DNA from: an uncultured delta proteobacterium
Lineage (GTDB): Bacteria > Desulfobacterota > Binatia > DP-6
Reading direction: 5' to 3'
NCBI GenBank assembly: GCA_963815115.1
Contig: CAWFFN010000008.1
Span: 448,001-512,000, forward strand
DNA length: 64,000 bases
Below, piece by piece: positions 1 to 64,000 of the stretch (positions are counted from its first letter, which is position 1; each line of letters begins with the position of its first letter). The translations under genes and the position numbers were made by a program. A model generated the notes under the pieces. That model ran no database searches, had not been told where the DNA came from, and worked only from the letters and a program-made list of their open reading frames with translations.

Positions 1-76
1 TTGGTCGAGACGACGCGGTTCGTGAAGCCGCCCACGGGCGCGGGTTGTTGCACGCGGCCTGCCGAGGGGCAAGGGC

Positions 77-563
77 TCAGGGATCGGACCTGGCGCGGAA
101 CTCCCGGGGGTCACTGCGCGTGCTCATGCTGAACGTCGCCTCGAAGCACGTCGGGGTGAGGCGAGGCTGCAGCTGCACCCGCACCGGCGTGGAGAGGGGG
201 AGCCGGTCCGGATGCCCGGAGTCCTGGACTCGGATCTTCGATCGACCGGCCGCGGGCCGCCGTCCTCGTTCCCGGTGACCGTCGCATTCGAGAGGATCAG
301 CGTGCTCCCTCCACGCCGCTCCCCGCCAGCGTCAGCGTGTACGCTCCCGCCGGCACCATCACGACGTCGGCACCGTCGCCCGCCGGGCACGTATCGACGG
401 CCGTATCGGCGTTCGCGGCGACGATGGCCTCGCGCAGCGTGCAGGTCCCGTCGACGGCGACGCTGTCCGCCGCGGAATCCACCGTGATCGTCGTCCCGCT
501 GGCGGCAACCGGAACCCCGAGCGCGAGGACGGCGAGAAAGATCCGGGACGGCGCGAATCGCAT
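77..563 (-). pseudogene. Collapsed CSLREA-domain secreted protein (three fragments in three frames)
   Basis: 563..297 encodes signal peptide plus CTLREAI motif, then stops. Second frame gives STLILSNATVTGN (beta-helix-like). Third frame gives SKIRVQ..PLSTPVRVQLQ..CFEATFS..EFRARSDP with TGA at 79-77. G-rich SD precedes the ATG. Confidence 0.6.
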
Positions 564-640
564 GACGCCCCCCCTCTCCGGTCACGGACGCGCGACACCA
601 GCGTCGGGCCTCGGGGGTGGTCAAGAAGATAGACCCACGA

Positions 641-1927
641 TCACCCCGGCGGACGTGGCAGGACGAGCGTCCAGGGCGGCGGCCAGATGCGCAGCGGCCG
701 CGACGGATCGACCTCCCACGAGCGCACCTCGTCGGGCCAGCTCGGCCACGCCGGCTGCCAGCGCAGCGAGGAGCGGTAGTGCAGCACACCCTGCGCCAGC
801 CCGGCACACAGGAGCAGCGTGCACACCGCCGGCCGCAGCCGGCCGCTCCCGGGTCGTGCGCCGCCGAGCAGCAGGAGCAGCACGAGAACGCCGGACGCGT
901 AGACGTAGCGTGACGAGGCCCACACGCCGTGGAGCAGCATCGCCTTGTCGCCGACCGCCGTGAGCAGCGTGAGCGTCGTCACCACGGCGTAGCCGCCGAC
1001 GAGCGCGAGGCGCTCGTCCGTTCGCAACCCGCGAGCGATCCACCCGATCGCTGCCGCGGCGAGCGCGAGCAGCAGCACGCCCTCGAACGGCCCGGGCTCT
1101 CCCGCGCTCCGCAACAGGACCGAGAGGCGCTGGGCCACGTCGGGCCCGAGCGTCGGCACGACGAGCGTCCGCACCCAGACCGTGCCGGCGAAGATGCCGA
1201 GGTCGAGCCCCTGCGCGCGCGTCGGAAGATGCTGCCCCGATCCCGCCGCGCGCCACAGGCAGGCGATCTGCACCACGGCGCACGCGGCGAGGAGCGCCGC
1301 CTGCACGACCGCCGGCCGGGTCCGGGCGCGCCACGCGCGCCAGGCGAAGAGCGGGGCGAGGGCGCTCGCCGCCGGCGCCGACAACCCGGCGAAGACGAGC
1401 AGCGCGCTGCGCGCCCACCCTGCGCCGCCCCGATCATCCGGCGGCTCGAGGAGGAGCAGCGCCGTGGCGACCACGAGCCACGGCTGCGCGTTGATCGTGT
1501 TCAGCCAGATCTCGTCGGTGAGCGCACCGAAGAGGACGATCGCGACCCCGGCGCAGCGGCGGAGCGCTCCGCTCCAGAGCGGCGCCCGGCTGGTCGCGAT
1601 CACGGCCACCGGCAGGAGCTGCACCGCGAACGCGACCAGGACCGTGACCAGCGGCGCGCGCGCCAGCGGGAGGCTCCCGCCGCGCACGAGAGTAGCCGCC
1701 AGCGTGGTCGCGAGGTTGGCGCACAGGAGGAGGTAGCCGGCGGGACGATAGGTGAGCGCCTCGCGCAGCGGATGCGCCCACGCGACCGCGAAGTACAGCG
1801 TGCCCTCCTCGGCCCAGAAGCTGGGCGTCGAGAAGTACACCGGCGCGCGCAGCACCATCAGCAACGCCGCCCCGAGGAGGAGCGCCGGGCGCAAGGCGCC
1901 ACCGGCCGCGGGCGTGTCCCTGCTCAC
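641..1927 (-). CDS. Multi-pass membrane protein, probable GT-C-like glycosyltransferase or surface-modification protein
   Basis: 3' part of the 641..5962 ORF. GTG at 1927, about 10 hydrophobic segments, N-terminal R-x-P...P-x-FWAEEG motif. Confidence 0.6.
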   Translation of the reverse strand: MSRDTPAAGGALRPALLLGAALLMVLRAPVYFSTPSFWAEEGTLYFAVAWAHPLREALTYRPAGYLLLCANLATTLAATLVRGGSLPLARAPLVTVLVAFAVQLLPVAVIATSRAPLWSGALRRCAGVAIVLFGALTDEIWLNTINAQPWLVVATALLLLEPPDDRGGAGWARSALLVFAGLSAPAASALAPLFAWRAWRARTRPAVVQAALLAACAVVQIACLWRAAGSGQHLPTRAQGLDLGIFAGTVWVRTLVVPTLGPDVAQRLSVLLRSAGEPGPFEGVLLLALAAAAIGWIARGLRTDERLALVGGYAVVTTLTLLTAVGDKAMLLHGVWASSRYVYASGVLVLLLLLGGARPGSGRLRPAVCTLLLCAGLAQGVLHYRSSLRWQPAWPSWPDEVRSWEVDPSRPLRIWPPPWTLVLPRPPG

Positions 1928-1946
1928 GCCGCCGGTGCCGCCGCGC

Positions 1947-2357
1947 TCAGCTCGCCGGTCGCCATTGCGGCACGAGGTCGCCGTCGGGTGACGGTGCGAA
2001 GTCGACCCGCATCGCCATGTCCATCCGCAGCGTCTCGGGCCCTGCCCCGACGAGATTGCCCATCGTGCGCACGCCCTCCTCGCACTCGACCAGGACGACG
2101 ACGTACGGCGCGCGCTCCTTCCACACCGGCAACAGCGGCGGATGGCACACCACCCACGACAACAGCCTCGCCCGGCCGCTCGCCGGAGCCCACTCGGCGG
2201 CGAACGACCGGCAGCGCGGACACATCGGTCCGGGCGGATGCCGCCACGCCCCGCACTCGGCGCAGCGCTGGAAACGCAGCTCGCGACGGCGCCCGGCCTC
2301 CCAGTACGGGATCCAGTCCGCCCCGCCGGTCCGGCGCACGAACTCCTCGTCCGCCAT
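1947..2357 (-). CDS. Zn-ribbon/OB-fold protein (DUF35, ChsH2-like)
   Basis: PYWEA..LRFQRCAECG..PPGPMCPRC; PYVVVLVECEEGVR; directly downstream of a thiolase-like gene. Confidence 0.9.
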   Translation of the reverse strand: MADEEFVRRTGGADWIPYWEAGRRRELRFQRCAECGAWRHPPGPMCPRCRSFAAEWAPASGRARLLSWVVCHPPLLPVWKERAPYVVVLVECEEGVRTMGNLVGAGPETLRMDMAMRVDFAPSPDGDLVPQWRPAS

Positions 2358-2358
2358 C

Positions 2359-3522
2359 TCAGTCCCCGCGCAGCAGCAGGGCGCCCGTCGGCACCATGTT
2401 GCCGCTCGTCGCCAGCGAGAGCTGCGCCCCGGGCACCTGGTTGCACGACGTGCCGCGGATCTGTCGCACCGCCTCGATGATCAGGTTGATCCCGTGCACG
2501 TACGCCTCGGACAGGCTGCCGCCGCTGGTGTTGCAGGGCAGCCTGCCGCCCACCTCGAGACCGCCGTCCTCGACGAACGCGCCGGCCTCGCCCGGCTTGC
2601 AGAAGCCGTACTCCTCGAGCGAGGCGAGCACCAGCGGGGTGAAGGCGTCGTAGAGCTGCGCGACCTGCACGTCCCCGGGTCCCACGCCCGCCATGCGCCA
2701 GAGGTCGCGCGCCGCGTGTGCTCCCGGCGACTCGAGGAACGGATCCTTGAAGAAGTTGTTCATCGTGAAGTTGCGCGGTCCCATGCCCTGCGCCGCGGCG
2801 CGGATGTAGGCCGGCTTCTGACGGCAGTCGCGGGCCATCGCGGCGTCGGCCACGATCACGGCGGCGGCGCCATCCGTTTCCAGGCAGTTGTCGAACAGGC
2901 GGAGCGGGTCGGAGATCATGCGCGAGCGCGCGTGATCCTCGAGCGTCATCGGCTCGCGCATCATCGCCATCGGGTTGTTGACCGCGTGCTTGCGGGTGCT
3001 GACCGCGATCCAGCCGAGGTGCCGCGTGGTGTAGCCACGCTCGTGGAGGAAGCGGCGCGCGAACATGGCCACCTGATCCACCGGCCGCACGAAGCCGTAG
3101 GGCGCGAAGAAGGCGGTCTCGTTGCCCTCGGCCTGCGCGTGATCGCGCTCGCGCGACGTCCCGGCCCACGGGCGGCCGCCGGACCCGCGGTTGCGCGAGC
3201 GGTAGACGAGGACGCAGCGTGCCATGCCGGCGGCTATGGCGGCCGCCGCGTGTCCGACCACGCCGCAGCCCCCGCCTCCGCCGTAGCCGACCTCGCCGAA
3301 CCAGCGCAGGTTCGGCACGCCGAGGTTGCGGGCGATGGCGTTCTCGGACGTGACCTGGATGCTCCACTTGCTCATGCCGTCGACGTCCGACGGCTCGAGT
3401 CCGGCGTCCGCGAGGGCGAGCGTGGCCGCTTCCAGCGCCGTCACTTCCTCCGAGCGCCCGATGTTCTTGGAGAACGGGAGCTGCCCGATCCCGACGATCG
3501 CCGCCTGGTCCCGGAGCGACAC
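2359..3522 (-). CDS. Lipid-transfer protein / SCP-x thiolase-like (Ltp2-type aldolase family)
   Basis: AAIVGIGQ, LFDNCLETDGAAA, QLYDAFT, NTSGGSLSEAYVHG; GTG start at 3522. Confidence 0.9.
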   Translation of the reverse strand: MSLRDQAAIVGIGQLPFSKNIGRSEEVTALEAATLALADAGLEPSDVDGMSKWSIQVTSENAIARNLGVPNLRWFGEVGYGGGGGCGVVGHAAAAIAAGMARCVLVYRSRNRGSGGRPWAGTSRERDHAQAEGNETAFFAPYGFVRPVDQVAMFARRFLHERGYTTRHLGWIAVSTRKHAVNNPMAMMREPMTLEDHARSRMISDPLRLFDNCLETDGAAAVIVADAAMARDCRQKPAYIRAAAQGMGPRNFTMNNFFKDPFLESPGAHAARDLWRMAGVGPGDVQVAQLYDAFTPLVLASLEEYGFCKPGEAGAFVEDGGLEVGGRLPCNTSGGSLSEAYVHGINLIIEAVRQIRGTSCNQVPGAQLSLATSGNMVPTGALLLRGD

Positions 3523-3646
3523 GACGCGTGTGTAGCAGGCGTGGCGATGTCCCGCCAAGACGCGATTCGTCTTGACGCGCGGCGCGAGGGAACGATACAG
3601 CACGCGAGCGTCTCCGCGTCTCGACCACCAGGGGGGGAACCACGTC

Positions 3647-5953
3647 ATGAGGATCCGCACGCTCGTCGCTCTCGTCGCGCTCGTCTCGAGCGCCGCCGGA
3701 TCGGCTTTCGCCAGCAGCTGCCCGGTGCTGACCGCGAGTCAGCTCGCGTGCCAGAAGGGCGTCGCCAAGGCCGGTGCCAAGTACTCCAAGACCGCGCTGA
3801 AGACGATCGAGAAGTGCCTGCAAGCGATCCAGTCCGGGAAGCTCACCGGCAACCCGGCTACCGTCTGCCTGGGGACCTCGCCGAGCGACGCCAGCACCGC
3901 CACCAAGATGACCAAGGCGGCCCAGAAGGTCGGCGAGGCGGTACCGAAGGCGTGCAACGACACCGATGCCGCCGCGTTCCAGGACGCCAACCTCGGCACC
4001 GGCGCGGCCTGCGCGCCGACCGCCGCGGGACTCGCCACGTGCCTCGTCTCCAACATGCTGGGACACGTCACGAGCGCCGCGGGGGCCGCCTACGGCACCG
4101 TCGTCGCGTCGGCCGACAAGGGCGTCCAGAAGTGCCAGAAGATCCTCGGCAAGGAGTCGGCGAAGTTCGTCAAGACGAAGCTGAAGGCGGTCCAGCGGTG
4201 CCTCGACACGCGCAACGAGGCGTGCGGCTCGGCGAGTCCGGTGGTGCGCTGTCTGGCGCCGCAGGCCGGCGGCCCGGCCGCGGAGACCGCGCTTCTCTCG
4301 ACCGTCGCCACCGCCGAGACCAAGCTGCGCGCCAAGATCGCGAAGGCCTGCACCGACACCCAGGTCGCCGCCCTCGACGCCTGCGGCAACGACGTCGCCG
4401 GCGTGAGCAACTGCCTGGTGTGCGCGCACGGCAACGCCGCCGACTTGCTCGCGGCCGATCAGAACGGCTCCGTGCACGCGGTCACTCCGGCCAGCACGGC
4501 GGCGGCGGCGGCGAACGCGGCCAACGCCGAGGACACGATCCTCCTCGAGCCCGGCAGCTACGTCGAGGAGGTCACGCTCAAGGATTCCGGCCTCACCGTG
4601 AAGGGCGTGAAGGACTGCGTGAGCGGCGCGCGTGCCGTCTTCACGCCGCCGAACGCGAGCTCGCTCTACGGCGTCCAGCACTGCGGCTCGCTCGTGCCGA
4701 GCTGCACCGACATCTCCGACAACGTGCTGCTGCAGGGATTCGAGGTGAACGACTATCTCGAGAACGACATCTACAACGTCGGCGTCGACGGCATCACCTA
4801 TCGCGACATGGTGACGCGCGGGCCGGGCGTGAACGGCCGGGCGCGCTACGGCGTGTTCCCGGTCGGCAGCCACGACGTCCTGGTCGAGGACTGCCTCGTC
4901 ACCGGCATCAGCGACGCCGGCATCTACGTCGGCCAGTCCGACGGCATCATCGTGCGCAACAACGAGGTGCACGACAGCGTGGCCGGCATCGAGATCGAGA
5001 ACTCCGCCAACGCCGAGGTCTACGGCAACTACGCGCACGACAACGCGGGCGGCATCCTGGTCTTCAAGCTGCCGTTCTACCTGAACCAGACCTCCAACTG
5101 CCACGACATCCACGACAACCGCGCGCTCAACAACAACGGCCCGAACTACGGCTCCGGCACCGTCGGCCTCGTGCCTCCCGGCACCGGCATGCTGATCCTG
5201 TCGAACGACAGCGGCATCTTCCAGAACAACACCGTCACCGGGAACAAGACGATCGGCGTCTCCGTCGTCGACCAGCAGATCCTGAACCTGCTCTTCGATC
5301 CGGATCCGTTCGACACGCTGAGCGCGAACCAGGACGTCAACGACAACGCCTTCGTCGGCAACACGATCACCGGCAACGGCTTCGATCCGGATTCGGCGGT
5401 GGCTGCGTTCGCTGCCGACGTCGTCTTCGCCCCGCTGGCGGCGAGCGGCAACTGCCAGAACGGGAACACCTACAACACGGACGTCGGCAACGCCTTCACG
5501 AACCTGCCGGCGTGCCCGGGCGCGGTATCGCCCCGGCCCGGCTGCCCCTTCGTGGCCACGACCACCACCACGACCACCACCTCGGCGTCGTCGACCACGA
5601 CCTCGACCACGCTGCCGTGGACCTTCGCGGCGCAGGTCCAGCCGCTCCTCGCCACCAACTGCGCCGGCTGCCACGGCGGTCCCGCCACCGCGCAGTACGC
5701 CGGCCTGAAGGATCTCGACGACCCGGCGCTCGCGTACGCCCACATCGTGAACGTGGTCAGCACCGAGCTCCCGACCATGGACCGGATCGAGCCGGGCAAT
5801 CACGCGCTCAGCTACCTGTGGAACAAGATCAACGGGACGCAGCTCGACGTCGGGGGCGCCGGCGTCCGGATGCCGCAGTTCGGGCCGTACCTCAGCCAGA
5901 GTGACATCGACGGCATCGCCGGCTGGATCGATGCCGGTGCCTTGAACAACTGA
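3647..5953 (+). CDS. Secreted protein: Cys/Lys-rich helical repeats + parallel beta-helix domain + Thr linker + C-terminal monoheme cytochrome c
   Basis: Signal peptide; [39 protein letters not shown] motifs of the TIGR03805-type beta-helix family; CAGCH at 5660-5674 with distal RMP and WIDAGA. Confidence 0.85.
5558..5611 (+). repeat. ACN codon repeat encoding a Thr/Ser linker
   Basis: [18 protein letters not shown] between the beta-helix and heme domains. Confidence 0.85.
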
Positions 5954-5961
5954 AGTCGCCA

Positions 5962-5997
5962 CGGGCGGCGTCCCGGCGAGCGCCGGGACGCCGCCCG
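5962..5997. terminator. Perfect 17-bp inverted repeat (hairpin) between the two cytochrome genes
   Basis: CGGGCGGCGTCCCGGCG-AG-CGCCGGGACGCCGCCCG. No U-tract, so terminator function is uncertain. Confidence 0.5.
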
Positions 5998-6005
5998 CCC
6001 TTCAC

Positions 6006-8366
6006 ATGCGTACCAGCCTCCTCCTGATCGCGGCACTCCTCGGGTTCCCGTTCACGAGCCTCGCGGGCCCCTTCACCGCCAAGGGCACGCAACCCGGCCT
6101 CACCCACCCGATCCTTCCGGGCGGCGTCTGCCAGGGCTGCCATGGCGACTACGACGCTTCCCACGACGTCGAGCCGGGGCCGACGTGGTCGGGCTCCATG
6201 ATGGCGCAGGCGTCGCGCGATCCACTCTTCTGGGCGGCGCTCGACGTCGCCAACCACGACCTGCCGGACATCGGCGAGTGGTGCATGCGATGCCACGTAT
6301 CGGAGGGCTGGCTCGCGGGACGCTCCGAGCCGCCGGGCGGCAGCACGGACGGCTGCGGCCTGGTCGGGAAGCTCGACGAGCCCAACAACGATTTCGACGG
6401 CGTCAGCTGCCACCTCTGCCATCGCATGGAGGTGAACGGGTCGCCGCCGCCCGGGCAGACGTCGCTCTATCTCGACAACGCGCAGTACTGGCTCGACGAC
6501 GGCGACTGCGGCGGTCAGGGCGAGCCCTGCCGTCACGGCCCGTACGACTACTCGATCGCCGGCGCCCAGCCCGCGCCACATCCCTGGGCGTTCTCGCCCT
6601 ATGTCCAGGCCTCCGAGCTGTGCGCCACCTGCCACAACGTCACCAATCCGGCGAAGAACCTGATCCTCGACGGTGCCGATGCCGGGATCCGCTTCCCGAT
6701 CGAGCGCACCTACCGGGAGTGGCAGCTGAGTGACTTCGGCTTCCCGGTCTCCGTGCCGGGCCCCGACTTCACGACCTGCCAGGGCTGCCACATGCCGGAG
6801 TCCGGCATCTCGCCGGCGTATGCCTCGTCGTTCCTGCTGAACGACCACACCGGCGATCTGCCGGTGCACCGCTTCGTCGGCGGCAACGCCTGGATCCCGG
6901 ACGTGCTCCGGCAGGCGTACCCCAACCTCGGGCTGGGGCCGAACCTGCAGACGACGCGCGACTGGGCGCTCGACCTGCTGCAGCACCACGCCGCGACGGT
7001 CACCGTCTCCGCGCCCGCGGCGGTGCGGCCGGGCAGCTCCCTCGCCGCGTCGGTCACGGTGACGAACCTCACCGGCCACAAGCTGCCCACCGGCTACCCC
7101 GAGGGACGGCGCATGTGGCTGCAGGTGGAGGCGCGCGACGGCGCCGGGACGCTGGTATGGGCGAGCGGCGCCTACGATCCGGCCACGGGCGTGCTCACCC
7201 GTGACGCGCAGGCGAAGGTCTACGAGTCGAAGCAGGGCGTGTGGAACCCCGCCACCTCGTCGTGCGAGACCGAGAATGCGGGGATCGACCACTTCCACTT
7301 CGTGCTGAACGACTGCGTCGCGCTCGACAACCGCATCCCGCCGAAGGGGTTCACCGGCGGCGGCGATCTGCAGACCCACCCGGTCGGCTACGTCTATCCC
7401 GAGACGTCTCCCGGCTCGGGCGTGCTGGTGAACCAGGACGTCACGTCCTACAGCATCCCGGTGCCGCCGACGGCGGTGACGCCGATCACCGTGACCGCCA
7501 CCCTTCGCTACCAGACCACCAGCAAGGAGTACGTCGACTTCCTGGTCGACGAGGCCGACACGCACGGCTTCCCGAACGACTGCCTGCAGCGCACCACGGG
7601 CCTGCCGGGCAAGAGCCGGGCGCGCGTCCTGCTCGATCTGTGGAACGCCTACGATCGCTCGCCGCCGGTCGACATGGGAAGCGTCTCGGCGACGGCGGCG
7701 GTCGCGGCCGTCGATCCCTACCTGTGCTACAAGGCAAAGCCGACCAAGGGCAGCACGCCGTTCGCGCCCGTCCCCGCAATCGCCCTGGACGACGATCTGG
7801 GCGGCGGCTCCTTCGATGCCAAGAAGCCGGCTCTGTTGTGCGCCGCCGCGACGGCGGCCCTCGACCCGTCTGCACGCCTGGTCGCCTATCAGGTGAAGAC
7901 GACCTCCGGCACGCCGAAGCCGGCGCCGCGCACGGCGATCACCGTGCAGGACGCGATCGGGACTCTCACCCTCGACGCGGTGAAGCCGGAGCTCCTCGCG
8001 CTGCCTGCGGCGAGCGGCGGTCCCGCGCCCGCGGCGGACGATCTCACCTGCTGGAAGGTCAAGACGTCGAAGGGCTCCTCTCCCTTCCCGCACGACGTGC
8101 AGGTGACGACGGGCTCCGCCTTCACGTCGCCGTCGAAGACGTTCGCGCTCAAGAAGCCACGCAGGCTCTGCGTCGCGACGGACCGCGACGGCAACGGGCG
8201 CTCGACGCCGCACCCGAACCTCCTCTGCTACCAGGCGAAGCCGGCGAAGGGTCAGCCCAAGCACGTGCCCGCCCAGGCTCTGGGCCTGGCCGACGACTTC
8301 GGCTCGCACGTGCTCGACGCCGCCGCGGACGACGAGCTCTGCCTTCCGGCGACGATCGCGCCCTAG
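6006..8366 (+). CDS. Secreted pentaheme c-type cytochrome (c554/c552-like core) with a four-repeat C-terminal domain
   Basis: Signal peptide; CxxCH at 6129, 6282, 6408, 6621, 6777; WSGSMMAQASRDPLF, ERTYREW, TGHKLPTGYPEGRRMWL, DNRIPPKGF. Confidence 0.9.
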   Translation: MRTSLLLIAALLGFPFTSLAGPFTAKGTQPGLTHPILPGGVCQGCHGDYDASHDVEPGPTWSGSMMAQASRDPLFWAALDVANHDLPDIGEWCMRCHVSEGWLAGRSEPPGGSTDGCGLVGKLDEPNNDFDGVSCHLCHRMEVNGSPPPGQTSLYLDNAQYWLDDGDCGGQGEPCRHGPYDYSIAGAQPAPHPWAFSPYVQASELCATCHNVTNPAKNLILDGADAGIRFPIERTYREWQLSDFGFPVSVPGPDFTTCQGCHMPESGISPAYASSFLLNDHTGDLPVHRFVGGNAWIPDVLRQAYPNLGLGPNLQTTRDWALDLLQHHAATVTVSAPAAVRPGSSLAASVTVTNLTGHKLPTGYPEGRRMWLQVEARDGAGTLVWASGAYDPATGVLTRDAQAKVYESKQGVWNPATSSCETENAGIDHFHFVLNDCVALDNRIPPKGFTGGGDLQTHPVGYVYPETSPGSGVLVNQDVTSYSIPVPPTAVTPITVTATLRYQTTSKEYVDFLVDEADTHGFPNDCLQRTTGLPGKSRARVLLDLWNAYDRSPPVDMGSVSATAAVAAVDPYLCYKAKPTKGSTPFAPVPAIALDDDLGGGSFDAKKPALLCAAATAALDPSARLVAYQVKTTSGTPKPAPRTAITVQDAIGTLTLDAVKPELLALPAASGGPAPAADDLTCWKVKTSKGSSPFPHDVQVTTGSAFTSPSKTFALKKPRRLCVATDRDGNGRSTPHPNLLCYQAKPAKGQPKHVPAQALGLADDFGSHVLDAAADDELCLPATIAP

Positions 8367-9130
8367 CGAGTGGGCGGAAAGCCGTCGCCGTCGAGATCGC
8401 GAATCGGACACCCCGGTTCGCAGAAGTCGCGCTGCAGCCTGAGCTGGACCCCCGAGTCCAGGCGCTTCACCCAGACGATGACGGTGTAGGCGGTGCGCGA
8501 CTCGAAGCGCGCCGGCCTTGCCGTCAGCCCGGGGAGCGGTTCCCCGCTGCAGTCCGGATCGCCGGGGGGAAAGACCGCCAGGGTGTAGGTACCGGGAGGA
8601 ACAGTCACCACGGTGTCCTCCGGGTAGGAGAGCGGACCGGTGAGACACCCGACACCGAGGGCACCGATCCTGACGCCGTCGGCGCTCGCCGACGGCACAC
8701 CGTTGACGACGCGAAGGTTGGCCGCGTCCCGCTTTAGCCTCCGTGGCGTCTCGTCGAGCACCTCGACCGTACAGGTCTCGTCCATCGCGGACGTCTGACG
8801 GATCCAGGCCGTCAGACGCCTTCTGCGGGCCTTCGGGCCGTACCGCCAGACCTCGGGGTACTTGTGGGTGATCGGGTTCAGCGGCCAGCTCGCAGCGACA
8901 CCTCGCCGTGCCGGGTCGCCGCAGAGCGAGGCGAGGAACTCCGTGGTGAACCGGTACTGGTTATACCAGGGGTTGATGTCGGCGCTCTCGGAGAGCTCCG
9001 CGCTACCGAGGTAGCTGTCGATCACTCGAACGCGGTAGCGAGCGAGTGGGTCGGAGCTCTGCGCGTTCACCACCGCAGCGGCAAGGAGCAGCGCTGCGGC
9101 CACGAGCACGTCGGTCGGTCTGGTCCGCAT
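8363..9130 (-). CDS. Secreted protein with DUF4397-like C-terminal domain
   Basis: Signal peptide; ANLRVVNGVP..LSY..VPPGTYTLAV..AYTVIV; AGGGGG SD. Confidence 0.6.
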   Translation of the reverse strand: MRTRPTDVLVAAALLLAAAVVNAQSSDPLARYRVRVIDSYLGSAELSESADINPWYNQYRFTTEFLASLCGDPARRGVAASWPLNPITHKYPEVWRYGPKARRRRLTAWIRQTSAMDETCTVEVLDETPRRLKRDAANLRVVNGVPSASADGVRIGALGVGCLTGPLSYPEDTVVTVPPGTYTLAVFPPGDPDCSGEPLPGLTARPARFESRTAYTVIVWVKRLDSGVQLRLQRDFCEPGCPIRDLDGDGFPPTR

Positions 9131-9170
9131 TGCATCCCCCTGTTGGTCTACGGGACGAACCGGATGCAGG

Positions 9171-9186
9171 TGCAAGTTCCCTGCCG
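9171..9186 (-). promoter_or_regulatory. Putative sigma-54 (-24/-12) promoter
   Basis: Minus strand CGGCAGGGAACTTGCA = GG-N10-GC with TTGCA, about 40 nt upstream of ATG 9130. Confidence 0.45.
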
Positions 9187-9618
9187 TGATCGCGCCGACG
9201 TGCGAACGGCGACCCGTCACCCAAAAGACCGCACGCTCGCTGCTAGCGACGTGACCGCAAGGCGCTTGCTACCATGAGGCGTCACAGCTCCGACCTTCGG
9301 ACCGCGCCCGCCGGCTCGTCGCCCGCGGGGATCGAGACCGTGATCCCAGCGCTGCGTTGCCCGCCGGTGCCGAACGGGGCACGGCGGATGGAGGGCAGGC
9401 GCGGCTCGCGTTCGCCGAGTACTCGAGCGCCGACAGCGCCCGAATTCCGGCCACCACGGGTTTGACAGTCCTTGGACAACGCCGCGGCGCGGCGTGCCGG
9501 ACGGCGGGTTTTCGGCCGTTCCGTGGGTCGATTTGGTTGACCCCCATCATGCGAAGCGCGTAAGCCTCTCTGGTCGAACGCCCGTTTGCCGGGCCATCAC
9601 ACAGGGGGAACCCTCGCC

Positions 9619-12324
9619 ATGTTGAAAGTGCCGTCCCGCGTCGCTGCCGCGGGAACCGTCCTCGTCGCCATGCTCGTCCTCTCGGCCGCCACCGCCCGGG
9701 CCGACAAGTGTACCGGCCTTCGCCTGAAGGCCATCGGGAAGAAGGAGTCCGGACTGCTCACCTGCCAGTCGAAGGTGGCCCAGAAGGGTGACCCGGCGCT
9801 CCAGGCAACCTGCGACACCAAGGTGCTCGCGAAGTTCGCGAAATCCTTCGCCAAGACCGGCACCTGCTCGGGCGTGCAGGCGGATTGCGAAGCGATCGCG
9901 GACGACTGTAGTGCCAAGGTCCGCGCGGCGCTGCCCGACGGGACCGCGACCGCGAGCAAGTGCGAGGCGACCCGCCTCAAGGCCGCGGGCAAGAAGGCGC
10001 AGAAGAGGCTCCTCTGCTACTCGAAGGCCGCCAAGAAGGACGCCTCGGTGGACAGCGCCGCGGGCGGCTGCCTGGACAAGGCGGCGGCCAAGTTCGTCAA
10101 GTCGTTCGACAAGGTCACCGGCTGCACCGGTGACGGTCAGACCGCCGCCATCGAGACGCTCGTCGATTCCGAGTGCGTCGCACAGCAGATCGTGACCGAC
10201 GGATCGGGCACCGTGACCGCCCTCTGCCCGACGACGACCACGACCACAACGACCACCAGCACGACGACGACATCGACGACCACCACGACCACCGTGGCGA
10301 CCACGACCACGACGGTTCCCGTGTGCGGAAACCTGAGCGTAGAGAAGGACGAGGAATGCGATCCGCCCGGCTCCTCGTGCGGCGGCACCTCGACCTGCCA
10401 GGCCGACTGCACCTGTCCGTGCACCGTCGACGCCTGTCCCTGCGACTTCCTCGATCCGAGCCTGTGCCTCTACCCGTTCCCGAACGACTGGTTCACCGTC
10501 GCGGATCCCACGACGGACACCGGGCGGCGGGTGAGCTTCCCGACCGTCGCCATGCCGAAAAACTCGCCGGCGCACGTCGCGATCGATCCGGTCCCCTACA
10601 GCGGCAACGACGGCTTCAGCCCGGGCTCGACGATTCTCACTCACGTCCCCGGGGTCGACCTCGCGCAGACCGGCGCCGCGCCGATCACCGACCTCGCGCG
10701 CTCGCTCGATGCTGATGCGCCCATCGTGATCGTCAACACCTCGACGCTCGCGCACAACCTGCTGTTCGCCGAGCTCGACCAGAACGGCGGCAGCGACGCC
10801 GACCGTGCGCTCATCATCCACCCCGCGGTCAACCTGGCCGAGGGCACGCGCTACATCGTCGCGCTCCGCAACATGAAGGACTCCGGCGGTGCGCTCCTCA
10901 CACCGAACGCGGACTTCCTCGCGTATCGCGACGCGACGCCCACCGGCGACCCGGCGAAGGAAGCGCGCCGGCCACACATGGAGGATCTGTTCACGACGCT
11001 CGCGGCAGCCGGCATCCCGCGGGCCGATCTCTATCTCGCCTGGGACTTCACCGTCGCCAGCGAGCGCAACCTGTCGGAGCGCCTCCTCTTCATGCGTGAC
11101 GACGCGTTCGACCAGCTCGACTCCGCGGCACCGGCGTTCGTCGTCAGCAGCACGCAGGACAACGTCGACCCGAAGATCTTCCGGAAGGTCACCGGCACCT
11201 ACCAGGTCCCCCGCTACGTCGACAGCCCGACCCCTCCGGCAAGGCTCGTCCTCGACGCCAACGGGCTGCCGGTTCGCCAGGCGACGACGCAGCCCGCGTC
11301 GTTCATCTGCATCATCCCGCGCGCGGCGCTGCCGAGCGCCGGCGGTCCGGCCGTGCCGGCTCGCGCCTCCATCTACGGCCACGGCCTCCTCGGCTCGAAC
11401 TCCGAGGTCACGGCGGGCAACGTCGAGAGCATGGCGAACGAGCACAACTTCGTCTTCTGCGCGACCAAGTGGATCGGCATGGCGGACGAGGACGTTCCCA
11501 CCGCCATCGGCATCCTCCAGGAGCTCGGCAAGTTCCCGAGTCTCACCGACCGGCTCCAGCAGTCGATGGTCAACCAGCTCTTCCTCGCCCGCCTGATGAT
11601 CCATCCCGAAGGCTTCGCGGCCGATCCGGCCTTCCAGGACGGGTCGGGCCACTCGGTGATCGACCCGAGCGACGTCTTCTACGACGGCAACAGCCAGGGT
11701 GGCATCTTCGGCGGAACGGTCATGGCGATCGCGCAGGACATCACGCGCGGCGTGCTGGGCGTGCCCGGCATGAACTACTCCCTGCTGCTCACGCGCAGCA
11801 CGGACTTCGGCCTCTACTCGTTGGTTCTCTATCCTGCGTACCCCGTGCAGATCGAGCACCCGCTCCTCCTGGCGCTCATCCAGATGCTGTGGGACCGCTC
11901 GGATCCGAACGGCCTGGCGCACCACATGACGACCGATCCGCTGCCGAACACGCCGCAGCACACCGTCCTGCTGCACGAGGCCTTCGGCGATCACCAGGTG
12001 GCGAACGTCGCCACCGAGATCGAGGCGCGGACCATCGGCGCGTCGATCCACCAGCCGGCGATCGCGCCGGGGCGCAGCTACGAGGTCACGCCGTACTTCG
12101 GCATCCCGGCGATTCCGAGCTATCCCTTCAACGGCTCGGCGCTGGTCGTGTGGGACAGCGGCGCGGCCACCCCGCCGACCACGAACACCGCGCCGATGAC
12201 CGGCGCCGATCCCCATTCCGACCCGCGCAGCTCGGTGGCGGCGCGCAACCAGAAGTCCGCGTTCCTGAGCACCGGTGGCGACGTGATCGACGTCTGCTCC
12301 GGTGCGCCGTGCATCGCTCCGTAG
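9619..12324 (+). CDS. Secreted lipase-like alpha/beta hydrolase with N-terminal Cys/Lys-rich repeats and Thr linker
   Basis: Signal peptide; CLYPFPNDWF and NDGFSP N-domain motifs; IYGHGLLG; GNSQGG nucleophile elbow; GDHQVAN; C-terminal DPH. Confidence 0.8.
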   Translation: MLKVPSRVAAAGTVLVAMLVLSAATARADKCTGLRLKAIGKKESGLLTCQSKVAQKGDPALQATCDTKVLAKFAKSFAKTGTCSGVQADCEAIADDCSAKVRAALPDGTATASKCEATRLKAAGKKAQKRLLCYSKAAKKDASVDSAAGGCLDKAAAKFVKSFDKVTGCTGDGQTAAIETLVDSECVAQQIVTDGSGTVTALCPTTTTTTTTTSTTTTSTTTTTTVATTTTTVPVCGNLSVEKDEECDPPGSSCGGTSTCQADCTCPCTVDACPCDFLDPSLCLYPFPNDWFTVADPTTDTGRRVSFPTVAMPKNSPAHVAIDPVPYSGNDGFSPGSTILTHVPGVDLAQTGAAPITDLARSLDADAPIVIVNTSTLAHNLLFAELDQNGGSDADRALIIHPAVNLAEGTRYIVALRNMKDSGGALLTPNADFLAYRDATPTGDPAKEARRPHMEDLFTTLAAAGIPRADLYLAWDFTVASERNLSERLLFMRDDAFDQLDSAAPAFVVSSTQDNVDPKIFRKVTGTYQVPRYVDSPTPPARLVLDANGLPVRQATTQPASFICIIPRAALPSAGGPAVPARASIYGHGLLGSNSEVTAGNVESMANEHNFVFCATKWIGMADEDVPTAIGILQELGKFPSLTDRLQQSMVNQLFLARLMIHPEGFAADPAFQDGSGHSVIDPSDVFYDGNSQGGIFGGTVMAIAQDITRGVLGVPGMNYSLLLTRSTDFGLYSLVLYPAYPVQIEHPLLLALIQMLWDRSDPNGLAHHMTTDPLPNTPQHTVLLHEAFGDHQVANVATEIEARTIGASIHQPAIAPGRSYEVTPYFGIPAIPSYPFNGSALVVWDSGAATPPTTNTAPMTGADPHSDPRSSVAARNQKSAFLSTGGDVIDVCSGAPCIAP
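10231..10314 (+). repeat. ACN codon repeat encoding a poly-Thr linker
   Basis: About 28 codons, nearly all Thr/Ser. Confidence 0.85.
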
Positions 12325-12431
12325 AATCCTCCTGAACGGCGGCGGCACCGGGTGTGCGAGACGCGCCCGGTGCCGTCCCCTGCCGGAGCGGCGGTCGCTC
12401 CAGGTGGGCGCACGGGCTAGAGTCGGCCGGC

Positions 12432-13046
12432 GTGTCGCTCCAGCTCAACCTCTTCGCCGGAGGCCGGCCGGCCGTCGATGCGGACGTCTCGTTCACGCGC
12501 CTGCAGCTCGACGAGCGCTCGTGGGTCGACGTCGCGCGCCACTTCGTGCGCGGGGCCGACGCGCTGCTCGACGAGCTGCGCCAGGGCGTGGAGTGGCGGC
12601 AGCTGCGGCGACGCATGTACGATCGCACGGTGGACGATCCTCGCCTGTCGCACTGGTACGGCGGCGACGAACACCTCCCGCACGAGATGCTGGTGTCGGT
12701 GCGGCGCGCGCTCACGGCGCGCTACGGGGTCGCGTTCGCGGGCGTCGGGCTGAACTACTATCGCGACGGTCGCGACAGCGTCGCCTTCCACCGCGATCGC
12801 GAGCTCCGCCGCCTGGGAGACACCCGGGTCGCCGTCTTGACGCTGGGAGCGCAGCGGCCCTTCCTGCTGCGACCGCGCGGGGGCGGCCGTTCCGTCGATC
12901 TGGCGCCTGCGTCGGGCGACCTGCTCGTCATGGGTGGGGCGTGCCAGGTCGGCTTCGAGCATGGCATCCCGAAAGTGGTCCATGCGGGTCCCCGCATCTC
13001 CGCGTCGTACCGCTGGGCATCGCCCGACGATACCGCGACCGACTGA
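12432..13046 (+). CDS. AlkB-like 2OG-Fe(II) dioxygenase
   Basis: NYYRDGRDSVAFHRD (HxD), GDLLVMGG, FEHGIPK, RISASYR. Start uncertain (GTG 12432 preferred). Confidence 0.9.
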   Translation: MSLQLNLFAGGRPAVDADVSFTRLQLDERSWVDVARHFVRGADALLDELRQGVEWRQLRRRMYDRTVDDPRLSHWYGGDEHLPHEMLVSVRRALTARYGVAFAGVGLNYYRDGRDSVAFHRDRELRRLGDTRVAVLTLGAQRPFLLRPRGGGRSVDLAPASGDLLVMGGACQVGFEHGIPKVVHAGPRISASYRWASPDDTATD

Positions 13047-13099
13047 CGCGACGCTGCGGCTTGCCGTCGGGCGGGGCCAGCCGCTACTCTGGCGGCCGC

Positions 13100-13939
13100 A
13101 TGGCGGGGCCCCGCGAACGCTTCGCGTCGCTGATCGCATCGCAGCCGACCGATCTCGGGCGTGCGGCGCTGGAGATCGCCCGCATCGGGCAGCCGGATCT
13201 CGATCCGGAGCCCTCGCTTCGCCAGCTCGACGACCTGGCCGCCGCCCTCGCGCCGCGCTTGCCTGCCGATCCGGCGCCCGACGACGCCGCGCGCCTGCTC
13301 GCTCACTATCTCTTCGACGAGTGCGGCTACCGCGGCAACCGCGACGATTACTACGACCCGCGCAACAGCTTCCTGAACGAGGTGCTCGTGCGGCGCGCCG
13401 GCATCCCCATCTCGCTCTCGGTGCTCGCCATCGAGGTCGGCCGGCGGCTCGGCATCCCGCTGCAGGGCGTCGGCTTTCCGGGGCACTTCCTGATCCGCGT
13501 CGACGGACCGCGAGGGGTCCTGCTCCTCGACCCGTTCCACGGCGGCACGCCGGTGAGCCACGACGAGCTGCTCGGACGCCTGCGCAACCTCTCGGACACG
13601 AGCCGGGGCCCGCAGTTCGCAGAGGTTCCTCCTCGCTTCCTCGAGCCCACCGGCGCCACCGGCATCCTGGGGCGCATGCTCCGCAACCTGCTCCGCGTCT
13701 ACCTCGAGCGCCGCGAGCCCGAGCGCGCGCTGGCGGCCGTCGACCTGCTGCTCGTGCTCACGCCACGCTCGGCCGAGGACCTGCGCACCCGGGCGCACCT
13801 CTACGAGACCCTGGAATGCTTCGCCGCCGCGGCGGCGGACCTGCGCAGCTATCTCGACCTGGCACCGCGTGCCGACGACGCCGCCGAGATCCGGGCGAAG
13901 CTCGGTCAGCTCGACTGCGACGCGCCGACCCTGCACTGA
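13100..13939 (+). CDS. SirB1-like transglutaminase-core + TPR protein
   Basis: YRGNRDDYYDPRNSFLNEVL.RRAGIPISL; GVGFPGHFL; RMLRNL. Confidence 0.9.
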   Translation: MAGPRERFASLIASQPTDLGRAALEIARIGQPDLDPEPSLRQLDDLAAALAPRLPADPAPDDAARLLAHYLFDECGYRGNRDDYYDPRNSFLNEVLVRRAGIPISLSVLAIEVGRRLGIPLQGVGFPGHFLIRVDGPRGVLLLDPFHGGTPVSHDELLGRLRNLSDTSRGPQFAEVPPRFLEPTGATGILGRMLRNLLRVYLERREPERALAAVDLLLVLTPRSAEDLRTRAHLYETLECFAAAAADLRSYLDLAPRADDAAEIRAKLGQLDCDAPTLH

Positions 13940-13958
13940 CCGCCCGGCGGCCTCCGGC

Positions 13959-14486
13959 TCAGGGCTGGATGGCGAGCTGCCGGTGCCCTCGCCAGAGCAC
14001 GAGGCCCATGCCGGCGGCGGCCAGCAGGTTGCCGACGGCCACCGCCGGCCATGCGAGCCGCTGCAGCACCCCCTCGGCGAAGACCATGCTCGCCAGGAGA
14101 AACCCGAACTCGAAGACGGCGAAGAAGAGCACGATGCCGAACCCGAAGCTCGGATTGCGCTCGGCGAGCGCCATCAGCCGGGCCGCGCCGATGCCGATGA
14201 GCATGAAGACGAGGTAGTGCACCCAGGTGAACCCCGCGACGAGCTCCAGCGTCGGCGTGACGGCGCTCTCGCTCTCGATGCCGGCGCTGCCGTGGAAGAG
14301 CACGCTGCCGAGCAGAGCGGGGGTGTAGAAGGGTCGGCCGGCGATCGTGTCGACGACCAGGAACCAGACGGCGATGATCGAGGCGCCGAGGAGACCGGCG
14401 CGGATGCCCTCGAGGTAGACCGCCAGCGACACCTGGGCGCCCTGCTCCACCCCTACCGGCTGCGACGCACCGGATTGCACGGGCAT
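13959..14486 (-). CDS. Hypothetical 4-TM membrane protein
   Basis: Hydrophobic helices, GRPFYTPALLG motif, AGGAG SD. Confidence 0.75.
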   Translation of the reverse strand: MPVQSGASQPVGVEQGAQVSLAVYLEGIRAGLLGASIIAVWFLVVDTIAGRPFYTPALLGSVLFHGSAGIESESAVTPTLELVAGFTWVHYLVFMLIGIGAARLMALAERNPSFGFGIVLFFAVFEFGFLLASMVFAEGVLQRLAWPAVAVGNLLAAAGMGLVLWRGHRQLAIQP

Positions 14487-14580
14487 GGTCGACTCCTTCC
14501 TGGTGCCTGTGGCACCGGCTGCCGAAGGCCTGTCTCGCCGGTACGCTTACGCCCCCGCTTCGGGGGACGTCAATCGGCGG

Positions 14581-15729
14581 TCAGTAGCCGTCGAGCCGGG
14601 CGACGCGGTCGCGATGGAAGGCGGCGTCGCCGAACTGGATGTCGGACGCCCGCGCGCGTTTCAAGAAGAAGCCCACGTCGTGCTCGTCGGTCATGCCGAT
14701 GCCGCCGTGCATCTGGACGCCCTCGTTGCCGATCAGCACGTAGGCGTCCGAGCAGCGCGCCTTGGCGACCGATGCGAGCCGTGCCACCCGGGAGTCGTCG
14801 GCGTTCTCGTCGAGCGTGCGGTGCGCCGCGAGCACGATCGAGCGCGCCAGCTCGAGCTCGACGAACTGGCGCGCCGCGCGATGCTTGAGCGCCTGGAAGC
14901 TGCCGATCGGCACCCCGAACTGGGTGCGCGTCTTCAGGTAGTCGAGCGTCATCTCGAAGCACGCCGACATGCCGCCGAGCATCTCGGCGCACACCCCGAT
15001 GGTGGCGCGGTCGACGACGCGGGAGAGCAGCGCGGCACCCTGCTCCGCGCTCCCGAGGACCGCGGCCGCCTCCACCGCGACGCCTTCGAGCTGGACGATC
15101 GCCGCCCCGCGGCCGTCGAGGCGGTGCTGCCGCTCGACGTGCAGGCCCCGCGCGTCGCGGGGGACGAGGAAGAGCGTGACGCCGGCCTCGTCGTGCGCGG
15201 CGCCCGCGGTGCGCGCCGAGACCACGAACCAGTCGGCGGCCTGGCCGTCGAGGACATGCACCTTCCGGCCGCTGAGCTTCCAGCCCCCGGCCGCGCGCTC
15301 GGCCCGCGTCTCGACGTGATGCAGCGCGTAGCGGCTCGCCGGCTCCTGGTAGGCGACCGCCAGGACGCGCTCGCCGGCCACCACGGCAGGGAGATGCGCC
15401 TGCTCGTGCGCCTCGCTCCCGCCGAGCAGCAGCGCGGTCGTGCCGAGCAGCACCGTACCGACGACCGGCTCGGGGACCAGCCCGCGGCCGAGCTCCTCGA
15501 GCACGACCATCAGGTCGGCCCAACCCAGGCCGGCACCGCCGTACGCCTCCGGCACCACGATACCGAGCCACCCCAGGCGGCCCATCTCCGCCCACAGCTC
15601 GCGCGAGAAGCCATCTCCGCCGGCCTCGTCGCGCAGCGCCCGGACCCGTCTGAGCGACGACTTCCCCTGCACGAACTCGCGCGCCGTGCGCTGGAGGATC
15701 TCCTGCTCTTCGGTGAGGGCGAGTGCCAT
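14581..15729 (-). CDS. Acyl-CoA dehydrogenase, second subunit of a pair (PimD/ChsE-like)
   Basis: MALALTEEQ; RTQFGVPIGSFQALKH; QMHGGIGMTDE. Confidence 0.92.
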   Translation of the reverse strand: MALALTEEQEILQRTAREFVQGKSSLRRVRALRDEAGGDGFSRELWAEMGRLGWLGIVVPEAYGGAGLGWADLMVVLEELGRGLVPEPVVGTVLLGTTALLLGGSEAHEQAHLPAVVAGERVLAVAYQEPASRYALHHVETRAERAAGGWKLSGRKVHVLDGQAADWFVVSARTAGAAHDEAGVTLFLVPRDARGLHVERQHRLDGRGAAIVQLEGVAVEAAAVLGSAEQGAALLSRVVDRATIGVCAEMLGGMSACFEMTLDYLKTRTQFGVPIGSFQALKHRAARQFVELELARSIVLAAHRTLDENADDSRVARLASVAKARCSDAYVLIGNEGVQMHGGIGMTDEHDVGFFLKRARASDIQFGDAAFHRDRVARLDGY

Positions 15730-15731
15730 CG

Positions 15732-16913
15732 TCAGTCCGGAAGGCCGAGGACGTTCTTGGCGATGATGTTGAGCTGGATCTCCGACGTCCCGCCCTCGAT
15801 CGTGTTGCCGCGCGAGCGCAGCCAGTCGCGGGTGAGCTGGAGCTCTTCCTCGCTGAATCCGGCGCCTTCCCAGCCCAGCGCCTGCGGCCCGGCGATGGCG
15901 ACCATCAGCTCGCGCCGGCGCTGGTTCAGCTCGGTGCCGTAGAGCTTGAATATCGAGGCTTCGGGGCCCGGCGGCTGTCCGGCCTTCAGGCGATCGCGCG
16001 AACGCGACAGGGTGACGTCCAGGCACTGCTGATCCATCTCCACCTGGGTCAGGCGGTCGCGCAGGATGGGATCGAGCAGGCGCCCGCCCTCCGTCGGAAG
16101 GTAGCGCCGCGCCATCGTGAGCAGGCGGGAGCGGTCGTCACGAGCCTTGAACGCGTCCGCGATCATGTTGCGCTCGAAGCGCAGCAGCATCTTGGCGATG
16201 TTCCACCCGCCGTTCTCCTGACCGACGACGTTCCGACGTGGCACCCGCACGTCGCTGATGAACGTCTCGCAGAAGGGCGAGGCGCCGCTGATCAGCAGGA
16301 TGGGCCGCACCTGCACGCCCGGTGTCTCCATGTCCATCAGGAGAAACGTGATGCCGCCGTGCTTGTGCGTCGTGTCGGTGCGCACCAGCAGGAACATCCA
16401 GTCGGCCTTGTCCCCGTAGGATGTCCAGACCTTCTGCCCATTCAGGACGTAGTCGTCACCGTCGTGCACGGCGCGCGTCTGCAGTCCGGCCAGGTCGGAG
16501 CCCGCACCGGGCTCGGAGTATCCCTGGCACCAGCGGACTTCGCCGCGCACGATGCGCGGGACGTGCTCTCGCTTCTGCTCCTCGCCACCCACCTGCAGCA
16601 GGAGCGGTCCGATCATCTCGAGCCCGAAGCCGATGAGCGGCGGGCGAAGCCTCTGCTTCGCCATCTCCTCGGCGAGCACCTTGGCCTCCTCCTTCGAGAG
16701 CCCTCCCCCGCCGTACTCCCGCGGCCACGTCGGGGCCGTCCAGCCACGCTCCGCCATGATCGCGAGCCACTGCCGCACGTCGTCGGGATACGTGCCCTTG
16801 CGACCGCCCCAGCAGACGTCGTCGGCGGAGCGCGGCGGCGTGCGCATGGACGGCGGCGCGTGCTCGGTCAGCCAGCGGCGGGTGTCTTCGCGGAACGCCT
16901 CGAGTTCGGACAT
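15732..16913 (-). CDS. Acyl-CoA dehydrogenase (PimC/ChsE-like)
   Basis: WCQGYSEPGAGSDLAGLQT; NGQKVWTS; TIEGGTSEIQLNII. Confidence 0.93.
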   Translation of the reverse strand: MSELEAFREDTRRWLTEHAPPSMRTPPRSADDVCWGGRKGTYPDDVRQWLAIMAERGWTAPTWPREYGGGGLSKEEAKVLAEEMAKQRLRPPLIGFGLEMIGPLLLQVGGEEQKREHVPRIVRGEVRWCQGYSEPGAGSDLAGLQTRAVHDGDDYVLNGQKVWTSYGDKADWMFLLVRTDTTHKHGGITFLLMDMETPGVQVRPILLISGASPFCETFISDVRVPRRNVVGQENGGWNIAKMLLRFERNMIADAFKARDDRSRLLTMARRYLPTEGGRLLDPILRDRLTQVEMDQQCLDVTLSRSRDRLKAGQPPGPEASIFKLYGTELNQRRRELMVAIAGPQALGWEGAGFSEEELQLTRDWLRSRGNTIEGGTSEIQLNIIAKNVLGLPD

Positions 16914-16973
16914 GAGGTGACGCTAGTACGACCGGATGCGCCGCTGCAACATCACCGGGCAGGGACACCGCCC

Positions 16974-17393
16974 TCACAGCGGCATCAGCTGGAGCCCGAG
17001 AAAGACCTGCACGCCCGACAGCAGCAGGGCAACGGCGCCGATCCATGGATGCACGGCCCGGGCGCGCGGGTCGTCGTCGATCCAGCGCGAGACGAGGGCG
17101 GCCGTCCCGTAGAGGATCACCAGCCCCGTCCCGACCCGGAAGTGCATGCTCGCCGCGAGCTCGGGCTCGCGCGGATCGAGCCACACCGTCACCAGCCCGG
17201 CGACCCAGTTGGCCGCCACCAGGCCGAGCACCCAGGGCCCCAGGCGACGGTGGCGGGCGCGCAGCGCCGCAGCGGCCGCTCCTGGCGCGCGTCCACGCAC
17301 CGCGCAGCTGGCCGAGTGCACCGCGAGCGCGACGATGGCGAGGCCGAGCACCGGATGGACCCAGAGCGCCGCGTGGCGGACCGGATCGTTCAC
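16974..17393 (-). CDS. DUF4079-like membrane protein with His-bearing helices
   Basis: GTG 17393 overlaps the upstream TGA; four TM helices with HP, HRRLG, HF, HP His residues. Confidence 0.7.
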   Translation of the reverse strand: MNDPVRHAALWVHPVLGLAIVALAVHSASCAVRGRAPGAAAAALRARHRRLGPWVLGLVAANWVAGLVTVWLDPREPELAASMHFRVGTGLVILYGTAALVSRWIDDDPRARAVHPWIGAVALLLSGVQVFLGLQLMPL

Positions 17394-18224
17394 GCGACGC
17401 AGAAGCGCGCCCCGAGGTCGCGCACCGCCCCCTCGAGCGCCTCCGGGCGGGCGCGCGGAAAGATGATCAGGCGATGCACGCCCGCCGCCTCCGCCTCTGC
17501 GACCAGCTCGTCCGTCAACGGCTCGAACGTGGTGAGCGAGATCTCGAGCGGCTCCCCGCCACGTCCCGCCTGGGCCCGCAGCTGCCGCAGCTCGGCGACG
17601 ACCGCCGCGGTGCGCTCGACGGTGAGCGCGAAGCCGTACCAGCCGTCGCCATGGCGCGCGGCGCGGCGCAGCGCGGGGGGCGCCACGCCGCCGATGACGA
17701 TGGGCGGATGCGGCCGCTGAACCGGCTTGGGCTCGAAGCGGATGTCGGCGAAGCTCGCGAAGCGGCCGGTGAAGCGCGGCTCGCGCTCGGTCCACAGGGC
17801 GCGGATGGCCGCGAGGTGCTGATCGGTGATCGAGACCGCGCTGGCTGAAGTCGATCCCGAGCGCCCGGAACTCGGGCTCGACGTAGCCGCCCGCGAAGCC
17901 GGCGATCAGCCGCCCGCCCGAGAGCACGTCGAGCGAGGCGAGCGCCTTCGCCAGCAGCACGGGATTGTGGTGCGGCAGGACGAGGATGCCGGTGCCGAGG
18001 CGCAGCCGGCTGGTGAAGCCGGCGATGCGCGCCAGCGTCACCAGGGAATCGAGAAACGGGGTCTCTGGTGGCGTCGGGACGGGATTGTCGCGAATCGGCA
18101 TGGCCACGTGCTCGCCGGTCCACACCGATTCGAAGCCGGCCTCCTCGGCTGCCAGCGCGACGCGGCGCTGCAGAGCCGGGTCGGCGCAGGCATCGAAGTT
18201 GACGCCGAAGAGACCGAAGCGCAT
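17390..18224 (-). pseudogene. LLM-class F420-dependent oxidoreductase with a +1 frameshift (real lesion or sequencing error)
   Basis: GFESVWTGEHV, RLGTGIL..H.P..LAK, D.LSGGRL. Removing one base near 17834 restores RGSITDQHLAAIRALW..PKPVQRPHPPIVIGG..ARHGDGWY. Confidence 0.85.
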
Positions 18225-18256
18225 GCGTGCGACGCTGGCAGGGGGTCGCGGGGCAG

Positions 18257-18622
18257 TCAAGCTCCGGTGCGCGAGCTCTTCACCTGCGCGAGCAGCTTCG
18301 GGAGCTCGGCGGCGAGCTGCCCCTTCGCGAGCACCCGCCGGCAGCCGAGGGCCCGGGCCGTCTCCATGACGTCGAGGCGCTCGTGGCCGACGAACCCGAT
18401 CGACTCCACCCCGGCGGTCGCCGGGTCCCCCGCGAGCCGCTCGAGCGCCGCCAGCGCCTCCGGTTGCCCGAGGTCGAGGATCACGAGCCGGGCGTCGCGA
18501 GCGATCGCGGCGAGCCGATCGGCGTCGCGCGCGCCCTGCACGGCGACGCCCAGGTGCTCGGCTGCCTCCGCGATCTTCGACACGAACAGCAGATCCCGCA
18601 CCAGGTAGGCGACGTCGGCCAC
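18257..18622 (-). CDS. Small receiver-like (CheY-fold) protein
   Basis: VRDLLFVSKI; LVILDL; IGFVGH; ARALGCRRVL. Confidence 0.7.
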   Translation of the reverse strand: MADVAYLVRDLLFVSKIAEAAEHLGVAVQGARDADRLAAIARDARLVILDLGQPEALAALERLAGDPATAGVESIGFVGHERLDVMETARALGCRRVLAKGQLAAELPKLLAQVKSSRTGA

Positions 18623-18772
18623 GGCTCAGGGCGTAGCCTCCACCGGCCGTCCGATCAAGCGATCGCCGATCGCCCGGCGGACGACGTGACCGCCGTCCGG
18701 TCGGATCCCGGCGAGCGACGCGTGATCCACGGTGCGCTGCCAGGCGACCTCGATCCGGCTACACTGGCCGGC

Positions 18773-19264
18773 ATGACACGTCGGCGACGCCATGCGAGCC
18801 TGGTTCCGCTCTCCCACGACCACCGCGACGCGCTCGCCCTCGTCTTCCGCCTGCACCATCCCGCGCCCCCGGGACCGGTGACCTCGATGACGCCGGCGAG
18901 CACGCCAAGGAGCCGCGCCGACGACACGCTCGCCTTCTTCGCCGAGCACCTGGCAGTACACTTCCGCGCCGAGGAGGACGTGCTCTTCCGGTTCCTGCGC
19001 CCGCTTCTCGCCGATCATCCCGAGAGCCTCGCGCTCATCGACGCGCTCGTCAGCGACCATCGCGAGCTGGAGGCGCGGCGCGACGCGGTCGCCGCCGCGG
19101 AGGGCGAGGAGGCCCTGATTCCGATGCTGGCGGCGTTCGCGGACCTGCTCGAGGCGCACGTCCGGCGCGAGGAGCGCGAGCTGTTCGAGCACTTCCCGGA
19201 GGGGGTGCCCGCCGCCGACGCCCACGCGCTCGGCGAGGCCATCCGGCGGTTGCTCGGCCGCTAG
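18773..19264 (+). CDS. Hemerythrin (HHE) domain protein
   Basis: LSHDH, HFRAEE, DH, HVRREE. Confidence 0.85.
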   Translation: MTRRRRHASLVPLSHDHRDALALVFRLHHPAPPGPVTSMTPASTPRSRADDTLAFFAEHLAVHFRAEEDVLFRFLRPLLADHPESLALIDALVSDHRELEARRDAVAAAEGEEALIPMLAAFADLLEAHVRREERELFEHFPEGVPAADAHALGEAIRRLLGR

Positions 19265-19280
19265 CCGCGTTACGGGAACC

Positions 19281-19694
19281 CTACTCCAGGCGTCCCGCGG
19301 CTCCCGTTTCGACCGGTAACCCGCTGTCACGCCAGCCCGTCACGGGTGTCCCGGACGGGGCCTGTGCTCCACCGAACCCGCCGCTCACGTTCGCCAGGTG
19401 GGTGTAGCCTGCGTCGGCGAGGAGCTCGCACGCGCGTTGCGAGCGCATGCCGCTCTGACATCCGACGAGCAGCGTGGTCGCCGGCGGGAAGTGACACCGC
19501 ACGACGGCCAGGAAGTCCGGGTTGGGACGCGGCCGTCGCGTGCCAGGGTCGAACAGGAACACCGGCACGTTGCGTGCGCCGGCGGGGTGACCAGCGTCGA
19601 ACTCCTCCGCCGTGCGGACGTCCAGATAGACTGCGGTAGGGTCTGCCGCGAGCTCGCGCGCCGCGTCGGCCGGGAGGACCTGCCGGATCTCCAT
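19281..19694 (-). CDS. Rhodanese-like sulfurtransferase
   Basis: YLDVRTAEEFDAGHPAGA; GCQSGMRS; NVSGGF. Confidence 0.9.
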   Translation of the reverse strand: MEIRQVLPADAARELAADPTAVYLDVRTAEEFDAGHPAGARNVPVFLFDPGTRRPRPNPDFLAVVRCHFPPATTLLVGCQSGMRSQRACELLADAGYTHLANVSGGFGGAQAPSGTPVTGWRDSGLPVETGAAGRLE

Positions 19695-19823
19695 GCACCG
19701 ACAATCTCCGGGAGCCTCCTGGCTGTCAAACGCATCCGGGCCGACCTCTTGCAAAGATCCACGCATCTAGAGATGACGGCAGCGGATGCCATCCACGGAT
19801 CGGTGGCTTCCGTAAGGGGGGGC

Positions 19824-20744
19824 ATGGACAAGGCGGAGATCAACACCTGGACGCAGCGCTCGCGAGCGCTGGACCTCGATGGACTCGACTGGGATGACGT
19901 CCCGCGAGTGCCGCTCGCCCCCGAGACCGTACGGGTGCTGCGTTACATGCAGGACATCGAGAGCCACACGGTGATCTACGTCCGCGAGCTCCTCGCCACG
20001 CGCGTCATCGACGATCCGGAGGTCGCCACCTTCCTCGCCTGCTGGTTCTACGAGGAGACCTTCCACGGTCGCGCGCTGGCACGGTTCCTCCGCGCCGCCG
20101 GCCATCTCCCCGTCGTGCGACGGCGCTCCCAGGGCACCCTGGCCAGCCGCCTGGAGGAGCGTGCCATGGGTCTGGTGGCCCGGGCATGGCCGGACTTCGC
20201 GGCCGTGCACATGGTCTGGGGCGCCATCAACGAGCTCACCACGCTCACCGGCTACCAGCGTCTGACCGAGCTCGATCCGCATCCCGTGCTCGTCGAGCTC
20301 CTGGCGCGCATCATGCGAGACGAGTCCCGTCACTTCACCTTCTACTATCACCAGGCCGAGCGACGGCTGGCCCGGCCGGGCGTGCAGCGCGTCGCGCGCT
20401 TCCTCGTCGACCGTTTCTGGGACCCGGTCGGCAGCGGGGTGCAGCCCGATGCCGAGGTCCGCTTCCTCGCCGAGCATCTCCTCGGCGGACCCGACGGGCG
20501 CGCGGCCGCTCGCAAGATCGACGACACCATCCGGCGGCTTCCCGGCTTCGCCGGCGTGGCGCTCACCGAGGCCTGGGTCGAGCGAGCCCGCCGCCTTCCG
20601 GCTCAGCCCATGCCGAAGGCGCCCTCGAGCACCAGCGCCCTCCGCGGCCAGGACCACGTGCAGGCGAGCCTGGCGAGGGCGTGCAGCGCCGACGTGGGGA
20701 GCATCTCGACGAGCGTGCCGAGCAGCGCAGGCGGCCGCCCGTAG
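19824..20744 (+). CDS. Ferritin-like di-iron protein (acyl-ACP desaturase-like)
   Basis: IESH, EETFH, NELTT, DESRH ligand pattern; G-rich SD; 3' end overlaps the convergent gene. Confidence 0.8.
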   Translation: MDKAEINTWTQRSRALDLDGLDWDDVPRVPLAPETVRVLRYMQDIESHTVIYVRELLATRVIDDPEVATFLACWFYEETFHGRALARFLRAAGHLPVVRRRSQGTLASRLEERAMGLVARAWPDFAAVHMVWGAINELTTLTGYQRLTELDPHPVLVELLARIMRDESRHFTFYYHQAERRLARPGVQRVARFLVDRFWDPVGSGVQPDAEVRFLAEHLLGGPDGRAAARKIDDTIRRLPGFAGVALTEAWVERARRLPAQPMPKAPSSTSALRGQDHVQASLARACSADVGSISTSVPSSAGGRP

Positions 20745-21691
20745 GCTGCGGCCAGGCGCTCCGTGTAGGCGGCGGGCGTGCCCGCCAGGATCGCATCCGC
20801 GGCGAGACGGCCGCTGCGCACGGCCGGGCCGATGCCCTCGCCGGAGATGTCGCGCGCCAGGCCCGCCCCATCACCGACGAGCACGAAACGCTCCCCGGCG
20901 ACGCGCCGGGGCCGCTGGCGGCGCACGGTGTAGGCATGCCCGCGAAACGGCGTCAGCTCGAGACCGGCGGGCAGGCGGCCGCTCGCCCGCAGCGCTTCCA
21001 GCATGCGATCACGCCGCCGTCCGATCGGCATGCCACCCATCGCACCGATGCCGATGTTCAGGAAGTCGCCCTTGGTGAAATACCAGCCGTAGCCGTGGAA
21101 ATCCGGCTCGGGGAGCAGCTCGGGAGTGCCATAGCGAGGCGTGAGGCAGCGCAGCCGCTCGGCCCCGACGCGCGTCTCGCTCTCCTGCGTGACGACCACG
21201 CCTTCCTCGGGATCGATGTCGCCGAAGGCACGCGCCACGGGGCACTGGTGGCCGCCTGCTCCCACCACGATCGGAGCGGTAACGGAGGCGTCGCCGGTCT
21301 CGACCGTCACGCCGTCGGCTCCGAGAGTCGCGCGCCGCACGCGCGCGCCCTGGCGCACCGTCGCGCCCGCCGCCGCGGCGCGTCGCAAGAGGACGGTGTC
21401 GAACTCGGAGCGCACGATGCCGTAGCTGGCGGTGTGGTCGAAGCAGGTCCGGTGCTCGCGGCCGGCCACCGTCAGCGACACCGCGTCGAAGGGCTGGATG
21501 GTCTCCGGGTATGCGGCGGGGTCGATCTCCAGATCGGCCAGCGCTGCCGACGTGACCCAGCCGGCGCAGAGCTTCACGCGCGGGAAGACGGCCGCGTCGA
21601 GGAGCAGGACGCGGCTGCCGGCACGAGCGAGTCGCCAGGCGACGGTGCTGCCGCCGGGGCCGCCCCCCACCACAACGGCATCGAACCTCAC
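20603..21691 (-). CDS. Geranylgeranyl-reductase-family FAD oxidoreductase
   Basis: VVVGGGPGGS; FPRVKLCAG; GYGWYF; LVGDGAG..GEGIGPAVRSG. Confidence 0.9.
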   Translation of the reverse strand: MRFDAVVVGGGPGGSTVAWRLARAGSRVLLLDAAVFPRVKLCAGWVTSAALADLEIDPAAYPETIQPFDAVSLTVAGREHRTCFDHTASYGIVRSEFDTVLLRRAAAAGATVRQGARVRRATLGADGVTVETGDASVTAPIVVGAGGHQCPVARAFGDIDPEEGVVVTQESETRVGAERLRCLTPRYGTPELLPEPDFHGYGWYFTKGDFLNIGIGAMGGMPIGRRRDRMLEALRASGRLPAGLELTPFRGHAYTVRRQRPRRVAGERFVLVGDGAGLARDISGEGIGPAVRSGRLAADAILAGTPAAYTERLAAAYGRPPALLGTLVEMLPTSALHALARLACTWSWPRRALVLEGAFGMG

Positions 21692-21777
21692 GCCATCGTC
21701 TTTAGCCCATCTCGCGCCGGTGGCGAAGTCTCGTTTACGGGTCGACGCGACCCGCAGATCGATGCTAGCGCAGCGGC

Positions 21778-22155
21778 ATGGAGCATTCGCCTGGCTTCCT
21801 CCGCCTCGTCGAGGCCGCGCGGCGCCGTATCCGCGAGGTGAGCATCGGTGACGTGCGGGCGATGCAGGAAGCTGGCGAGCCGTTCCATCTCGTGGACGTC
21901 CGCGAGCAGGACGAATGGCAACGCGGCCGGCTGCCCGGCGCCCGCCACCTCGGCAAGGGCGTCATCGAACGCGACGTCGAGGCGGCGATCCCGGCCCGCG
22001 ACGCGCCGATCGTGCTCTACTGCGGCGGGGGCTACCGCTCCGCCCTCGCCGCCGACGCGCTCCAGCAGATGGGGTACACCCGGGTGGTGTCGATGTGGGG
22101 CGGCTGGCGTGCGTGGACCGAGGCGGGACTGCCGGTGAGCCGCGACGCCACCTAG
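21778..22155 (+). CDS. Rhodanese-like sulfurtransferase
   Basis: LVDVRE; HLGKGVIERD; YCGGGYRS. Confidence 0.92.
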   Translation: MEHSPGFLRLVEAARRRIREVSIGDVRAMQEAGEPFHLVDVREQDEWQRGRLPGARHLGKGVIERDVEAAIPARDAPIVLYCGGGYRSALAADALQQMGYTRVVSMWGGWRAWTEAGLPVSRDAT

Positions 22156-22706
22156 GGATGGTTCTGCGCGCCGCGGCTGCGCAGGTCGATCTCCTTGCCG
22201 CTCTTCTCCGCCTGCTCGATCTCGTCCAGCGTGATCACGTCGTCGCCGGTTCCCATCAGGTCGCCGACCGTGACGCCGCGCTGGTCCGGCCGCTTCTGGA
22301 TCGCGAAGAACTGGATGTAGCGCGCGAGCTGCCCGCCGACCTCCTCGGGCGAACGTCGCGGTCTTCCATCGGGACGCTCCTGGAGCATGTCACGCTGATA
22401 GGCGGTGTAGATGTAGGCGGCCCAGTTGAGCGACACCTCCCCGGTCGCGACGCGCGACGACAGCTGCGTCACCAGGTCGAACAGCTCGGGCACGAGGACG
22501 TCGTCGGGCGGCGGCATGAGGAGGTAGCGATTGAGCTGCGTCAAGATGGTCCGCCGCTCGGCGACGGTTCCGCTGGCGCCCTCGCTGCGTGCGATGCGCC
22601 CGAGATACCACTGCGCGCCGGTGCCGATGAGCTGGCTTTGCCAGTGCCATGCCGCCACCCCGCCCACGACGAGGACCAGCAGCAGGGCCAGGAGATAGCG
22701 CTTCAT
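22152..22706 (-). CDS. Hypothetical membrane-anchored/exported protein
   Basis: N-terminal MKRYLL hydrophobic segment; protein-like composition. Confidence 0.75.
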   Translation of the reverse strand: MKRYLLALLLVLVVGGVAAWHWQSQLIGTGAQWYLGRIARSEGASGTVAERRTILTQLNRYLLMPPPDDVLVPELFDLVTQLSSRVATGEVSLNWAAYIYTAYQRDMLQERPDGRPRRSPEEVGGQLARYIQFFAIQKRPDQRGVTVGDLMGTGDDVITLDEIEQAEKSGKEIDLRSRGAQNHP

Positions 22707-22803
22707 GGCGTATCGACTTCGTCCGGCTCAGCCGCCGCTGTCAAGCGCGCAACGCCCTCCGGCGCTTTCGGCCGCGTGAAACACCCTGCTACAGTCCCGA
22801 GCG

Positions 22804-23556
22804 ATGCGGGAAACGCTCGCGGGACGACACGCGCTGGTGACCGGCGGCGGGTCGGGCATCGGACGCGCCGTCGCGCATCGTCTCGGACGCGATGGCGCGG
22901 CGGTGACGGTGCTCGACGTCGACCCGGCGGCGGCGCTGGCGGTCGCCGACGCGCTGCGCACGGACGGGGCACGTGCACGGGCGGTCGCCGCCGACGTCGC
23001 GGACGGCGGCGCCGTCCATGACGCCGTCGCGGAAGCCCGCGCCGAGCTCGGGGCGTTCCACGTGCTGGTGTGCAGCGCGGGCATCGCCGGCTTTGCCCCG
23101 CTGCTCGAGATGACGGCGGCGCAGTGGGATCGCATGCTCGCCGTCCACCTGACCGGAACCTTCGTGGTGACGCAGGCGGTCCTGCCGGACATGATCGCCG
23201 CGCGCTGGGGCCGCGTGGTCACGCTCTCCTCGGTCGGCGGCCTCCGGGGCGGCCCGAATCTCGCCCACTATGCCGCCGCCAAGGCCGGCGTCATCGGCTT
23301 CACCAAGGCCCTCGCGCTCGAGGTGGGGTGCCACGGCATCACGGCGAACGCGATCGCACCGGGTCTGGTCGACACGCCGATGCTGCGCGGCTCGGGCATC
23401 CCTCCTGCCGTGCTCGCGCAGTCGCTCGGCCAGGTGCCGATCGGCCGGCTGGGTACCCCGGACGACGTCGCCGCGGTGTGCGCGTTCCTGGTCTCGGAGG
23501 AGGCGGGCTTCGTCACCGGGCAGGTCGTGAGTCCGAACGGCGGCGGCTGGCTCTGA
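22804..23556 (+). CDS. SDR oxidoreductase (FabG-like)
   Basis: TGGGSGIG; YAAAK; NAIAPG. Confidence 0.93.
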   Translation: MRETLAGRHALVTGGGSGIGRAVAHRLGRDGAAVTVLDVDPAAALAVADALRTDGARARAVAADVADGGAVHDAVAEARAELGAFHVLVCSAGIAGFAPLLEMTAAQWDRMLAVHLTGTFVVTQAVLPDMIAARWGRVVTLSSVGGLRGGPNLAHYAAAKAGVIGFTKALALEVGCHGITANAIAPGLVDTPMLRGSGIPPAVLAQSLGQVPIGRLGTPDDVAAVCAFLVSEEAGFVTGQVVSPNGGGWL

Positions 23557-23562
23557 GGCCGG

Positions 23563-24354
23563 TCACACGCCGCGAAACCGTGGCCGGCGCTTCTCCAGGA
23601 AGGCGCGGACGCCTTCCGCATAGTCCGCGCTCGCGAAGCAGGCGGCGATGAGTCGCGCCACCTCGGCCCGCTCGCCGCCGGCAGGCGGCCGCAGCGTCTC
23701 GAGGATGGCCCGCTTCGCGGCTCGCAGCGTGAGCGGCGCGTTGGCCGCGATGTCCGCCACGTAGCGCTCCGTGAAGACCTGGAGCTCCGGCTTCGGTACG
23801 ACGCGGTTCACGAGTCCGATGCGGAGGGCGTCCTCGGCGTCGAGGTGGCGGGCGGTGAAGAACAGCTCCGCGGTGGCCGAGGGTCCCACGAGCCCGACCA
23901 GCCGCTCGACGCCGCTCTGGTGGTATCCCAGGCCGAGGCGCGCGGCCGGCACTGCCAGGCGCGCATCGCCGGCCGCCACGCGCAGGTCCGCGCAGGCGGC
24001 GATCGCGAGCCCCCCACCTATGCAGACGCCATGGATCATCGCCACGACCGGCTTCTCGAGTGCCAGCAGGGCCGTGAACGCCTCCGCCGTGACTCCCTCG
24101 TACGCAGCAGCGGAAATGGCATCCCGGCGATGCGTGCTGAACTCCGAGATGTCCGCGCCCGAGGCGAACGCCTCCTCGCCGGCCCCCCGCAGGACGATGA
24201 CTCGCACCGCGGGATCGGCCTCGAGCTCCCGGACGATTCCCGGCAGCGCCTGCCACATCTCTAGCCTGACGGCATTCAGGCGCGACTGATTCCGGAGAAT
24301 CACCCAACCGCCGCCGACTGCATCGCGCTCGACGTCAATGCCGAAGTCACTCAT
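23563..24354 (-). CDS. Enoyl-CoA hydratase/isomerase family protein
   Basis: AFASGADISEF; CIGGG; PAARLGLGY; EGVRAFLEKR. Confidence 0.93.
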   Translation of the reverse strand: MSDFGIDVERDAVGGGWVILRNQSRLNAVRLEMWQALPGIVRELEADPAVRVIVLRGAGEEAFASGADISEFSTHRRDAISAAAYEGVTAEAFTALLALEKPVVAMIHGVCIGGGLAIAACADLRVAAGDARLAVPAARLGLGYHQSGVERLVGLVGPSATAELFFTARHLDAEDALRIGLVNRVVPKPELQVFTERYVADIAANAPLTLRAAKRAILETLRPPAGGERAEVARLIAACFASADYAEGVRAFLEKRRPRFRGV

Positions 24355-24429
24355 AGCCGCCCCGCTAGGTAGACGTACCTGGCAGATTTCCCTTGACGTA
24401 TAGCACCGTCCCTTCTTATGACATCATTC

Positions 24430-25686
24430 ATGCGTACTCGGATGGCCCTGTCATTCGCCGCCGTTCTGATCGCCAGCTCCCCTGCCCTCGCCCACCACAT
24501 CAGCGGTACCGTGTACTGCGATCAGGACCTGGACGGGAAGATCGACGCGGGCGACACGCCGGTCTCCGGGATCGACGTCCACATCACGTCGCAGGTCGCC
24601 CAGCCGGGCCAGCTCTTCACGCAGACGACGGACGGCAGCGGGAGCTACAACATCTCGCTCCCGGCGCGTACCGACACCTATACCGTCGAGCTCGTGGGGA
24701 TCGGCAGCTTCACCATCGTGGTTCCCGCCGCCGGATCCTACTCCGTCCACATCATCACCGGGGACTCGCAGAAGGATCACAAGGACGGCGTGGACTTCCT
24801 GCTCCAGGGGTGCGGGCATCACACCACCACCACCAGTACCACGAGCACGACCAAGAAGAGCACGACGACCACGTCGACCACGGCGAAGTCCACGACCTCG
24901 ACCACCTCGACGACGTCGACGACCACCACCACGACGCCTCCGACCACCGCGCCGGTGTGCCAGTGCCCGGCGCTTCCGTTCCTGGCGGCGCGGGAGGGAA
25001 AGATCAACAACGATGCCAGCGTCAACGCGAGCGTCGGCGTGAACGACGCGGGCGGCAAGCTCCGCCTCGGCAAGGACGTCATCCTGGCAGACGGGACGGT
25101 GATCGCCGCGGACACCGTCCAGATCGGCAACGCGTCGAGCGTCTTCTCGGTGCTGGCGAACACCCTCAACAAGGGATCCGGTGTGGTCGTTCGTGGAACG
25201 ACGGGCACCCCGGCGCTGCCGCTGGTCCAGCCGTTCTGCTCGCTGCCGCCCATCACGTGCGGAACCAGCACCGTCCAGGTGCAGGCGGGTGCCAGCGCCG
25301 GACCGCTGCCACCCGGAACCTACGGCAAGCTCCGGATCCTGAACGGCGGCAACCTGACGCTGGCGCCGGGGACCTTCACCTTCTGTGACGTGAAGCTCGG
25401 CCGCAGCGCGTCGCTCATCACGCTCGGCCCGGCCGTCCTCAACGTCGCGGGCGACGTCGTGATCGGCACGGCGTCGCACTTCGGGCCGGATGCCGGGACG
25501 GCGCCCGTCAGTGTGAACGTCGCCGGCAAGCTCGTTCGCGTGAGCCAGTCGGCGTTCGCCAACGCGGCCTTCGTCGCTCCCAACGCGCGCATCACATTCG
25601 GCCGCGACTCGCATCTGCTGGGCTGCTTCTGCACCGATCGCGAGAAGAGCGACAAGCACATCACGCTGGACTGCCCGTCGCCGTAG
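24430..25686 (+). CDS. Secreted SdrD-B-like domain + Thr linker + beta-solenoid (adhesin-like) protein
   Basis: Signal peptide; ISGTVYCDQDLDG..DAGD.P; TTDGSGSY; LPPGTYG; GTFTF; APNA. Confidence 0.75.
   Translation: MRTRMALSFAAVLIASSPALAHHISGTVYCDQDLDGKIDAGDTPVSGIDVHITSQVAQPGQLFTQTTDGSGSYNISLPARTDTYTVELVGIGSFTIVVPAAGSYSVHIITGDSQKDHKDGVDFLLQGCGHHTTTTSTTSTTKKSTTTTSTTAKSTTSTTSTTSTTTTTTPPTTAPVCQCPALPFLAAREGKINNDASVNASVGVNDAGGKLRLGKDVILADGTVIAADTVQIGNASSVFSVLANTLNKGSGVVVRGTTGTPALPLVQPFCSLPPITCGTSTVQVQAGASAGPLPPGTYGKLRILNGGNLTLAPGTFTFCDVKLGRSASLITLGPAVLNVAGDVVIGTASHFGPDAGTAPVSVNVAGKLVRVSQSAFANAAFVAPNARITFGRDSHLLGCFCTDREKSDKHITLDCPSP
24823..24948 (+). repeat. Thr/Ser/Lys low-complexity linker
   Basis: TTTTSTTSTTKKSTTTTSTTAKSTTSTT... 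Confidence 0.85.
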
Positions 25687-25823
25687 CGGACCACGGCCTG
25701 CGCAGCGCCCTCCCTTCCGGGCCGCGGGTCCCGCGACGGTGCGGGATCATTGCAGGCGTGCATGCCTGGCACGGCTCTGTCTCGCCGTCTCCAGCGGCAC
25801 GAGCTTCGCAAGTGCCGGACCGG

Positions 25824-26990
25824 ATGACCTCTGCCTGCCGCCTCCTCCTCTTTCTCCTCGCGTTCGCAGCCGCGGCGCCGGCGGGCGCCCACCACCGCCA
25901 GACAGACCCCGTCTTGTGGTTCATGACGCCTGGCGACACGTCGCTCCCGCGCGCGAGCGCGCAGGGGACCAAGACGTTCACACTGGCCGTGCAGTCCGGG
26001 ACCGGCCAGCAGGTCATCACCATCAGCCCGTTTCGCGATCCGAATCTGCATGTCCCGGTAGGCCAGGCCGGAAACAACGTCGACCCTGCCATCTCCTTCA
26101 ATGGCAAGCGCGTCGCCTTCGCCACGAGCGACGACCCGCTCCACCTCGGCCTGCCCGGCCGGCAGCTCGTGCTCGCCGCCTCCAACACGCTCATCCCGCT
26201 CTCCCAGGATCCGAGCGGTACCTCGACCAACCCGGTGGTCGACACCGCCGGCCTCCGCATCGCGTTCGAATCCGCGGGCGACCTGGCCGGCACCGGCCAC
26301 CCCGGCATCCTCCAGGTCTACGTGCGGCAGCCGGACGGGTCGGTCACGCAGGCGAGCTCGGGACTCGGGACCAGCCGCAATGCCGTCCTGAGCCCGAAGA
26401 AGCACCGTCTCGCATTCGAGTCGGCGAGCGATCCGACGTCAGGCGCGGACACCGGGATCTCGCAGATCTGGCTCGGCGACCTGATCGACGCCTCGGCGAC
26501 GCGTCTCACCACCGGGCTCGGGTCGAGCCGCAACCCGGCTCTCAGCGACGACGGCGGCCTGCTGGTCTTCGAGAGCACGGCCGACCTCGCCGGCAGCGGA
26601 GCGGATACGGGCGTCAGCCAGATCTTCAGCTACGATCCGAAGAGCCTGACCTTCGCGCAGATCACGAGCGATGCCGGGGGCTGCGCGCTCCCGGGGGTCA
26701 GCAAGGTGAAGCGCGACTGGCGAATCACCTTCGTCTGCAACGGCGAGCCCTACTACTACATGCTGCGTGCCGACCAGCGGTTCCACGTGCAGACCGGCGG
26801 CGGCGTCACGCAGCGGATCCTGGGTGAGATGGGCATCCACTTCCTCATCCTGAGCACGACCGGCAATCTGCTGGCGGGCGGCACCACCCCGGGCAAGCAA
26901 GTCTACATGGTGAACCTGTTCAAGCGTCCCGCCGATCCCGTACCCGGTGTCGCGCACTGGTTCCCCGTGCGGGGCATCCCGCCCCTCTGA
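25824..26990 (+). CDS. Secreted TolB-like (PD40) beta-propeller protein
   Basis: Signal peptide; repeated P-x-x-S/D-x-x-G-x-R-I/V-AFES units. Confidence 0.8.
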   Translation: MTSACRLLLFLLAFAAAAPAGAHHRQTDPVLWFMTPGDTSLPRASAQGTKTFTLAVQSGTGQQVITISPFRDPNLHVPVGQAGNNVDPAISFNGKRVAFATSDDPLHLGLPGRQLVLAASNTLIPLSQDPSGTSTNPVVDTAGLRIAFESAGDLAGTGHPGILQVYVRQPDGSVTQASSGLGTSRNAVLSPKKHRLAFESASDPTSGADTGISQIWLGDLIDASATRLTTGLGSSRNPALSDDGGLLVFESTADLAGSGADTGVSQIFSYDPKSLTFAQITSDAGGCALPGVSKVKRDWRITFVCNGEPYYYMLRADQRFHVQTGGGVTQRILGEMGIHFLILSTTGNLLAGGTTPGKQVYMVNLFKRPADPVPGVAHWFPVRGIPPL

Positions 26991-27141
26991 CCGGGGCGCA
27001 GAGCCGTACCTCACGCGCCGCAGGCCCCTCGAGAAGCGCTCGCGCCGTCGCCTCGGGCTCGGCGACGTAGCGTCGAGCCCGGATCTGGGCGCGGAGACGC
27101 CGGAGCCGCGCGCGCCGTGGGTACCCGTCCGTCAGATCCAT
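26920..27141 (-). CDS. Putative minimal FlgM-like anti-sigma-28 factor
   Basis: RRARLRRLRAQIRARRYVAEPEATARALL resembles the FlgM C-terminal sigma-binding helices; GAGGG SD; sigma-28-type promoter directly upstream. Confidence 0.55.
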   Translation of the reverse strand: MDLTDGYPRRARLRRLRAQIRARRYVAEPEATARALLEGPAAREVRLCAPVRGAGCPARGTSARHRVRDRRDA

Positions 27142-27958
27142 GCACCCTCGTAGGAGCCATCGGCAGTCCGCCGGGCAACCTTGAATGGGTTCTCGCGGGG
27201 CCGGCCTGGGCGCCGAGATGGCCCCGCAGGCGAAGCAGCGCCTGGGTATGGAGCTGCGACACTCGCGACTCCGTCAGCCCGAGCACCGTTCCGATCTCCC
27301 GCATCGTCAGCTCGTCCCGGTAGTAGAGCGACAGCAGGTACTGCTCGCGTTCGGGAAGCTGGCGGATGGCCTCGGTGACGAGGCGAAGGCGCTCCCGGTA
27401 CAGGAGGCTTCGGAGCGGGTCGGCATGGGAGTGATCCGGCGGGAGATCGAGCTCGCCGTTTCCGAATCCGAGATCGTCCAGGTTGAACATCGTGACCGGG
27501 GCAGTCTGCGTCAGCAGGGAGCGATAGGCCGCGAGCGAGAGCCCGAGCTCGGACGCCAGCTCGTCCTCACGCGCGGGACGGCCGAGGACGACCTCGAGGG
27601 CGCGGGCCGCACGTTCGACGGCGGCCGTCTTCTCGCGCACGCTGCGAGGAACCCAGTCGATCTCGCGCAGCTGGTCGAGGATGGCTCCCCGGATGCGGAA
27701 CCGAGCGTACGTCGAGAACAGGGCTTCGCGCCCCTGCTCGTACTTCGCGAGCGCGTCGATGAGCCCGAGCGTCCCCCAGGAGACGAGGTCGTCGAGATCG
27801 GCCGGTGCCGCTACGCGATTCAGCAGCCGGCGCGCGACCCGGCGCACGAGCGGCAGGTAGCGCCGCAGCGTCGCCTCCGGTCCGCGCTCCGAATGAGGGC
27901 GCAGTCCGCCACCCGACGGCTGTCGGCCGACGGGCGCGATGGATACGCGCTCCTGCAT
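27011..27958 (-). CDS. fliA: FliA/WhiG-family sigma-28 factor
   Basis: DDLVSWGTLGLIDA; FSTYARFRIRGAILDQLREIDWVPRS; LTESRVSQLHTQAL; long non-conserved C-terminal tail. Confidence 0.9.
   Translation of the reverse strand: MQERVSIAPVGRQPSGGGLRPHSERGPEATLRRYLPLVRRVARRLLNRVAAPADLDDLVSWGTLGLIDALAKYEQGREALFSTYARFRIRGAILDQLREIDWVPRSVREKTAAVERAARALEVVLGRPAREDELASELGLSLAAYRSLLTQTAPVTMFNLDDLGFGNGELDLPPDHSHADPLRSLLYRERLRLVTEAIRQLPEREQYLLSLYYRDELTMREIGTVLGLTESRVSQLHTQALLRLRGHLGAQAGPARTHSRLPGGLPMAPTRVHGSDGRVPTARAAPASPRPDPGSTLRRRARGDGASASRGACGA
27157..27184 (-). promoter_or_regulatory. Putative sigma-28 promoter for the FlgM-like ORF
   Basis: Minus strand TCAAG-N15-GCCGATGG, ending 15 nt before ATG 27141. 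Confidence 0.6.
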
Positions 27959-28130
27959 GCCGTCTTCCCTCCCCGCGAAGGCCGTTCGGAAAACCGTACC
28001 CGATCCGGCCCCGGGGAGGCGATAAAAATCGCGCATCCAGGCACGGATCATTCGCCCGCGAATGCCGCGCCTGTCGCGATCTCCCGGATCGACTTGGCAA
28101 CCAGATCGACACCTGCCAGGAGGGGGACAC

Positions 28131-29222
28131 GTGAGCGAGGCAGAGGCACACGTCGCCGAGACGGCAAGAGCGCTGGGCTTCCCCCTCGTCGGCTGCACAC
28201 CTCTCGCCCCGCTGCCGCGCGAGGAATTCCTCGACCGCTGGCTGGCCCAGGGCCGCGCGGGGGAGATGCGCTACCTCACCACGCGCACTGCGGAGCGGCT
28301 CGACCCCAGGCGGGGATACTCGTGGGCGCGCGCAATCGTCTGTCTCGCCCATCCGTACCAGCCTCCGCCGCCCCCCGAGGGAGACTGGAGGGAAACCCTG
28401 CGCGGACGGATCGCCGCCTATGCCGTCGGCCGCGACTACCACGAGCGAGTGAAGGCGCTGCTCCGGCGCCTGGTCGACCGTCTGCACGTTCGCTGGCCGG
28501 AGGCGACCTTCCGGCCGTACGTCGATACCGGGCCGTTGCTCGAGCGCGAATGGGCAATGCGGGCTGGACTCGGCTGGATCGGCCGAAACACGCTGCTCCT
28601 ACATCGCGCCGCGGGCTCGTACTTCTTCCTGGCCGAGCTGCTCACCGACCTCCCCCTCGCAGCGGTCCCCATGCCGGCCGATCACTGCGGCACCTGCACG
28701 CGCTGCCTCACCGCCTGTCCCACCGGCGCGCTCGAGAACTACACGATGGACCCACGCCGCTGCCTCGCCTACCTCACCATCGAGCACCGCAGCGCCATCC
28801 CCGTCGCGCTCCGCTCCGCGCTCGACAACTGGGTGTTCGGTTGCGACATCTGCCAGGAGGTCTGTCCCTGGAACCGTGACGCGCGCGCACCCGCCGACGA
28901 GACGCTCGCGCCCCGTCTCCCGGATCTGCTCGCGCTCGACGACGCCGGCTTCCGGGCGCGCTTCGGCGGCACGGCCGTGACCCGCACCAAGCGCCGCGGG
29001 CTGCTGCGCAACGCCGCCGTCGCGCTGGGCAACAGCGGGAACCCGGCTGCCGTCCCGCCGCTGATCGCTGCGCTCGCCGATCACGAGCCGCTGGTGCGCG
29101 GGCACGCCGCCTGGGGACTCGGATGCCTCGGCGGACGCGCGGCACGGACTGCGCTCGAGCGCGCGCGGCGGGTCGAGCCGGATCCGGGCGCGCGCAGCGA
29201 GCTCGACGCCGCGCTCGCCTGA
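28131..29222 (+). CDS. queG: Epoxyqueuosine reductase
   Basis: GRDYH; VDTGPLLERE; CGTCTRCLTACPT; GCDICQEVCPWN; HEAT repeat tail. Confidence 0.95.
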   Translation: MSEAEAHVAETARALGFPLVGCTPLAPLPREEFLDRWLAQGRAGEMRYLTTRTAERLDPRRGYSWARAIVCLAHPYQPPPPPEGDWRETLRGRIAAYAVGRDYHERVKALLRRLVDRLHVRWPEATFRPYVDTGPLLEREWAMRAGLGWIGRNTLLLHRAAGSYFFLAELLTDLPLAAVPMPADHCGTCTRCLTACPTGALENYTMDPRRCLAYLTIEHRSAIPVALRSALDNWVFGCDICQEVCPWNRDARAPADETLAPRLPDLLALDDAGFRARFGGTAVTRTKRRGLLRNAAVALGNSGNPAAVPPLIAALADHEPLVRGHAAWGLGCLGGRAARTALERARRVEPDPGARSELDAALA

Positions 29223-29253
29223 GGAAGCGGCGCGTGCCGGCGCCGCGACGGCG

Positions 29254-30273
29254 TCAGACCAGCGGGCGGCCCTCCTCCGAGACTCCGAGCTCCGCGAGCA
29301 GCCGATCGCGCACGACGGCGGCGGCGCGCGACTGGGCCTCGGGATCCTTGCCGACGGGAATGCGTCCGCCGGCGATCTGGTCGTGGCCACCCGCCAGCTT
29401 GCTCCCGAGCACGCGCTGCAGGATCTCGCCGGCGTTGGTCTCGCGCTCCGTGGTGCGGATCGAGCAGTGCAGGCAGCCCTCGAACGTGCCGATGGCGGCG
29501 GCCCAGTCGACGCGGTCGAGCCGCAGCAGGAAGTCGGCCACCTCCGCCACCATGTCCGGGTATTGCACCTCGTCGAGCACCGAGAGGACGATCCGCTCAC
29601 CGTAGAGGACGGCCTTGTCGATCGCCTCGCGGAAGATGCGGAAGTACTCGCGCGGCACGCGCGCGTTCTCGATCTTGGCGAGCCGTCGCTTGTTCGTGTA
29701 CGGATACAGGAAGTGCGCCGCCTCGATGTCGGCCGGGGTGGCCTCGCGGCCGAGGTCCTGGGTCTCGGCGGTGATCCCGTAGAACAGCGCCGTGGCGATC
29801 TTGTGGTCCACGGGAAGCTTCGACTCCCGGAGGTACTCGGTGAGGATCGTCGAGGTCGCGCCGTACGCGTCGCGCAGGTCGAGGAAGGGCACGCCGGGAT
29901 ACTCGGCATACGCGGGGTGATGGTCGATCACCACGTGCGGGACGATGCCGTCCGGCAGCGAGTTGTTGGGACGGCCGGGTTGCGTGTCCACGAGCGCAAT
30001 CTGCGTCTCGCCGTCGAAGCGCACCTCGCTCACCGGCTTGAGGTCGATGTTCAGGTAGGTGCGCATGGCACGGTTCTCGGCGCGCCCGACGATGCCGCCG
30101 AGCGCGATCTCGGCCGGCTTGTCGAGGAGTGAGCCCGCAATGAACTTGAGCGCCGCCGCACTCGCCATCGAGTCGGGGTCGGGATTGTCGTGCGGCAGGA
30201 TCACCAGCGGTCCCGGGCGATCGAGGGCGTGCAGCAGGCTCGCGATCACCCCGCGACTCGGGGGGGATGCCAT
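29254..30273 (-). CDS. DHH/DHHA1 phosphoesterase (NrnA-like)
   Basis: HDNPDPDS; VIDHH; GATSTI; AGGH. Confidence 0.9.
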   Translation of the reverse strand: MASPPSRGVIASLLHALDRPGPLVILPHDNPDPDSMASAAALKFIAGSLLDKPAEIALGGIVGRAENRAMRTYLNIDLKPVSEVRFDGETQIALVDTQPGRPNNSLPDGIVPHVVIDHHPAYAEYPGVPFLDLRDAYGATSTILTEYLRESKLPVDHKIATALFYGITAETQDLGREATPADIEAAHFLYPYTNKRRLAKIENARVPREYFRIFREAIDKAVLYGERIVLSVLDEVQYPDMVAEVADFLLRLDRVDWAAAIGTFEGCLHCSIRTTERETNAGEILQRVLGSKLAGGHDQIAGGRIPVGKDPEAQSRAAAVVRDRLLAELGVSEEGRPLV

Positions 30274-30369
30274 CGGGTGGGCGGGAGTATGGACCGGTGC
30301 CCTGCACGTGTCCATCCCTGGTCGCGATCGCGTTGGCACGGCCGGAGCCCTCTGCTAGCGTGCATGCGC

Positions 30370-31809
30370 ATGCAGCCCGCGCGCCCCGATCGATTCGTTC
30401 TCGAGCGGTTCGGCCTGACCGGGCGCGCGCTCGAGAACGTGCTCGGGACAGCGCTCGAGCGCCGCGCCGACTGGGCCGATTGCTACTTCGAGCTCGCCGG
30501 CGTGCAAACGGCATCGCTCGAGGACGGCGTCGTCAAGAAGGCGACACGGAACGTCCGGCAAGGTGTCGGCGTGCGCGTGCTCGCGGGTGCGCGCAGCGGC
30601 TACGCCTACTCGGACGAGATCACCCTCGAGCGTCTCGAGCTGGCAGCGCGCACCGCGCGCGTGATCGCCGATCACGGCGCCGAGACGGCGGCCGTGGCGC
30701 CTGCCCTGCCGTCCCTCCAGCAGCGCGATCTCTATCCCCTCGCGGGATCGCTGCTCGAGACACCGCTGGCCGACCAGGTCGCGCTCCTCACCCGACTCGA
30801 CGCGATCGCTCGCGCCCATGACCCCGCGATCACCAACGTGATGGCGGGGCTCGGTCTCGAGCACCGCGTCGTGCTCGTGGCCGGTCCGGAGGGACTGCTG
30901 GTTGGCGACGTCCGCCCGCTGCTGCGCGTGAGCGTCATGTGCATCGCCGAGCGGGGCGGCCGGCGCACGCAGGGAACGGCGGGCGGGGGCGGACGGTACG
31001 AGTTCTCGGCGCTCCTCGACGGACGGGCCGAGCGCTTCGCCCGCGAGGCGGCACGGCAGGCCATCGTGAACCTCGACGCCGTTCCCGCCCCGGCCGGGAG
31101 CACGACGGTCGTGCTCGGGCCGGGATGGCCGGGCATCCTGCTGCACGAGGCCATCGGGCACGGGCTCGAGGGCGACTTCAACCGCAAGCGCACGTCCGCC
31201 TTCACCGACCGCATCGGCACGCGGGTGGCGTCGGAGCTCTGCACGGTGGTCGACGACGGCACGCTCCCGGGACGCCGGGGCTCACTCAACGTCGACGACG
31301 AGGGCACGCCGACGGGACGCACGATGCTCATCGAGCGGGGCATCCTGCGCGGCTACCTGCAGGACCGGCTCAACGCGGCACTGATGGGCATGCCGCTCAC
31401 CGGCAACGGCCGGCGCGAGAGCTTCGCCCATCTCCCGATGCCCCGCATGACCAACACCTTCATGCTCGCCGGCGAGGACGCGCCCGAGGACATCATCCGC
31501 TCCGTCGACCGCGGGCTGTACGCCGTGTCGTTCGGTGGCGGGCAGGTCGACATCACCTCCGGCAAGTTCGTCTTCTCGGCGAGCGAGGCATATCTCATCG
31601 AGGGCGGCGTCGTCGGGCGCCCGGTACGGGACGCCACGCTCATCGGCAACGGCCCGGACGTCCTCACCCGCATCACGCGCGTCGGCAGCGACCTCGCACT
31701 CGACGAGGGCCTCGGCACCTGCGGCAAGGACGGCCAGTCCGTCCCCGTCGGCGTCGGGCTGCCCACCGTACGCATCGACGGCCTCACCGTCGGCGGGACC
31801 GGCGCGTGA
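30370..31809 (+). CDS. tldD: Metalloprotease TldD
   Basis: PGILLHEAIGHGLEGD; PMPRMTNT; GTCGKDGQSVPVG. Alternative ATG at 30364. Confidence 0.95.
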   Translation: MQPARPDRFVLERFGLTGRALENVLGTALERRADWADCYFELAGVQTASLEDGVVKKATRNVRQGVGVRVLAGARSGYAYSDEITLERLELAARTARVIADHGAETAAVAPALPSLQQRDLYPLAGSLLETPLADQVALLTRLDAIARAHDPAITNVMAGLGLEHRVVLVAGPEGLLVGDVRPLLRVSVMCIAERGGRRTQGTAGGGGRYEFSALLDGRAERFAREAARQAIVNLDAVPAPAGSTTVVLGPGWPGILLHEAIGHGLEGDFNRKRTSAFTDRIGTRVASELCTVVDDGTLPGRRGSLNVDDEGTPTGRTMLIERGILRGYLQDRLNAALMGMPLTGNGRRESFAHLPMPRMTNTFMLAGEDAPEDIIRSVDRGLYAVSFGGGQVDITSGKFVFSASEAYLIEGGVVGRPVRDATLIGNGPDVLTRITRVGSDLALDEGLGTCGKDGQSVPVGVGLPTVRIDGLTVGGTGA

Positions 31810-33158
31810 CCGGCGGCGACCTGCGCGACATCACCGAGCGACTGGTCCGCGATGCGCTGGCGGCGGGGGCACGAGCGGCCGACGCCCTCGCCGGAGAGAG
31901 CGACGGTCTCGAGGTCGGCGTCCGCCTGGGCGCCGTCGAGAAGATCAAGCGGGCGCGCGAGCGGCGCGCCGGGCTGCGGGTCTTCGTGGGCGACTCGACC
32001 GCGGTGGTCTCGACCGCCGACCTCTCGGCCGATGGACTGTCGATCCTGGCGAACGACGCCTGCGCACTCGCCCGCGCAACCGCCGCCGATCGCTTCGCAG
32101 GGCTGCCGGATCCCGCCGATCTGGCGACCGAGCAACCCGACCTCGCGCTCTACGATCCGGCGATCGAAGCGCTCGAGGCCGAGACCGCGCTGCGCATGGC
32201 ACGGCAGGCGGAGGCCGCGGCGTTGGCGGCGGCGCCGGAGATCGACAACTCCGAAGGTGCGGAGTTCGGCGGCGGCGGCGGGCAGGTGGCGTACGCCTCC
32301 AGTCTCGGCTTCTGCGGCGCCTACAGCGGCTCGAGCTTCAGCCTCGCCGTGACGCCGGTGGCGCGGCGCGACGGCGGCATGCAGCGCGACTCCTGGTACA
32401 CGACGAACCGGCGGCTCGACCGCCTGGAGGAGGCGGCGAGCGTCGGCCGCGAGGCCGCACGCCGGGCGCTCCGGCGGCTGGGCGCACGCAGCGTGCCGAC
32501 CACCGAATGTCCGGTGGTGTTCGACCCGCAAACCGCGGCGTCGTTGCTGCGACATCTCGCGGGCGCCATCGCCGGGTCGTCGCTCTACCGGCGCGCATCG
32601 TTCCTCCTCGACCGCCTGGGGGAGCGCATCGCTCCTCCCAGCGTGACCGTGATCGACGATCCGTTGCGCCCGGGGGGCGCGGCGTCACGTCCGTTCGACG
32701 GCGAGGGAGTCGCCTCGCAGCGTCGCACCATCGTCCGTGCGGGCATGCTCGAGAGCTACCTGCTCGACTCGTACTCGGCGCGGCGCCTCGGGCTGCGCCC
32801 GACGGGCCACGCCAGCCGGGCGACCGGCGACGCGCCCGGCGTGGCGCCGAGCAACTTCTACCTCGAGGCCGGGCCGCACCCGCCCGAGGCCATCATCGCC
32901 TCGGTGCCAGCCGGGCTCTACGTGACCGAGCTGATCGGGTTCGGCGTGAACCTGGTGACGGGGGACTACTCGCGCGGGGCAGCCGGACTCTGGATCGAGC
33001 GCGGCGAGCTCACCCATGCCGTCGAGGAGGTGACCATCGCCGGCAACCTGCGCGACATGCTCGCCGGCATCGAGCTGATCGGCAACGATCTGGTGTTCCG
33101 CAACGCCACCTCGGCCCCGACCCTCAAGGTGGCCCGAATGACCGTCGCCGGAACGTGA
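31806..33158 (+). CDS. pmbA: TldE/PmbA
   Basis: GTGA overlap with tldD; PFDGEG; GVNLVTGDYSRGAAG; EVTIAGNL. Confidence 0.95.
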   Translation: MTGGDLRDITERLVRDALAAGARAADALAGESDGLEVGVRLGAVEKIKRARERRAGLRVFVGDSTAVVSTADLSADGLSILANDACALARATAADRFAGLPDPADLATEQPDLALYDPAIEALEAETALRMARQAEAAALAAAPEIDNSEGAEFGGGGGQVAYASSLGFCGAYSGSSFSLAVTPVARRDGGMQRDSWYTTNRRLDRLEEAASVGREAARRALRRLGARSVPTTECPVVFDPQTAASLLRHLAGAIAGSSLYRRASFLLDRLGERIAPPSVTVIDDPLRPGGAASRPFDGEGVASQRRTIVRAGMLESYLLDSYSARRLGLRPTGHASRATGDAPGVAPSNFYLEAGPHPPEAIIASVPAGLYVTELIGFGVNLVTGDYSRGAAGLWIERGELTHAVEEVTIAGNLRDMLAGIELIGNDLVFRNATSAPTLKVARMTVAGT

Positions 33159-33167
33159 GCCGGTCGC

Positions 33168-33332
33168 TCACTCGTCCTCTTCCTCCTCATCGTCGTCGTC
33201 ATCCTCGTCCCAGTCCTCGTCGTCATCGTCGTCTTCGAAGTCGACGTCGTCCTCGTCCAGGTCTTCGTCGTCCTTGACGTCGTCATCCTCGTCGCCCAGG
33301 GCAGCCGCGCCGATGAGTAGTCGCTCGTCCAT
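33168..33332 (-). CDS. 54-aa extremely acidic (Asp/Glu) small protein
   Basis: Strong GAGGAGG SD; 37 of 54 residues are D/E; starts 25 nt downstream of the bioB stop. Confidence 0.7.
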   Translation of the reverse strand: MDERLLIGAAALGDEDDDVKDDEDLDEDDVDFEDDDDDEDWDEDDDDDEEEEDE

Positions 33333-33357
33333 TGCGCCTTTCCTCCTCACGTCGAGC

Positions 33358-34407
33358 CTATAGCGACGCCGCGCCGTCCATCGGCCCCGGCGGGTCCTCG
33401 ACCTCGAAGCCGAGGGCCTCGATCATGGCCGAAGCGTCGCGGTGCGCCTGTCCGGCCGTGGTGAGATAGCCGTCCACGAAGACCGAGTTGGCCGCCAGCA
33501 GGGCCAGCCCCTGCGCGCCACCCAGGCAGCGCTCGCGCCCGCCGGCCGCGCGGATCTCGGCACGCGGATTGGTGAGCCGGAAGAGGGCCAGAGCGCGCAA
33601 GCAGCGTCCGGCGGCAGGCGGCTCCCGATCGCCGAGGGGCGTCCCCTCGATGGGGTGGAGGAAGTTCACCGGCAGCGATTCCACCCGGAGCGCGGCGAGC
33701 GCGCCGGCGACCTCGACGAGATCCTCGTCGGTCTCGCCCATGCCGACGATGACGCCCGAGCACGCCGCCATCCCGGCGCGGCGGGTGCTCTCCACCGTGG
33801 CGACGCGATCGTCGTAGGTGTGCGTCGAACAGATGGCCGGGTAGTGACGTCGGCTCGTGTTCAGGTTGTGGTTCACGTAGTCGACACCCGCCTCCCGCAG
33901 GGCGTGCGTCTCGACGTCACCCATGATGCCCAGGGAGACGCACAGCTCGAGGCCGGGCATCTCCGCCCGGATCGCACGCGCAGCACGGCCGAAGTGCGCG
34001 ACGTCGGCGGGACTCGGCCCGCGCGCGCTGGTCACCATGCAGTAGCGCCGGGCCCCGGAGGCCACCGCGCGCCGCGCCGCCGCAACCAGCTCCGCCACCG
34101 GCTTCAACCGGTAGCGCGAGATGTCCGCCGTCGAAACCGCAGACTGCGAGCAGTAGCCGCAGTCCTCGGGGCAGAGTCCGCTGCGCGCGTTGTTGAGGAC
34201 GCACAGCTTCACCCGACGACCGAAGTACCGGGCGCGCACGGCATAGGCCGCCCACAGGAGCTCCGCCAGCTCGTCGTCCGGCGCCCGCAGCACGCCGAGC
34301 GCCTCCGCGGGCGCGAGGCGCTCGTCCGCGAGCGCATGCTCGGCGAGCGCACGATATGCCCCGGCCAGCGCGAGCGCCCGGCGGGGCTCCCTGAGGGCCT
34401 CCAGCAT
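33358..34407 (-). CDS. bioB: Biotin synthase
   Basis: CPEDCGYCSQS; NHNLNTS; CSGVIVGMGE; PVNFL; EIRAAGGRE; GYLTT. Confidence 0.95.
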   Translation of the reverse strand: MLEALREPRRALALAGAYRALAEHALADERLAPAEALGVLRAPDDELAELLWAAYAVRARYFGRRVKLCVLNNARSGLCPEDCGYCSQSAVSTADISRYRLKPVAELVAAARRAVASGARRYCMVTSARGPSPADVAHFGRAARAIRAEMPGLELCVSLGIMGDVETHALREAGVDYVNHNLNTSRRHYPAICSTHTYDDRVATVESTRRAGMAACSGVIVGMGETDEDLVEVAGALAALRVESLPVNFLHPIEGTPLGDREPPAAGRCLRALALFRLTNPRAEIRAAGGRERCLGGAQGLALLAANSVFVDGYLTTAGQAHRDASAMIEALGFEVEDPPGPMDGAASL

Positions 34408-34485
34408 CGGTCGGAGCCCTCCCTAGCGGGACGGTCGATGTTTGGCAAGAGATTCTCGACGCCGGGCACCGGCAGCGAAGACTGC

Positions 34486-34530
34486 TTGACAGGGCCGTGC
34501 GAACGGGTCGAGTATGTGTACAAAGGACAC
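34486..34530 (+). promoter_or_regulatory. nadA promoter (TTGACA) with NrtR operator
   Basis: TTGACA at 34486-34491; palindrome GTGT-N7-ACAC at 34516-34530, matching the NrtR GT-N7-AC core. Confidence 0.75.
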
Positions 34531-34539
34531 GAACCAGGA

Positions 34540-35550
34540 ATGTCTCAGCCTGCCTTCGCCGCGCCCACCGGTCCCACGCTTCGCGATCTCCTCGCCCCCC
34601 TCGGCGAGGCGGCGTACTCGGAGGCGCGCTGCGCCGAGCTGTCGGCGCTGATCGACGAGATCCAGTCGCTGAAGCGCGCTCGCAACGCCGTCATCCTCGC
34701 CCACAACTACCAGCGCCCCGAGATCTTCCAGGTGGCCGACTTCGTCGGCGACTCGCTCGAGCTGGCCCGCCAGGCCACCACCGTCGAGGCCGAGGTCATC
34801 GTCTTCTGCGGCGTCCACTTCATGGCCGAGACGGCGAAGATCCTGAACCCCGGCCGACGCGTGATCCTGCCCGACCTGCGTGCCGGCTGCTCGCTCGCCG
34901 ATAGCGTCACCGCCGAGGACCTGGCCGAGCGCAAGGCCGAGCTGCGGGCCGTCTACCCCGATCTCGCCGTCGTCGGCTACGTCAACACGACGGCCGACGT
35001 GAAGGCAGAGTGCGATGCCTGCTGCACCAGCTCCAACGCGGTGCAGGTCGTCGAGGCGCTCCCGAGCGAGCACATCCTCTTCGTCCCCGACCGCAACCTG
35101 GCCGCACACGTGCAGTCGCAGACCCGCAAGACCATCATCGCCTGGGACGGCAACTGCTACGTCCACCAGCAGATCACGCCGGAGCAGATCGCGGCCGTCC
35201 GCGCCGCCATGCCCCGGGTGAAGATCCTCGCACACCCCGAGTGCCGCGCCGACGTGCTCGCCCTCGCCGACGCCGTCCTCAGCACCAGCGGCATGGTCCG
35301 CTACGCCAAGGAGAGCCCCGAGCGCGAGTTCCTGATCGTCACCGAATGCGGCCTGTCGGACCGCTTGCTCCTCGAGGTGCCCGGCAAGCGTTTCTACAAG
35401 AGCTGCAAGCTCTGCGCGTACATGAAGATGATCACGCTGGAGGGGACGCGCGACGCGCTGCGCGACCTCGCGCCGGAGATCACCCTGCCCGAGGAGGTCC
35501 GCGTACGCGCGGCGCGTGCCCTCGAGACGATGCTCGCGCTGGGCGGGTGA
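34540..35550 (+). CDS. nadA: Quinolinate synthase
   Basis: ILAHNYQ; GDSLEL; FCGVHFMAETAKIL; GCSLA; CYVH; AHPEC; CAYMK. Confidence 0.96.
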   Translation: MSQPAFAAPTGPTLRDLLAPLGEAAYSEARCAELSALIDEIQSLKRARNAVILAHNYQRPEIFQVADFVGDSLELARQATTVEAEVIVFCGVHFMAETAKILNPGRRVILPDLRAGCSLADSVTAEDLAERKAELRAVYPDLAVVGYVNTTADVKAECDACCTSSNAVQVVEALPSEHILFVPDRNLAAHVQSQTRKTIIAWDGNCYVHQQITPEQIAAVRAAMPRVKILAHPECRADVLALADAVLSTSGMVRYAKESPEREFLIVTECGLSDRLLLEVPGKRFYKSCKLCAYMKMITLEGTRDALRDLAPEITLPEEVRVRAARALETMLALGG

Positions 35551-36212
35551 GCGACCTCGCGGCGCCCACCGTCGCGGTCGACGTGGCCGTGCTGACGGTG
35601 CGGGCGGGGGCGCTGCACGTGCTGCTGGCCCAGGCGCGCCGCGGTCCGTTCGCCGGGTGGTGGGCGCTCCCGGGAGGTCGGGTGCACGAGACCGAGTCGC
35701 TCGACGAGGCGGCGCGGCGCGAGCTGGCTGCCCAGACCGCTCTCCGCGGCGTCTATCTCGAGCAGCTGTTCACCTTCGGGAATCCCAAGCGCGATCCGCA
35801 CGACCGGGTCGTCTCGGTGGCCTACGTGGGGCTGGTGCCGGATCCCGGCGACGCGGCCGGGCCGGACGCGGTAGGCAAGTACGCGGAGGCGAGCTGGCGT
35901 CCGGCGTCCCGCCTCCCGGCGCTGGCCTACGATCATGCCGCCGTCGTACGGCTCGCCGTCTCTCGCGTACGCGCCAAGCTGCAGTATACCAACCTCGTCT
36001 ACACGTTCCTTCCACGGCCGTTCACGCTGACCGAGCTGCAGAGCGTCTACGAGGCCATCCTCGGCCGGCCGCTGGACCGGCGGAACTTCCGGCGCAAGGT
36101 GCTCTCGCTCGGCCTGCTGCGCAGCCTCGGCCGCGTCCGCAGGGGCTCACATCGTCCTGCGGCGCTCTACGCCTTCCGCCACCGACGGCCGATGACGGTG
36201 TCGGTGCTCTGA
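35547..36212 (+). CDS. nrtR: NrtR Nudix-related transcriptional regulator
   Basis: WALPGG; degenerate Nudix box RELAAQ; EQLFTFG..RDP; FTLTELQ..DRRNFRRK wHTH. Confidence 0.9.
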   Translation: MSDLAAPTVAVDVAVLTVRAGALHVLLAQARRGPFAGWWALPGGRVHETESLDEAARRELAAQTALRGVYLEQLFTFGNPKRDPHDRVVSVAYVGLVPDPGDAAGPDAVGKYAEASWRPASRLPALAYDHAAVVRLAVSRVRAKLQYTNLVYTFLPRPFTLTELQSVYEAILGRPLDRRNFRRKVLSLGLLRSLGRVRRGSHRPAALYAFRHRRPMTVSVL

Positions 36213-37333
36213 TGACCGGCTTGCCCCGACCCGGGAGCCGGGGTACACGCCCGGGGCCGTCCGCTCCGTCACCCGTGCACGAGCAAGCCGACACTCCCAA
36301 AGCCCCGTCGCGCCTCCTCCTCATCGGGGCGGCCGTGCTCGGGCTGGGCGTCCTCGTGGCACTCGTGCTCTTCGCCGATGCGCGCGTGCTCCTGGACACC
36401 GCGAAGACCATCCCGCCGGCCGGCCTCGCCCTGCCGCTCCTCCTGTCCTTCCTGTCCTACGCCGCGATGGCACGGTCGTACCAGGGGATCGCCGACCTCG
36501 CCGGGCACCGGCTGCCGTTCCCGATCTGGCTGCGCATCACCTTCGTGTCCAACACGGTCAACTACGTCGTCACCAGCGCGGGCCTCTCCGGCTTCGCCGT
36601 CCGCATGTATCTGCTGTCGCAGTACGGCGTGCCTTCCGGCCGAGCCGTGCTCATCTCCCTCGTCCAGACCTTCCTCACCAACTTCACGCTCCTCTTCTTC
36701 ATCCTCGGGGGCTTCATCTCGCTCGTCATCCGGCAGCAGCTCTCCGGTCCCGCGCTGGTCGCGGCGTCGGTGGCGCTCGTCCTCTTCTCCGGCGTGCTGA
36801 TCTATTGCCTGGTGCTCGTGCTGCGCCGGCGGCTGCGGCGCCTGACGCTCTTCTACGTCGGCACCGCGGCGCACCGCCTGCTGCGCCGATTCGCGCCGCG
36901 CCGCACACCACGCCTGGTCCGCTTCTGGCGCTTCCAGCACAACCTCGACCGCGGCATCGAGTTCCTCATCGAGCGCCGGTCCGGCATGCTGTCGCCCACG
37001 GCCTGGATCACGTTCGACTGGGTCCTCACCAGCGGCATCCTGTGGGCCGCATTCCGCGCGGTCCAGCATCCGCTGTCCCTCGGCCTGGTGATGGTCGGCT
37101 TCGGTGTCGGCCTCTTCTTCTCCCTGGTGTCTTTCGTTCCGGGCGGTCTCGGCATCATGGAAGGCTCGATGACGGCGGTCTTCGTGAGCCTCGGCGTGCC
37201 GCTCCAGAAGGCGCTGATCGCGGTGCTGATCTTCCGGCTGAGCTACCACCTGATCCCCCTCGTGGTCAGCGTCTTCCTCTTCCACGGGGTCTTCCGCGCA
37301 GCGCAGCGCAGCCTGGCCGTCACACGCGGTTGA
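36212..37333 (+). CDS. Lysylphosphatidylglycerol synthase TM-domain (UPF0104) protein
   Basis: Multi-TM; PGGLGIMEG; ALIAVLIFRL. Confidence 0.85.
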   Translation: MTGLPRPGSRGTRPGPSAPSPVHEQADTPKAPSRLLLIGAAVLGLGVLVALVLFADARVLLDTAKTIPPAGLALPLLLSFLSYAAMARSYQGIADLAGHRLPFPIWLRITFVSNTVNYVVTSAGLSGFAVRMYLLSQYGVPSGRAVLISLVQTFLTNFTLLFFILGGFISLVIRQQLSGPALVAASVALVLFSGVLIYCLVLVLRRRLRRLTLFYVGTAAHRLLRRFAPRRTPRLVRFWRFQHNLDRGIEFLIERRSGMLSPTAWITFDWVLTSGILWAAFRAVQHPLSLGLVMVGFGVGLFFSLVSFVPGGLGIMEGSMTAVFVSLGVPLQKALIAVLIFRLSYHLIPLVVSVFLFHGVFRAAQRSLAVTRG

Positions 37334-37439
37334 CACCCCCCACCCCCGACCACTAATCGTCGCACCGGATGGGCGGGGTGGAGTGGACGTGGAGCCGCAT
37401 CGGCGGCCGCCACCGCAGCGGCGACCGGTCGGACGCGCG

Positions 37440-38234
37440 ATGACCGTGCGCTGCCCGCAGTGCGACACGCTGTACCGCATGCCGCCACGCTCCCGCCTCG
37501 GCACGCATCTCACGTTCCGATGCTCGCGCTGCGAGCACGTCTTCGACCCGGAGGAGGCCGCCGAGGAGCCGCTGCTCGACGACGAAGCGCTCGAGGCCGA
37601 GGAGGTCGAGGACGCGGAGCCGGCGGAGGACGACGTCCCCGACCACGACCCCCCGCGAACCACGATCTCGACCGCTCGCTTCGCCGTGCGGAGCGCGGTC
37701 ATCGTCACGCTCGCCTACACGGTCCTCTCCATCTACCTGTATACCCACCGCGGGCGGGTGACCGACCTGATCGCCGGCCTCCGGGTGACCGGATCGAGCG
37801 TCGCGGGCGCACCCCTCGATCCCGCCGACATCCAGCTGACCGACGTGCACGGGCAGTACCTGCGCGTGCAGGGCGATCGGCTGGTGTTCGTGATCAGCGG
37901 AACGGCGGTCAACAACGCGCCGGTACCCGTGGGTGCGATCCAGATCGAGGGCCGCGTCAGCGGCGCCGGAGAGCAACGCCAGCTCGTCTTCGCCGGCGCC
38001 GCTCCGCGCAGCGTGGAGGATCTCTCCGAGCAGGAGATCGAGCTTCTCCAGACGCTCGAGCCTCCCCCGGACTGGCGGTTGCTGCCCGGTGAGGACGGCG
38101 AGTTCCTCGTCGCCTTCGTGAACCCGCCGAGCTCGTTGCGCGAGTTCTCGACGCAGGTCGTGACGGCGCGCAGGAGAACGCGACCCGGGACTGCGTCTCG
38201 GGCCGGCACGGAGAGCGAGAGTCAAGCCCGATAG
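37440..38234 (+). CDS. Zinc-ribbon + DUF3426-like membrane protein
   Basis: CPQCDTLY..FRCSRCEHVF; acidic linker; TM helix; VISGTAVN..PGEDGEF. Confidence 0.8.
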   Translation: MTVRCPQCDTLYRMPPRSRLGTHLTFRCSRCEHVFDPEEAAEEPLLDDEALEAEEVEDAEPAEDDVPDHDPPRTTISTARFAVRSAVIVTLAYTVLSIYLYTHRGRVTDLIAGLRVTGSSVAGAPLDPADIQLTDVHGQYLRVQGDRLVFVISGTAVNNAPVPVGAIQIEGRVSGAGEQRQLVFAGAAPRSVEDLSEQEIELLQTLEPPPDWRLLPGEDGEFLVAFVNPPSSLREFSTQVVTARRRTRPGTASRAGTESESQAR

Positions 38235-38444
38235 ACGGTGCGGACGTCGTGCCGCGGGCGGCAAAGCCGCCGCGGCAGACGTCTCGGAGCGCGACCGGTA
38301 CGCTGGCGGGCCGGGGAGAGAGCGGGCGGGAGGCTGCGGGGTGCCAAGTTTGCCGCGCCGGCTTCGCCGGCCGCGGCACGGCGTTCGCTCTCACCACCGG
38401 ACGCCACGCACTCGCCCTCGAGCCGAGACGGAGTCTCGGCTCGA
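38184..38444. repeat. REPIN/MITE-like element copy 1 (inverted pair of CCGAGAC-GGA-GTCTCGG palindromes)
   Basis: Perfect hairpin at 38418-38444; degenerate inverted unit at 38184-38202; flanks resemble copy 2. Confidence 0.6.
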
Positions 38445-38447
38445 AAC

Positions 38448-38645
38448 CTACTCCTGGGTCGGCTTCGGTGGGGGGGCGGGCTTCTCGGGCGTGACGTCGA
38501 TCTCCGGCGGCTCCTTGAGGCCCTTCTTGAAGGACTGGATGCCCTTGCCCAGGCTCCCCATCACCTCGGGGAGCCGTCCGGCGCCGAAGACCACCAGAAC
38601 GATCACCAGGATCACGAGCAGCTCGCCCATCCCGAGGCCGAACAT
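38448..38645 (-). CDS. tatA: Twin-arginine translocase TatA/TatE
   Basis: [39 protein letters not shown]. Confidence 0.95.
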
Positions 38646-38698
38646 CCATCGATCATAGGGAAGCCCCGTGAGGCTGGCAAGCTCGCATCCCTCGGCCA

Positions 38699-38727
38699 TT
38701 GCACCCCGTCGGGGCGGTCCCTATACT
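38699..38727 (+). promoter_or_regulatory. Sigma-70 promoter for the radical SAM-rng operon
   Basis: TTGCAC-N17-TATACT, 11 nt before ATG 38739. Confidence 0.6.
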
Positions 38728-38738
38728 CCCGCCCCTCG

Positions 38739-41582
38739 ATGCTTCGGACGTTCCGGGCCGACTACGAGCGGCTGCTTCCGCAGGTCGAGAAGCCGGGCCG
38801 CTACCTGGGGAACGAGCGCGCCTCCGTCCGCAAGGACCCGTCCGCGGTGGCCGTCCGCTTCGCGCTCGCGTTTCCCGAGGTGTACGAGATCGCGCAGTCC
38901 CACCTCGGGCTGCAGATTCTCTACGACATCCTGAACCGCCGGCCCGACGTCGTGGCGGAACGCTGCTATGCACCCTGGGGCGACCTGGAGGCGTTGTTGC
39001 GAGCGCACGGCCTGCCGCTCGTCTCGCTCGAGAGCCACCTGGCCCTGCGCGACTTCCACATCGTCGGCTTCAGCCTGCAGTACGAGCTCACCTATGCGAA
39101 CCTGCTGACCATGCTCGAGCTGGGGGGCATCCCCCTGCGGGCGGCCGACCGCGGTGCCGACGATCCCGTGGTGATCGCCGGCGGCCCGTGCGCGTTCAAT
39201 CCCGAGCCGCTCGCGCCCTTCCTCGACGCCGTCGTGCTGGGCGACGGGGAGGAGGCCGTCGGGCAGGTGGTCGACGCGGTTCGCGAGCACCGCGACGGTG
39301 ACGGCGGTCGCACGGTCCTGCTGCGCGCGCTCGCCGCGCTGCCGGGTGTCTACGTGCCGGCGTTCTTCACACCCCGCTATCACGACGACGGCACCATCGC
39401 CGAGATCGTTCCGCTCGACCCCGCGCGCCCCGTCGTGGCGAAGCGCGTGCTCCCGGACCTCGACGCCTTCCCCCCGCCGACCAACCCCATCGTCCCCAAC
39501 CTCGGCGTGGTGCACGACCGCGCCAGCGTCGAGGTGATGCGCGGCTGCGTGAAGGGCTGCCGCTTCTGCCAGGCGGGCTACATCTACCGCCCCCTGCGCG
39601 AGCGGGACCCCGAGCGCGTGGTCGCCCACACCCACGAGCTGATGGCGCGCACCGGCTACGAGGAGGTGTCGCTGCTCTCGCTCTCGACGGGCGACTACAG
39701 CGGCGTCAATCCGGTGCTCAAGTCGCTCATGGACCGGCTCGCTCCCGAGCACGTCGCGGTGTCGCTGCCGTCGACACGCGTCGACGCGCTCTCGCCCCGC
39801 ATCCTCGAGGAGATCCGTCGCGTCCGGAAGACCGGCTTCACCCTCGCGCCCGAGGCCGGCACGCAGCGGCTGCGCGACGTCATCCAGAAGGAGTACCGCG
39901 AGGAGGAGCTGCTCGAGGCTGCCCGGCTGTTCGCGGAGCTCGGATGGCGGAGCCTCAAGCTCTACTTCATGATCGGGCTGCCCAGCGAGACCGAGGAAGA
40001 CGTGCTCGGCATCGCGGAGCTCGCCGGCCGGGTGAAGCGGGCGGCACGCGGCCGGCTGCGCGTGACGGCGAGCGTTTCCACGTTCTCGCCGAAGCCGCAC
40101 ACCCCGTTCCAGTGGGCCGCGCAGCTCGACGTCGAGGAGACCGAGGCGCGCCAGTCGCTGCTGCGGCGCGAGCTCGGCCGTCGCGGTGTCGAGTTTCGCT
40201 GGCACGACAGCCGGCTCTCGTGGCTCGAGGGCGTGTTCGCGCGCGGTGACCGGCGGCTGGCCGACGTCCTCGAGCGAGCGCAACGAGCAGGCGCCCGCTT
40301 CGACGGCTGGTCGGATCGCTGCCGGCCCGAGCTGTGGAGCGAGGCGCTCGCCGCCAGCGGGCTCGACCCCGAGTTCTACCTCCGCCGCCGCCCGCTCGGC
40401 GAGACGCTGCCGTGGAACCACCTCGACGCCGGGGTGAGCGCACGCTTCCTGCGCCAGGACCTGGCCCGTGCCGTGGAAGGCGTCCTCACGCCCGACTGCT
40501 CCATCGAGCGCTGCACGTACTGCGGCGCGTGCGACTTCGAGACCGTGCGCAACGTCGACTACCACCCATCGGGCGCGAAGGGCAGCGATCACCGCGGCGA
40601 ACGGGTCTCGCGCTGGGCGGAACTGGTCGTGCCACGGGCGGATGGCGACACCCTGCCCGAATGGGAGACCCGCACCTGGCGGCGCATCCGTACCGAGGTG
40701 GCAGCCCGCCGCGCGGCACGGCTGCCGGCGGCGCGCGCCACCCGCGCGGCCGACGCGGCGCCGCTGCCCGCCACGCTGGGTGCGCGGGGCGGAAGTGCGG
40801 CGAACGGCGCCGCGGCCGGCGGCGAGGGCAACGCCGAGGAGTGGCTCGGAGCCGTCCCCTCGTCGCTCGTGCCGGTCGCATCGGCGCCGGCGGCCGTGCA
40901 GCGGATCCGGTTCCGCTATCGCAAGGTCGGGCCGGCGCGCTTCATCGGGACGCGCGAGCTCACCACCGTGCTGGCACGGGCCGCACGCCGCGCTCGCTTG
41001 CCGGTGGCCTTCTCCCGCGGCCACCACCCCCTGCCGCGCCTGTCGTTCGGCCCCGCCCTCCCGCTCGGCGCCTCCAGCGAGGACGAGCTCTTCGACATCG
41101 ACCTCACGGTAGCGGTGGCGCCGCCCGAGGCGCTGGCGCGCCTCGGCGACGAGCTGCCGGAAGGCCTCGCGCTCCTCGGTGGCGTCGAGGTCCCGCGCTC
41201 GGCGCGCAGCATCGACGAGTCGGTGGCGGCATTCCGCTGGGAAGTCGACCTGGGCGAGCTGCCGCAGCGGCCCGAGCCACGGTCCGTCGCCGCCGCCGTG
41301 TCGCGGTTCCGCGGCGGCGCGCCCCTGCCCGTGTCCAAGCCGGGCAAGAGCGGCGAGCGCACGGTCGACGCCCGCGACACGATCACCGCCCTCGAGCAGC
41401 CCGGGCCCGAGCGGCTCGTCCTCGAGATCGCCGTCGGGCGCGACGGCACGCTCCGGCCGAGTGCGGTGGTCGGCGCGCTCCTCGGACTCGATGCCGCAAT
41501 GCTGCCCGCGCTTCGCGTCCACAAGCTGGCGACCCGATTCCGCGCTGCCCCCGATCCGAAGGCAGCCCCTGCGGCATCCTAG
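38739..41582 (+). CDS. TIGR03960-type B12-binding radical SAM protein fused to a TIGR03936/DUF2344 domain
   Basis: KPGRYLGNE; FPEVYEI; RGCVKGCRFC; APEAG; CTYCGAC; C-terminal FSRGHHPLPRLSFGPALPLG. Confidence 0.92.
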   Translation: MLRTFRADYERLLPQVEKPGRYLGNERASVRKDPSAVAVRFALAFPEVYEIAQSHLGLQILYDILNRRPDVVAERCYAPWGDLEALLRAHGLPLVSLESHLALRDFHIVGFSLQYELTYANLLTMLELGGIPLRAADRGADDPVVIAGGPCAFNPEPLAPFLDAVVLGDGEEAVGQVVDAVREHRDGDGGRTVLLRALAALPGVYVPAFFTPRYHDDGTIAEIVPLDPARPVVAKRVLPDLDAFPPPTNPIVPNLGVVHDRASVEVMRGCVKGCRFCQAGYIYRPLRERDPERVVAHTHELMARTGYEEVSLLSLSTGDYSGVNPVLKSLMDRLAPEHVAVSLPSTRVDALSPRILEEIRRVRKTGFTLAPEAGTQRLRDVIQKEYREEELLEAARLFAELGWRSLKLYFMIGLPSETEEDVLGIAELAGRVKRAARGRLRVTASVSTFSPKPHTPFQWAAQLDVEETEARQSLLRRELGRRGVEFRWHDSRLSWLEGVFARGDRRLADVLERAQRAGARFDGWSDRCRPELWSEALAASGLDPEFYLRRRPLGETLPWNHLDAGVSARFLRQDLARAVEGVLTPDCSIERCTYCGACDFETVRNVDYHPSGAKGSDHRGERVSRWAELVVPRADGDTLPEWETRTWRRIRTEVAARRAARLPAARATRAADAAPLPATLGARGGSAANGAAAGGEGNAEEWLGAVPSSLVPVASAPAAVQRIRFRYRKVGPARFIGTRELTTVLARAARRARLPVAFSRGHHPLPRLSFGPALPLGASSEDELFDIDLTVAVAPPEALARLGDELPEGLALLGGVEVPRSARSIDESVAAFRWEVDLGELPQRPEPRSVAAAVSRFRGGAPLPVSKPGKSGERTVDARDTITALEQPGPERLVLEIAVGRDGTLRPSAVVGALLGLDAAMLPALRVHKLATRFRAAPDPKAAPAAS

Positions 41583-41588
41583 CGGCCG

Positions 41589-43127
41589 GTGGCGCAGCAG
41601 ATACTGATCAACGCGTCCGGATGGGAGACGCGGGTCGCCGTCCTCGACGAGACCGCGCTTCTCGAGCTGTACGTGGAGCGCGGACGCGAGCACGGCATCG
41701 CGGGAAACATCTACAAGGGCAAGGTGATCCGGGTGCTGCCCGGCATGCAGGCCGCCTTCGTCGACGTCGGGCTCGACAAGGCCGCGTTCCTGCACGTCTC
41801 GGATCTGGCCCCACCCGAGGAGCTGGCCGACAACGAGGTCGCCGAGGACCTGCTCGACGAAGGCGACGGCGCGGGGACGTGGGACGCCACCCCACCCGCC
41901 CGCGCCCCGGCGCCGCCCCTTCGCCCGATCGAGGAGCGGCTGTCGAAGGGGGCCGAGCTCATCGTGCAGGTGGCGAAGGAGCCCATCGGCAGCAAGGGGG
42001 CGCGGGTGACCGCCCGCATCTCGCTGCCCGGTCGCTATCTGGTCCTGACACCCGGCGCGCGGCACCTGGGCCTCTCACGCCGCATCGAGGACGTCGAGGA
42101 GCGCGAGCGGTTGCGGACGATCGTCGAGGCGGAGCGCCCCGCCGACGCCGGGCTCATCGTGCGCACCGCCTGCGAGGGCGCGACCAAGCGGGAGATTCGC
42201 GACGACGTGCGCTTCCTCACCCGGCTGTGGGCGCGAATCGGCAAGCTCGCGGCCAAGGAGACCGCGCCCGCCCTGATCCATCAGGACCTGGACCTCGTGC
42301 TGCGGACGGTGCGCGACCTCTTCACCAGCCACGTCGAGCGTCTGAGCATCGACGCCGCGGCGGACCACGCCCGGGTGCTCGAGTTCGTCCAGGCCACGAT
42401 GCCGCGCTTGGCATCGCGGGTGCATCACTACCAGGGCGTCACGCCGATCTTCGAGCAGCACGGCGTGGAGAGCAAGATCGCGCGCGCTCTCGAGCGCCGC
42501 GTGTGGCTCAAGTCGGGCGGGTATCTGGTCATCGAGCAGACCGAGTCGCTGACCGCCATCGACGTCAACACCGGCCGCTACGTCGGCAAGAAGAGTCAGG
42601 AAGAGACCGTCCTCCGCACCAACCTCGAAGCCGCGAAGCAGGTCGTCGCCCAGCTCCGCCTGCGCAACCTGGGCGGCATCATCGTCATCGACTTCATCGA
42701 CATGGAGGAGGCGGCGAATCGCAAGCAGGTCTTCGACCTCCTCCAGGAGTCCGTGCGCACCGACAAGGCGCGCACCAACATCCTGCGTATCTCGGAGCTC
42801 GGCCTGGTCCAGATGACCCGCAAGCGGACGCGCGAGAGCCTGGGACAGCTCCTGTCGAGCCCGTGCCCGCACTGCCAGGGCACGGGCCGGGTGCGATCGG
42901 TCGAGAGCCTCGCCGCGGATGCGCTGCGGCGTGCACAGCACGAAGCGGGCCTGCATCCCGGCACGACCGCCCTCGTGCTGCGGGTGCATCCCGAGGTGGC
43001 GGAGTTTCTCGGCGGACGGCGCGCGCAGAGCATCGGCGAGCTCGAGAGCCTGATCGGCCGCCCGCTCACCGTCGAGGGCGTGCCCGACCTGGGGCGCGGC
43101 GAGGTGGAGATCAGCCACGAGGTGTAG
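41589..43127 (+). CDS. rng: Ribonuclease G (Rne/Rng family)
   Basis: GNIYKGKV..VLPGMQAAFVD; IDVNTG; RLRNLGGIIVIDFIDM; CPHCQGTG. Confidence 0.93.
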   Translation: MAQQILINASGWETRVAVLDETALLELYVERGREHGIAGNIYKGKVIRVLPGMQAAFVDVGLDKAAFLHVSDLAPPEELADNEVAEDLLDEGDGAGTWDATPPARAPAPPLRPIEERLSKGAELIVQVAKEPIGSKGARVTARISLPGRYLVLTPGARHLGLSRRIEDVEERERLRTIVEAERPADAGLIVRTACEGATKREIRDDVRFLTRLWARIGKLAAKETAPALIHQDLDLVLRTVRDLFTSHVERLSIDAAADHARVLEFVQATMPRLASRVHHYQGVTPIFEQHGVESKIARALERRVWLKSGGYLVIEQTESLTAIDVNTGRYVGKKSQEETVLRTNLEAAKQVVAQLRLRNLGGIIVIDFIDMEEAANRKQVFDLLQESVRTDKARTNILRISELGLVQMTRKRTRESLGQLLSSPCPHCQGTGRVRSVESLAADALRRAQHEAGLHPGTTALVLRVHPEVAEFLGGRRAQSIGELESLIGRPLTVEGVPDLGRGEVEISHEV

Positions 43128-44259
43128 CCCGCACCCGGCGCGCAGCGCGGGGAGCGAAGGCGCGAAGCGGCAGGGCGGTGGTGCCGTCCAGGACGAGGTC
43201 GGCGACCGCCGCCGCGACGATCGGCGCGAGCAGGATGCCGCTGCGGTAGAGGCCGGTCGCGTAGAACAGCCCGGGCACGTCGGGTGCCGGCCCGAGGATC
43301 GGCAGCCCGTCGGGCGTGCCGGGGCGCAGCCCGGCGTAGGTGCGCTCCAGACTCGCCGCAGCCAGCCCGGGCGCCATGGCCACGGCCGCCGCCAGCAGCG
43401 CGGCCGCCGCCCCCATCGTCACGCGCTTCTCGAAGCCCGCGCGCTCCCGCGTGCTGCCGAGGAGCACGCGCCCGTCGAGCCGCGGGACGAGATACGCACG
43501 CCGGGAATAGAGCGGCAGCGCGAGGTCGTCGGGGGAGCCGCGCAGCACCAGCATCTGCCCGCGGACGGGGAACACGGGCGGCACGCTCGCGCCTGCAGGC
43601 ACGCCGACGTCCGCCGCCCATGCTCCCGCGGCGTTGACGGCGACGCGGGTCGCGATCGGGCCCTGATCGGTGATGACGGCGCTCAGACGCCCGCCGCGCG
43701 CCCGGACCGCCAGCGCCCCGGTGCGTTCGCGAACGACGACACCGGCGCGGCGCGCGGCGATCCCGGCGGCCACCGCCAGGCGCTCGTTGTTCACGCGATG
43801 GTCGTCCGGGAAGTGGACGGCGAGCCGGACGCGTGGAGCGAGCACCGGGGCGAGGCGGCGCGCGGCCCGCGGCAGGAGACGAGCCACCCGCAGGCCGAGA
43901 CGCTGCTGCCAGGCCGCGCGGGCGGCGAGCACGCGGGCGTCGGCCGCGTCGAGTGCCACGTAGAGGATGCCGTCGGTGCGGTACTCGACGTCGATGCCGC
44001 TCTCGGCCTGCAGGCACTCGACCCAGTCCGGGTACCGCCGCCGGCTCTCGAGCGCCAGGTGGAGCAGCGGCCCCGGTCGCTCGGTCTCCGCCTGCGGCGC
44101 CACCATGCCGGCTGCCGCCCGGCTCGCCTCGGCGCCGAGCTCGCCGCGTTCGACGAGCACGGTGCGCGCTCCGCGGCGCGCCAGCTCGCGTCCCAGGGCA
44201 CATCCGATCAGACCACCGCCGATCACGACGACGTCGGCCGTGCGCTCCCGGGCCGTCAT
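43111..44259 (-). CDS. thiO: Glycine oxidase ThiO / DAO family
   Basis: VIGGGLIG; ASRAAAGM; PVRGQM; GLRPGTPDGLP; LYRSGILLAP. Confidence 0.8.
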   Translation of the reverse strand: MTARERTADVVVIGGGLIGCALGRELARRGARTVLVERGELGAEASRAAAGMVAPQAETERPGPLLHLALESRRRYPDWVECLQAESGIDVEYRTDGILYVALDAADARVLAARAAWQQRLGLRVARLLPRAARRLAPVLAPRVRLAVHFPDDHRVNNERLAVAAGIAARRAGVVVRERTGALAVRARGGRLSAVITDQGPIATRVAVNAAGAWAADVGVPAGASVPPVFPVRGQMLVLRGSPDDLALPLYSRRAYLVPRLDGRVLLGSTRERAGFEKRVTMGAAAALLAAAVAMAPGLAAASLERTYAGLRPGTPDGLPILGPAPDVPGLFYATGLYRSGILLAPIVAAAVADLVLDGTTALPLRAFAPRAARRVRATPRG

Positions 44260-44291
44260 GCGGTGCAAGGACCGCCGCCAGGCGGGCGACT

Positions 44292-44420
44292 CGAGATTCC
44301 GTCTCGGATCGACACGGAGGGCGAGATTGAGGCTTGCTGGACAGTGCGGCACGGATCCGCCCGATCCACCGAACGCCGCACGCTCGCCTCGCTTTCGCCC
44401 CGAGACGGAGTCTCGGGGCG
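44292..44420. repeat. REPIN/MITE-like element copy 2
   Basis: CGCCCCGAGAC-GGA-GTCTCGGGGCG at 44396-44420; inverted unit CGAGATTCCGTCTCGG at 44292-44307. Confidence 0.65.
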
Positions 44421-44425
44421 CGCTC

Positions 44426-44965
44426 CTAGTCCCTGGACGTGAGCCAGTAGCGCTGGAACTCGGGCAGGAAGGTGAGCGTCGCCATGGAGCGCATGCGATC
44501 GAGGTAGACGCGACCGTCCAGGTGGTCGCACTCGTGCTGCACGACCCGGGCGTGGAACCCGTTGGCGGTGAAGCGCAGCGGCCGCCCATCGCGGCCGTAT
44601 GCGTCGACCCGCACGGTGGTGAAGCGCGGCACCATGCCGCGCATGTCCGGCACGCTGAGACAGCCTTCCCAGTCCTCCTCCTGCGCGCCACCGACCGGTG
44701 TGATGGCTGGATTCACCAGCACCGTGAGGGGGACCTCGTCGGCATCGGGATAGCGCGGGTTGGCGTGCACTCCGTAGACCACCACGCGGCGGGAGACGTG
44801 CACCTGCGGCGCCGCCAGGCCGGCCCCATCGTGGTCGTCCATGGTCTCCAGCATGTCGTCGATCAGCTGCTGGATCTCGGGCGCGAGGATGGCCTCCGGC
44901 GAGACGGGCTCGGCGATCCGCCGAAGCACCGGATGGCCCAGACGGGCGACCTTGAGCACGGCCAT
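44426..44965 (-). CDS. def: Peptide deformylase
   Basis: GAGLAAPQ; EGCLS; QHECDH. Confidence 0.96.
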   Translation of the reverse strand: MAVLKVARLGHPVLRRIAEPVSPEAILAPEIQQLIDDMLETMDDHDGAGLAAPQVHVSRRVVVYGVHANPRYPDADEVPLTVLVNPAITPVGGAQEEDWEGCLSVPDMRGMVPRFTTVRVDAYGRDGRPLRFTANGFHARVVQHECDHLDGRVYLDRMRSMATLTFLPEFQRYWLTSRD

Positions 44966-44988
44966 GGGTCTCGTCTCGCAGATCGGTC

Positions 44989-45681
44989 GTGGGCACGCAA
45001 GCCAGCGCACACGTTGACGGCGCCGTCACGCCGTCCTATGCGGGCGCCGCCGCCGTGGCCTTCGCCGCAGTCGTCGACGCGCTCCTGATCGCTGCCTGGA
45101 TCGCCCTGGCAGCCGACAACCTCCGGCTCGCCCGCCGCGAGCGGGCCGCGCGCCAGCGGCTGGGACCCGTGGTTCGTGGCGGCTCCGGGCCGGGGTTCGC
45201 CGTCCGGCTCGGCGTCCTGATCGTGCTGCTGGGATGCGGCGCGCTTCTCGAGCGGCGCACCGGCGGGCGGCTCGCGTTTCATCCGGTCGCGGCGGCCGTC
45301 GGGGTCGCCCTCGCCGTCTCGGGCGTCGCCCTCCATCTCCGTGCGCGACGGGCTCTCGGGCCGTTCTGGTCGGGACCGGTCGCGGTCCGCGCCGGTCACG
45401 CGGTGGTGACGAGCGGCCCGTACGCCCTCGTGCGCCATCCGCTCTACCTGGCCGTGCTGCTGCTCGCCGCCGGCACGGTCCTCGCGCACCCGTCACTCGC
45501 CACGGTGTGCATCGCGGCCGGGCTCTCCGTCGGAATCGGACGCAAGATGCCCGCCGAGGAGCGCGCGCTGCGCGCCATCTGCGGCGAGGCGTACGCCCGC
45601 TATGCCAGCGAGGTGCCCGCGCTGATCCCGCGTCCGTCGCGGCTGCGGGACGCGCTGGTCAGCGCCGGATCGCGTCGATGA
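44989..45681 (+). CDS. Isoprenylcysteine carboxyl methyltransferase/PEMT family membrane protein
   Basis: VTSGPYALVRHPLY; EERAL; YARY..VP. Start uncertain. Confidence 0.85.
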   Translation: MGTQASAHVDGAVTPSYAGAAAVAFAAVVDALLIAAWIALAADNLRLARRERAARQRLGPVVRGGSGPGFAVRLGVLIVLLGCGALLERRTGGRLAFHPVAAAVGVALAVSGVALHLRARRALGPFWSGPVAVRAGHAVVTSGPYALVRHPLYLAVLLLAAGTVLAHPSLATVCIAAGLSVGIGRKMPAEERALRAICGEAYARYASEVPALIPRPSRLRDALVSAGSRR

Positions 45682-46678
45682 GCTCGCGGCGGGCCGTCTC
45701 GTCCGCCGGGAGCGAGCCCGGGAGGGCGTAGAATCCCAGGCGATCGATCACGCCGGTGTACTTCTTGCGCAGCAGGTCGGGGAGCTCGTCGTACGTTCCC
45801 TGCACCGCGTAGACGTCGAGCATCTCGTCCGTGATCAGGGAACCCATGCCCCCCCAGTCCCCCTTGGCGGCCTTCTCGTTCAGGCGATGGCAGGTCTCAC
45901 CCCAGCCGTGCGCCTCGAGAACGCCGATGTAGGTGCGAGTCGAGGCGTAGAAGGCGAGCTGCGTGCGCACCGGGTTCTTGGCCCGCTCGAGATCGTCACG
46001 CGTCGGGCCGGTGATCACAAAAGCGGTGGTGGCGAGCGTCAGGTCCTTGCGGGTCCGCTTCGACTTCGCCAGGCCCGTCTCCATGTTCGGCATGAGCGTC
46101 TCGCGCAGGTACTTGATGGAGTGGAAGGGATGCACGTGGATGCCGTCGCACAGCTCGCCGGCGAGCCGACACATGTAGGGGTTCACCGCCGCGATGTAGA
46201 TCGGCACGTGCGGCCAGTCGTGCGGCCCCGGGGCGAAGAACGGCGTCATCAGGCTGAAGCGGTAGTACGTGCCCTCGAAGCCCGGACGCGTGCCGTTCTG
46301 CCACACGTCCCAGATGTGGCGGAGGAGCTGGATCATCTCGCGCAGGCGCGGGCCAGGCGGCATCCACGGGGTGGAGTAGCGCCGCTCGTTGTGACCCTTC
46401 ACCTGCGTCCCGAGCCCGAGCACGAAGCGCCCGCGTGACGCCGCCTGGAGGTCCCAGGCGATCTGGGCATGCACCAGCGGGCTGCGCGGGAAGGCGACGG
46501 CGATGTTGGTGCCGATGGTGATCCGCTCCGTCGCGGTCGCCGCGAGGGCGCAGGGCAGGTACGGATCGTGGCCCGCCTCGGCGGTCCACAGGCCGTCGTA
46601 TCCGAAGCGCTCGGCGTCCCCTGCTTGCTGCGCGGCGTGACGCAGATCGGCCGATAGGACAGCGGTGTCGACCAGCAT
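45659..46678 (-). CDS. F420-dependent LLM oxidoreductase (TIGR03617-like)
   Basis: AEAGHDP; IAVAFPRSP; GRFVLGLGTQVKGH; FYASTRTY. Confidence 0.9.
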   Translation of the reverse strand: MLVDTAVLSADLRHAAQQAGDAERFGYDGLWTAEAGHDPYLPCALAATATERITIGTNIAVAFPRSPLVHAQIAWDLQAASRGRFVLGLGTQVKGHNERRYSTPWMPPGPRLREMIQLLRHIWDVWQNGTRPGFEGTYYRFSLMTPFFAPGPHDWPHVPIYIAAVNPYMCRLAGELCDGIHVHPFHSIKYLRETLMPNMETGLAKSKRTRKDLTLATTAFVITGPTRDDLERAKNPVRTQLAFYASTRTYIGVLEAHGWGETCHRLNEKAAKGDWGGMGSLITDEMLDVYAVQGTYDELPDLLRKKYTGVIDRLGFYALPGSLPADETARRELIDAIRR

Positions 46679-46710
46679 GGGCCCTGGGTACGCGACCGGC
46701 GCGGGTGCGG

Positions 46711-47583
46711 TCAAGAACGCGGCCGCGGGTCGAGGGCGGTCACCAGCGCCTGGGTGCCGAGGGAGCCGCCGCCGCGCGCCTCGACCAGGGCGAGGAGCTG
46801 GTGCACCACCGCCGTCGCCGGCAGCGGGACGCCGAGCGACGACGCCGCCGCCAGCGCCAGGCGGAGATCCTTCTGCTGCAGCCGGACCATGAAGCCCGGC
46901 GCGAAGTCGTCCTTCTGCATGCGGGGCCCGAGGTTGGAGAGCTGCCAGGAGGCGGCGGCGCCGCTCCCGACGGCGTCGATCACCGCGCCCGGCTCGAGAC
47001 CCGCGCGGGCCGCCAGCAGCAGTCCCTCGGCGACCGCGGCGAGCGTCGTCGCGCCCACCACCTGGTTGACCAGCTTCGTCATCTGACCCTGGCCCGGACC
47101 GCCCATGTGGGTCACCTTGCGGCCGATGGCGTCGAGCACCGGGCGGGCGCGGGCCACGGCCGCGGCGTCTCCGCCGACCATGATCGACAGGGTGCCGTCG
47201 ATGGCGCCCTGCTGGCCCCCGGACACCGGCGCGTCCAGGAAGTCGACGCCCGCCGCCGCCGCGCGCTCCGCGAGCCCCCGGGCCACGTCCGGCGCGATCG
47301 TGCTGGTGTCGATCACCAGCAGTCGCGGCGAGGCGCCGGCGAGGACGCCGTCGGGGCCCGCCACCACCTGCTCCACGTCCGGCCCGTCGGGCAGCGAGGT
47401 GACGACGGCGTCGACGACCGACGCCACCGCGGCCGGCGACCGCGCCGCAGTCGCGCCGAGCTCGACCAGCGGCTCGATCCGCGCCCGGCTGCGGCCGTGG
47501 ACGACCACCTCGTGCCCCGCCCGCAGGAGGTTGCGCGCCATCGGCGCGCCCATGATTCCGAGGCCGATGACGCCGACTCGCAT
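46711..47583 (-). CDS. Beta-hydroxyacid dehydrogenase (tartronate semialdehyde reductase / 3-hydroxyisobutyrate dehydrogenase family)
   Basis: GLGIMGAPMA; DAPVSGG; KLVNQ; KDLRLAL. Confidence 0.92.
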   Translation of the reverse strand: MRVGVIGLGIMGAPMARNLLRAGHEVVVHGRSRARIEPLVELGATAARSPAAVASVVDAVVTSLPDGPDVEQVVAGPDGVLAGASPRLLVIDTSTIAPDVARGLAERAAAAGVDFLDAPVSGGQQGAIDGTLSIMVGGDAAAVARARPVLDAIGRKVTHMGGPGQGQMTKLVNQVVGATTLAAVAEGLLLAARAGLEPGAVIDAVGSGAAASWQLSNLGPRMQKDDFAPGFMVRLQQKDLRLALAAASSLGVPLPATAVVHQLLALVEARGGGSLGTQALVTALDPRPRS

Positions 47584-47595
47584 CCGGCGAGTATC

Positions 47596-48960
47596 TCAGA
47601 ACCTGACCTGGCCCTCCAGCTGGACGCGGAACAGTGTCGGGTTGGTCGTCATCGCCGGCGCCGTGATGTAGTTGGTGATGTAGGTCCGTGCGCTGACCGT
47701 GAGCGGATCGAGGAGCTGGTACTGCGCCTCGAACACCGGCCCCTGCTGGTTGGTACCGCCGGGGCCGAAGTCGCTCCAGGCGAAGGAGGAGATGACGGCC
47801 TCCTGCCCGAGGTACTCGTAGAGCGCCGACAGCGCCCAGTCGCCGCGCACCTTCGGCTGCCCGAACTTGACCCCGCCCTGGATGCCCGTAGCCTTCGTGC
47901 TACCGGCCTGCCAGTTGTAGACGTAGTCGAGCCAGAACTTGAGCGGCATCGTCTCGACGACGTCGGGCAGCGTCGCGGCGAAGGTGAGCTGGGTCTCGTT
48001 GAACGCCCCCACGTACCCCGTGACCTGGCTCTTCCCGTTCACCTCTTCCGTCGTCACCAGGTTGGAGTTGAAGAGCGCCGTGTTGGTGTTGAGGGCCGTG
48101 GCGACGAAGTTGGGATTGAGCCACCACCACTGCGCGACGCCGCCCTCGAGCAGAACCGGTCCCGCGTGAGCGATCGGGTTCACCTGGCCGCCGAACATCC
48201 AGCCGTCCTGCGCGTTGGACACCTCGGAGAAGGTCCACTGCTCGGCCCAGACGCGCACCTGGTCGAGCGGGCCGACCTTGTCGGGCAGGAGCTGGTACAT
48301 CTGGCTGAAGCCCTCGACCGAGAGGTCGTCATCCCAGACCATCTCGCCCACCCGGAACTGCGGCGGCTGGAACTTGCCGAAGAGCAGGTTGACGGCACCG
48401 GGCCGGATCCCGAAGGTCTTCCCCGGGTTGAGGGCGATGTACGCCCAGTCGAGGTTGATGGGCTTGCGGGTGAACTCGTCGGTGAGGGTCTGGTTGGTCG
48501 AGATCGGATCGTTGGGATTGCCGCTCGCCAGCCGGATGGTCGCGGCCAGCTCGTCGCTGTAGCGGAAGGTCGCCCCGATGCGGGCCCGGATCCGCTCCCG
48601 GTTGCGCGCCGTCACGACCGCGCCCTCGCCGTGCGGCTGGTTGTAGAAGCCCTCGTGGCGAAAGCGAATGTCACCGAAGAGGGAGATCTTGTCCACCCAC
48701 TTGGAGGCGTCCGACCTGCCCTTCTGTGCCGTCTCGACGGCGGTGGCCTTCTGGTCGGCCTGGTCGGCCTGCTTCTGCGTTGCCTGTCCGACCGCACGCT
48801 GCTGATTCAGCTCCTGACGGAGCTGGTGGATCTCCTCCTGCTGGCGGCGCATGGCATCCTCCAGCATGCGGATGCGCTGCGAGTCCGACATCCCGGCCGC
48901 CAGGCCCGGAGCAACCAGCCACAGCAACCCTGCAGACAAGCCCACCGCGTACGACCGCAT
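47596..48960 (-). CDS. Putative outer-membrane porin with N-terminal coiled coil
   Basis: Signal peptide; Gln-rich coiled coil; GDIRFRHE..RERIRARIG; DPISTNQTL; WDDD; terminal Phe. Confidence 0.85.
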   Translation of the reverse strand: MRSYAVGLSAGLLWLVAPGLAAGMSDSQRIRMLEDAMRRQQEEIHQLRQELNQQRAVGQATQKQADQADQKATAVETAQKGRSDASKWVDKISLFGDIRFRHEGFYNQPHGEGAVVTARNRERIRARIGATFRYSDELAATIRLASGNPNDPISTNQTLTDEFTRKPINLDWAYIALNPGKTFGIRPGAVNLLFGKFQPPQFRVGEMVWDDDLSVEGFSQMYQLLPDKVGPLDQVRVWAEQWTFSEVSNAQDGWMFGGQVNPIAHAGPVLLEGGVAQWWWLNPNFVATALNTNTALFNSNLVTTEEVNGKSQVTGYVGAFNETQLTFAATLPDVVETMPLKFWLDYVYNWQAGSTKATGIQGGVKFGQPKVRGDWALSALYEYLGQEAVISSFAWSDFGPGGTNQQGPVFEAQYQLLDPLTVSARTYITNYITAPAMTTNPTLFRVQLEGQVRF

Positions 48961-49055
48961 CGACGCCCCCTTAGTCCGGTAGCCTGGGCCATTTGCAAAA
49001 AACCGCATCGCCTGTCGAGTGGCGAAGCCCCTGAAATCGTTGGATGCCACGGAGA

Positions 49056-49160
49056 TTCATCGTCTCGTAACACTTTCGTAACTTCCTCCCCGTAGACGCG
49101 GGCAGGGCCTTCGGAGAATCATCCCGCCGACGCGAGAGCGTAACGGGCGGGTGCTACCCT
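49056..49160 (+). promoter_or_regulatory. Pho boxes and -10 element upstream of pstS
   Basis: TTCAT-N6-GTAAC-N6-GTAAC at 49056-49082; GTAAC at 49140 followed after 10 nt by TACCCT. Confidence 0.7.
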
Positions 49161-49226
49161 CGCGGGATTCCTCCGTGAGCACGAGCGCGGGCTCGAGCGC
49201 GCGGGAACCTGGGGCAAGGAGAAGAG

Positions 49227-50255
49227 ATGCGGCGACGACGGTTCCTTCTGAGCGTGCTCACGGCCGTGGTGGCCGTGGGTGGGACGATGGCCAGCGCGGC
49301 GCTCCTCATCAACGGAGCCGGGGCCACCTTCCCGTATCCCATCTACTCGAAATGGTTCGACGAGTTCCGCAAGCAGTACCCGGCGGCCGAGATCAACTAT
49401 CAGTCGATCGGCAGCGGCGGCGGCATCCGCCAGGTGCTCGAGGGCACGGTCGACTTCGGCGCCACCGACGGCCCGATGACCGAGGAGCAGCTCGGCCAGG
49501 CGAAGACGCCCATTCTCCATCTCCCGACCGTGCTCGGCGCCGTGGTCGCCACGTACAACCTTCCCGGCGTCGAGAAGCTCAAGTTCAGCCCGGAGGCCCT
49601 GGCGGGGATATTCCTCGGCAAGGTGCAGGTGTGGAACGATCCGCTGATCGCCAAGGAGAACCCGGGGGTCAAGCTGCCGGCCACCGCCATCGTGCCGGTC
49701 CACCGCTCCGACGGCAGCGGCACCTCGTTCGTGTTCACCGACTACCTCTCGAAGGTGAGCCCCGAGTGGGAGAAGGGGGTCGGGCGGGGCACCTCGGTCA
49801 ACTGGCCGGTGGGCATCGGCGGCAAGGGCAACGAGGGCGTGACCGGCCTCGTCAAGCAGACGCCGAACAGCATCGGCTACGTCGAGCTGGTGTACACGCT
49901 GCAGAACAAGCTGCCGTACGCCGAGATCCGCAACCGGACCGGCCGGTACGTCGCGCCCACCCTCGAGAGCGTCACGGCGGCCGCTTCGGCGGCGGCGGCC
50001 AAGATGCCCGAGGACTTCCGGGTATCGATCACCGACCCCGCGGCCGCCGAAGCCTATCCCATCTCGAGCTTCACCTGGCTGCTGATCCCGACCCGGATCG
50101 CCGACAAGGGCAAGGGCGAGGCCATCAAGCGCTTCCTCGACTGGATGCTGACGCAGGGCCAGAGCATGGCCGCCCCGCTCAACTATGCGCCGCTGCCGCC
50201 CGCCGTCGTCGAGATGGAGAAGCGGGCGCTGGACCGCATCACGGTGGGAGGCTAG
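49227..50255 (+). CDS. pstS: Phosphate ABC transporter substrate-binding protein
   Basis: GAGATFP; YQSIGSGGG; RSDGSGT; GKGNEGV; YPI. Confidence 0.97.
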   Translation: MRRRRFLLSVLTAVVAVGGTMASAALLINGAGATFPYPIYSKWFDEFRKQYPAAEINYQSIGSGGGIRQVLEGTVDFGATDGPMTEEQLGQAKTPILHLPTVLGAVVATYNLPGVEKLKFSPEALAGIFLGKVQVWNDPLIAKENPGVKLPATAIVPVHRSDGSGTSFVFTDYLSKVSPEWEKGVGRGTSVNWPVGIGGKGNEGVTGLVKQTPNSIGYVELVYTLQNKLPYAEIRNRTGRYVAPTLESVTAAASAAAAKMPEDFRVSITDPAAAEAYPISSFTWLLIPTRIADKGKGEAIKRFLDWMLTQGQSMAAPLNYAPLPPAVVEMEKRALDRITVGG

Positions 50256-50294
50256 GCCGCCACGAGCCACGTCGGGTCCATCCCGCCGCACCCG

Positions 50295-51323
50295 GTGCGC
50301 ACGGGCGTCCCACCGAAGCGGCCCGCGGTCAACGGTCGTGCCCAGGTGCCGCCTCCGGGTGCCGATCGACCAGCGTCACGCTCGCTGCCGAGGCCCGCAT
50401 GGCGGCGGCCCTCCCGCCTCGCAGACCTCGGGTTCCGCGGCCTGGCCGCAGGATTCGCGCTCTCGGTGCTCGCGATCACGGCGACCGTCGGGATCATTCT
50501 CTGGATCGACTCGGCGCTGGCGCGGGCCACGTTCGGCTGGTCGTTCCTGTGGACCTCGACCTGGGATCCGGTCGCGCTGCACTTCGGCGCCCTCCCCTTC
50601 ATCTACGGCACGCTCGTCAGCTCGCTGATCGCGCTCGTCATCGCCGTCCCGCTCGGAGTCGGAGCCGCGATCTGCCTGTCCGAGCTGCTTCCCGTCCGGA
50701 TCGCGGATCCGGCCACCTTTCTCATCGAGCTGCTGGTGGCGGTGCCGAGCGTGGTCTACGGCCTGGTCGGGGTCTTCGTCCTGGTCCCGATCGTTCGCAA
50801 CGTGGGCGGCGTCGTGAGCTCGTGGCTCGGATGGATTCCGCTCTTCGCGGGGCCGGTGTACGGCATCGGTCTGCTCACCGCCGGCGTGCTGCTCGCGGTC
50901 ATGATCGTTCCCTTTATCGTCGCGATCTCGCGGGAGGTGCTGCTCGCGGTGCCGCACTCGCAGCGCGACGCGGCCCTCGCCCTCGGGGCGACCCGGTGGG
51001 AGACGGTCTGGCACGTCGTCCTGCCGTATGCCCGCTCCGGGATCATGGGCTCGGTGATCCTCGCCCTCGCGAGAGCGCTCGGCGAGACCATGGCGGTGAC
51101 GATGGTCATCGGGAACCGACCCGAGATCGCCGCGTCCCTCTTCGCGCCGGCATACAGCATGGCCGCCGTGATCGCCAACGAGTTCGCCGAGGCGACGGGC
51201 CGGCTGTACGTCTCGGCGCTCATCGAGGTGGCCCTCGTGCTGTTCGGCATCACCATCGTGGTGAACGCGCTCGCGCGGCTGCTGATCGCGGGCATGGGCG
51301 CGCGAGGAACGTCCGTCGCATGA
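50295..51323 (+). CDS. pstC: Phosphate ABC permease PstC
   Basis: VPSVVYGL; ALALGATRWE; RALGETMAV. Start uncertain. Confidence 0.93.
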   Translation: MRTGVPPKRPAVNGRAQVPPPGADRPASRSLPRPAWRRPSRLADLGFRGLAAGFALSVLAITATVGIILWIDSALARATFGWSFLWTSTWDPVALHFGALPFIYGTLVSSLIALVIAVPLGVGAAICLSELLPVRIADPATFLIELLVAVPSVVYGLVGVFVLVPIVRNVGGVVSSWLGWIPLFAGPVYGIGLLTAGVLLAVMIVPFIVAISREVLLAVPHSQRDAALALGATRWETVWHVVLPYARSGIMGSVILALARALGETMAVTMVIGNRPEIAASLFAPAYSMAAVIANEFAEATGRLYVSALIEVALVLFGITIVVNALARLLIAGMGARGTSVA

Positions 51324-52177
51324 CCGTCGGCTCGTATCGTCGCCGGCGGCTCGTCGAGCGGATCATGTTCGGCGCCACCGGGCTCGCCGCCGCGGCGACC
51401 CTCGGCGTGCTCGTCTTCCTGCTCGGCTACATCGCCTACCAGGGCGCGTCGTCGGTGTCGCCCAGCTTCTTCTTGAACCTGCCTGCCCCCGTCGGCGAGA
51501 CCGGGGGCGGAATGGCGAACGCCATCGTCGGGAGCGCGAAGCTCCTTCTCTGTGCAGCGCTGGTCGGCATCCCGGTGGGCTTCCTGGGCGGCATCTATCT
51601 CGCCGAGTACGGCCGGGGGTCGATCGCCTCGACCATCCGCTTCGCCGCCGACGTGCTCAACGGCGTGCCGTCGATCGTCCTCGGCGTGACGGTCTATGGC
51701 CTCGTCGTGCTGCCGACCGGCCATTTCTCGACGCTCGCGGGCGGCGTGGCCCTCGCCCTCATCATGATCCCGGTGACCCTGCGCGCGACGGAGGAGTTCC
51801 TCCGCATCGTCCCCGACTCGCTGCGCGAGGCCTCCCTGGCGCTCGGCGCTCCGCAGTGGGTGACCATCGTGCGGGTGGTGATCCCGGCCGGGCTGCGCGG
51901 CATCGTGGCCGGCATCCTGCTCTCCCTCGCACGCGTGGCGGGGGAGACGGCCCCGCTCCTCTTCACCGCCTTCAGCAACCGGTACTGGAGCGAGGGGTGG
52001 TTGCAGCCGACGGCGTCGCTGCCGGTCATGATCTTCACGTACGCCATCGCGCCCTATGACGACTGGCACCGGCAGGCCTGGGCCGCGGCCCTCGTCCTGC
52101 TCACGCTGGTGCTCGGGGCGAACGTCTTCGCCCGCCTCGTCTTGCGGCGAGGCACCGCTCTGGGTAGAGCCTCCTGA
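51320..52177 (+). CDS. pstA: Phosphate ABC permease PstA
   Basis: GGMANAIVG; GVPSIV; REASLALGA; [10 protein letters not shown]. Confidence 0.95.
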
Positions 52178-52211
52178 GCAGGGCACGCGAGTGGCAGCCG
52201 TGCCGTCAGCC

Positions 52212-53003
52212 ATGGAGTCATCCCCCGCCACCACGCCCGCGCTCGACGCACCGGTCAAGATCGCCGTCCGCGACCTGAGCGTCTACTACGGCACCACCCA
52301 GGCGCTCAGCTCGGTTTCCCTCGACATCCCGGAGGCGCGCGTGACGGCGCTCATCGGCCCCTCGGGGTGCGGCAAGTCGACCTTCCTGCGGTGCCTCAAC
52401 CGCATGAACGACCGCATCCGGGGCGCGCGGATCGAGGGCAGCGTCAGCATCGACGGCGACGACCTCTACGGGACCGACGTCGATCCCGTCGTGCTGCGCC
52501 GTCGCGTCGGCATGGTCTTCCAGAAGTCCAACCCCTTCCCGAAATCGATCTTCGACAACGTCGCCTTCGGGCCGCGGGTCCACGGGATGCGCGACCCGGT
52601 CGCGCTCCGCGAGGTGGTCGAGCGCAGCCTGCACCAGTCCGCGCTCTGGGAGGAGGTCGCCGACCGGCTGGGCTCGTCGGCGCTCGATCTCTCCGGCGGG
52701 CAGCAGCAGCGGCTCTGCATCGCGCGCGCCCTGGCGGTGCAACCCGAGGTGCTCCTGATGGACGAGCCCGCCTCGGCGCTCGATCCGATCGCCACCGCGA
52801 AGATCGAGGAGCTGATCCAGGAGCTCAAGCAGGACTATACAATCGTGATCGTGACGCATAACATGCAGCAGGCGGCTCGCGTGTCGGACTACACCGCGTA
52901 CTTCTATCTCGGTCGTCTCATCGAGTTCGATGCCACGAGCGTCCTCTTCACCAACCCGAACCGGCAGGAGACCGAGGACTACATCACGGGACGGTTCGGC
53001 TGA
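52212..53003 (+). CDS. pstB: Phosphate ABC ATPase
   Basis: GPSGCGKST; LSGGQQQRL; DEPASALD; YITGRFG. Confidence 0.96.
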
Positions 53004-53686
53004 TGCCGCAGCACACGGATCGCGCGTACGAGAGCCAGCTCGGCAAGCTGCGATCGTGCCTCCTCGAGATGGGCGGCCTCGTCGAGGACCAGATCGCGCA
53101 GGCCATCCGCTCGCTCACCGAGCGGGATCCGGTCCTGGCGCACGCCACCGTCGACCGGGACCACACGGTGAACCGCCTCGACGTGGAGATCGACGAGCTG
53201 TCGATGAGGCTCATTGCCCTGCACCAGCCGGCCGCGCGCGACCTGCGCCTCATCACCACGGCCCTCAAGATCACCACCGACCTCGAGCGCATCGGCGATC
53301 TCGCCACCCACATCGCCGAGCGGGCGATCGAGCTCGCGGCCGAGCCGCCGGTCAAGCCCTACGTCGACATCCCTCAGATGGCGGAGCTCGCCAGCAGCAT
53401 GGTCCATCGCAGCCTGGACGCGTTCGTGCGCGAGGACATCGAGCTGGCGCTCGAGGTGTGCGGCTCGGACGACACCATCGACCGGCTCCACGACCAGCTC
53501 TTCCGCGAGCTGCTCTCGTTCATGGTCGACGACCCGCAGGCCATCAGCCGCACCATGCGGCTGCTCTTCGTCTCCAAGTACCTCGAGCGCATCGGCGACC
53601 ACGCCACCAACATCGCCGAGATGGTGATCTTCCTGGTGAAGGGGACGTCGATCCGCCACATGGACACCGTGCCGCGCGAGCTCTGA
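53003..53686 (+). CDS. phoU: Phosphate signalling protein PhoU
   Basis: QPAARDLR; LERIGD twice. Confidence 0.96.
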   Translation: MPQHTDRAYESQLGKLRSCLLEMGGLVEDQIAQAIRSLTERDPVLAHATVDRDHTVNRLDVEIDELSMRLIALHQPAARDLRLITTALKITTDLERIGDLATHIAERAIELAAEPPVKPYVDIPQMAELASSMVHRSLDAFVREDIELALEVCGSDDTIDRLHDQLFRELLSFMVDDPQAISRTMRLLFVSKYLERIGDHATNIAEMVIFLVKGTSIRHMDTVPREL

Positions 53687-53695
53687 TCCGCGCCG

Positions 53696-55537
53696 CTAGC
53701 GTTTGACCAGGGCGAGCGGGCGGACCTCGACGACGGGAGCGACGGCGGCGGGGAAGAAGACCCGCACCGTCGTACCCTGCCCGAGAGCGCTGGAGATGGC
53801 GAGCGAGCCGCCGTGCGCCTGCACGATGTGCTTGACGATCGCCAGGCCGAGCCCGGTGCCGCCCAGCTCGCGGGAGCGCGCCTTGTCGACGCGGAAGAAG
53901 CGCTCGGTGAGCCGGGGCAGGTCCTGCGCCGGGATGCCGATGCCGGAATCCTCGATGGCAATCTCTACCATGCCGGCGTGCTCGGTGCCGGACGCCAGCA
54001 TGCCGCGCACCAGGACGCGCCCGCCAGCCGGCGTGTACTTGATCGCGTTGTCCACCAGGTTGATCAGGACCTGGCGGAGGCGGTCGCCGTCGGCGTGTAC
54101 CGGCGGCAGCCCGGGCACGACCTGCGCCTCGACCACCACCCCGGCGCGCGCCAGCGGATCGGCGAAGATCTGCAGCACGTCGTCCACCGCGGCCCCCACC
54201 GTCACGGCATTCAACCGCATCGGCGTGCGTCCGAGCTCGAGATCGGACAGGGTGAGGAGGTCGTTGATGAGGCGCCCGAGGCGCTCGGAGTGGCGATCGA
54301 TGACGGCCAGGAAGCGCCTGGCGGTCTCCCGGTCGTCCCCCGCAGCCCCGAGAAGCGTCTCCGCATAGCCCTTGATGGCGGTGAGCGGGGTGCGCAGCTC
54401 GTGCGACACGTTGGCCACGAAGTCGCGCCGGATGACCTCGAGCCGCCGGAGCTCGGTGACGTCGTGCAGCACCAGCACGAAGCCGAAGGCCTCTCCGTCG
54501 GCTCCCCGCAGTCGGGCGGCATTCACCTGCAGCGTCGGGCCCGTGCCGGCGCTGAGCGTGACGTCGCGCGAGGCGATCCCGGCTCCGCCGGCGAGCTCGC
54601 GCATCAGATCCCCCAGCGCCGGGTCGCGGCTGAGCTCGACCAGCGGGCGCCCGCGTGGTGACTCCTCGCCCGGCAGCGCCAGCAGATCCCGGGCGCGGGC
54701 GTTCATGAGGACGACGCCGCCCGTGAGATCCGTCACCAGCACCCCCTCGACCATGCCGCGCAGGATGGCCTCCAGCCGTTCGCGCTCGACGCGGAGCTCG
54801 CCGATCGTGCCGCCGATCTGCCGCGCCATCTCGCCGAGCTGGGCCTCGAGCTCGCCGACGTCGTCCGGCCGTTCCGGTGCGAGGTAGGGCGGAGCCTCAC
54901 CCGCGGCGAGCTTGCCGGCGAAGCCGAGAAGCCGCTGCAGGCGCCGCAGCAGGCGGCGCGCGAGAACCAGCGCGACGCCGGCCGCGACGAGCAGCCCCGC
55001 CAGGAGGCTGGCGGCCAGCACCCAGCGCGTCTGGGTGACGGCGTCCCCGACCGAGATCAGCGGCACCGCCGCGCGCACGACCCGGAGGTCGCCGCCGTGC
55101 GCCTGGCGGATCGCCGCGTAGAGCAAGCGGTCGCCGGACGGCCCGTCCGCGCGCACCGCGTGGCCCCTGCCGGTGGCGAAGGCGTCGCGCACCTCGGGCC
55201 CATCCTCGACCCGAGCGGCCGCTCCGGCGGCGCGGGTCGAGTCGCACAGCATGCGTCCGGCCGCACCGATCACCGCCACGCGCAGGCCGGCGGCGGTAGA
55301 GATGCGCGCGCACGCGTCCTCGAGCTGCGTCCCTTCGACCCATGGAACGGCCTCGCCCACCAGCAGAGCCTCCGTGGCCACGCGCTCCTGCAGCGCCTCG
55401 ATCTGGCGGCGCTCGAGCCGCATCCACAGCCACGGAGCCGCCACCAGCAGGACGCCCGCGAGCGCCGCCAGCGTCGGCACCAGGAACTGGAGGGCGAGCC
55501 TAGGACTCCAGCGCGTCGGGGTTGAACTTGTATCCAA
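53696..55537 (-). CDS. phoR: Sensor histidine kinase PhoR (HAMP-PAS-HisKA-HATPase)
   Basis: DFVANVSHELRTPL; NLVDNAIKY; RFFRVDKARSR; GGTGLGL. Probable TTG start overlapping the phoB end. Confidence 0.9.
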   Translation of the reverse strand: MDTSSTPTRWSPRLALQFLVPTLAALAGVLLVAAPWLWMRLERRQIEALQERVATEALLVGEAVPWVEGTQLEDACARISTAAGLRVAVIGAAGRMLCDSTRAAGAAARVEDGPEVRDAFATGRGHAVRADGPSGDRLLYAAIRQAHGGDLRVVRAAVPLISVGDAVTQTRWVLAASLLAGLLVAAGVALVLARRLLRRLQRLLGFAGKLAAGEAPPYLAPERPDDVGELEAQLGEMARQIGGTIGELRVERERLEAILRGMVEGVLVTDLTGGVVLMNARARDLLALPGEESPRGRPLVELSRDPALGDLMRELAGGAGIASRDVTLSAGTGPTLQVNAARLRGADGEAFGFVLVLHDVTELRRLEVIRRDFVANVSHELRTPLTAIKGYAETLLGAAGDDRETARRFLAVIDRHSERLGRLINDLLTLSDLELGRTPMRLNAVTVGAAVDDVLQIFADPLARAGVVVEAQVVPGLPPVHADGDRLRQVLINLVDNAIKYTPAGGRVLVRGMLASGTEHAGMVEIAIEDSGIGIPAQDLPRLTERFFRVDKARSRELGGTGLGLAIVKHIVQAHGGSLAISSALGQGTTVRVFFPAAVAPVVEVRPLALVKR

Positions 55538-56216
55538 CACCGCGAACCGTGACGATGAGTTCGGGGGCGGCATCATCTCGCTCGATCCGCTTGCGCAGGC
55601 GGCGGATGTGCACGTCGACGGTGCGGGGCTCGACGTGCACGTCCTGGCCCCAGACCAGGTCCAGCAGCTGCAAGCGGTCGTAGACCCGGTACGGGTTCCG
55701 AACGAAGAACTTGAGCAGCTCGAATTCCCGCAACGAGAGGTTGGCGGCCTGGGTCTCGACGAAGACCTCGTACGTGTCGAAGTCCATGCGCAGCCGGCCA
55801 CGCTCGAAGATCTCGTGAGGCTGGGGCACGTCCTCGCCGTGCGTCCGTCGCAGCACCGCCTTCACCCGCGCTACCATCTCGCGGGGACTGAACGGCTTCG
55901 TGATGTAGTCGTCGGCCCCCATCTCGAGGCCGATTACCCGATCGACCTCCGCGGCCCGGGCGGTGAGCATGATGATGGGGATGGCGTGTGTCGCCTCGGT
56001 GCTGCGAAGCCGCCGGCAGACCTCGAGGCCGTCGGTGCCCGGCAACATGATGTCGAGCACGACCAGCGCCGGTCGTTCCCCCGCGACCTGGGCCAATGCG
56101 CTCTCGCCGGTGTCGGCTTCCCGAACGGTGTAGCCTTCCTGTTCTAGATGGAAGTGGACGAGCTCGCGGATGTCCTTCTCGTCCTCGACCACGAGGATCG
56201 TTCGCTTGAGTGACAC
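55500..56216 (-). CDS. phoB: OmpR-family response regulator PhoB
   Basis: VVEDE; LDIMLPG; GADDYITKPF; RTVDVHIRRLR; context with pst/phoR. Confidence 0.9.
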   Translation of the reverse strand: MSLKRTILVVEDEKDIRELVHFHLEQEGYTVREADTGESALAQVAGERPALVVLDIMLPGTDGLEVCRRLRSTEATHAIPIIMLTARAAEVDRVIGLEMGADDYITKPFSPREMVARVKAVLRRTHGEDVPQPHEIFERGRLRMDFDTYEVFVETQAANLSLREFELLKFFVRNPYRVYDRLQLLDLVWGQDVHVEPRTVDVHIRRLRKRIERDDAAPELIVTVRGVGYKFNPDALES

Positions 56217-56235
56217 GGATGGCTCTTCGGCAGCG

Positions 56236-56278
56236 ATCGTATCGCCGTGCTGTGACGTTGGCGTTACCGCGACGTGAA
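56236..56278 (-). promoter_or_regulatory. Pho box array and -10 element upstream of phoB (autoregulation)
   Basis: Minus strand TTCAC-N6-GTAAC-N6-GTCAC-N10-TACGAT. Confidence 0.8.
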
Positions 56279-56431
56279 CTTCGGCAGGCGGTGGCCGGCC
56301 AGCACATTGGCCATGCCGGTCCGCCCGCTCGGCCCGACTCCTAACCGGCCCGCGGCCCCTCGGCAACCATGAACCCCGGCCAAGTCCGTGGATGCCTTGA
56401 CTGCCGCCGCACCGTTGGGGAATGAGGGACC

Positions 56432-57181
56432 ATGCCACGGAGGGGTGAGGACGCGGACACCTCGGGCGAGGGTACCTCCTGGATCGTGCTGAGGCACACT
56501 CCGGCTGAAGGCCTGGGGTTGCTGGCCAACGCGCTCCGGGACTACGGGGTCCACCACCGCGTACTCGACGTCCCGCGCGGCGACGCACTGCCGAAGGACA
56601 TCCGGGGCGTGGGTGGGGTGATCGTGCTCGGCGGTCCGATGGCCGTCTACGAGAGCGAGCGCTATCCCTTCCTGCAGGCCGAGACCGCGTTCGTCGAAAA
56701 GATGATCGCCGCCGGCCGGCCGGCGCTGGGCCTATGCCTCGGTGCCCAGCTCATCGCGCAGATCCTCGGTGCCCGGGTCTTCCCGGGCGAGCAGCGTGAG
56801 GTGGGATGGGCGCCGGTCGAGCTCACGGAGGAGGGGCGCGACGATCCGCTCCTGGTCGGCCTCGGCGATACGCTCACCGTGTTTCATCTCCACGGCGACA
56901 CCTACGAGCTGCCGCCCGACGCCATTCATCTCGCGCGCTCGGAGCGCTACGAGCAGCAGGCGTTCCGCCTGGGCGACACGGTCTATGGCTTCCAGTTTCA
57001 TCTCGAGTTCACCGAGGCGATCATCTCGCGGCTCGTCAACGAGCCGGAGGCGCACCGCTACCTCACCGAGGCGGGCGTCGACCCGAAGGAACTTCTGGCG
57101 AAGACGGCGGCGCACGTCTCGGAGCTGGCTGACGTGGCCCACGAGGTCTTCGGCCGCTACTTCGGCCAGTGCGGTCTCTAG
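56432..57181 (+). CDS. Class I glutamine amidotransferase-like protein
   Basis: VLGGPM; GLCLGAQL; HGD; QFHLE (Cys-His-Glu triad). Confidence 0.9.
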   Translation: MPRRGEDADTSGEGTSWIVLRHTPAEGLGLLANALRDYGVHHRVLDVPRGDALPKDIRGVGGVIVLGGPMAVYESERYPFLQAETAFVEKMIAAGRPALGLCLGAQLIAQILGARVFPGEQREVGWAPVELTEEGRDDPLLVGLGDTLTVFHLHGDTYELPPDAIHLARSERYEQQAFRLGDTVYGFQFHLEFTEAIISRLVNEPEAHRYLTEAGVDPKELLAKTAAHVSELADVAHEVFGRYFGQCGL

Positions 57182-58689
57182 CGGGCTCCGGCGCGCTCGT
57201 ACTGGTGGCGCCGCACGGCGGCCGGCGTGACTACGACCGGCGCCCGTGGGGAAGCGCGCCCCTCAAGGTGAACGACCTCCACACGGCGTCGCTCACCGAG
57301 GAGCTGGCGGCCGCCTCGGGAGCCTCGGCGCTCATCAACGACGACCTCGACCGCAACGACACCGATTTGAACCGCCTCGGCGAGGCGCACGAGCGCGCCC
57401 CCGAGTTCCTCCAGCAGCTCGGCGACCTGCTCTCCGCCACGATCGCGCGCCACGGGCACGCTACCGTCCTCACGGTTCACGGCTGGAACGTGATCCAGCC
57501 CGTGGTGGATCTGGGTTTCGGCTGCACGGCGGGGACGCCGGTCGGGAAAGCGGCGGCGGTGTCACCGGCGTTCGCGGCCCTGGCGCTCCCCGCGTTCGTG
57601 GACGCCTGTTCCGTGCGCGGCATCGCGGCCACGCTCGGCGCGCGCTATCCCGCCAGGGGGCGTGAGAACCTGATCCAGCTCTTCACCCCGCGCTACCGCG
57701 ACGACCCTCGGGCGCTGGTCCGCCACCTCGCCGCACTCGGCACGCGCACCAACGCGGTACAGCTCGAGCTCGGCGTCCCGCTCCGCTGGCGGGGTAGATG
57801 GCGGCAACGGCTGATCGAGGCCTGCATGGCCACGCTGCCGGCGCTTGTCGCGGAACCCGGGCCGGCCACCGCGAACCCGTCTTCGATCGTGCCCCACGCG
57901 GCCAAGCCGCGCCGGTACACCCTCGAGATCACCGCCGATGGTACGAGCGGGCTCATCGCGCTCGACGCGGCCGGCGCTCGGCTCCTGCTGTTTCCCCCCG
58001 AGGGCGGTCTGGCGCTCTTCACGGGCGAGCGCACGGGGGGAGAGGACTCGGCACGGGTCGGCGGCTTGCGCATCGTTGCGGGAGCACCCGGTGCCCTGCA
58101 GGTGCGCTTCACCGGACCCATGCTCCGGTTCCCGGACACGACGCCGTTCCTCGATCTGGAGCGCGGCATGGCCGGTGCGGCGCTCGTCGAGCACGCCGAC
58201 GTGGCGCTCGACTTCCTCGCCGTCCATGCCGGCGGGAGCGACGTGGCGGAGTTCGGCGTCGTGCGCGGGCGGGCCACGCTGGACGGCCGCACGCTGCATC
58301 TCGACGGCCGTGGCTTCGCGTCGGCCGGCGCGAGCGCCGCCCCGTGGCCGCGCGTACGCGCGAGCCTCGACCTCGGGGGCGGCGACCGGCTGTCGGTTCT
58401 GCTCGACCTGGCCACGTCCGATGCCAGCGGCTTCCTCTGTCGCGCCGGCCAGCACCTTCCCGTCGTGAGCGCGAGCGCACGGCTCGGCGATGGCGAGGAT
58501 CCGCTCTCCGGCTTCGCGCTCGACGTCGAGGTCGCGGGCGGCGAGCGCCTGGCCCTCCGACCGGAGCCGGTACGTCGCCTTCCCGTCGTCCGCGGCGGGG
58601 CGCCCGTCCCCATCCGGCTGCTCTACGCCTCGTGCCGCCTCCCGGGCGTCGCCGGGCCTGCGGGGTGGTGCGAGATCGGGGGAATCTGA
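57169..58689 (+). CDS. Hypothetical protein with N-terminal amidohydrolase-like domain (N-formylglutamate / poly-gamma-glutamate hydrolase-like)
   Basis: VAPHGG; ND.HT; TVHG; QLELG; overlaps the GATase stop; C-terminal half unassigned. Confidence 0.55.
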   Translation: MRSLAGSGALVLVAPHGGRRDYDRRPWGSAPLKVNDLHTASLTEELAAASGASALINDDLDRNDTDLNRLGEAHERAPEFLQQLGDLLSATIARHGHATVLTVHGWNVIQPVVDLGFGCTAGTPVGKAAAVSPAFAALALPAFVDACSVRGIAATLGARYPARGRENLIQLFTPRYRDDPRALVRHLAALGTRTNAVQLELGVPLRWRGRWRQRLIEACMATLPALVAEPGPATANPSSIVPHAAKPRRYTLEITADGTSGLIALDAAGARLLLFPPEGGLALFTGERTGGEDSARVGGLRIVAGAPGALQVRFTGPMLRFPDTTPFLDLERGMAGAALVEHADVALDFLAVHAGGSDVAEFGVVRGRATLDGRTLHLDGRGFASAGASAAPWPRVRASLDLGGGDRLSVLLDLATSDASGFLCRAGQHLPVVSASARLGDGEDPLSGFALDVEVAGGERLALRPEPVRRLPVVRGGAPVPIRLLYASCRLPGVAGPAGWCEIGGI

Positions 58690-58809
58690 CCGGCGGGGCA
58701 GCGCTCGTGCACGGCTGCCATGGTCGTGCACCTCCGCTTCCGGGCGGTCTCACAAGCTCTCGGTATCCCTGGGGCTTTACCGGGCACCCCCATTGCTCGT
58801 AAGTAACCC

Positions 58810-61800
58810 GTGGTGCACCGCTGCTCGCCGGTTCCCGCTCGTCCCCCGCTCCTGGCCGCCCTCCTCTGCGCAGTCCTCGCCGCGCCCGCCGGCGCCGCGT
58901 CCAAGGCGACCGTCGCCTACCTGGGGCAGGCCGTCCCGGGCGGTGGGGTCTTTGCCGGCCCGAGCTTCGTCGGTGAGCCGTCGGCGGCCGGCAACGGCTG
59001 GATCGCCTTCCGCGCCCAGGTGGTGGGCAGCACCACCGAGCAGGTCGTGGTCGCCAACCTGGCGACCCATGAGCGCAACGTGGTGGCGAGCGTCGGCGGC
59101 ATCGTCAGCAAGGACATCGGCAAGGTGAAGCAGCTCCTCGGCCGGCCGACGGTCAACGCACGCGGTGATGTCGCGTTCGCCGCCGTCATCACGCCGCCCG
59201 ACGATGTGAAGATCGACCCGACGGCGCCCACGCCGGCGGGAATCTTCCTCTACAGCAAGGGCACCCTCACGGCCGTCGCGGCCTCCGGGCTCGACATTCC
59301 GGGCCTCGGCGTCCTCGACATCACGACGCAGATCAACTTCAACGCCGATCTGAGCTCCATCGACATCGCCGAGCGCACGCCGGCCCTGAACGACAACGGC
59401 GACGTCGCCTTCGTCTCCGCCACGCAGACGAGCACCAGCTCCGGCGGCGCCGTGTTCGTGCGCCGGGCGGGACAGTCCATGATCACGCCGGTCATCAAGC
59501 TTGGTGATGCCTACGGCGCGGGAACCTTCCAGGTGCTCGGGCCGCCGGCCCTGAACAACTCCGGCACGCTCGCGTTCCACGGGTTCGTCGATGGGGGAGA
59601 GACCCTCGATGGGATCTTCGAGCTCCAGGGTGGAGCGCTGTCTCTTCTGATCCGGGACGGCGCATTGCCCGATCAGTTCCCGGCAACGTTCAGGGCCGAT
59701 CCGCTCGCGGAGTTCGACGATGTGGTCGCGCTCAACGACGCCGGCGACGTCGCCTTCACCGCCGGCCCGCTGTTCGACAACTCGATCGACTCGAGCTTCA
59801 GCGACACGGGCAGCTCGGGGGTCATCGTGATCCACGCCGGCGCGCCTCTCCTGGTCGGATTCCCGGGCGAGCCCGTCGGCGGTCCCGCGGCGGCCATCGC
59901 CAAGATCGCGGCCCTGAACCTGGGACCGGACCAGGGCTCGCGCGTTGCGCCGCCGAGCTTGATGCCGGACGGCAAGGTCGTCTTCTTCGCGCAGATCAAC
60001 GGCGGCAGCGCCCAGATGATCCTGCGCGCCGACCCCGTGACACAGACCCTCACACCGCTGGTCACCTTGGGGGGCACCGCGCCGAGCACGACACCGGCTG
60101 GCGGCACGTACGAGGCCGCGACCTCCGCACCTGCGGTCGACGCCGCGGGCGCCATCACCTTCAGTGCGCGTATCGACGGTGCGACGACCAGCGAAGCCCT
60201 GATCTGGGATCCGCCCGGCGGCGCCGCCCAGGCCATCCTGATCGGCGACGCGGTTCCAGAGCCCTCCAGCGGCTTCTTCGGCGGCCCGCCGTTCTTCCCA
60301 CCCAAGCTGAACGACGCCGGAGACGTGGTCTTCAAGAGCTACGTGGCGAAGGGCCCGGGGCTGGGCATCTTCCGCTACCGGCAGGGCGCGCTGCAGGCGC
60401 TGGTGCGGATCCAGGACGCCGCCCCGCTGCCGCCGGCAGAAGGTGCGGCACTCCCGCCGCGCTTCACGAACCTGGTGGGCGATCCGAGCCTCAACGCCCA
60501 CGGTGACATCGCGTTCGCCGCGACCGTCGAGGGAAAGGGCCGCGGAGTCTTCGCCACCACCGACGGCACGGTGCGTGCCATCGCCATGCCGCTCGACAGT
60601 CTGCTGCCGGAAGATCCGGCGCGCCCCGCGGCCTTCTTCCGCACGATCGCAGCCAACCCGGCGCTCGCGGACTCGGGCGCCGTCGCGTTCCGCGGCACCA
60701 TCCAGTACTGCAACCCGATCGATTGTACCGACGCTTCTCTCGACATCAGGGAGAGTGACGTGTTTCTGGCCGACCGGTCCGGCATCCACGTCATCGCTGC
60801 GCAGGGTCGCGATTCCGGCGTCGGCGGCCAGCCGTTCTTCGCCTTCCACGATCCCTCGATCATGGGCGACCAGATCGCCTTCCGCGCCAGCGTGGGACGG
60901 TTCCAGCCCAGCCGGAATGGCCTCTTCCTGGTCGACCCCATCGGCGTGCGGCCAGTCGCCGCGGAGCAGCAGGATCTGGGTGGCATGACCGTCAGCAGCC
61001 TCTCCGGCCAGCCGGACTTCGACGGAGCCGGCGACGTGTTCTTCTCGGCCAAGGTCATGCTCCCGGACACGACCAGCCGCGGCGTGATCCTTCGCCTCGC
61101 GCCAGGTGGCTTCCAGACGATCGCGCAGACCGGTATCCCCGGTCCGGAAGGCGGCCGGCTCCGCAGCCTCGCCCGACTGAGCACGAGCAGCAACGGGCAC
61201 GTCGCCTTCCGCGCCAACTTCGAGGCCCTCAGCGGCGGCATCTCCGCCCTCCTCCTCGCCGGCGATTCGAAGCTGCGCTCCTTTCTCCGCATCGGGGAAG
61301 GCGGTGGCCCCGACGTCGATGGGCGAATCACGAGCTTCAACCAGAACGTGTCGCTGAACGCGTCCGATCAGGTCGCCCTGCTCGCCACCGTCGGGGGGGC
61401 CAAGGAGGACCGGCAGAGCGCGATCTTCCTCGCCGCACCGTCGTCGCTCACGGTGCACAACCTCACCATCAAGCGTGGCAAGGGCAGCCTCTCCGACATC
61501 CTGAGCGGAAAGCCGCGGGACGGGGTCCGGTTCTCGGCCGTGCTCCGGCCGGGCAATCTGCCGAAGTCGACGGATACGAAGAAGAGCAAGTTCGGCCGGC
61601 AGCTGGTCGCCGTGGCGGTCGCCGACACCAAGGGCACCCTCTGGTCGGCCGTGCTCCCCCCGAAGCAGGTCGCGCTGCGCGGTCAGACGCTGGTCGTCAA
61701 GGGCGAGGGTCGCAAGCGCGTCCGCGCGCTGCGGGTTCGCCTCGGGAAGGACGGCACGATCCGCCTCGCCGTACGCTCGGTTCCCATCGATCTGGCCTCT

Positions 61801-61944
61801 ACCGCCGGCGGGCTGCATCGCACCGACAGCAACGGATCGATCATCCTCGAGCCGCCGCTGAGCGTGCGCGTCGACGTCGGCGGGACCGGCGGATCGGCGG
61901 TGCCCTGCGTTCTCCAGGGGCAACGCTACGTCTGCGGCGGCTGA
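58810..61944 (+). CDS. Large secreted NxxGxxAF tandem-repeat protein with basic C-terminal domain
   Basis: Signal peptide; more than 10 repeats of P-x-L/V-N-x-x-G-x-V/I-AF. Confidence 0.85.
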   Translation: MVHRCSPVPARPPLLAALLCAVLAAPAGAASKATVAYLGQAVPGGGVFAGPSFVGEPSAAGNGWIAFRAQVVGSTTEQVVVANLATHERNVVASVGGIVSKDIGKVKQLLGRPTVNARGDVAFAAVITPPDDVKIDPTAPTPAGIFLYSKGTLTAVAASGLDIPGLGVLDITTQINFNADLSSIDIAERTPALNDNGDVAFVSATQTSTSSGGAVFVRRAGQSMITPVIKLGDAYGAGTFQVLGPPALNNSGTLAFHGFVDGGETLDGIFELQGGALSLLIRDGALPDQFPATFRADPLAEFDDVVALNDAGDVAFTAGPLFDNSIDSSFSDTGSSGVIVIHAGAPLLVGFPGEPVGGPAAAIAKIAALNLGPDQGSRVAPPSLMPDGKVVFFAQINGGSAQMILRADPVTQTLTPLVTLGGTAPSTTPAGGTYEAATSAPAVDAAGAITFSARIDGATTSEALIWDPPGGAAQAILIGDAVPEPSSGFFGGPPFFPPKLNDAGDVVFKSYVAKGPGLGIFRYRQGALQALVRIQDAAPLPPAEGAALPPRFTNLVGDPSLNAHGDIAFAATVEGKGRGVFATTDGTVRAIAMPLDSLLPEDPARPAAFFRTIAANPALADSGAVAFRGTIQYCNPIDCTDASLDIRESDVFLADRSGIHVIAAQGRDSGVGGQPFFAFHDPSIMGDQIAFRASVGRFQPSRNGLFLVDPIGVRPVAAEQQDLGGMTVSSLSGQPDFDGAGDVFFSAKVMLPDTTSRGVILRLAPGGFQTIAQTGIPGPEGGRLRSLARLSTSSNGHVAFRANFEALSGGISALLLAGDSKLRSFLRIGEGGGPDVDGRITSFNQNVSLNASDQVALLATVGGAKEDRQSAIFLAAPSSLTVHNLTIKRGKGSLSDILSGKPRDGVRFSAVLRPGNLPKSTDTKKSKFGRQLVAVAVADTKGTLWSAVLPPKQVALRGQTLVVKGEGRKRVRALRVRLGKDGTIRLAVRSVPIDLASTAGGLHRTDSNGSIILEPPLSVRVDVGGTGGSAVPCVLQGQRYVCGG

Positions 61945-61977
61945 ACGCCGCCGCGGCGTCCAGCCGGGAAGACGCGC

Positions 61978-62757
61978 TCAGACCGCGATCGCGGCGGGCC
62001 GCTTGAACGCCGTCCAGCCGCGGTCGCAGGACAGCACGGCGCCGGTCAGACTCGAGGCCTCGTCGGAGGCCAGGAACACCACCAGAGCGGCGATCTCCTC
62101 CGGGGACTGCAACCCGGTGGCGTGATCGCGGGCGAAGGCGTCGCGGAACACGTCGCTGCCGAAGATGAGCGCGTTCATCGGCGTGTCCACGTAGCCGGGG
62201 CAGATGGCGTTCACGCGGATGCCGAGCGCCCCGCAGCCCGGCGCGAGCGAGCGCGTGAGGCCGGCAACGCCCGCCTTGGAGGCCGCGTAGGCGTCCATCA
62301 TGCCCAGCGGCAGCACGGCCATGGAAGAGGCGGTGTTGATGATCGCCGCACCGGGCCGCCCGGCCAGTACCGGGATGGCATACTTGCAGCACAGGAAGAC
62401 GCTGGTGAGATTCACGCGAAGCACCCACTCCCAGTCGTCCTCGGCGATCTGCGGCGTGAACCCATCGCGGCCCACGGGCGCGATGCCGGCGTTGTTGTAG
62501 AGAACGTCGAGGCCGCCGAGCCGGGCCACCGTCTCCTCGATCAGGCGCTTCGCCTGTCCGCGGTCGCCGGCGTCGGCGGGGATGCCGACGCCTTCACCCC
62601 CCGTTGCACGGATGGCTGCCACGGTGGCCTCCGTGGAGGCCGGGTCGAGGTCGCTCACCACCACGCGGGCGCCCTCGTGGGCCAGGGCCAGGGCTCCGGC
62701 GCGGCCGAGGCCGGAGCCAGCGCCCGTGACGAGAACGATGCGGTTCTGGAGGCGCAT
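61978..62757 (-). CDS. SDR oxidoreductase
   Basis: TGAGSGLG; NNAG; YAASK; NAICPG. Confidence 0.93.
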   Translation of the reverse strand: MRLQNRIVLVTGAGSGLGRAGALALAHEGARVVVSDLDPASTEATVAAIRATGGEGVGIPADAGDRGQAKRLIEETVARLGGLDVLYNNAGIAPVGRDGFTPQIAEDDWEWVLRVNLTSVFLCCKYAIPVLAGRPGAAIINTASSMAVLPLGMMDAYAASKAGVAGLTRSLAPGCGALGIRVNAICPGYVDTPMNALIFGSDVFRDAFARDHATGLQSPEEIAALVVFLASDEASSLTGAVLSCDRGWTAFKRPAAIAV

Positions 62758-62799
62758 GCGGCGGCTATAGCACAGGTATCGACCTGGAGGCGGCCTCCG

Positions 62800-63110
62800 C
62801 CGCCGGAGCGCGTGATGAGGTGCTCGAGCAGGGGAGTCAGATCGCTCTGATCGAGGGCGGACTCCAGTTGCCGCACCGTGCCTCGGAGCTGCGCCAGGTC
62901 GAGATCGTCCCGATGCGCCGTGAGGATCGCCAGGCGTCGAACGCCGCGAGCAGCTCAGCGACCGGGGAAGCCACGCGCGGCCCGCTCGAGCTTCCCGTTC
63001 AGCTCGAGGTGGTGGGCGAGGTCGTCGGCTCGCTCGCGAGGACTCGGCCAGTCGGGCCGCGCGCGGGTCACCCGCCAGCGCGCATCCAGAAACGACGAAG
63101 CGCCGGAGAG
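62800..63110 (-). pseudogene. Collapsed remnant of a two-gene nucleotidyltransferase (MNT-like) toxin-antitoxin-type cassette
   Basis: Fragment RARPDWPSPRERADDLAHHLEL* overlaps GTG 62974 (VASPVAELLAAF), which jumps out of frame to LAILTAHRDDLDLAQLRGTVRQLESALDQSDLTPLLE. Family assignment is from recalled similarity only. Confidence 0.4.
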
Positions 63111-63180
63111 CGGGCCCGTTGGACCCGCCCTCCGGCGCTCGGTGACTATCCGGGGGAGCTCTCCGCTCCGCGAGGGGAAG

Positions 63181-63681
63181 CTAGTTTCCGCAGGCCGATC
63201 CGGGCGCGCAGCTGGCGCACTGCTGGACGCAGTCGCTGTAGTTGAAGTTGCACTGGTCGAGCGCCGGCTGCACGTTCGCGGAGCACGTCGTCTGGCAGGT
63301 CAGACGGTCGATACGCTTCTGCGTCGCGCAGCCGAGCGGATCGGGATTGTCGTTGCAGGCAGTGACGGCCGCCTTGAAGGCGTCGTTGCAGGCCGCGTTG
63401 CAGTTGGAGCGGTCGCTCTGGGGATTGGTCACGCAACCGGTCAGAGCGCTCTGACAGGCGTTGGCGCATGCCTGACCCGGGCCGAAGCAGGCGGCGCGGT
63501 CGGCGGCGTACTGATCCAGCCGGTCGGTTCGCAGCTTCTTGAGATCCGTGGTGAGCGACTTGCGGGCGTTGTTCAGGCACTGCTTCGTCACGGACGTGAA
63601 GGCGTTCGCCTTCGGTACCTGAAGTGCGAAGCTCGAGAGCGCAACGAAGGCGGCGGCGGCTACGGCGAAGCGTCGGGTCAT
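63181..63681 (-). CDS. Secreted 16-Cys helical protein
   Basis: Signal peptide ending ANA; GGGAGG SD; CX3C, CX6C and CX10C spacings. Confidence 0.85.
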   Translation of the reverse strand: MTRRFAVAAAAFVALSSFALQVPKANAFTSVTKQCLNNARKSLTTDLKKLRTDRLDQYAADRAACFGPGQACANACQSALTGCVTNPQSDRSNCNAACNDAFKAAVTACNDNPDPLGCATQKRIDRLTCQTTCSANVQPALDQCNFNYSDCVQQCASCAPGSACGN

Positions 63682-63768
63682 TCTGTTCGTCCTCCCTGGT
63701 CCGAGTACAGTCCCTGGACGGGGACTGTGGTCCCCCCCTGGATGGCCGGTCTATCGGCCAGCGAATAA

Positions 63769-63785
63769 AGCACGACTGGTGCCAG
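63769..63785 (-). promoter_or_regulatory. Putative sigma-54 promoter
   Basis: Minus strand CTGGCAC-CAGTC-GTGCT (GG-N10-GC) upstream of the 16-Cys gene. Confidence 0.55.
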
Positions 63786-63917
63786 AAACACCAGCAAAAT
63801 CCTGGGCGATTTGGCTACCCCCGGGAGACCATCCACTGCATCTCCGCAGAATCGTGCAGCTTCGCATCGGCCCCTCGGTCCGAAGGGAGGGGCTTAATAC
63901 CTTCGGACGACCCGCTC

Positions 63918-64000
63918 TCAGAGCCAGCCGGCTCGTTTGAACTGGCGGTGGAGCATCCACATCAACCCGCCCATCACGCCCAGGGCGATCGGATAGGCGA
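63918..64000 (-). CDS. corA: 3' end of a CorA-family Mg/Co transporter (partial)
   Basis: AYPIALGVMGGLMWMLHRQFKRAGWL* is typical of the last TM helix and KxxGWL terminus of CorA. Confidence 0.7.
   Translation of the reverse strand, partial: AYPIALGVMGGLMWMLHRQFKRAGWL

Follow-up and report, generated by a model that had tools for sequence, protein, structure and literature searches.

Orphan Sigma-28 and FlgM Systems

The retention of fliA and flgM alone after the loss of the whole flagellar regulon is known from Legionella oakridgensis, in which flgM is sigma-28-dependent and its product is a negative regulator that is not exportable and apparently is degraded (PMC5655016). The locus described here, from an uncultured soil bacterium of the Binatia type, is a relic circuit of the same kind, with an orphan fliA/flgM pair that persists after flagellar loss, and the pattern in which the regulators outlive the flagellum extends to the uncultured soil Binatia. 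The present system belongs to a different phylum from that of L. oakridgensis and is unlike it in that FlgM is reduced to about 40 conserved residues and in that the gene, which is unannotated, lies directly behind fliA and overlaps the extended frame of the latter. The proposed output differs too: it is a sigma-54 activator here, whereas other FliA targets are given for L. oakridgensis (PMC5655016).

In the non-flagellated Streptomyces, likewise, a sigma-28-family factor, WhiG, has been retained without a flagellum, where it serves a non-motility programme; its anti-sigma factor, RsiG, is armed by c-di-GMP and is unrelated to FlgM, unlike the mini-FlgM of the present locus (PMC12871210). FlgM is also reported to be inactivated rather than exported in Helicobacter pylori (PMC5655016, citing Rust et al. 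2009), but H. pylori is flagellated, whereas the host of mini-flgM has no flagellar gene matches. With canonical FlgM (PF04316; PDB 9wsf_B), mini-FlgM shares homologous C-terminal helices, a gene preceded by a sigma-28 promoter of the class-III type, and a predicted contact with sigma region 4. Unlike the canonical protein, it has neither an N-terminal part nor an export apparatus to go with it, and therefore there would be no hook-completion checkpoint. The FlgM of H. pylori is N-terminally shortened, and a sigma-28/FlgM complex is said to have been solved by Sorenson et al. in 2004.

The fliA Gene and Its Surroundings

The window is a stretch of 64,000 nucleotides from the metagenome-assembled genome G000 (6.9 Mb, 100% complete). 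On its minus strand, an ORF that begins with an ATG at 27958 and ends with a stop codon at 27011–27013 (27011..27958) encodes a product of 315 aa, which is identical to that of the public gene call. Sigma-70 regions 2, 3, and 4 are present according to Pfam, with region 4 ending at residue 245, and the scores exceed the cut-offs of the NCBIfam FliA models NF005413 (237.6 bits, cut-off 201) and TIGR02479 (236.7 bits, cut-off 189.6). The invariant residues of the FliA family are retained. By these profile matches, the product is a FliA-type sigma-28 factor of the FliA/WhiG family.

An initial annotation of the window had described this fliA as having no flagellar or chemotaxis neighbours, and none is found among the eight that are annotated, namely an SDR, an enoyl-CoA hydratase, an SdrD_B-like protein, a PD40 propeller, QueG, a DHH phosphoesterase, TldD/PmbA, and BioB. 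The PD40 beta-propeller gene is convergent with fliA (25758..26990, plus strand; the crude caller start is at 25812), and queG, for epoxyqueuosine reductase, is divergent from it (28062..29222, plus strand; the likely start is the GTG at 28131). TldD/PmbA was considered as a FlgM protease, and the idea was dropped for want of evidence. The genome yielded no flagellar genes: profile searches of G000 for FHIPEP (FlhA), flagellin_N, Flg_bb_rod, and CheW gave no match, and FHIPEP and rod matches were obtained in 0/5 genomes of the genus.

In the flagellated genomes tested, flgM is found downstream of fliA in the same orientation, 5.3–5.5 kb away (5/5), the order being fliA, about 5.4 kb of flagellar genes, and then an flgM of about 100 aa with the same promoter as mini-flgM. 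A FlgM-like ORF at most 900 nt downstream of fliA was found at 11 of 29 loci, all 11 from genomes without FHIPEP or rod matches, while 16 of the 18 loci without such an adjacent ORF come from flagellated genomes. In those non-flagellated lineages examined that have an flgM-like ORF, fliA and flgM are always adjacent and FlgM has 61–87 aa; in this genus, a core of about 40 conserved residues is left. Because flgM sits about 5.4 kb downstream of fliA in the flagellated relatives, the fliA/mini-flgM locus has the look of a relic left by a deletion. The decreasing lengths of FlgM, from about 100 through 61–87 to about 40 residues, would mark the part of the protein that is sufficient for sigma binding when export is irrelevant. 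In a quick FliA tree, which is not a basis for counting independent flagellar losses, flagellated and non-flagellated rows are intermixed, and at least three changes are forced by the starred branches.

The Extended Reading Frame of fliA

The conserved core of FliA comprises approximately residues 25–255, and residues from about 256 to 315 (approximately 27014–27193) form a non-conserved tail. The frame continues for about 65–70 codons beyond region 4, close to the 60 or so past region 4.2 that had been noticed earlier, whereas the stop codons of relatives lie 11–25 codons after region 4. The missing stop is not an assembly indel, because contigs from two soil-metagenome runs that match the locus (X1, 27102–27607, and X4, 27070–27220) show 0 differences and 0 gaps; X1 may be the source sample of the genome. 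When the genus is compared, the long tail is evidently due to a loss of the ancestral stop codon at the level of the species, a loss also seen in G002, rather than being a conserved feature, and it is under no selection. The nesting of a second gene within this tail, which had been taken for part of the design of a feedback switch, is rather an accident of stop-codon loss in this species and G002.

For fliA itself, a sigma-28 promoter was considered and rejected: the CAAG-N15-GCGACAGG found by eye is poor and is absent from the conservation in the genus alignment. A consensus scan of the locus gave no sigma-70-like promoter and a single weak terminator-like site, and nothing meaningful was found with Rfam in the fliA/flgM and activator loci.

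A Truncated flgM in the fliA Tail

Inside the fliA tail, and out of frame with fliA, lies mini-flgM, with 73 codons (26920..27141, minus strand). Its conserved core, residues 9–38 (27028–27117), corresponds to the two final helices of FlgM. The tail formed by residues 39–73 is not conserved, and over its final 71 nt (26920–26990) the ORF runs into the 3' end of the PD40 gene, which is convergent with it. The first 60 or so residues of the FlgM of about 100 aa from flagellated relatives have no counterpart in mini-FlgM, which, together with the lack of a FlhA match in the genome, agrees with the earlier proposal of an anti-sigma factor without an export domain. As had also been anticipated, mini-flgM is not among the public gene calls, and the public genome gains a well-supported, unannotated overlapping gene.

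The expected FlgM profile match is good for the genus and weak for the window ORF alone. Alone, the latter scores 12.9 bits on Pfam FlgM (PF04316; E 0.14, cut-off 25), with the alignment at the profile positions to be expected, 26–55 of 55, and an NCBIfam search with it gave no match; its orthologues in the same genus score 27.1 (G002), 24.5 (G003), and, in a further member, 12.6 bits. Outside the genus, six fliA-adjacent ORFs score 25.0–40 bits against the same cut-off. A profile of the five mini-ORFs, however, matches a FlgM profile of related genomes over 35 columns (hhalign 96.3%, E 1.5e-9), the latter comprising 10 sequences, that is, these six ORFs and four full-length FlgMs (loci 35–58.8 bits). 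With the five-sequence profile, FlgM was not retrieved from the PDB, where the top match was FrmR (E 0.0037). Where 9 of the 10 FlgMs of related genomes have the glycine of a G-x-Y motif, the mini-FlgM of the window has an arginine.

The ORF is kept in all five species of the genus, and solely in the flgM frame: amino acid identity among genus members over the core is 62% in this frame versus 35% in each other frame, that of the FliA tail included, and the differences at codon positions 1, 2, and 3 number 76, 56, and 155. On profile matches and conservation taken together, mini-flgM is an N-terminally truncated flgM and its product a putatively non-exported member of the group.

The Promoter of mini-flgM

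Sigma-28 promoters have a consensus of the TAAA-N15-GCCGATAA type. A promoter of this class is predicted in front of mini-flgM (27157..27184, minus strand), with the -35 TCAAG at 27184–27180, a 15-nt spacer, and the -10 GCCGATGG at 27164–27157, and a Shine–Dalgarno GAGGG (27145..27149, minus strand) lies four bases ahead of the ATG. The initial annotation proved correct in placing TCAAG-N15-GCCGATGG, GAGGG, and the out-of-frame ORF inside the fliA tail, and all of these are kept in relatives: the -35 and -10 blocks, with a variable spacer, in 5/5 genus genomes, comparable and equally spaced purine-rich ribosome sites in G004, G003, and G002, and the ATG likewise in the genus. The motif T[CA]AAG-N15-NCCGAT is also present ahead of flgM in G010, G009, G015, and G011, and it recurs, as T[CA]AAG-N15-NCCGATA, upstream of full-length flgM in four flagellated relatives and of seven flagellin genes. 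The predicted mini-flgM promoter matches the sigma-28 sites of the clade, for which the calibration set was the flgM and flagellin genes of relatives with flagella. A search for RNA runs containing the locus gave none.

When both strands of the genome (6.9 Mb) are counted, TMAAG-N15-RCCGATR occurs five times and the reversed control once, and the placement of such a motif directly 5' of mini-flgM by chance is very unlikely. Genome-wide and intergenic motif counts by spacer length, with intergenic DNA defined by a crude home-made gene caller, showed no enrichment of N15, and a larger regulon is unreadable from the motif alone. A transposase fragment and a molybdopterin oxidoreductase gene are also preceded by motif matches, with spacers of 14 nt.

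The Predicted Complex and the Proposed Circuit

The interface with this FliA that the initial annotation had envisaged is predicted by a model of the FliA/mini-FlgM complex, with an ipSAE of 0.68 (runs 0.69, 0.67, 0.68) as opposed to 0.00 for the best of three controls; the ipSAE mark was reached in a benchmark by 58/80 solved complexes and by 2/110 mismatched pairs. The partner has a pLDDT of 66 or more, the contacts agree to 71% or more, and the modelled interface, between residues 160 and 187–226 of FliA and residues 13–39 of mini-FlgM, involves sigma region 4 only. Custom alignments were used for this model, and a solved sigma-28/FlgM complex exists, so the score may reflect that structure being known to the model. 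All the computational checks that the initial annotation had named gave results in its favour.

We consider it probable that the locus is a regulatory relic of a lost flagellar cluster, made up of a functional sigma-28 and an adjoining truncated flgM with its ancestral sigma-28-dependent promoter, which would act by negative feedback and have an activator as its output. Free FliA would bring about the transcription of mini-flgM, and the two remaining helices of mini-FlgM would bind sigma region 4 and block FliA, thereby closing a negative feedback loop. Since there is neither a flagellar export apparatus nor a FlgM N-terminal part, release would be via turnover or dilution, most likely by proteolysis, as proposed for L. 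oakridgensis.

Alternative Explanations

One could instead see in this locus a decaying relic, with fliA and the flgM stub becoming pseudogenes after flagellar loss and the mini-ORF no longer an anti-sigma factor. The low Pfam score of the window mini-FlgM, the disappearance of FlgM's N-terminal two thirds, the loss of the fliA stop in G000 and G002, and the want of a detectable sizeable regulon would fit such an explanation, and the long FliA branches within the genus, the G004 mini-flgM ORF with no stop nearby, and the G001 fliA, which is split across two frames, are compatible with it, although the G001 frameshift may be a mere assembly indel. Decay nevertheless seems unlikely to us, given that the core has been kept in five species, the FliA of the other members being just 53–66% identical to that of G000, with substitutions in excess at third positions, that conservation extends to the promoter, ribosome site, and ATG, that FliA keeps its family's invariant residues and a score above the cut-off, and that a confident interface is predicted.

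A different role for the same complex is suggested by a 2007 paper of Barembruch and Hengge, the title of which reportedly speaks of the "FlgM-modulated proteolysis" of E. coli FliA: mini-FlgM might mainly stabilise FliA against proteolysis and so set its level rather than act as an on/off inhibitor. The modelled contact, confined to region 4, would suit a stabiliser, but in sigma-70-family factors, binding to region 4 alone would block -35 recognition, and the present evidence fits inhibition equally; we give this role a slim chance. It is far-fetched to suppose that mini-flgM is a chance ORF in DNA of 71% GC and borrows its conservation from the FliA tail, the convergent gene, or a FliA–FlgM fusion that a sequencing frameshift has masked. 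Long spurious ORFs are indeed abundant in the window and the FliA frame is open throughout the region, but FliA ends before the core in three of the five genus members, identity is concentrated in the flgM frame, the core is situated upstream of the stop codon of PD40, and conservation includes the ATG and the ribosome site. The fusion in particular is rejected on account of the 0 indels in the metagenome contigs and the frame-specific conservation.

The Output of the Circuit

The relic circuit that we favour is probably not the self-contained switch of the initial annotation, because a second conserved sigma-28-type promoter, the only other one in G000, precedes a sigma-54 activator gene. This conserved gene, which lies outside the window (G000:C8:394940-395971) and is divergent from rph, is the likely output of the circuit, and its promoter would provide a concrete, testable reason for fliA and flgM to have outlived the flagellum. 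We suggest more tentatively that the checkpoint pair could have been re-used as a three-part circuit, in which an anti-sigma factor of about 40 residues contacts region 4 alone, release is free of secretion, and the main output is a sensor-less, family-conserved sigma-54 activator, for the sake of which fliA and flgM were retained after the flagellum had been discarded in several lineages. A sigma-28-type site is found 5' of the rph-divergent activator at 21/23 loci of the family, including 4/4 genus genomes that have the gene. In G000, where rpoN is present, the activator site is the top match (25.3 bits) of a PWM built with that genome's own two sites included.

The Small ORF in the Tail of fliA

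The fliA gene lies on the minus strand (ATG 27958 to stop 27011–27013) and encodes 315 aa by ORF translation, exactly the length of FliA in the public gene calls. Pfam finds sigma-70 regions 2, 3, and 4 in the protein, which scores 237.6 bits with the NCBIfam FliA model (cut-off 201) and 236.7 bits with the FliA/WhiG model (cut-off 189.6). Since region 4 ends at residue 245, the frame extends about 65–70 codons beyond it, in agreement with the initial annotation, which had noted a tail past region 4.2 in an orphan gene. The annotated neighbours are indeed an SDR, an enoyl-CoA hydratase, an SdrD_B-like protein, a convergent PD40 propeller, the divergent QueG, a DHH phosphoesterase, TldD/PmbA, and BioB, none of which is flagellar or chemotactic. 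The SdrD_B-like protein (24418–25686, plus strand) looks secreted and has a long Thr/Ser-rich linker. The TldD/PmbA metallopeptidase pair (30364–33158, plus strand) lies about 2.4 kb from the fliA start, beyond queG and the DHH gene; it would be a tempting, though speculative, candidate for a FlgM protease.

Within the tail, in another frame of the minus strand, is an ORF of 73 codons (ATG 27141 to 26920) that had been proposed to be a FlgM reduced to its binding helices. Taken singly, it does not reach the family threshold: Pfam FlgM gives 12.9 bits (E 0.14, cut-off 25) over profile positions 26–55 of 55, and NCBIfam gives no match. With the same Pfam model and cut-off, its counterparts in the genus score 27.1 (G002), 24.5 (G003), and 12.6 bits (G001), and six fliA-adjacent ORFs outside the genus score 40, 34.1, 25.0, 39.4, 36.6, and 34.5 bits. 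The match stands at the level of profiles: that of the five genus ORFs matches that of ten FlgMs from related genomes along a C-terminal stretch of 35 columns (probability 96.3%, E 1.5e-9), and a combined profile of the 15 sequences matches PDB 9wsf_B, a “negative regulator of flagellin synthesis” (E 3.9e-7). Searched alone against the PDB, the five-sequence profile did not reach FlgM; its top match was FrmR (E 0.0037), which we take as due to chance and an arginine-rich helix.

Alignment is consistent with the proposed reduction. In flagellated relatives (those with FHIPEP and rod genes), FlgM runs to about 100 aa: an N-terminus that is conserved, then a middle helix and the two C-terminal helices. 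Outside the genus, the FlgM-like ORFs next to fliA in non-flagellated genomes have 61–87 aa; within it, the last two helices alone are left as a conserved core (residues 9–38 of the window ORF). The small ORF is, by its sequence, a truncated FlgM. As had been foreseen, gene callers miss it: the public gene calls contain neither the 73-aa ORF nor its counterparts in G003 and G002. They do include a 79-aa version from G010, under the name FlgM.

The core is kept across the five genus members. Over its 29 codons, differences at codon positions 1, 2, and 3 number 76, 56, and 155, and the translated flgM frame is 62% identical in amino acids, versus 35% for each of the other two frames; selection acts on the flgM frame and not on the FliA tail. 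A few features in the genus would fit decay of the fliA/flgM locus: the fliA of G001 is frameshifted, the mini-ORF of G004 has no nearby stop, and the genus FliA branches are long, albeit in a quick tree only. The reading frame of the G001 gene (L030/L035) changes near residue 150, through either a genuine frameshift or an indel introduced in assembly.

The long FliA tail is due to loss of a stop codon in this lineage, in GC-rich DNA, since the FliA stop precedes the flgM core in three members (G004, G001, and G003), and FliA reads through it in G000 (the genome of the window) and G002 only. An assembly indel behind the absent fliA stop was ruled out by the gap-free match of contigs from two soil-metagenome runs, one of which may be the source sample, to 27102–27607 and 27070–27220 (0 differences, 0 gaps).

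A complex was modelled from FliA residues 20–256 (27-row alignment) and mini-FlgM residues 1–48 (15-row alignment). Its ipSAE was 0.68 (runs 0.69, 0.67, and 0.68), and the best of three controls gave 0.00; 58 of 80 solved complexes attain this mark, as do 2 of 110 mismatched pairs, a calibration that is only rough for custom alignments. Partner pLDDT did not fall below 66, nor contact agreement below 71%, and confident contacts were predicted from FliA residues 160 and 187–226 (region 4) to mini-FlgM residues 13–39. The model supports the suggested binding of mini-FlgM to FliA, but a sigma-28/FlgM complex has already been solved structurally, so the model may be reproducing that structure.

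The Predicted Promoter before flgM

The nested elements described initially are all in place on the minus strand: a sigma-28-type promoter motif (−35 TCAAG at 27184–27180, a 15-nt spacer, and −10 GCCGATGG at 27164–27157), a GAGGG ribosome site (27149–27145), and the out-of-frame ORF that follows. The promoter is conserved in relatives, with a [TA]CAAG box and a [GA][CT]CGATG box 15 nt apart in all five genus genomes and a spacer of variable sequence. In four of the five, the −10 box is 16–17 nt ahead of a purine-rich site and ATG; in G001, it is 12 nt ahead of the ATG, without a clear purine-rich site.

The motif T[CA]AAG-N15-NCCGA[TC] occurs upstream of flgM in G010, G009, G015, and G011 (more weakly in G030 and G038), upstream of full-length flgM in all four flagellated genomes examined, and upstream of 7 of 10 inspected flagellin-family genes (one with a 16-nt spacer), the three without it being lower-scoring paralogues. 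These occurrences calibrate the sigma-28 promoter of the clade and show, at the level of motifs, that TCAAG would be a normal form of its −35 box.

Retention of fliA and flgM without a Flagellum

G000, a 6.9-Mb genome in 12 contigs rated 100% complete, has no match anywhere to FHIPEP (FlhA), flagellin_N, Flg_bb_rod, or CheW, and its MotA-family matches are all ExbB/TolQ-like. Of the 41 genomes searched, G000 among them, 29 have a FliA homologue (E ≤ 1e-20), as do 23 of the 24 other family members. FHIPEP and rod genes co-occur in 16 of the 41 and in 14 of the 24 family members, but in none of the five genomes of this genus.

When the 29 fliA loci were translated over 900 nt downstream of region 4.2, a FlgM-like ORF was found close behind fliA in 11 (G000–G004, G009, G010, G011, G015, G030, and G038), and none of these 11 genomes has FHIPEP or rod matches (G010 being 58% complete). 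Sixteen of the other 18 loci belong to flagellated genomes; the remaining two are that of G022, which has about 465 nt to the contig end, and a second fliA copy of G038. In all five flagellated genomes tested, a Pfam-significant flgM (34–59 bits) follows fliA on the same strand at a distance of 5.3–5.5 kb, with rod genes in between, so the adjacency in non-flagellated genomes is best read as a putative deletion of the intervening genes. Another small ORF, conserved but not FlgM-like, sits directly behind fliA in flagellated relatives (loci L004–L007, L009–L015, L017, L020, and L021); it has about 60–70 aa, ends in GR[LI]D[VIL][VFIT]A, and is followed by a predicted membrane protein, both preceding the rod genes.

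There are precedents. L. oakridgensis is reported to lack the whole flagellar regulon but to retain functional fliA and flgM, its flgM being sigma-28-dependent and its FlgM repressing FliA targets, having no route of export, and apparently being degraded; the same report describes a FlgM in H. pylori that is inactivated and not exported (PMC5655016). WhiG/RsiG is presented as a re-use of sigma-28 with an unrelated anti-sigma factor (PMC12871210), and FliA homologues are reported from 41% of non-motile genomes (PMC12199754). The retention of fliA/flgM after flagellar loss is therefore already known, and the L. oakridgensis precedent makes the present case a variant of a known pattern rather than wholly new. 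It differs from the known relics in the extreme shortening of FlgM, in an flgM that is overlapping and uncalled, in the recurrence of the locus across genera of one family, and in a sigma-54 activator as candidate output.

A Candidate Output

Across G000, the pattern TMAAG-N15-RCCGATR gave five matches versus one for the reversed control. One of these matches (G000:C8:394823–394849) is outside the window, about 80 kb away from fliA. It is flanked on one side by a divergent RNase PH gene and on the other by the gene for a 343-aa sigma-54 activator, with which it spans G000:C8:394823–395971 (L075/L078); G001 and G003 have similar sites at syntenic positions. The activator has only AAA+ and HTH_8 domains, is sensor-less, and reaches no NCBIfam equivalog cut-off; G000 has one rpoN copy. 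The activator is 70–79% identical across the family, and 29 of 30 loci pair its gene divergently with that for RNase PH. A regex places the sigma-28-type site before the activator gene at 21 of the 23 loci within the family and at 1 of the 7 from elsewhere; of the two family loci without a match, that of G023 is cut short and that of G010 has a TTAAC variant seen in the alignment. The site reads TCAAGC...ACCGAT in the genus versus TCAACCATT...RCCGATATAG in other genera, with a variable spacer in both.

The genome-wide motif scan suggested at the outset was run on G000 with a PWM of 40 sites, which ranks the activator site first (25.3 bits) and gives 17.6 bits to the flgM site, both G000 sites being in the training set. 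All other matches of at least 17 bits are inside predicted coding sequence and more than 300 nt away from any gene start, according to crude gene calls. From these motifs we infer that sigma-28 targets the activator gene both in members that have a flagellum and in those that lack one, which would explain the retention of fliA and flgM.

A strongly conserved 5′-leader block (GCGCATAGCAYG), common to the family and without a match in Rfam, follows the activator's sigma-28-type promoter. A second sigma-54 activator, a paralogue 56–60% identical, is in the flagellar cluster of flagellated relatives and within about 2 kb of fliA–flgM in three non-flagellated genomes (G009:C225, G011:C96, and G015:C210), so some lineages would have kept three regulators. 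Just beyond the rdgB–rph pair, also outside the window, are IS-like ORFs and a phage-type integrase (G000:C8:386888–393046), named from the starts of their translations only.
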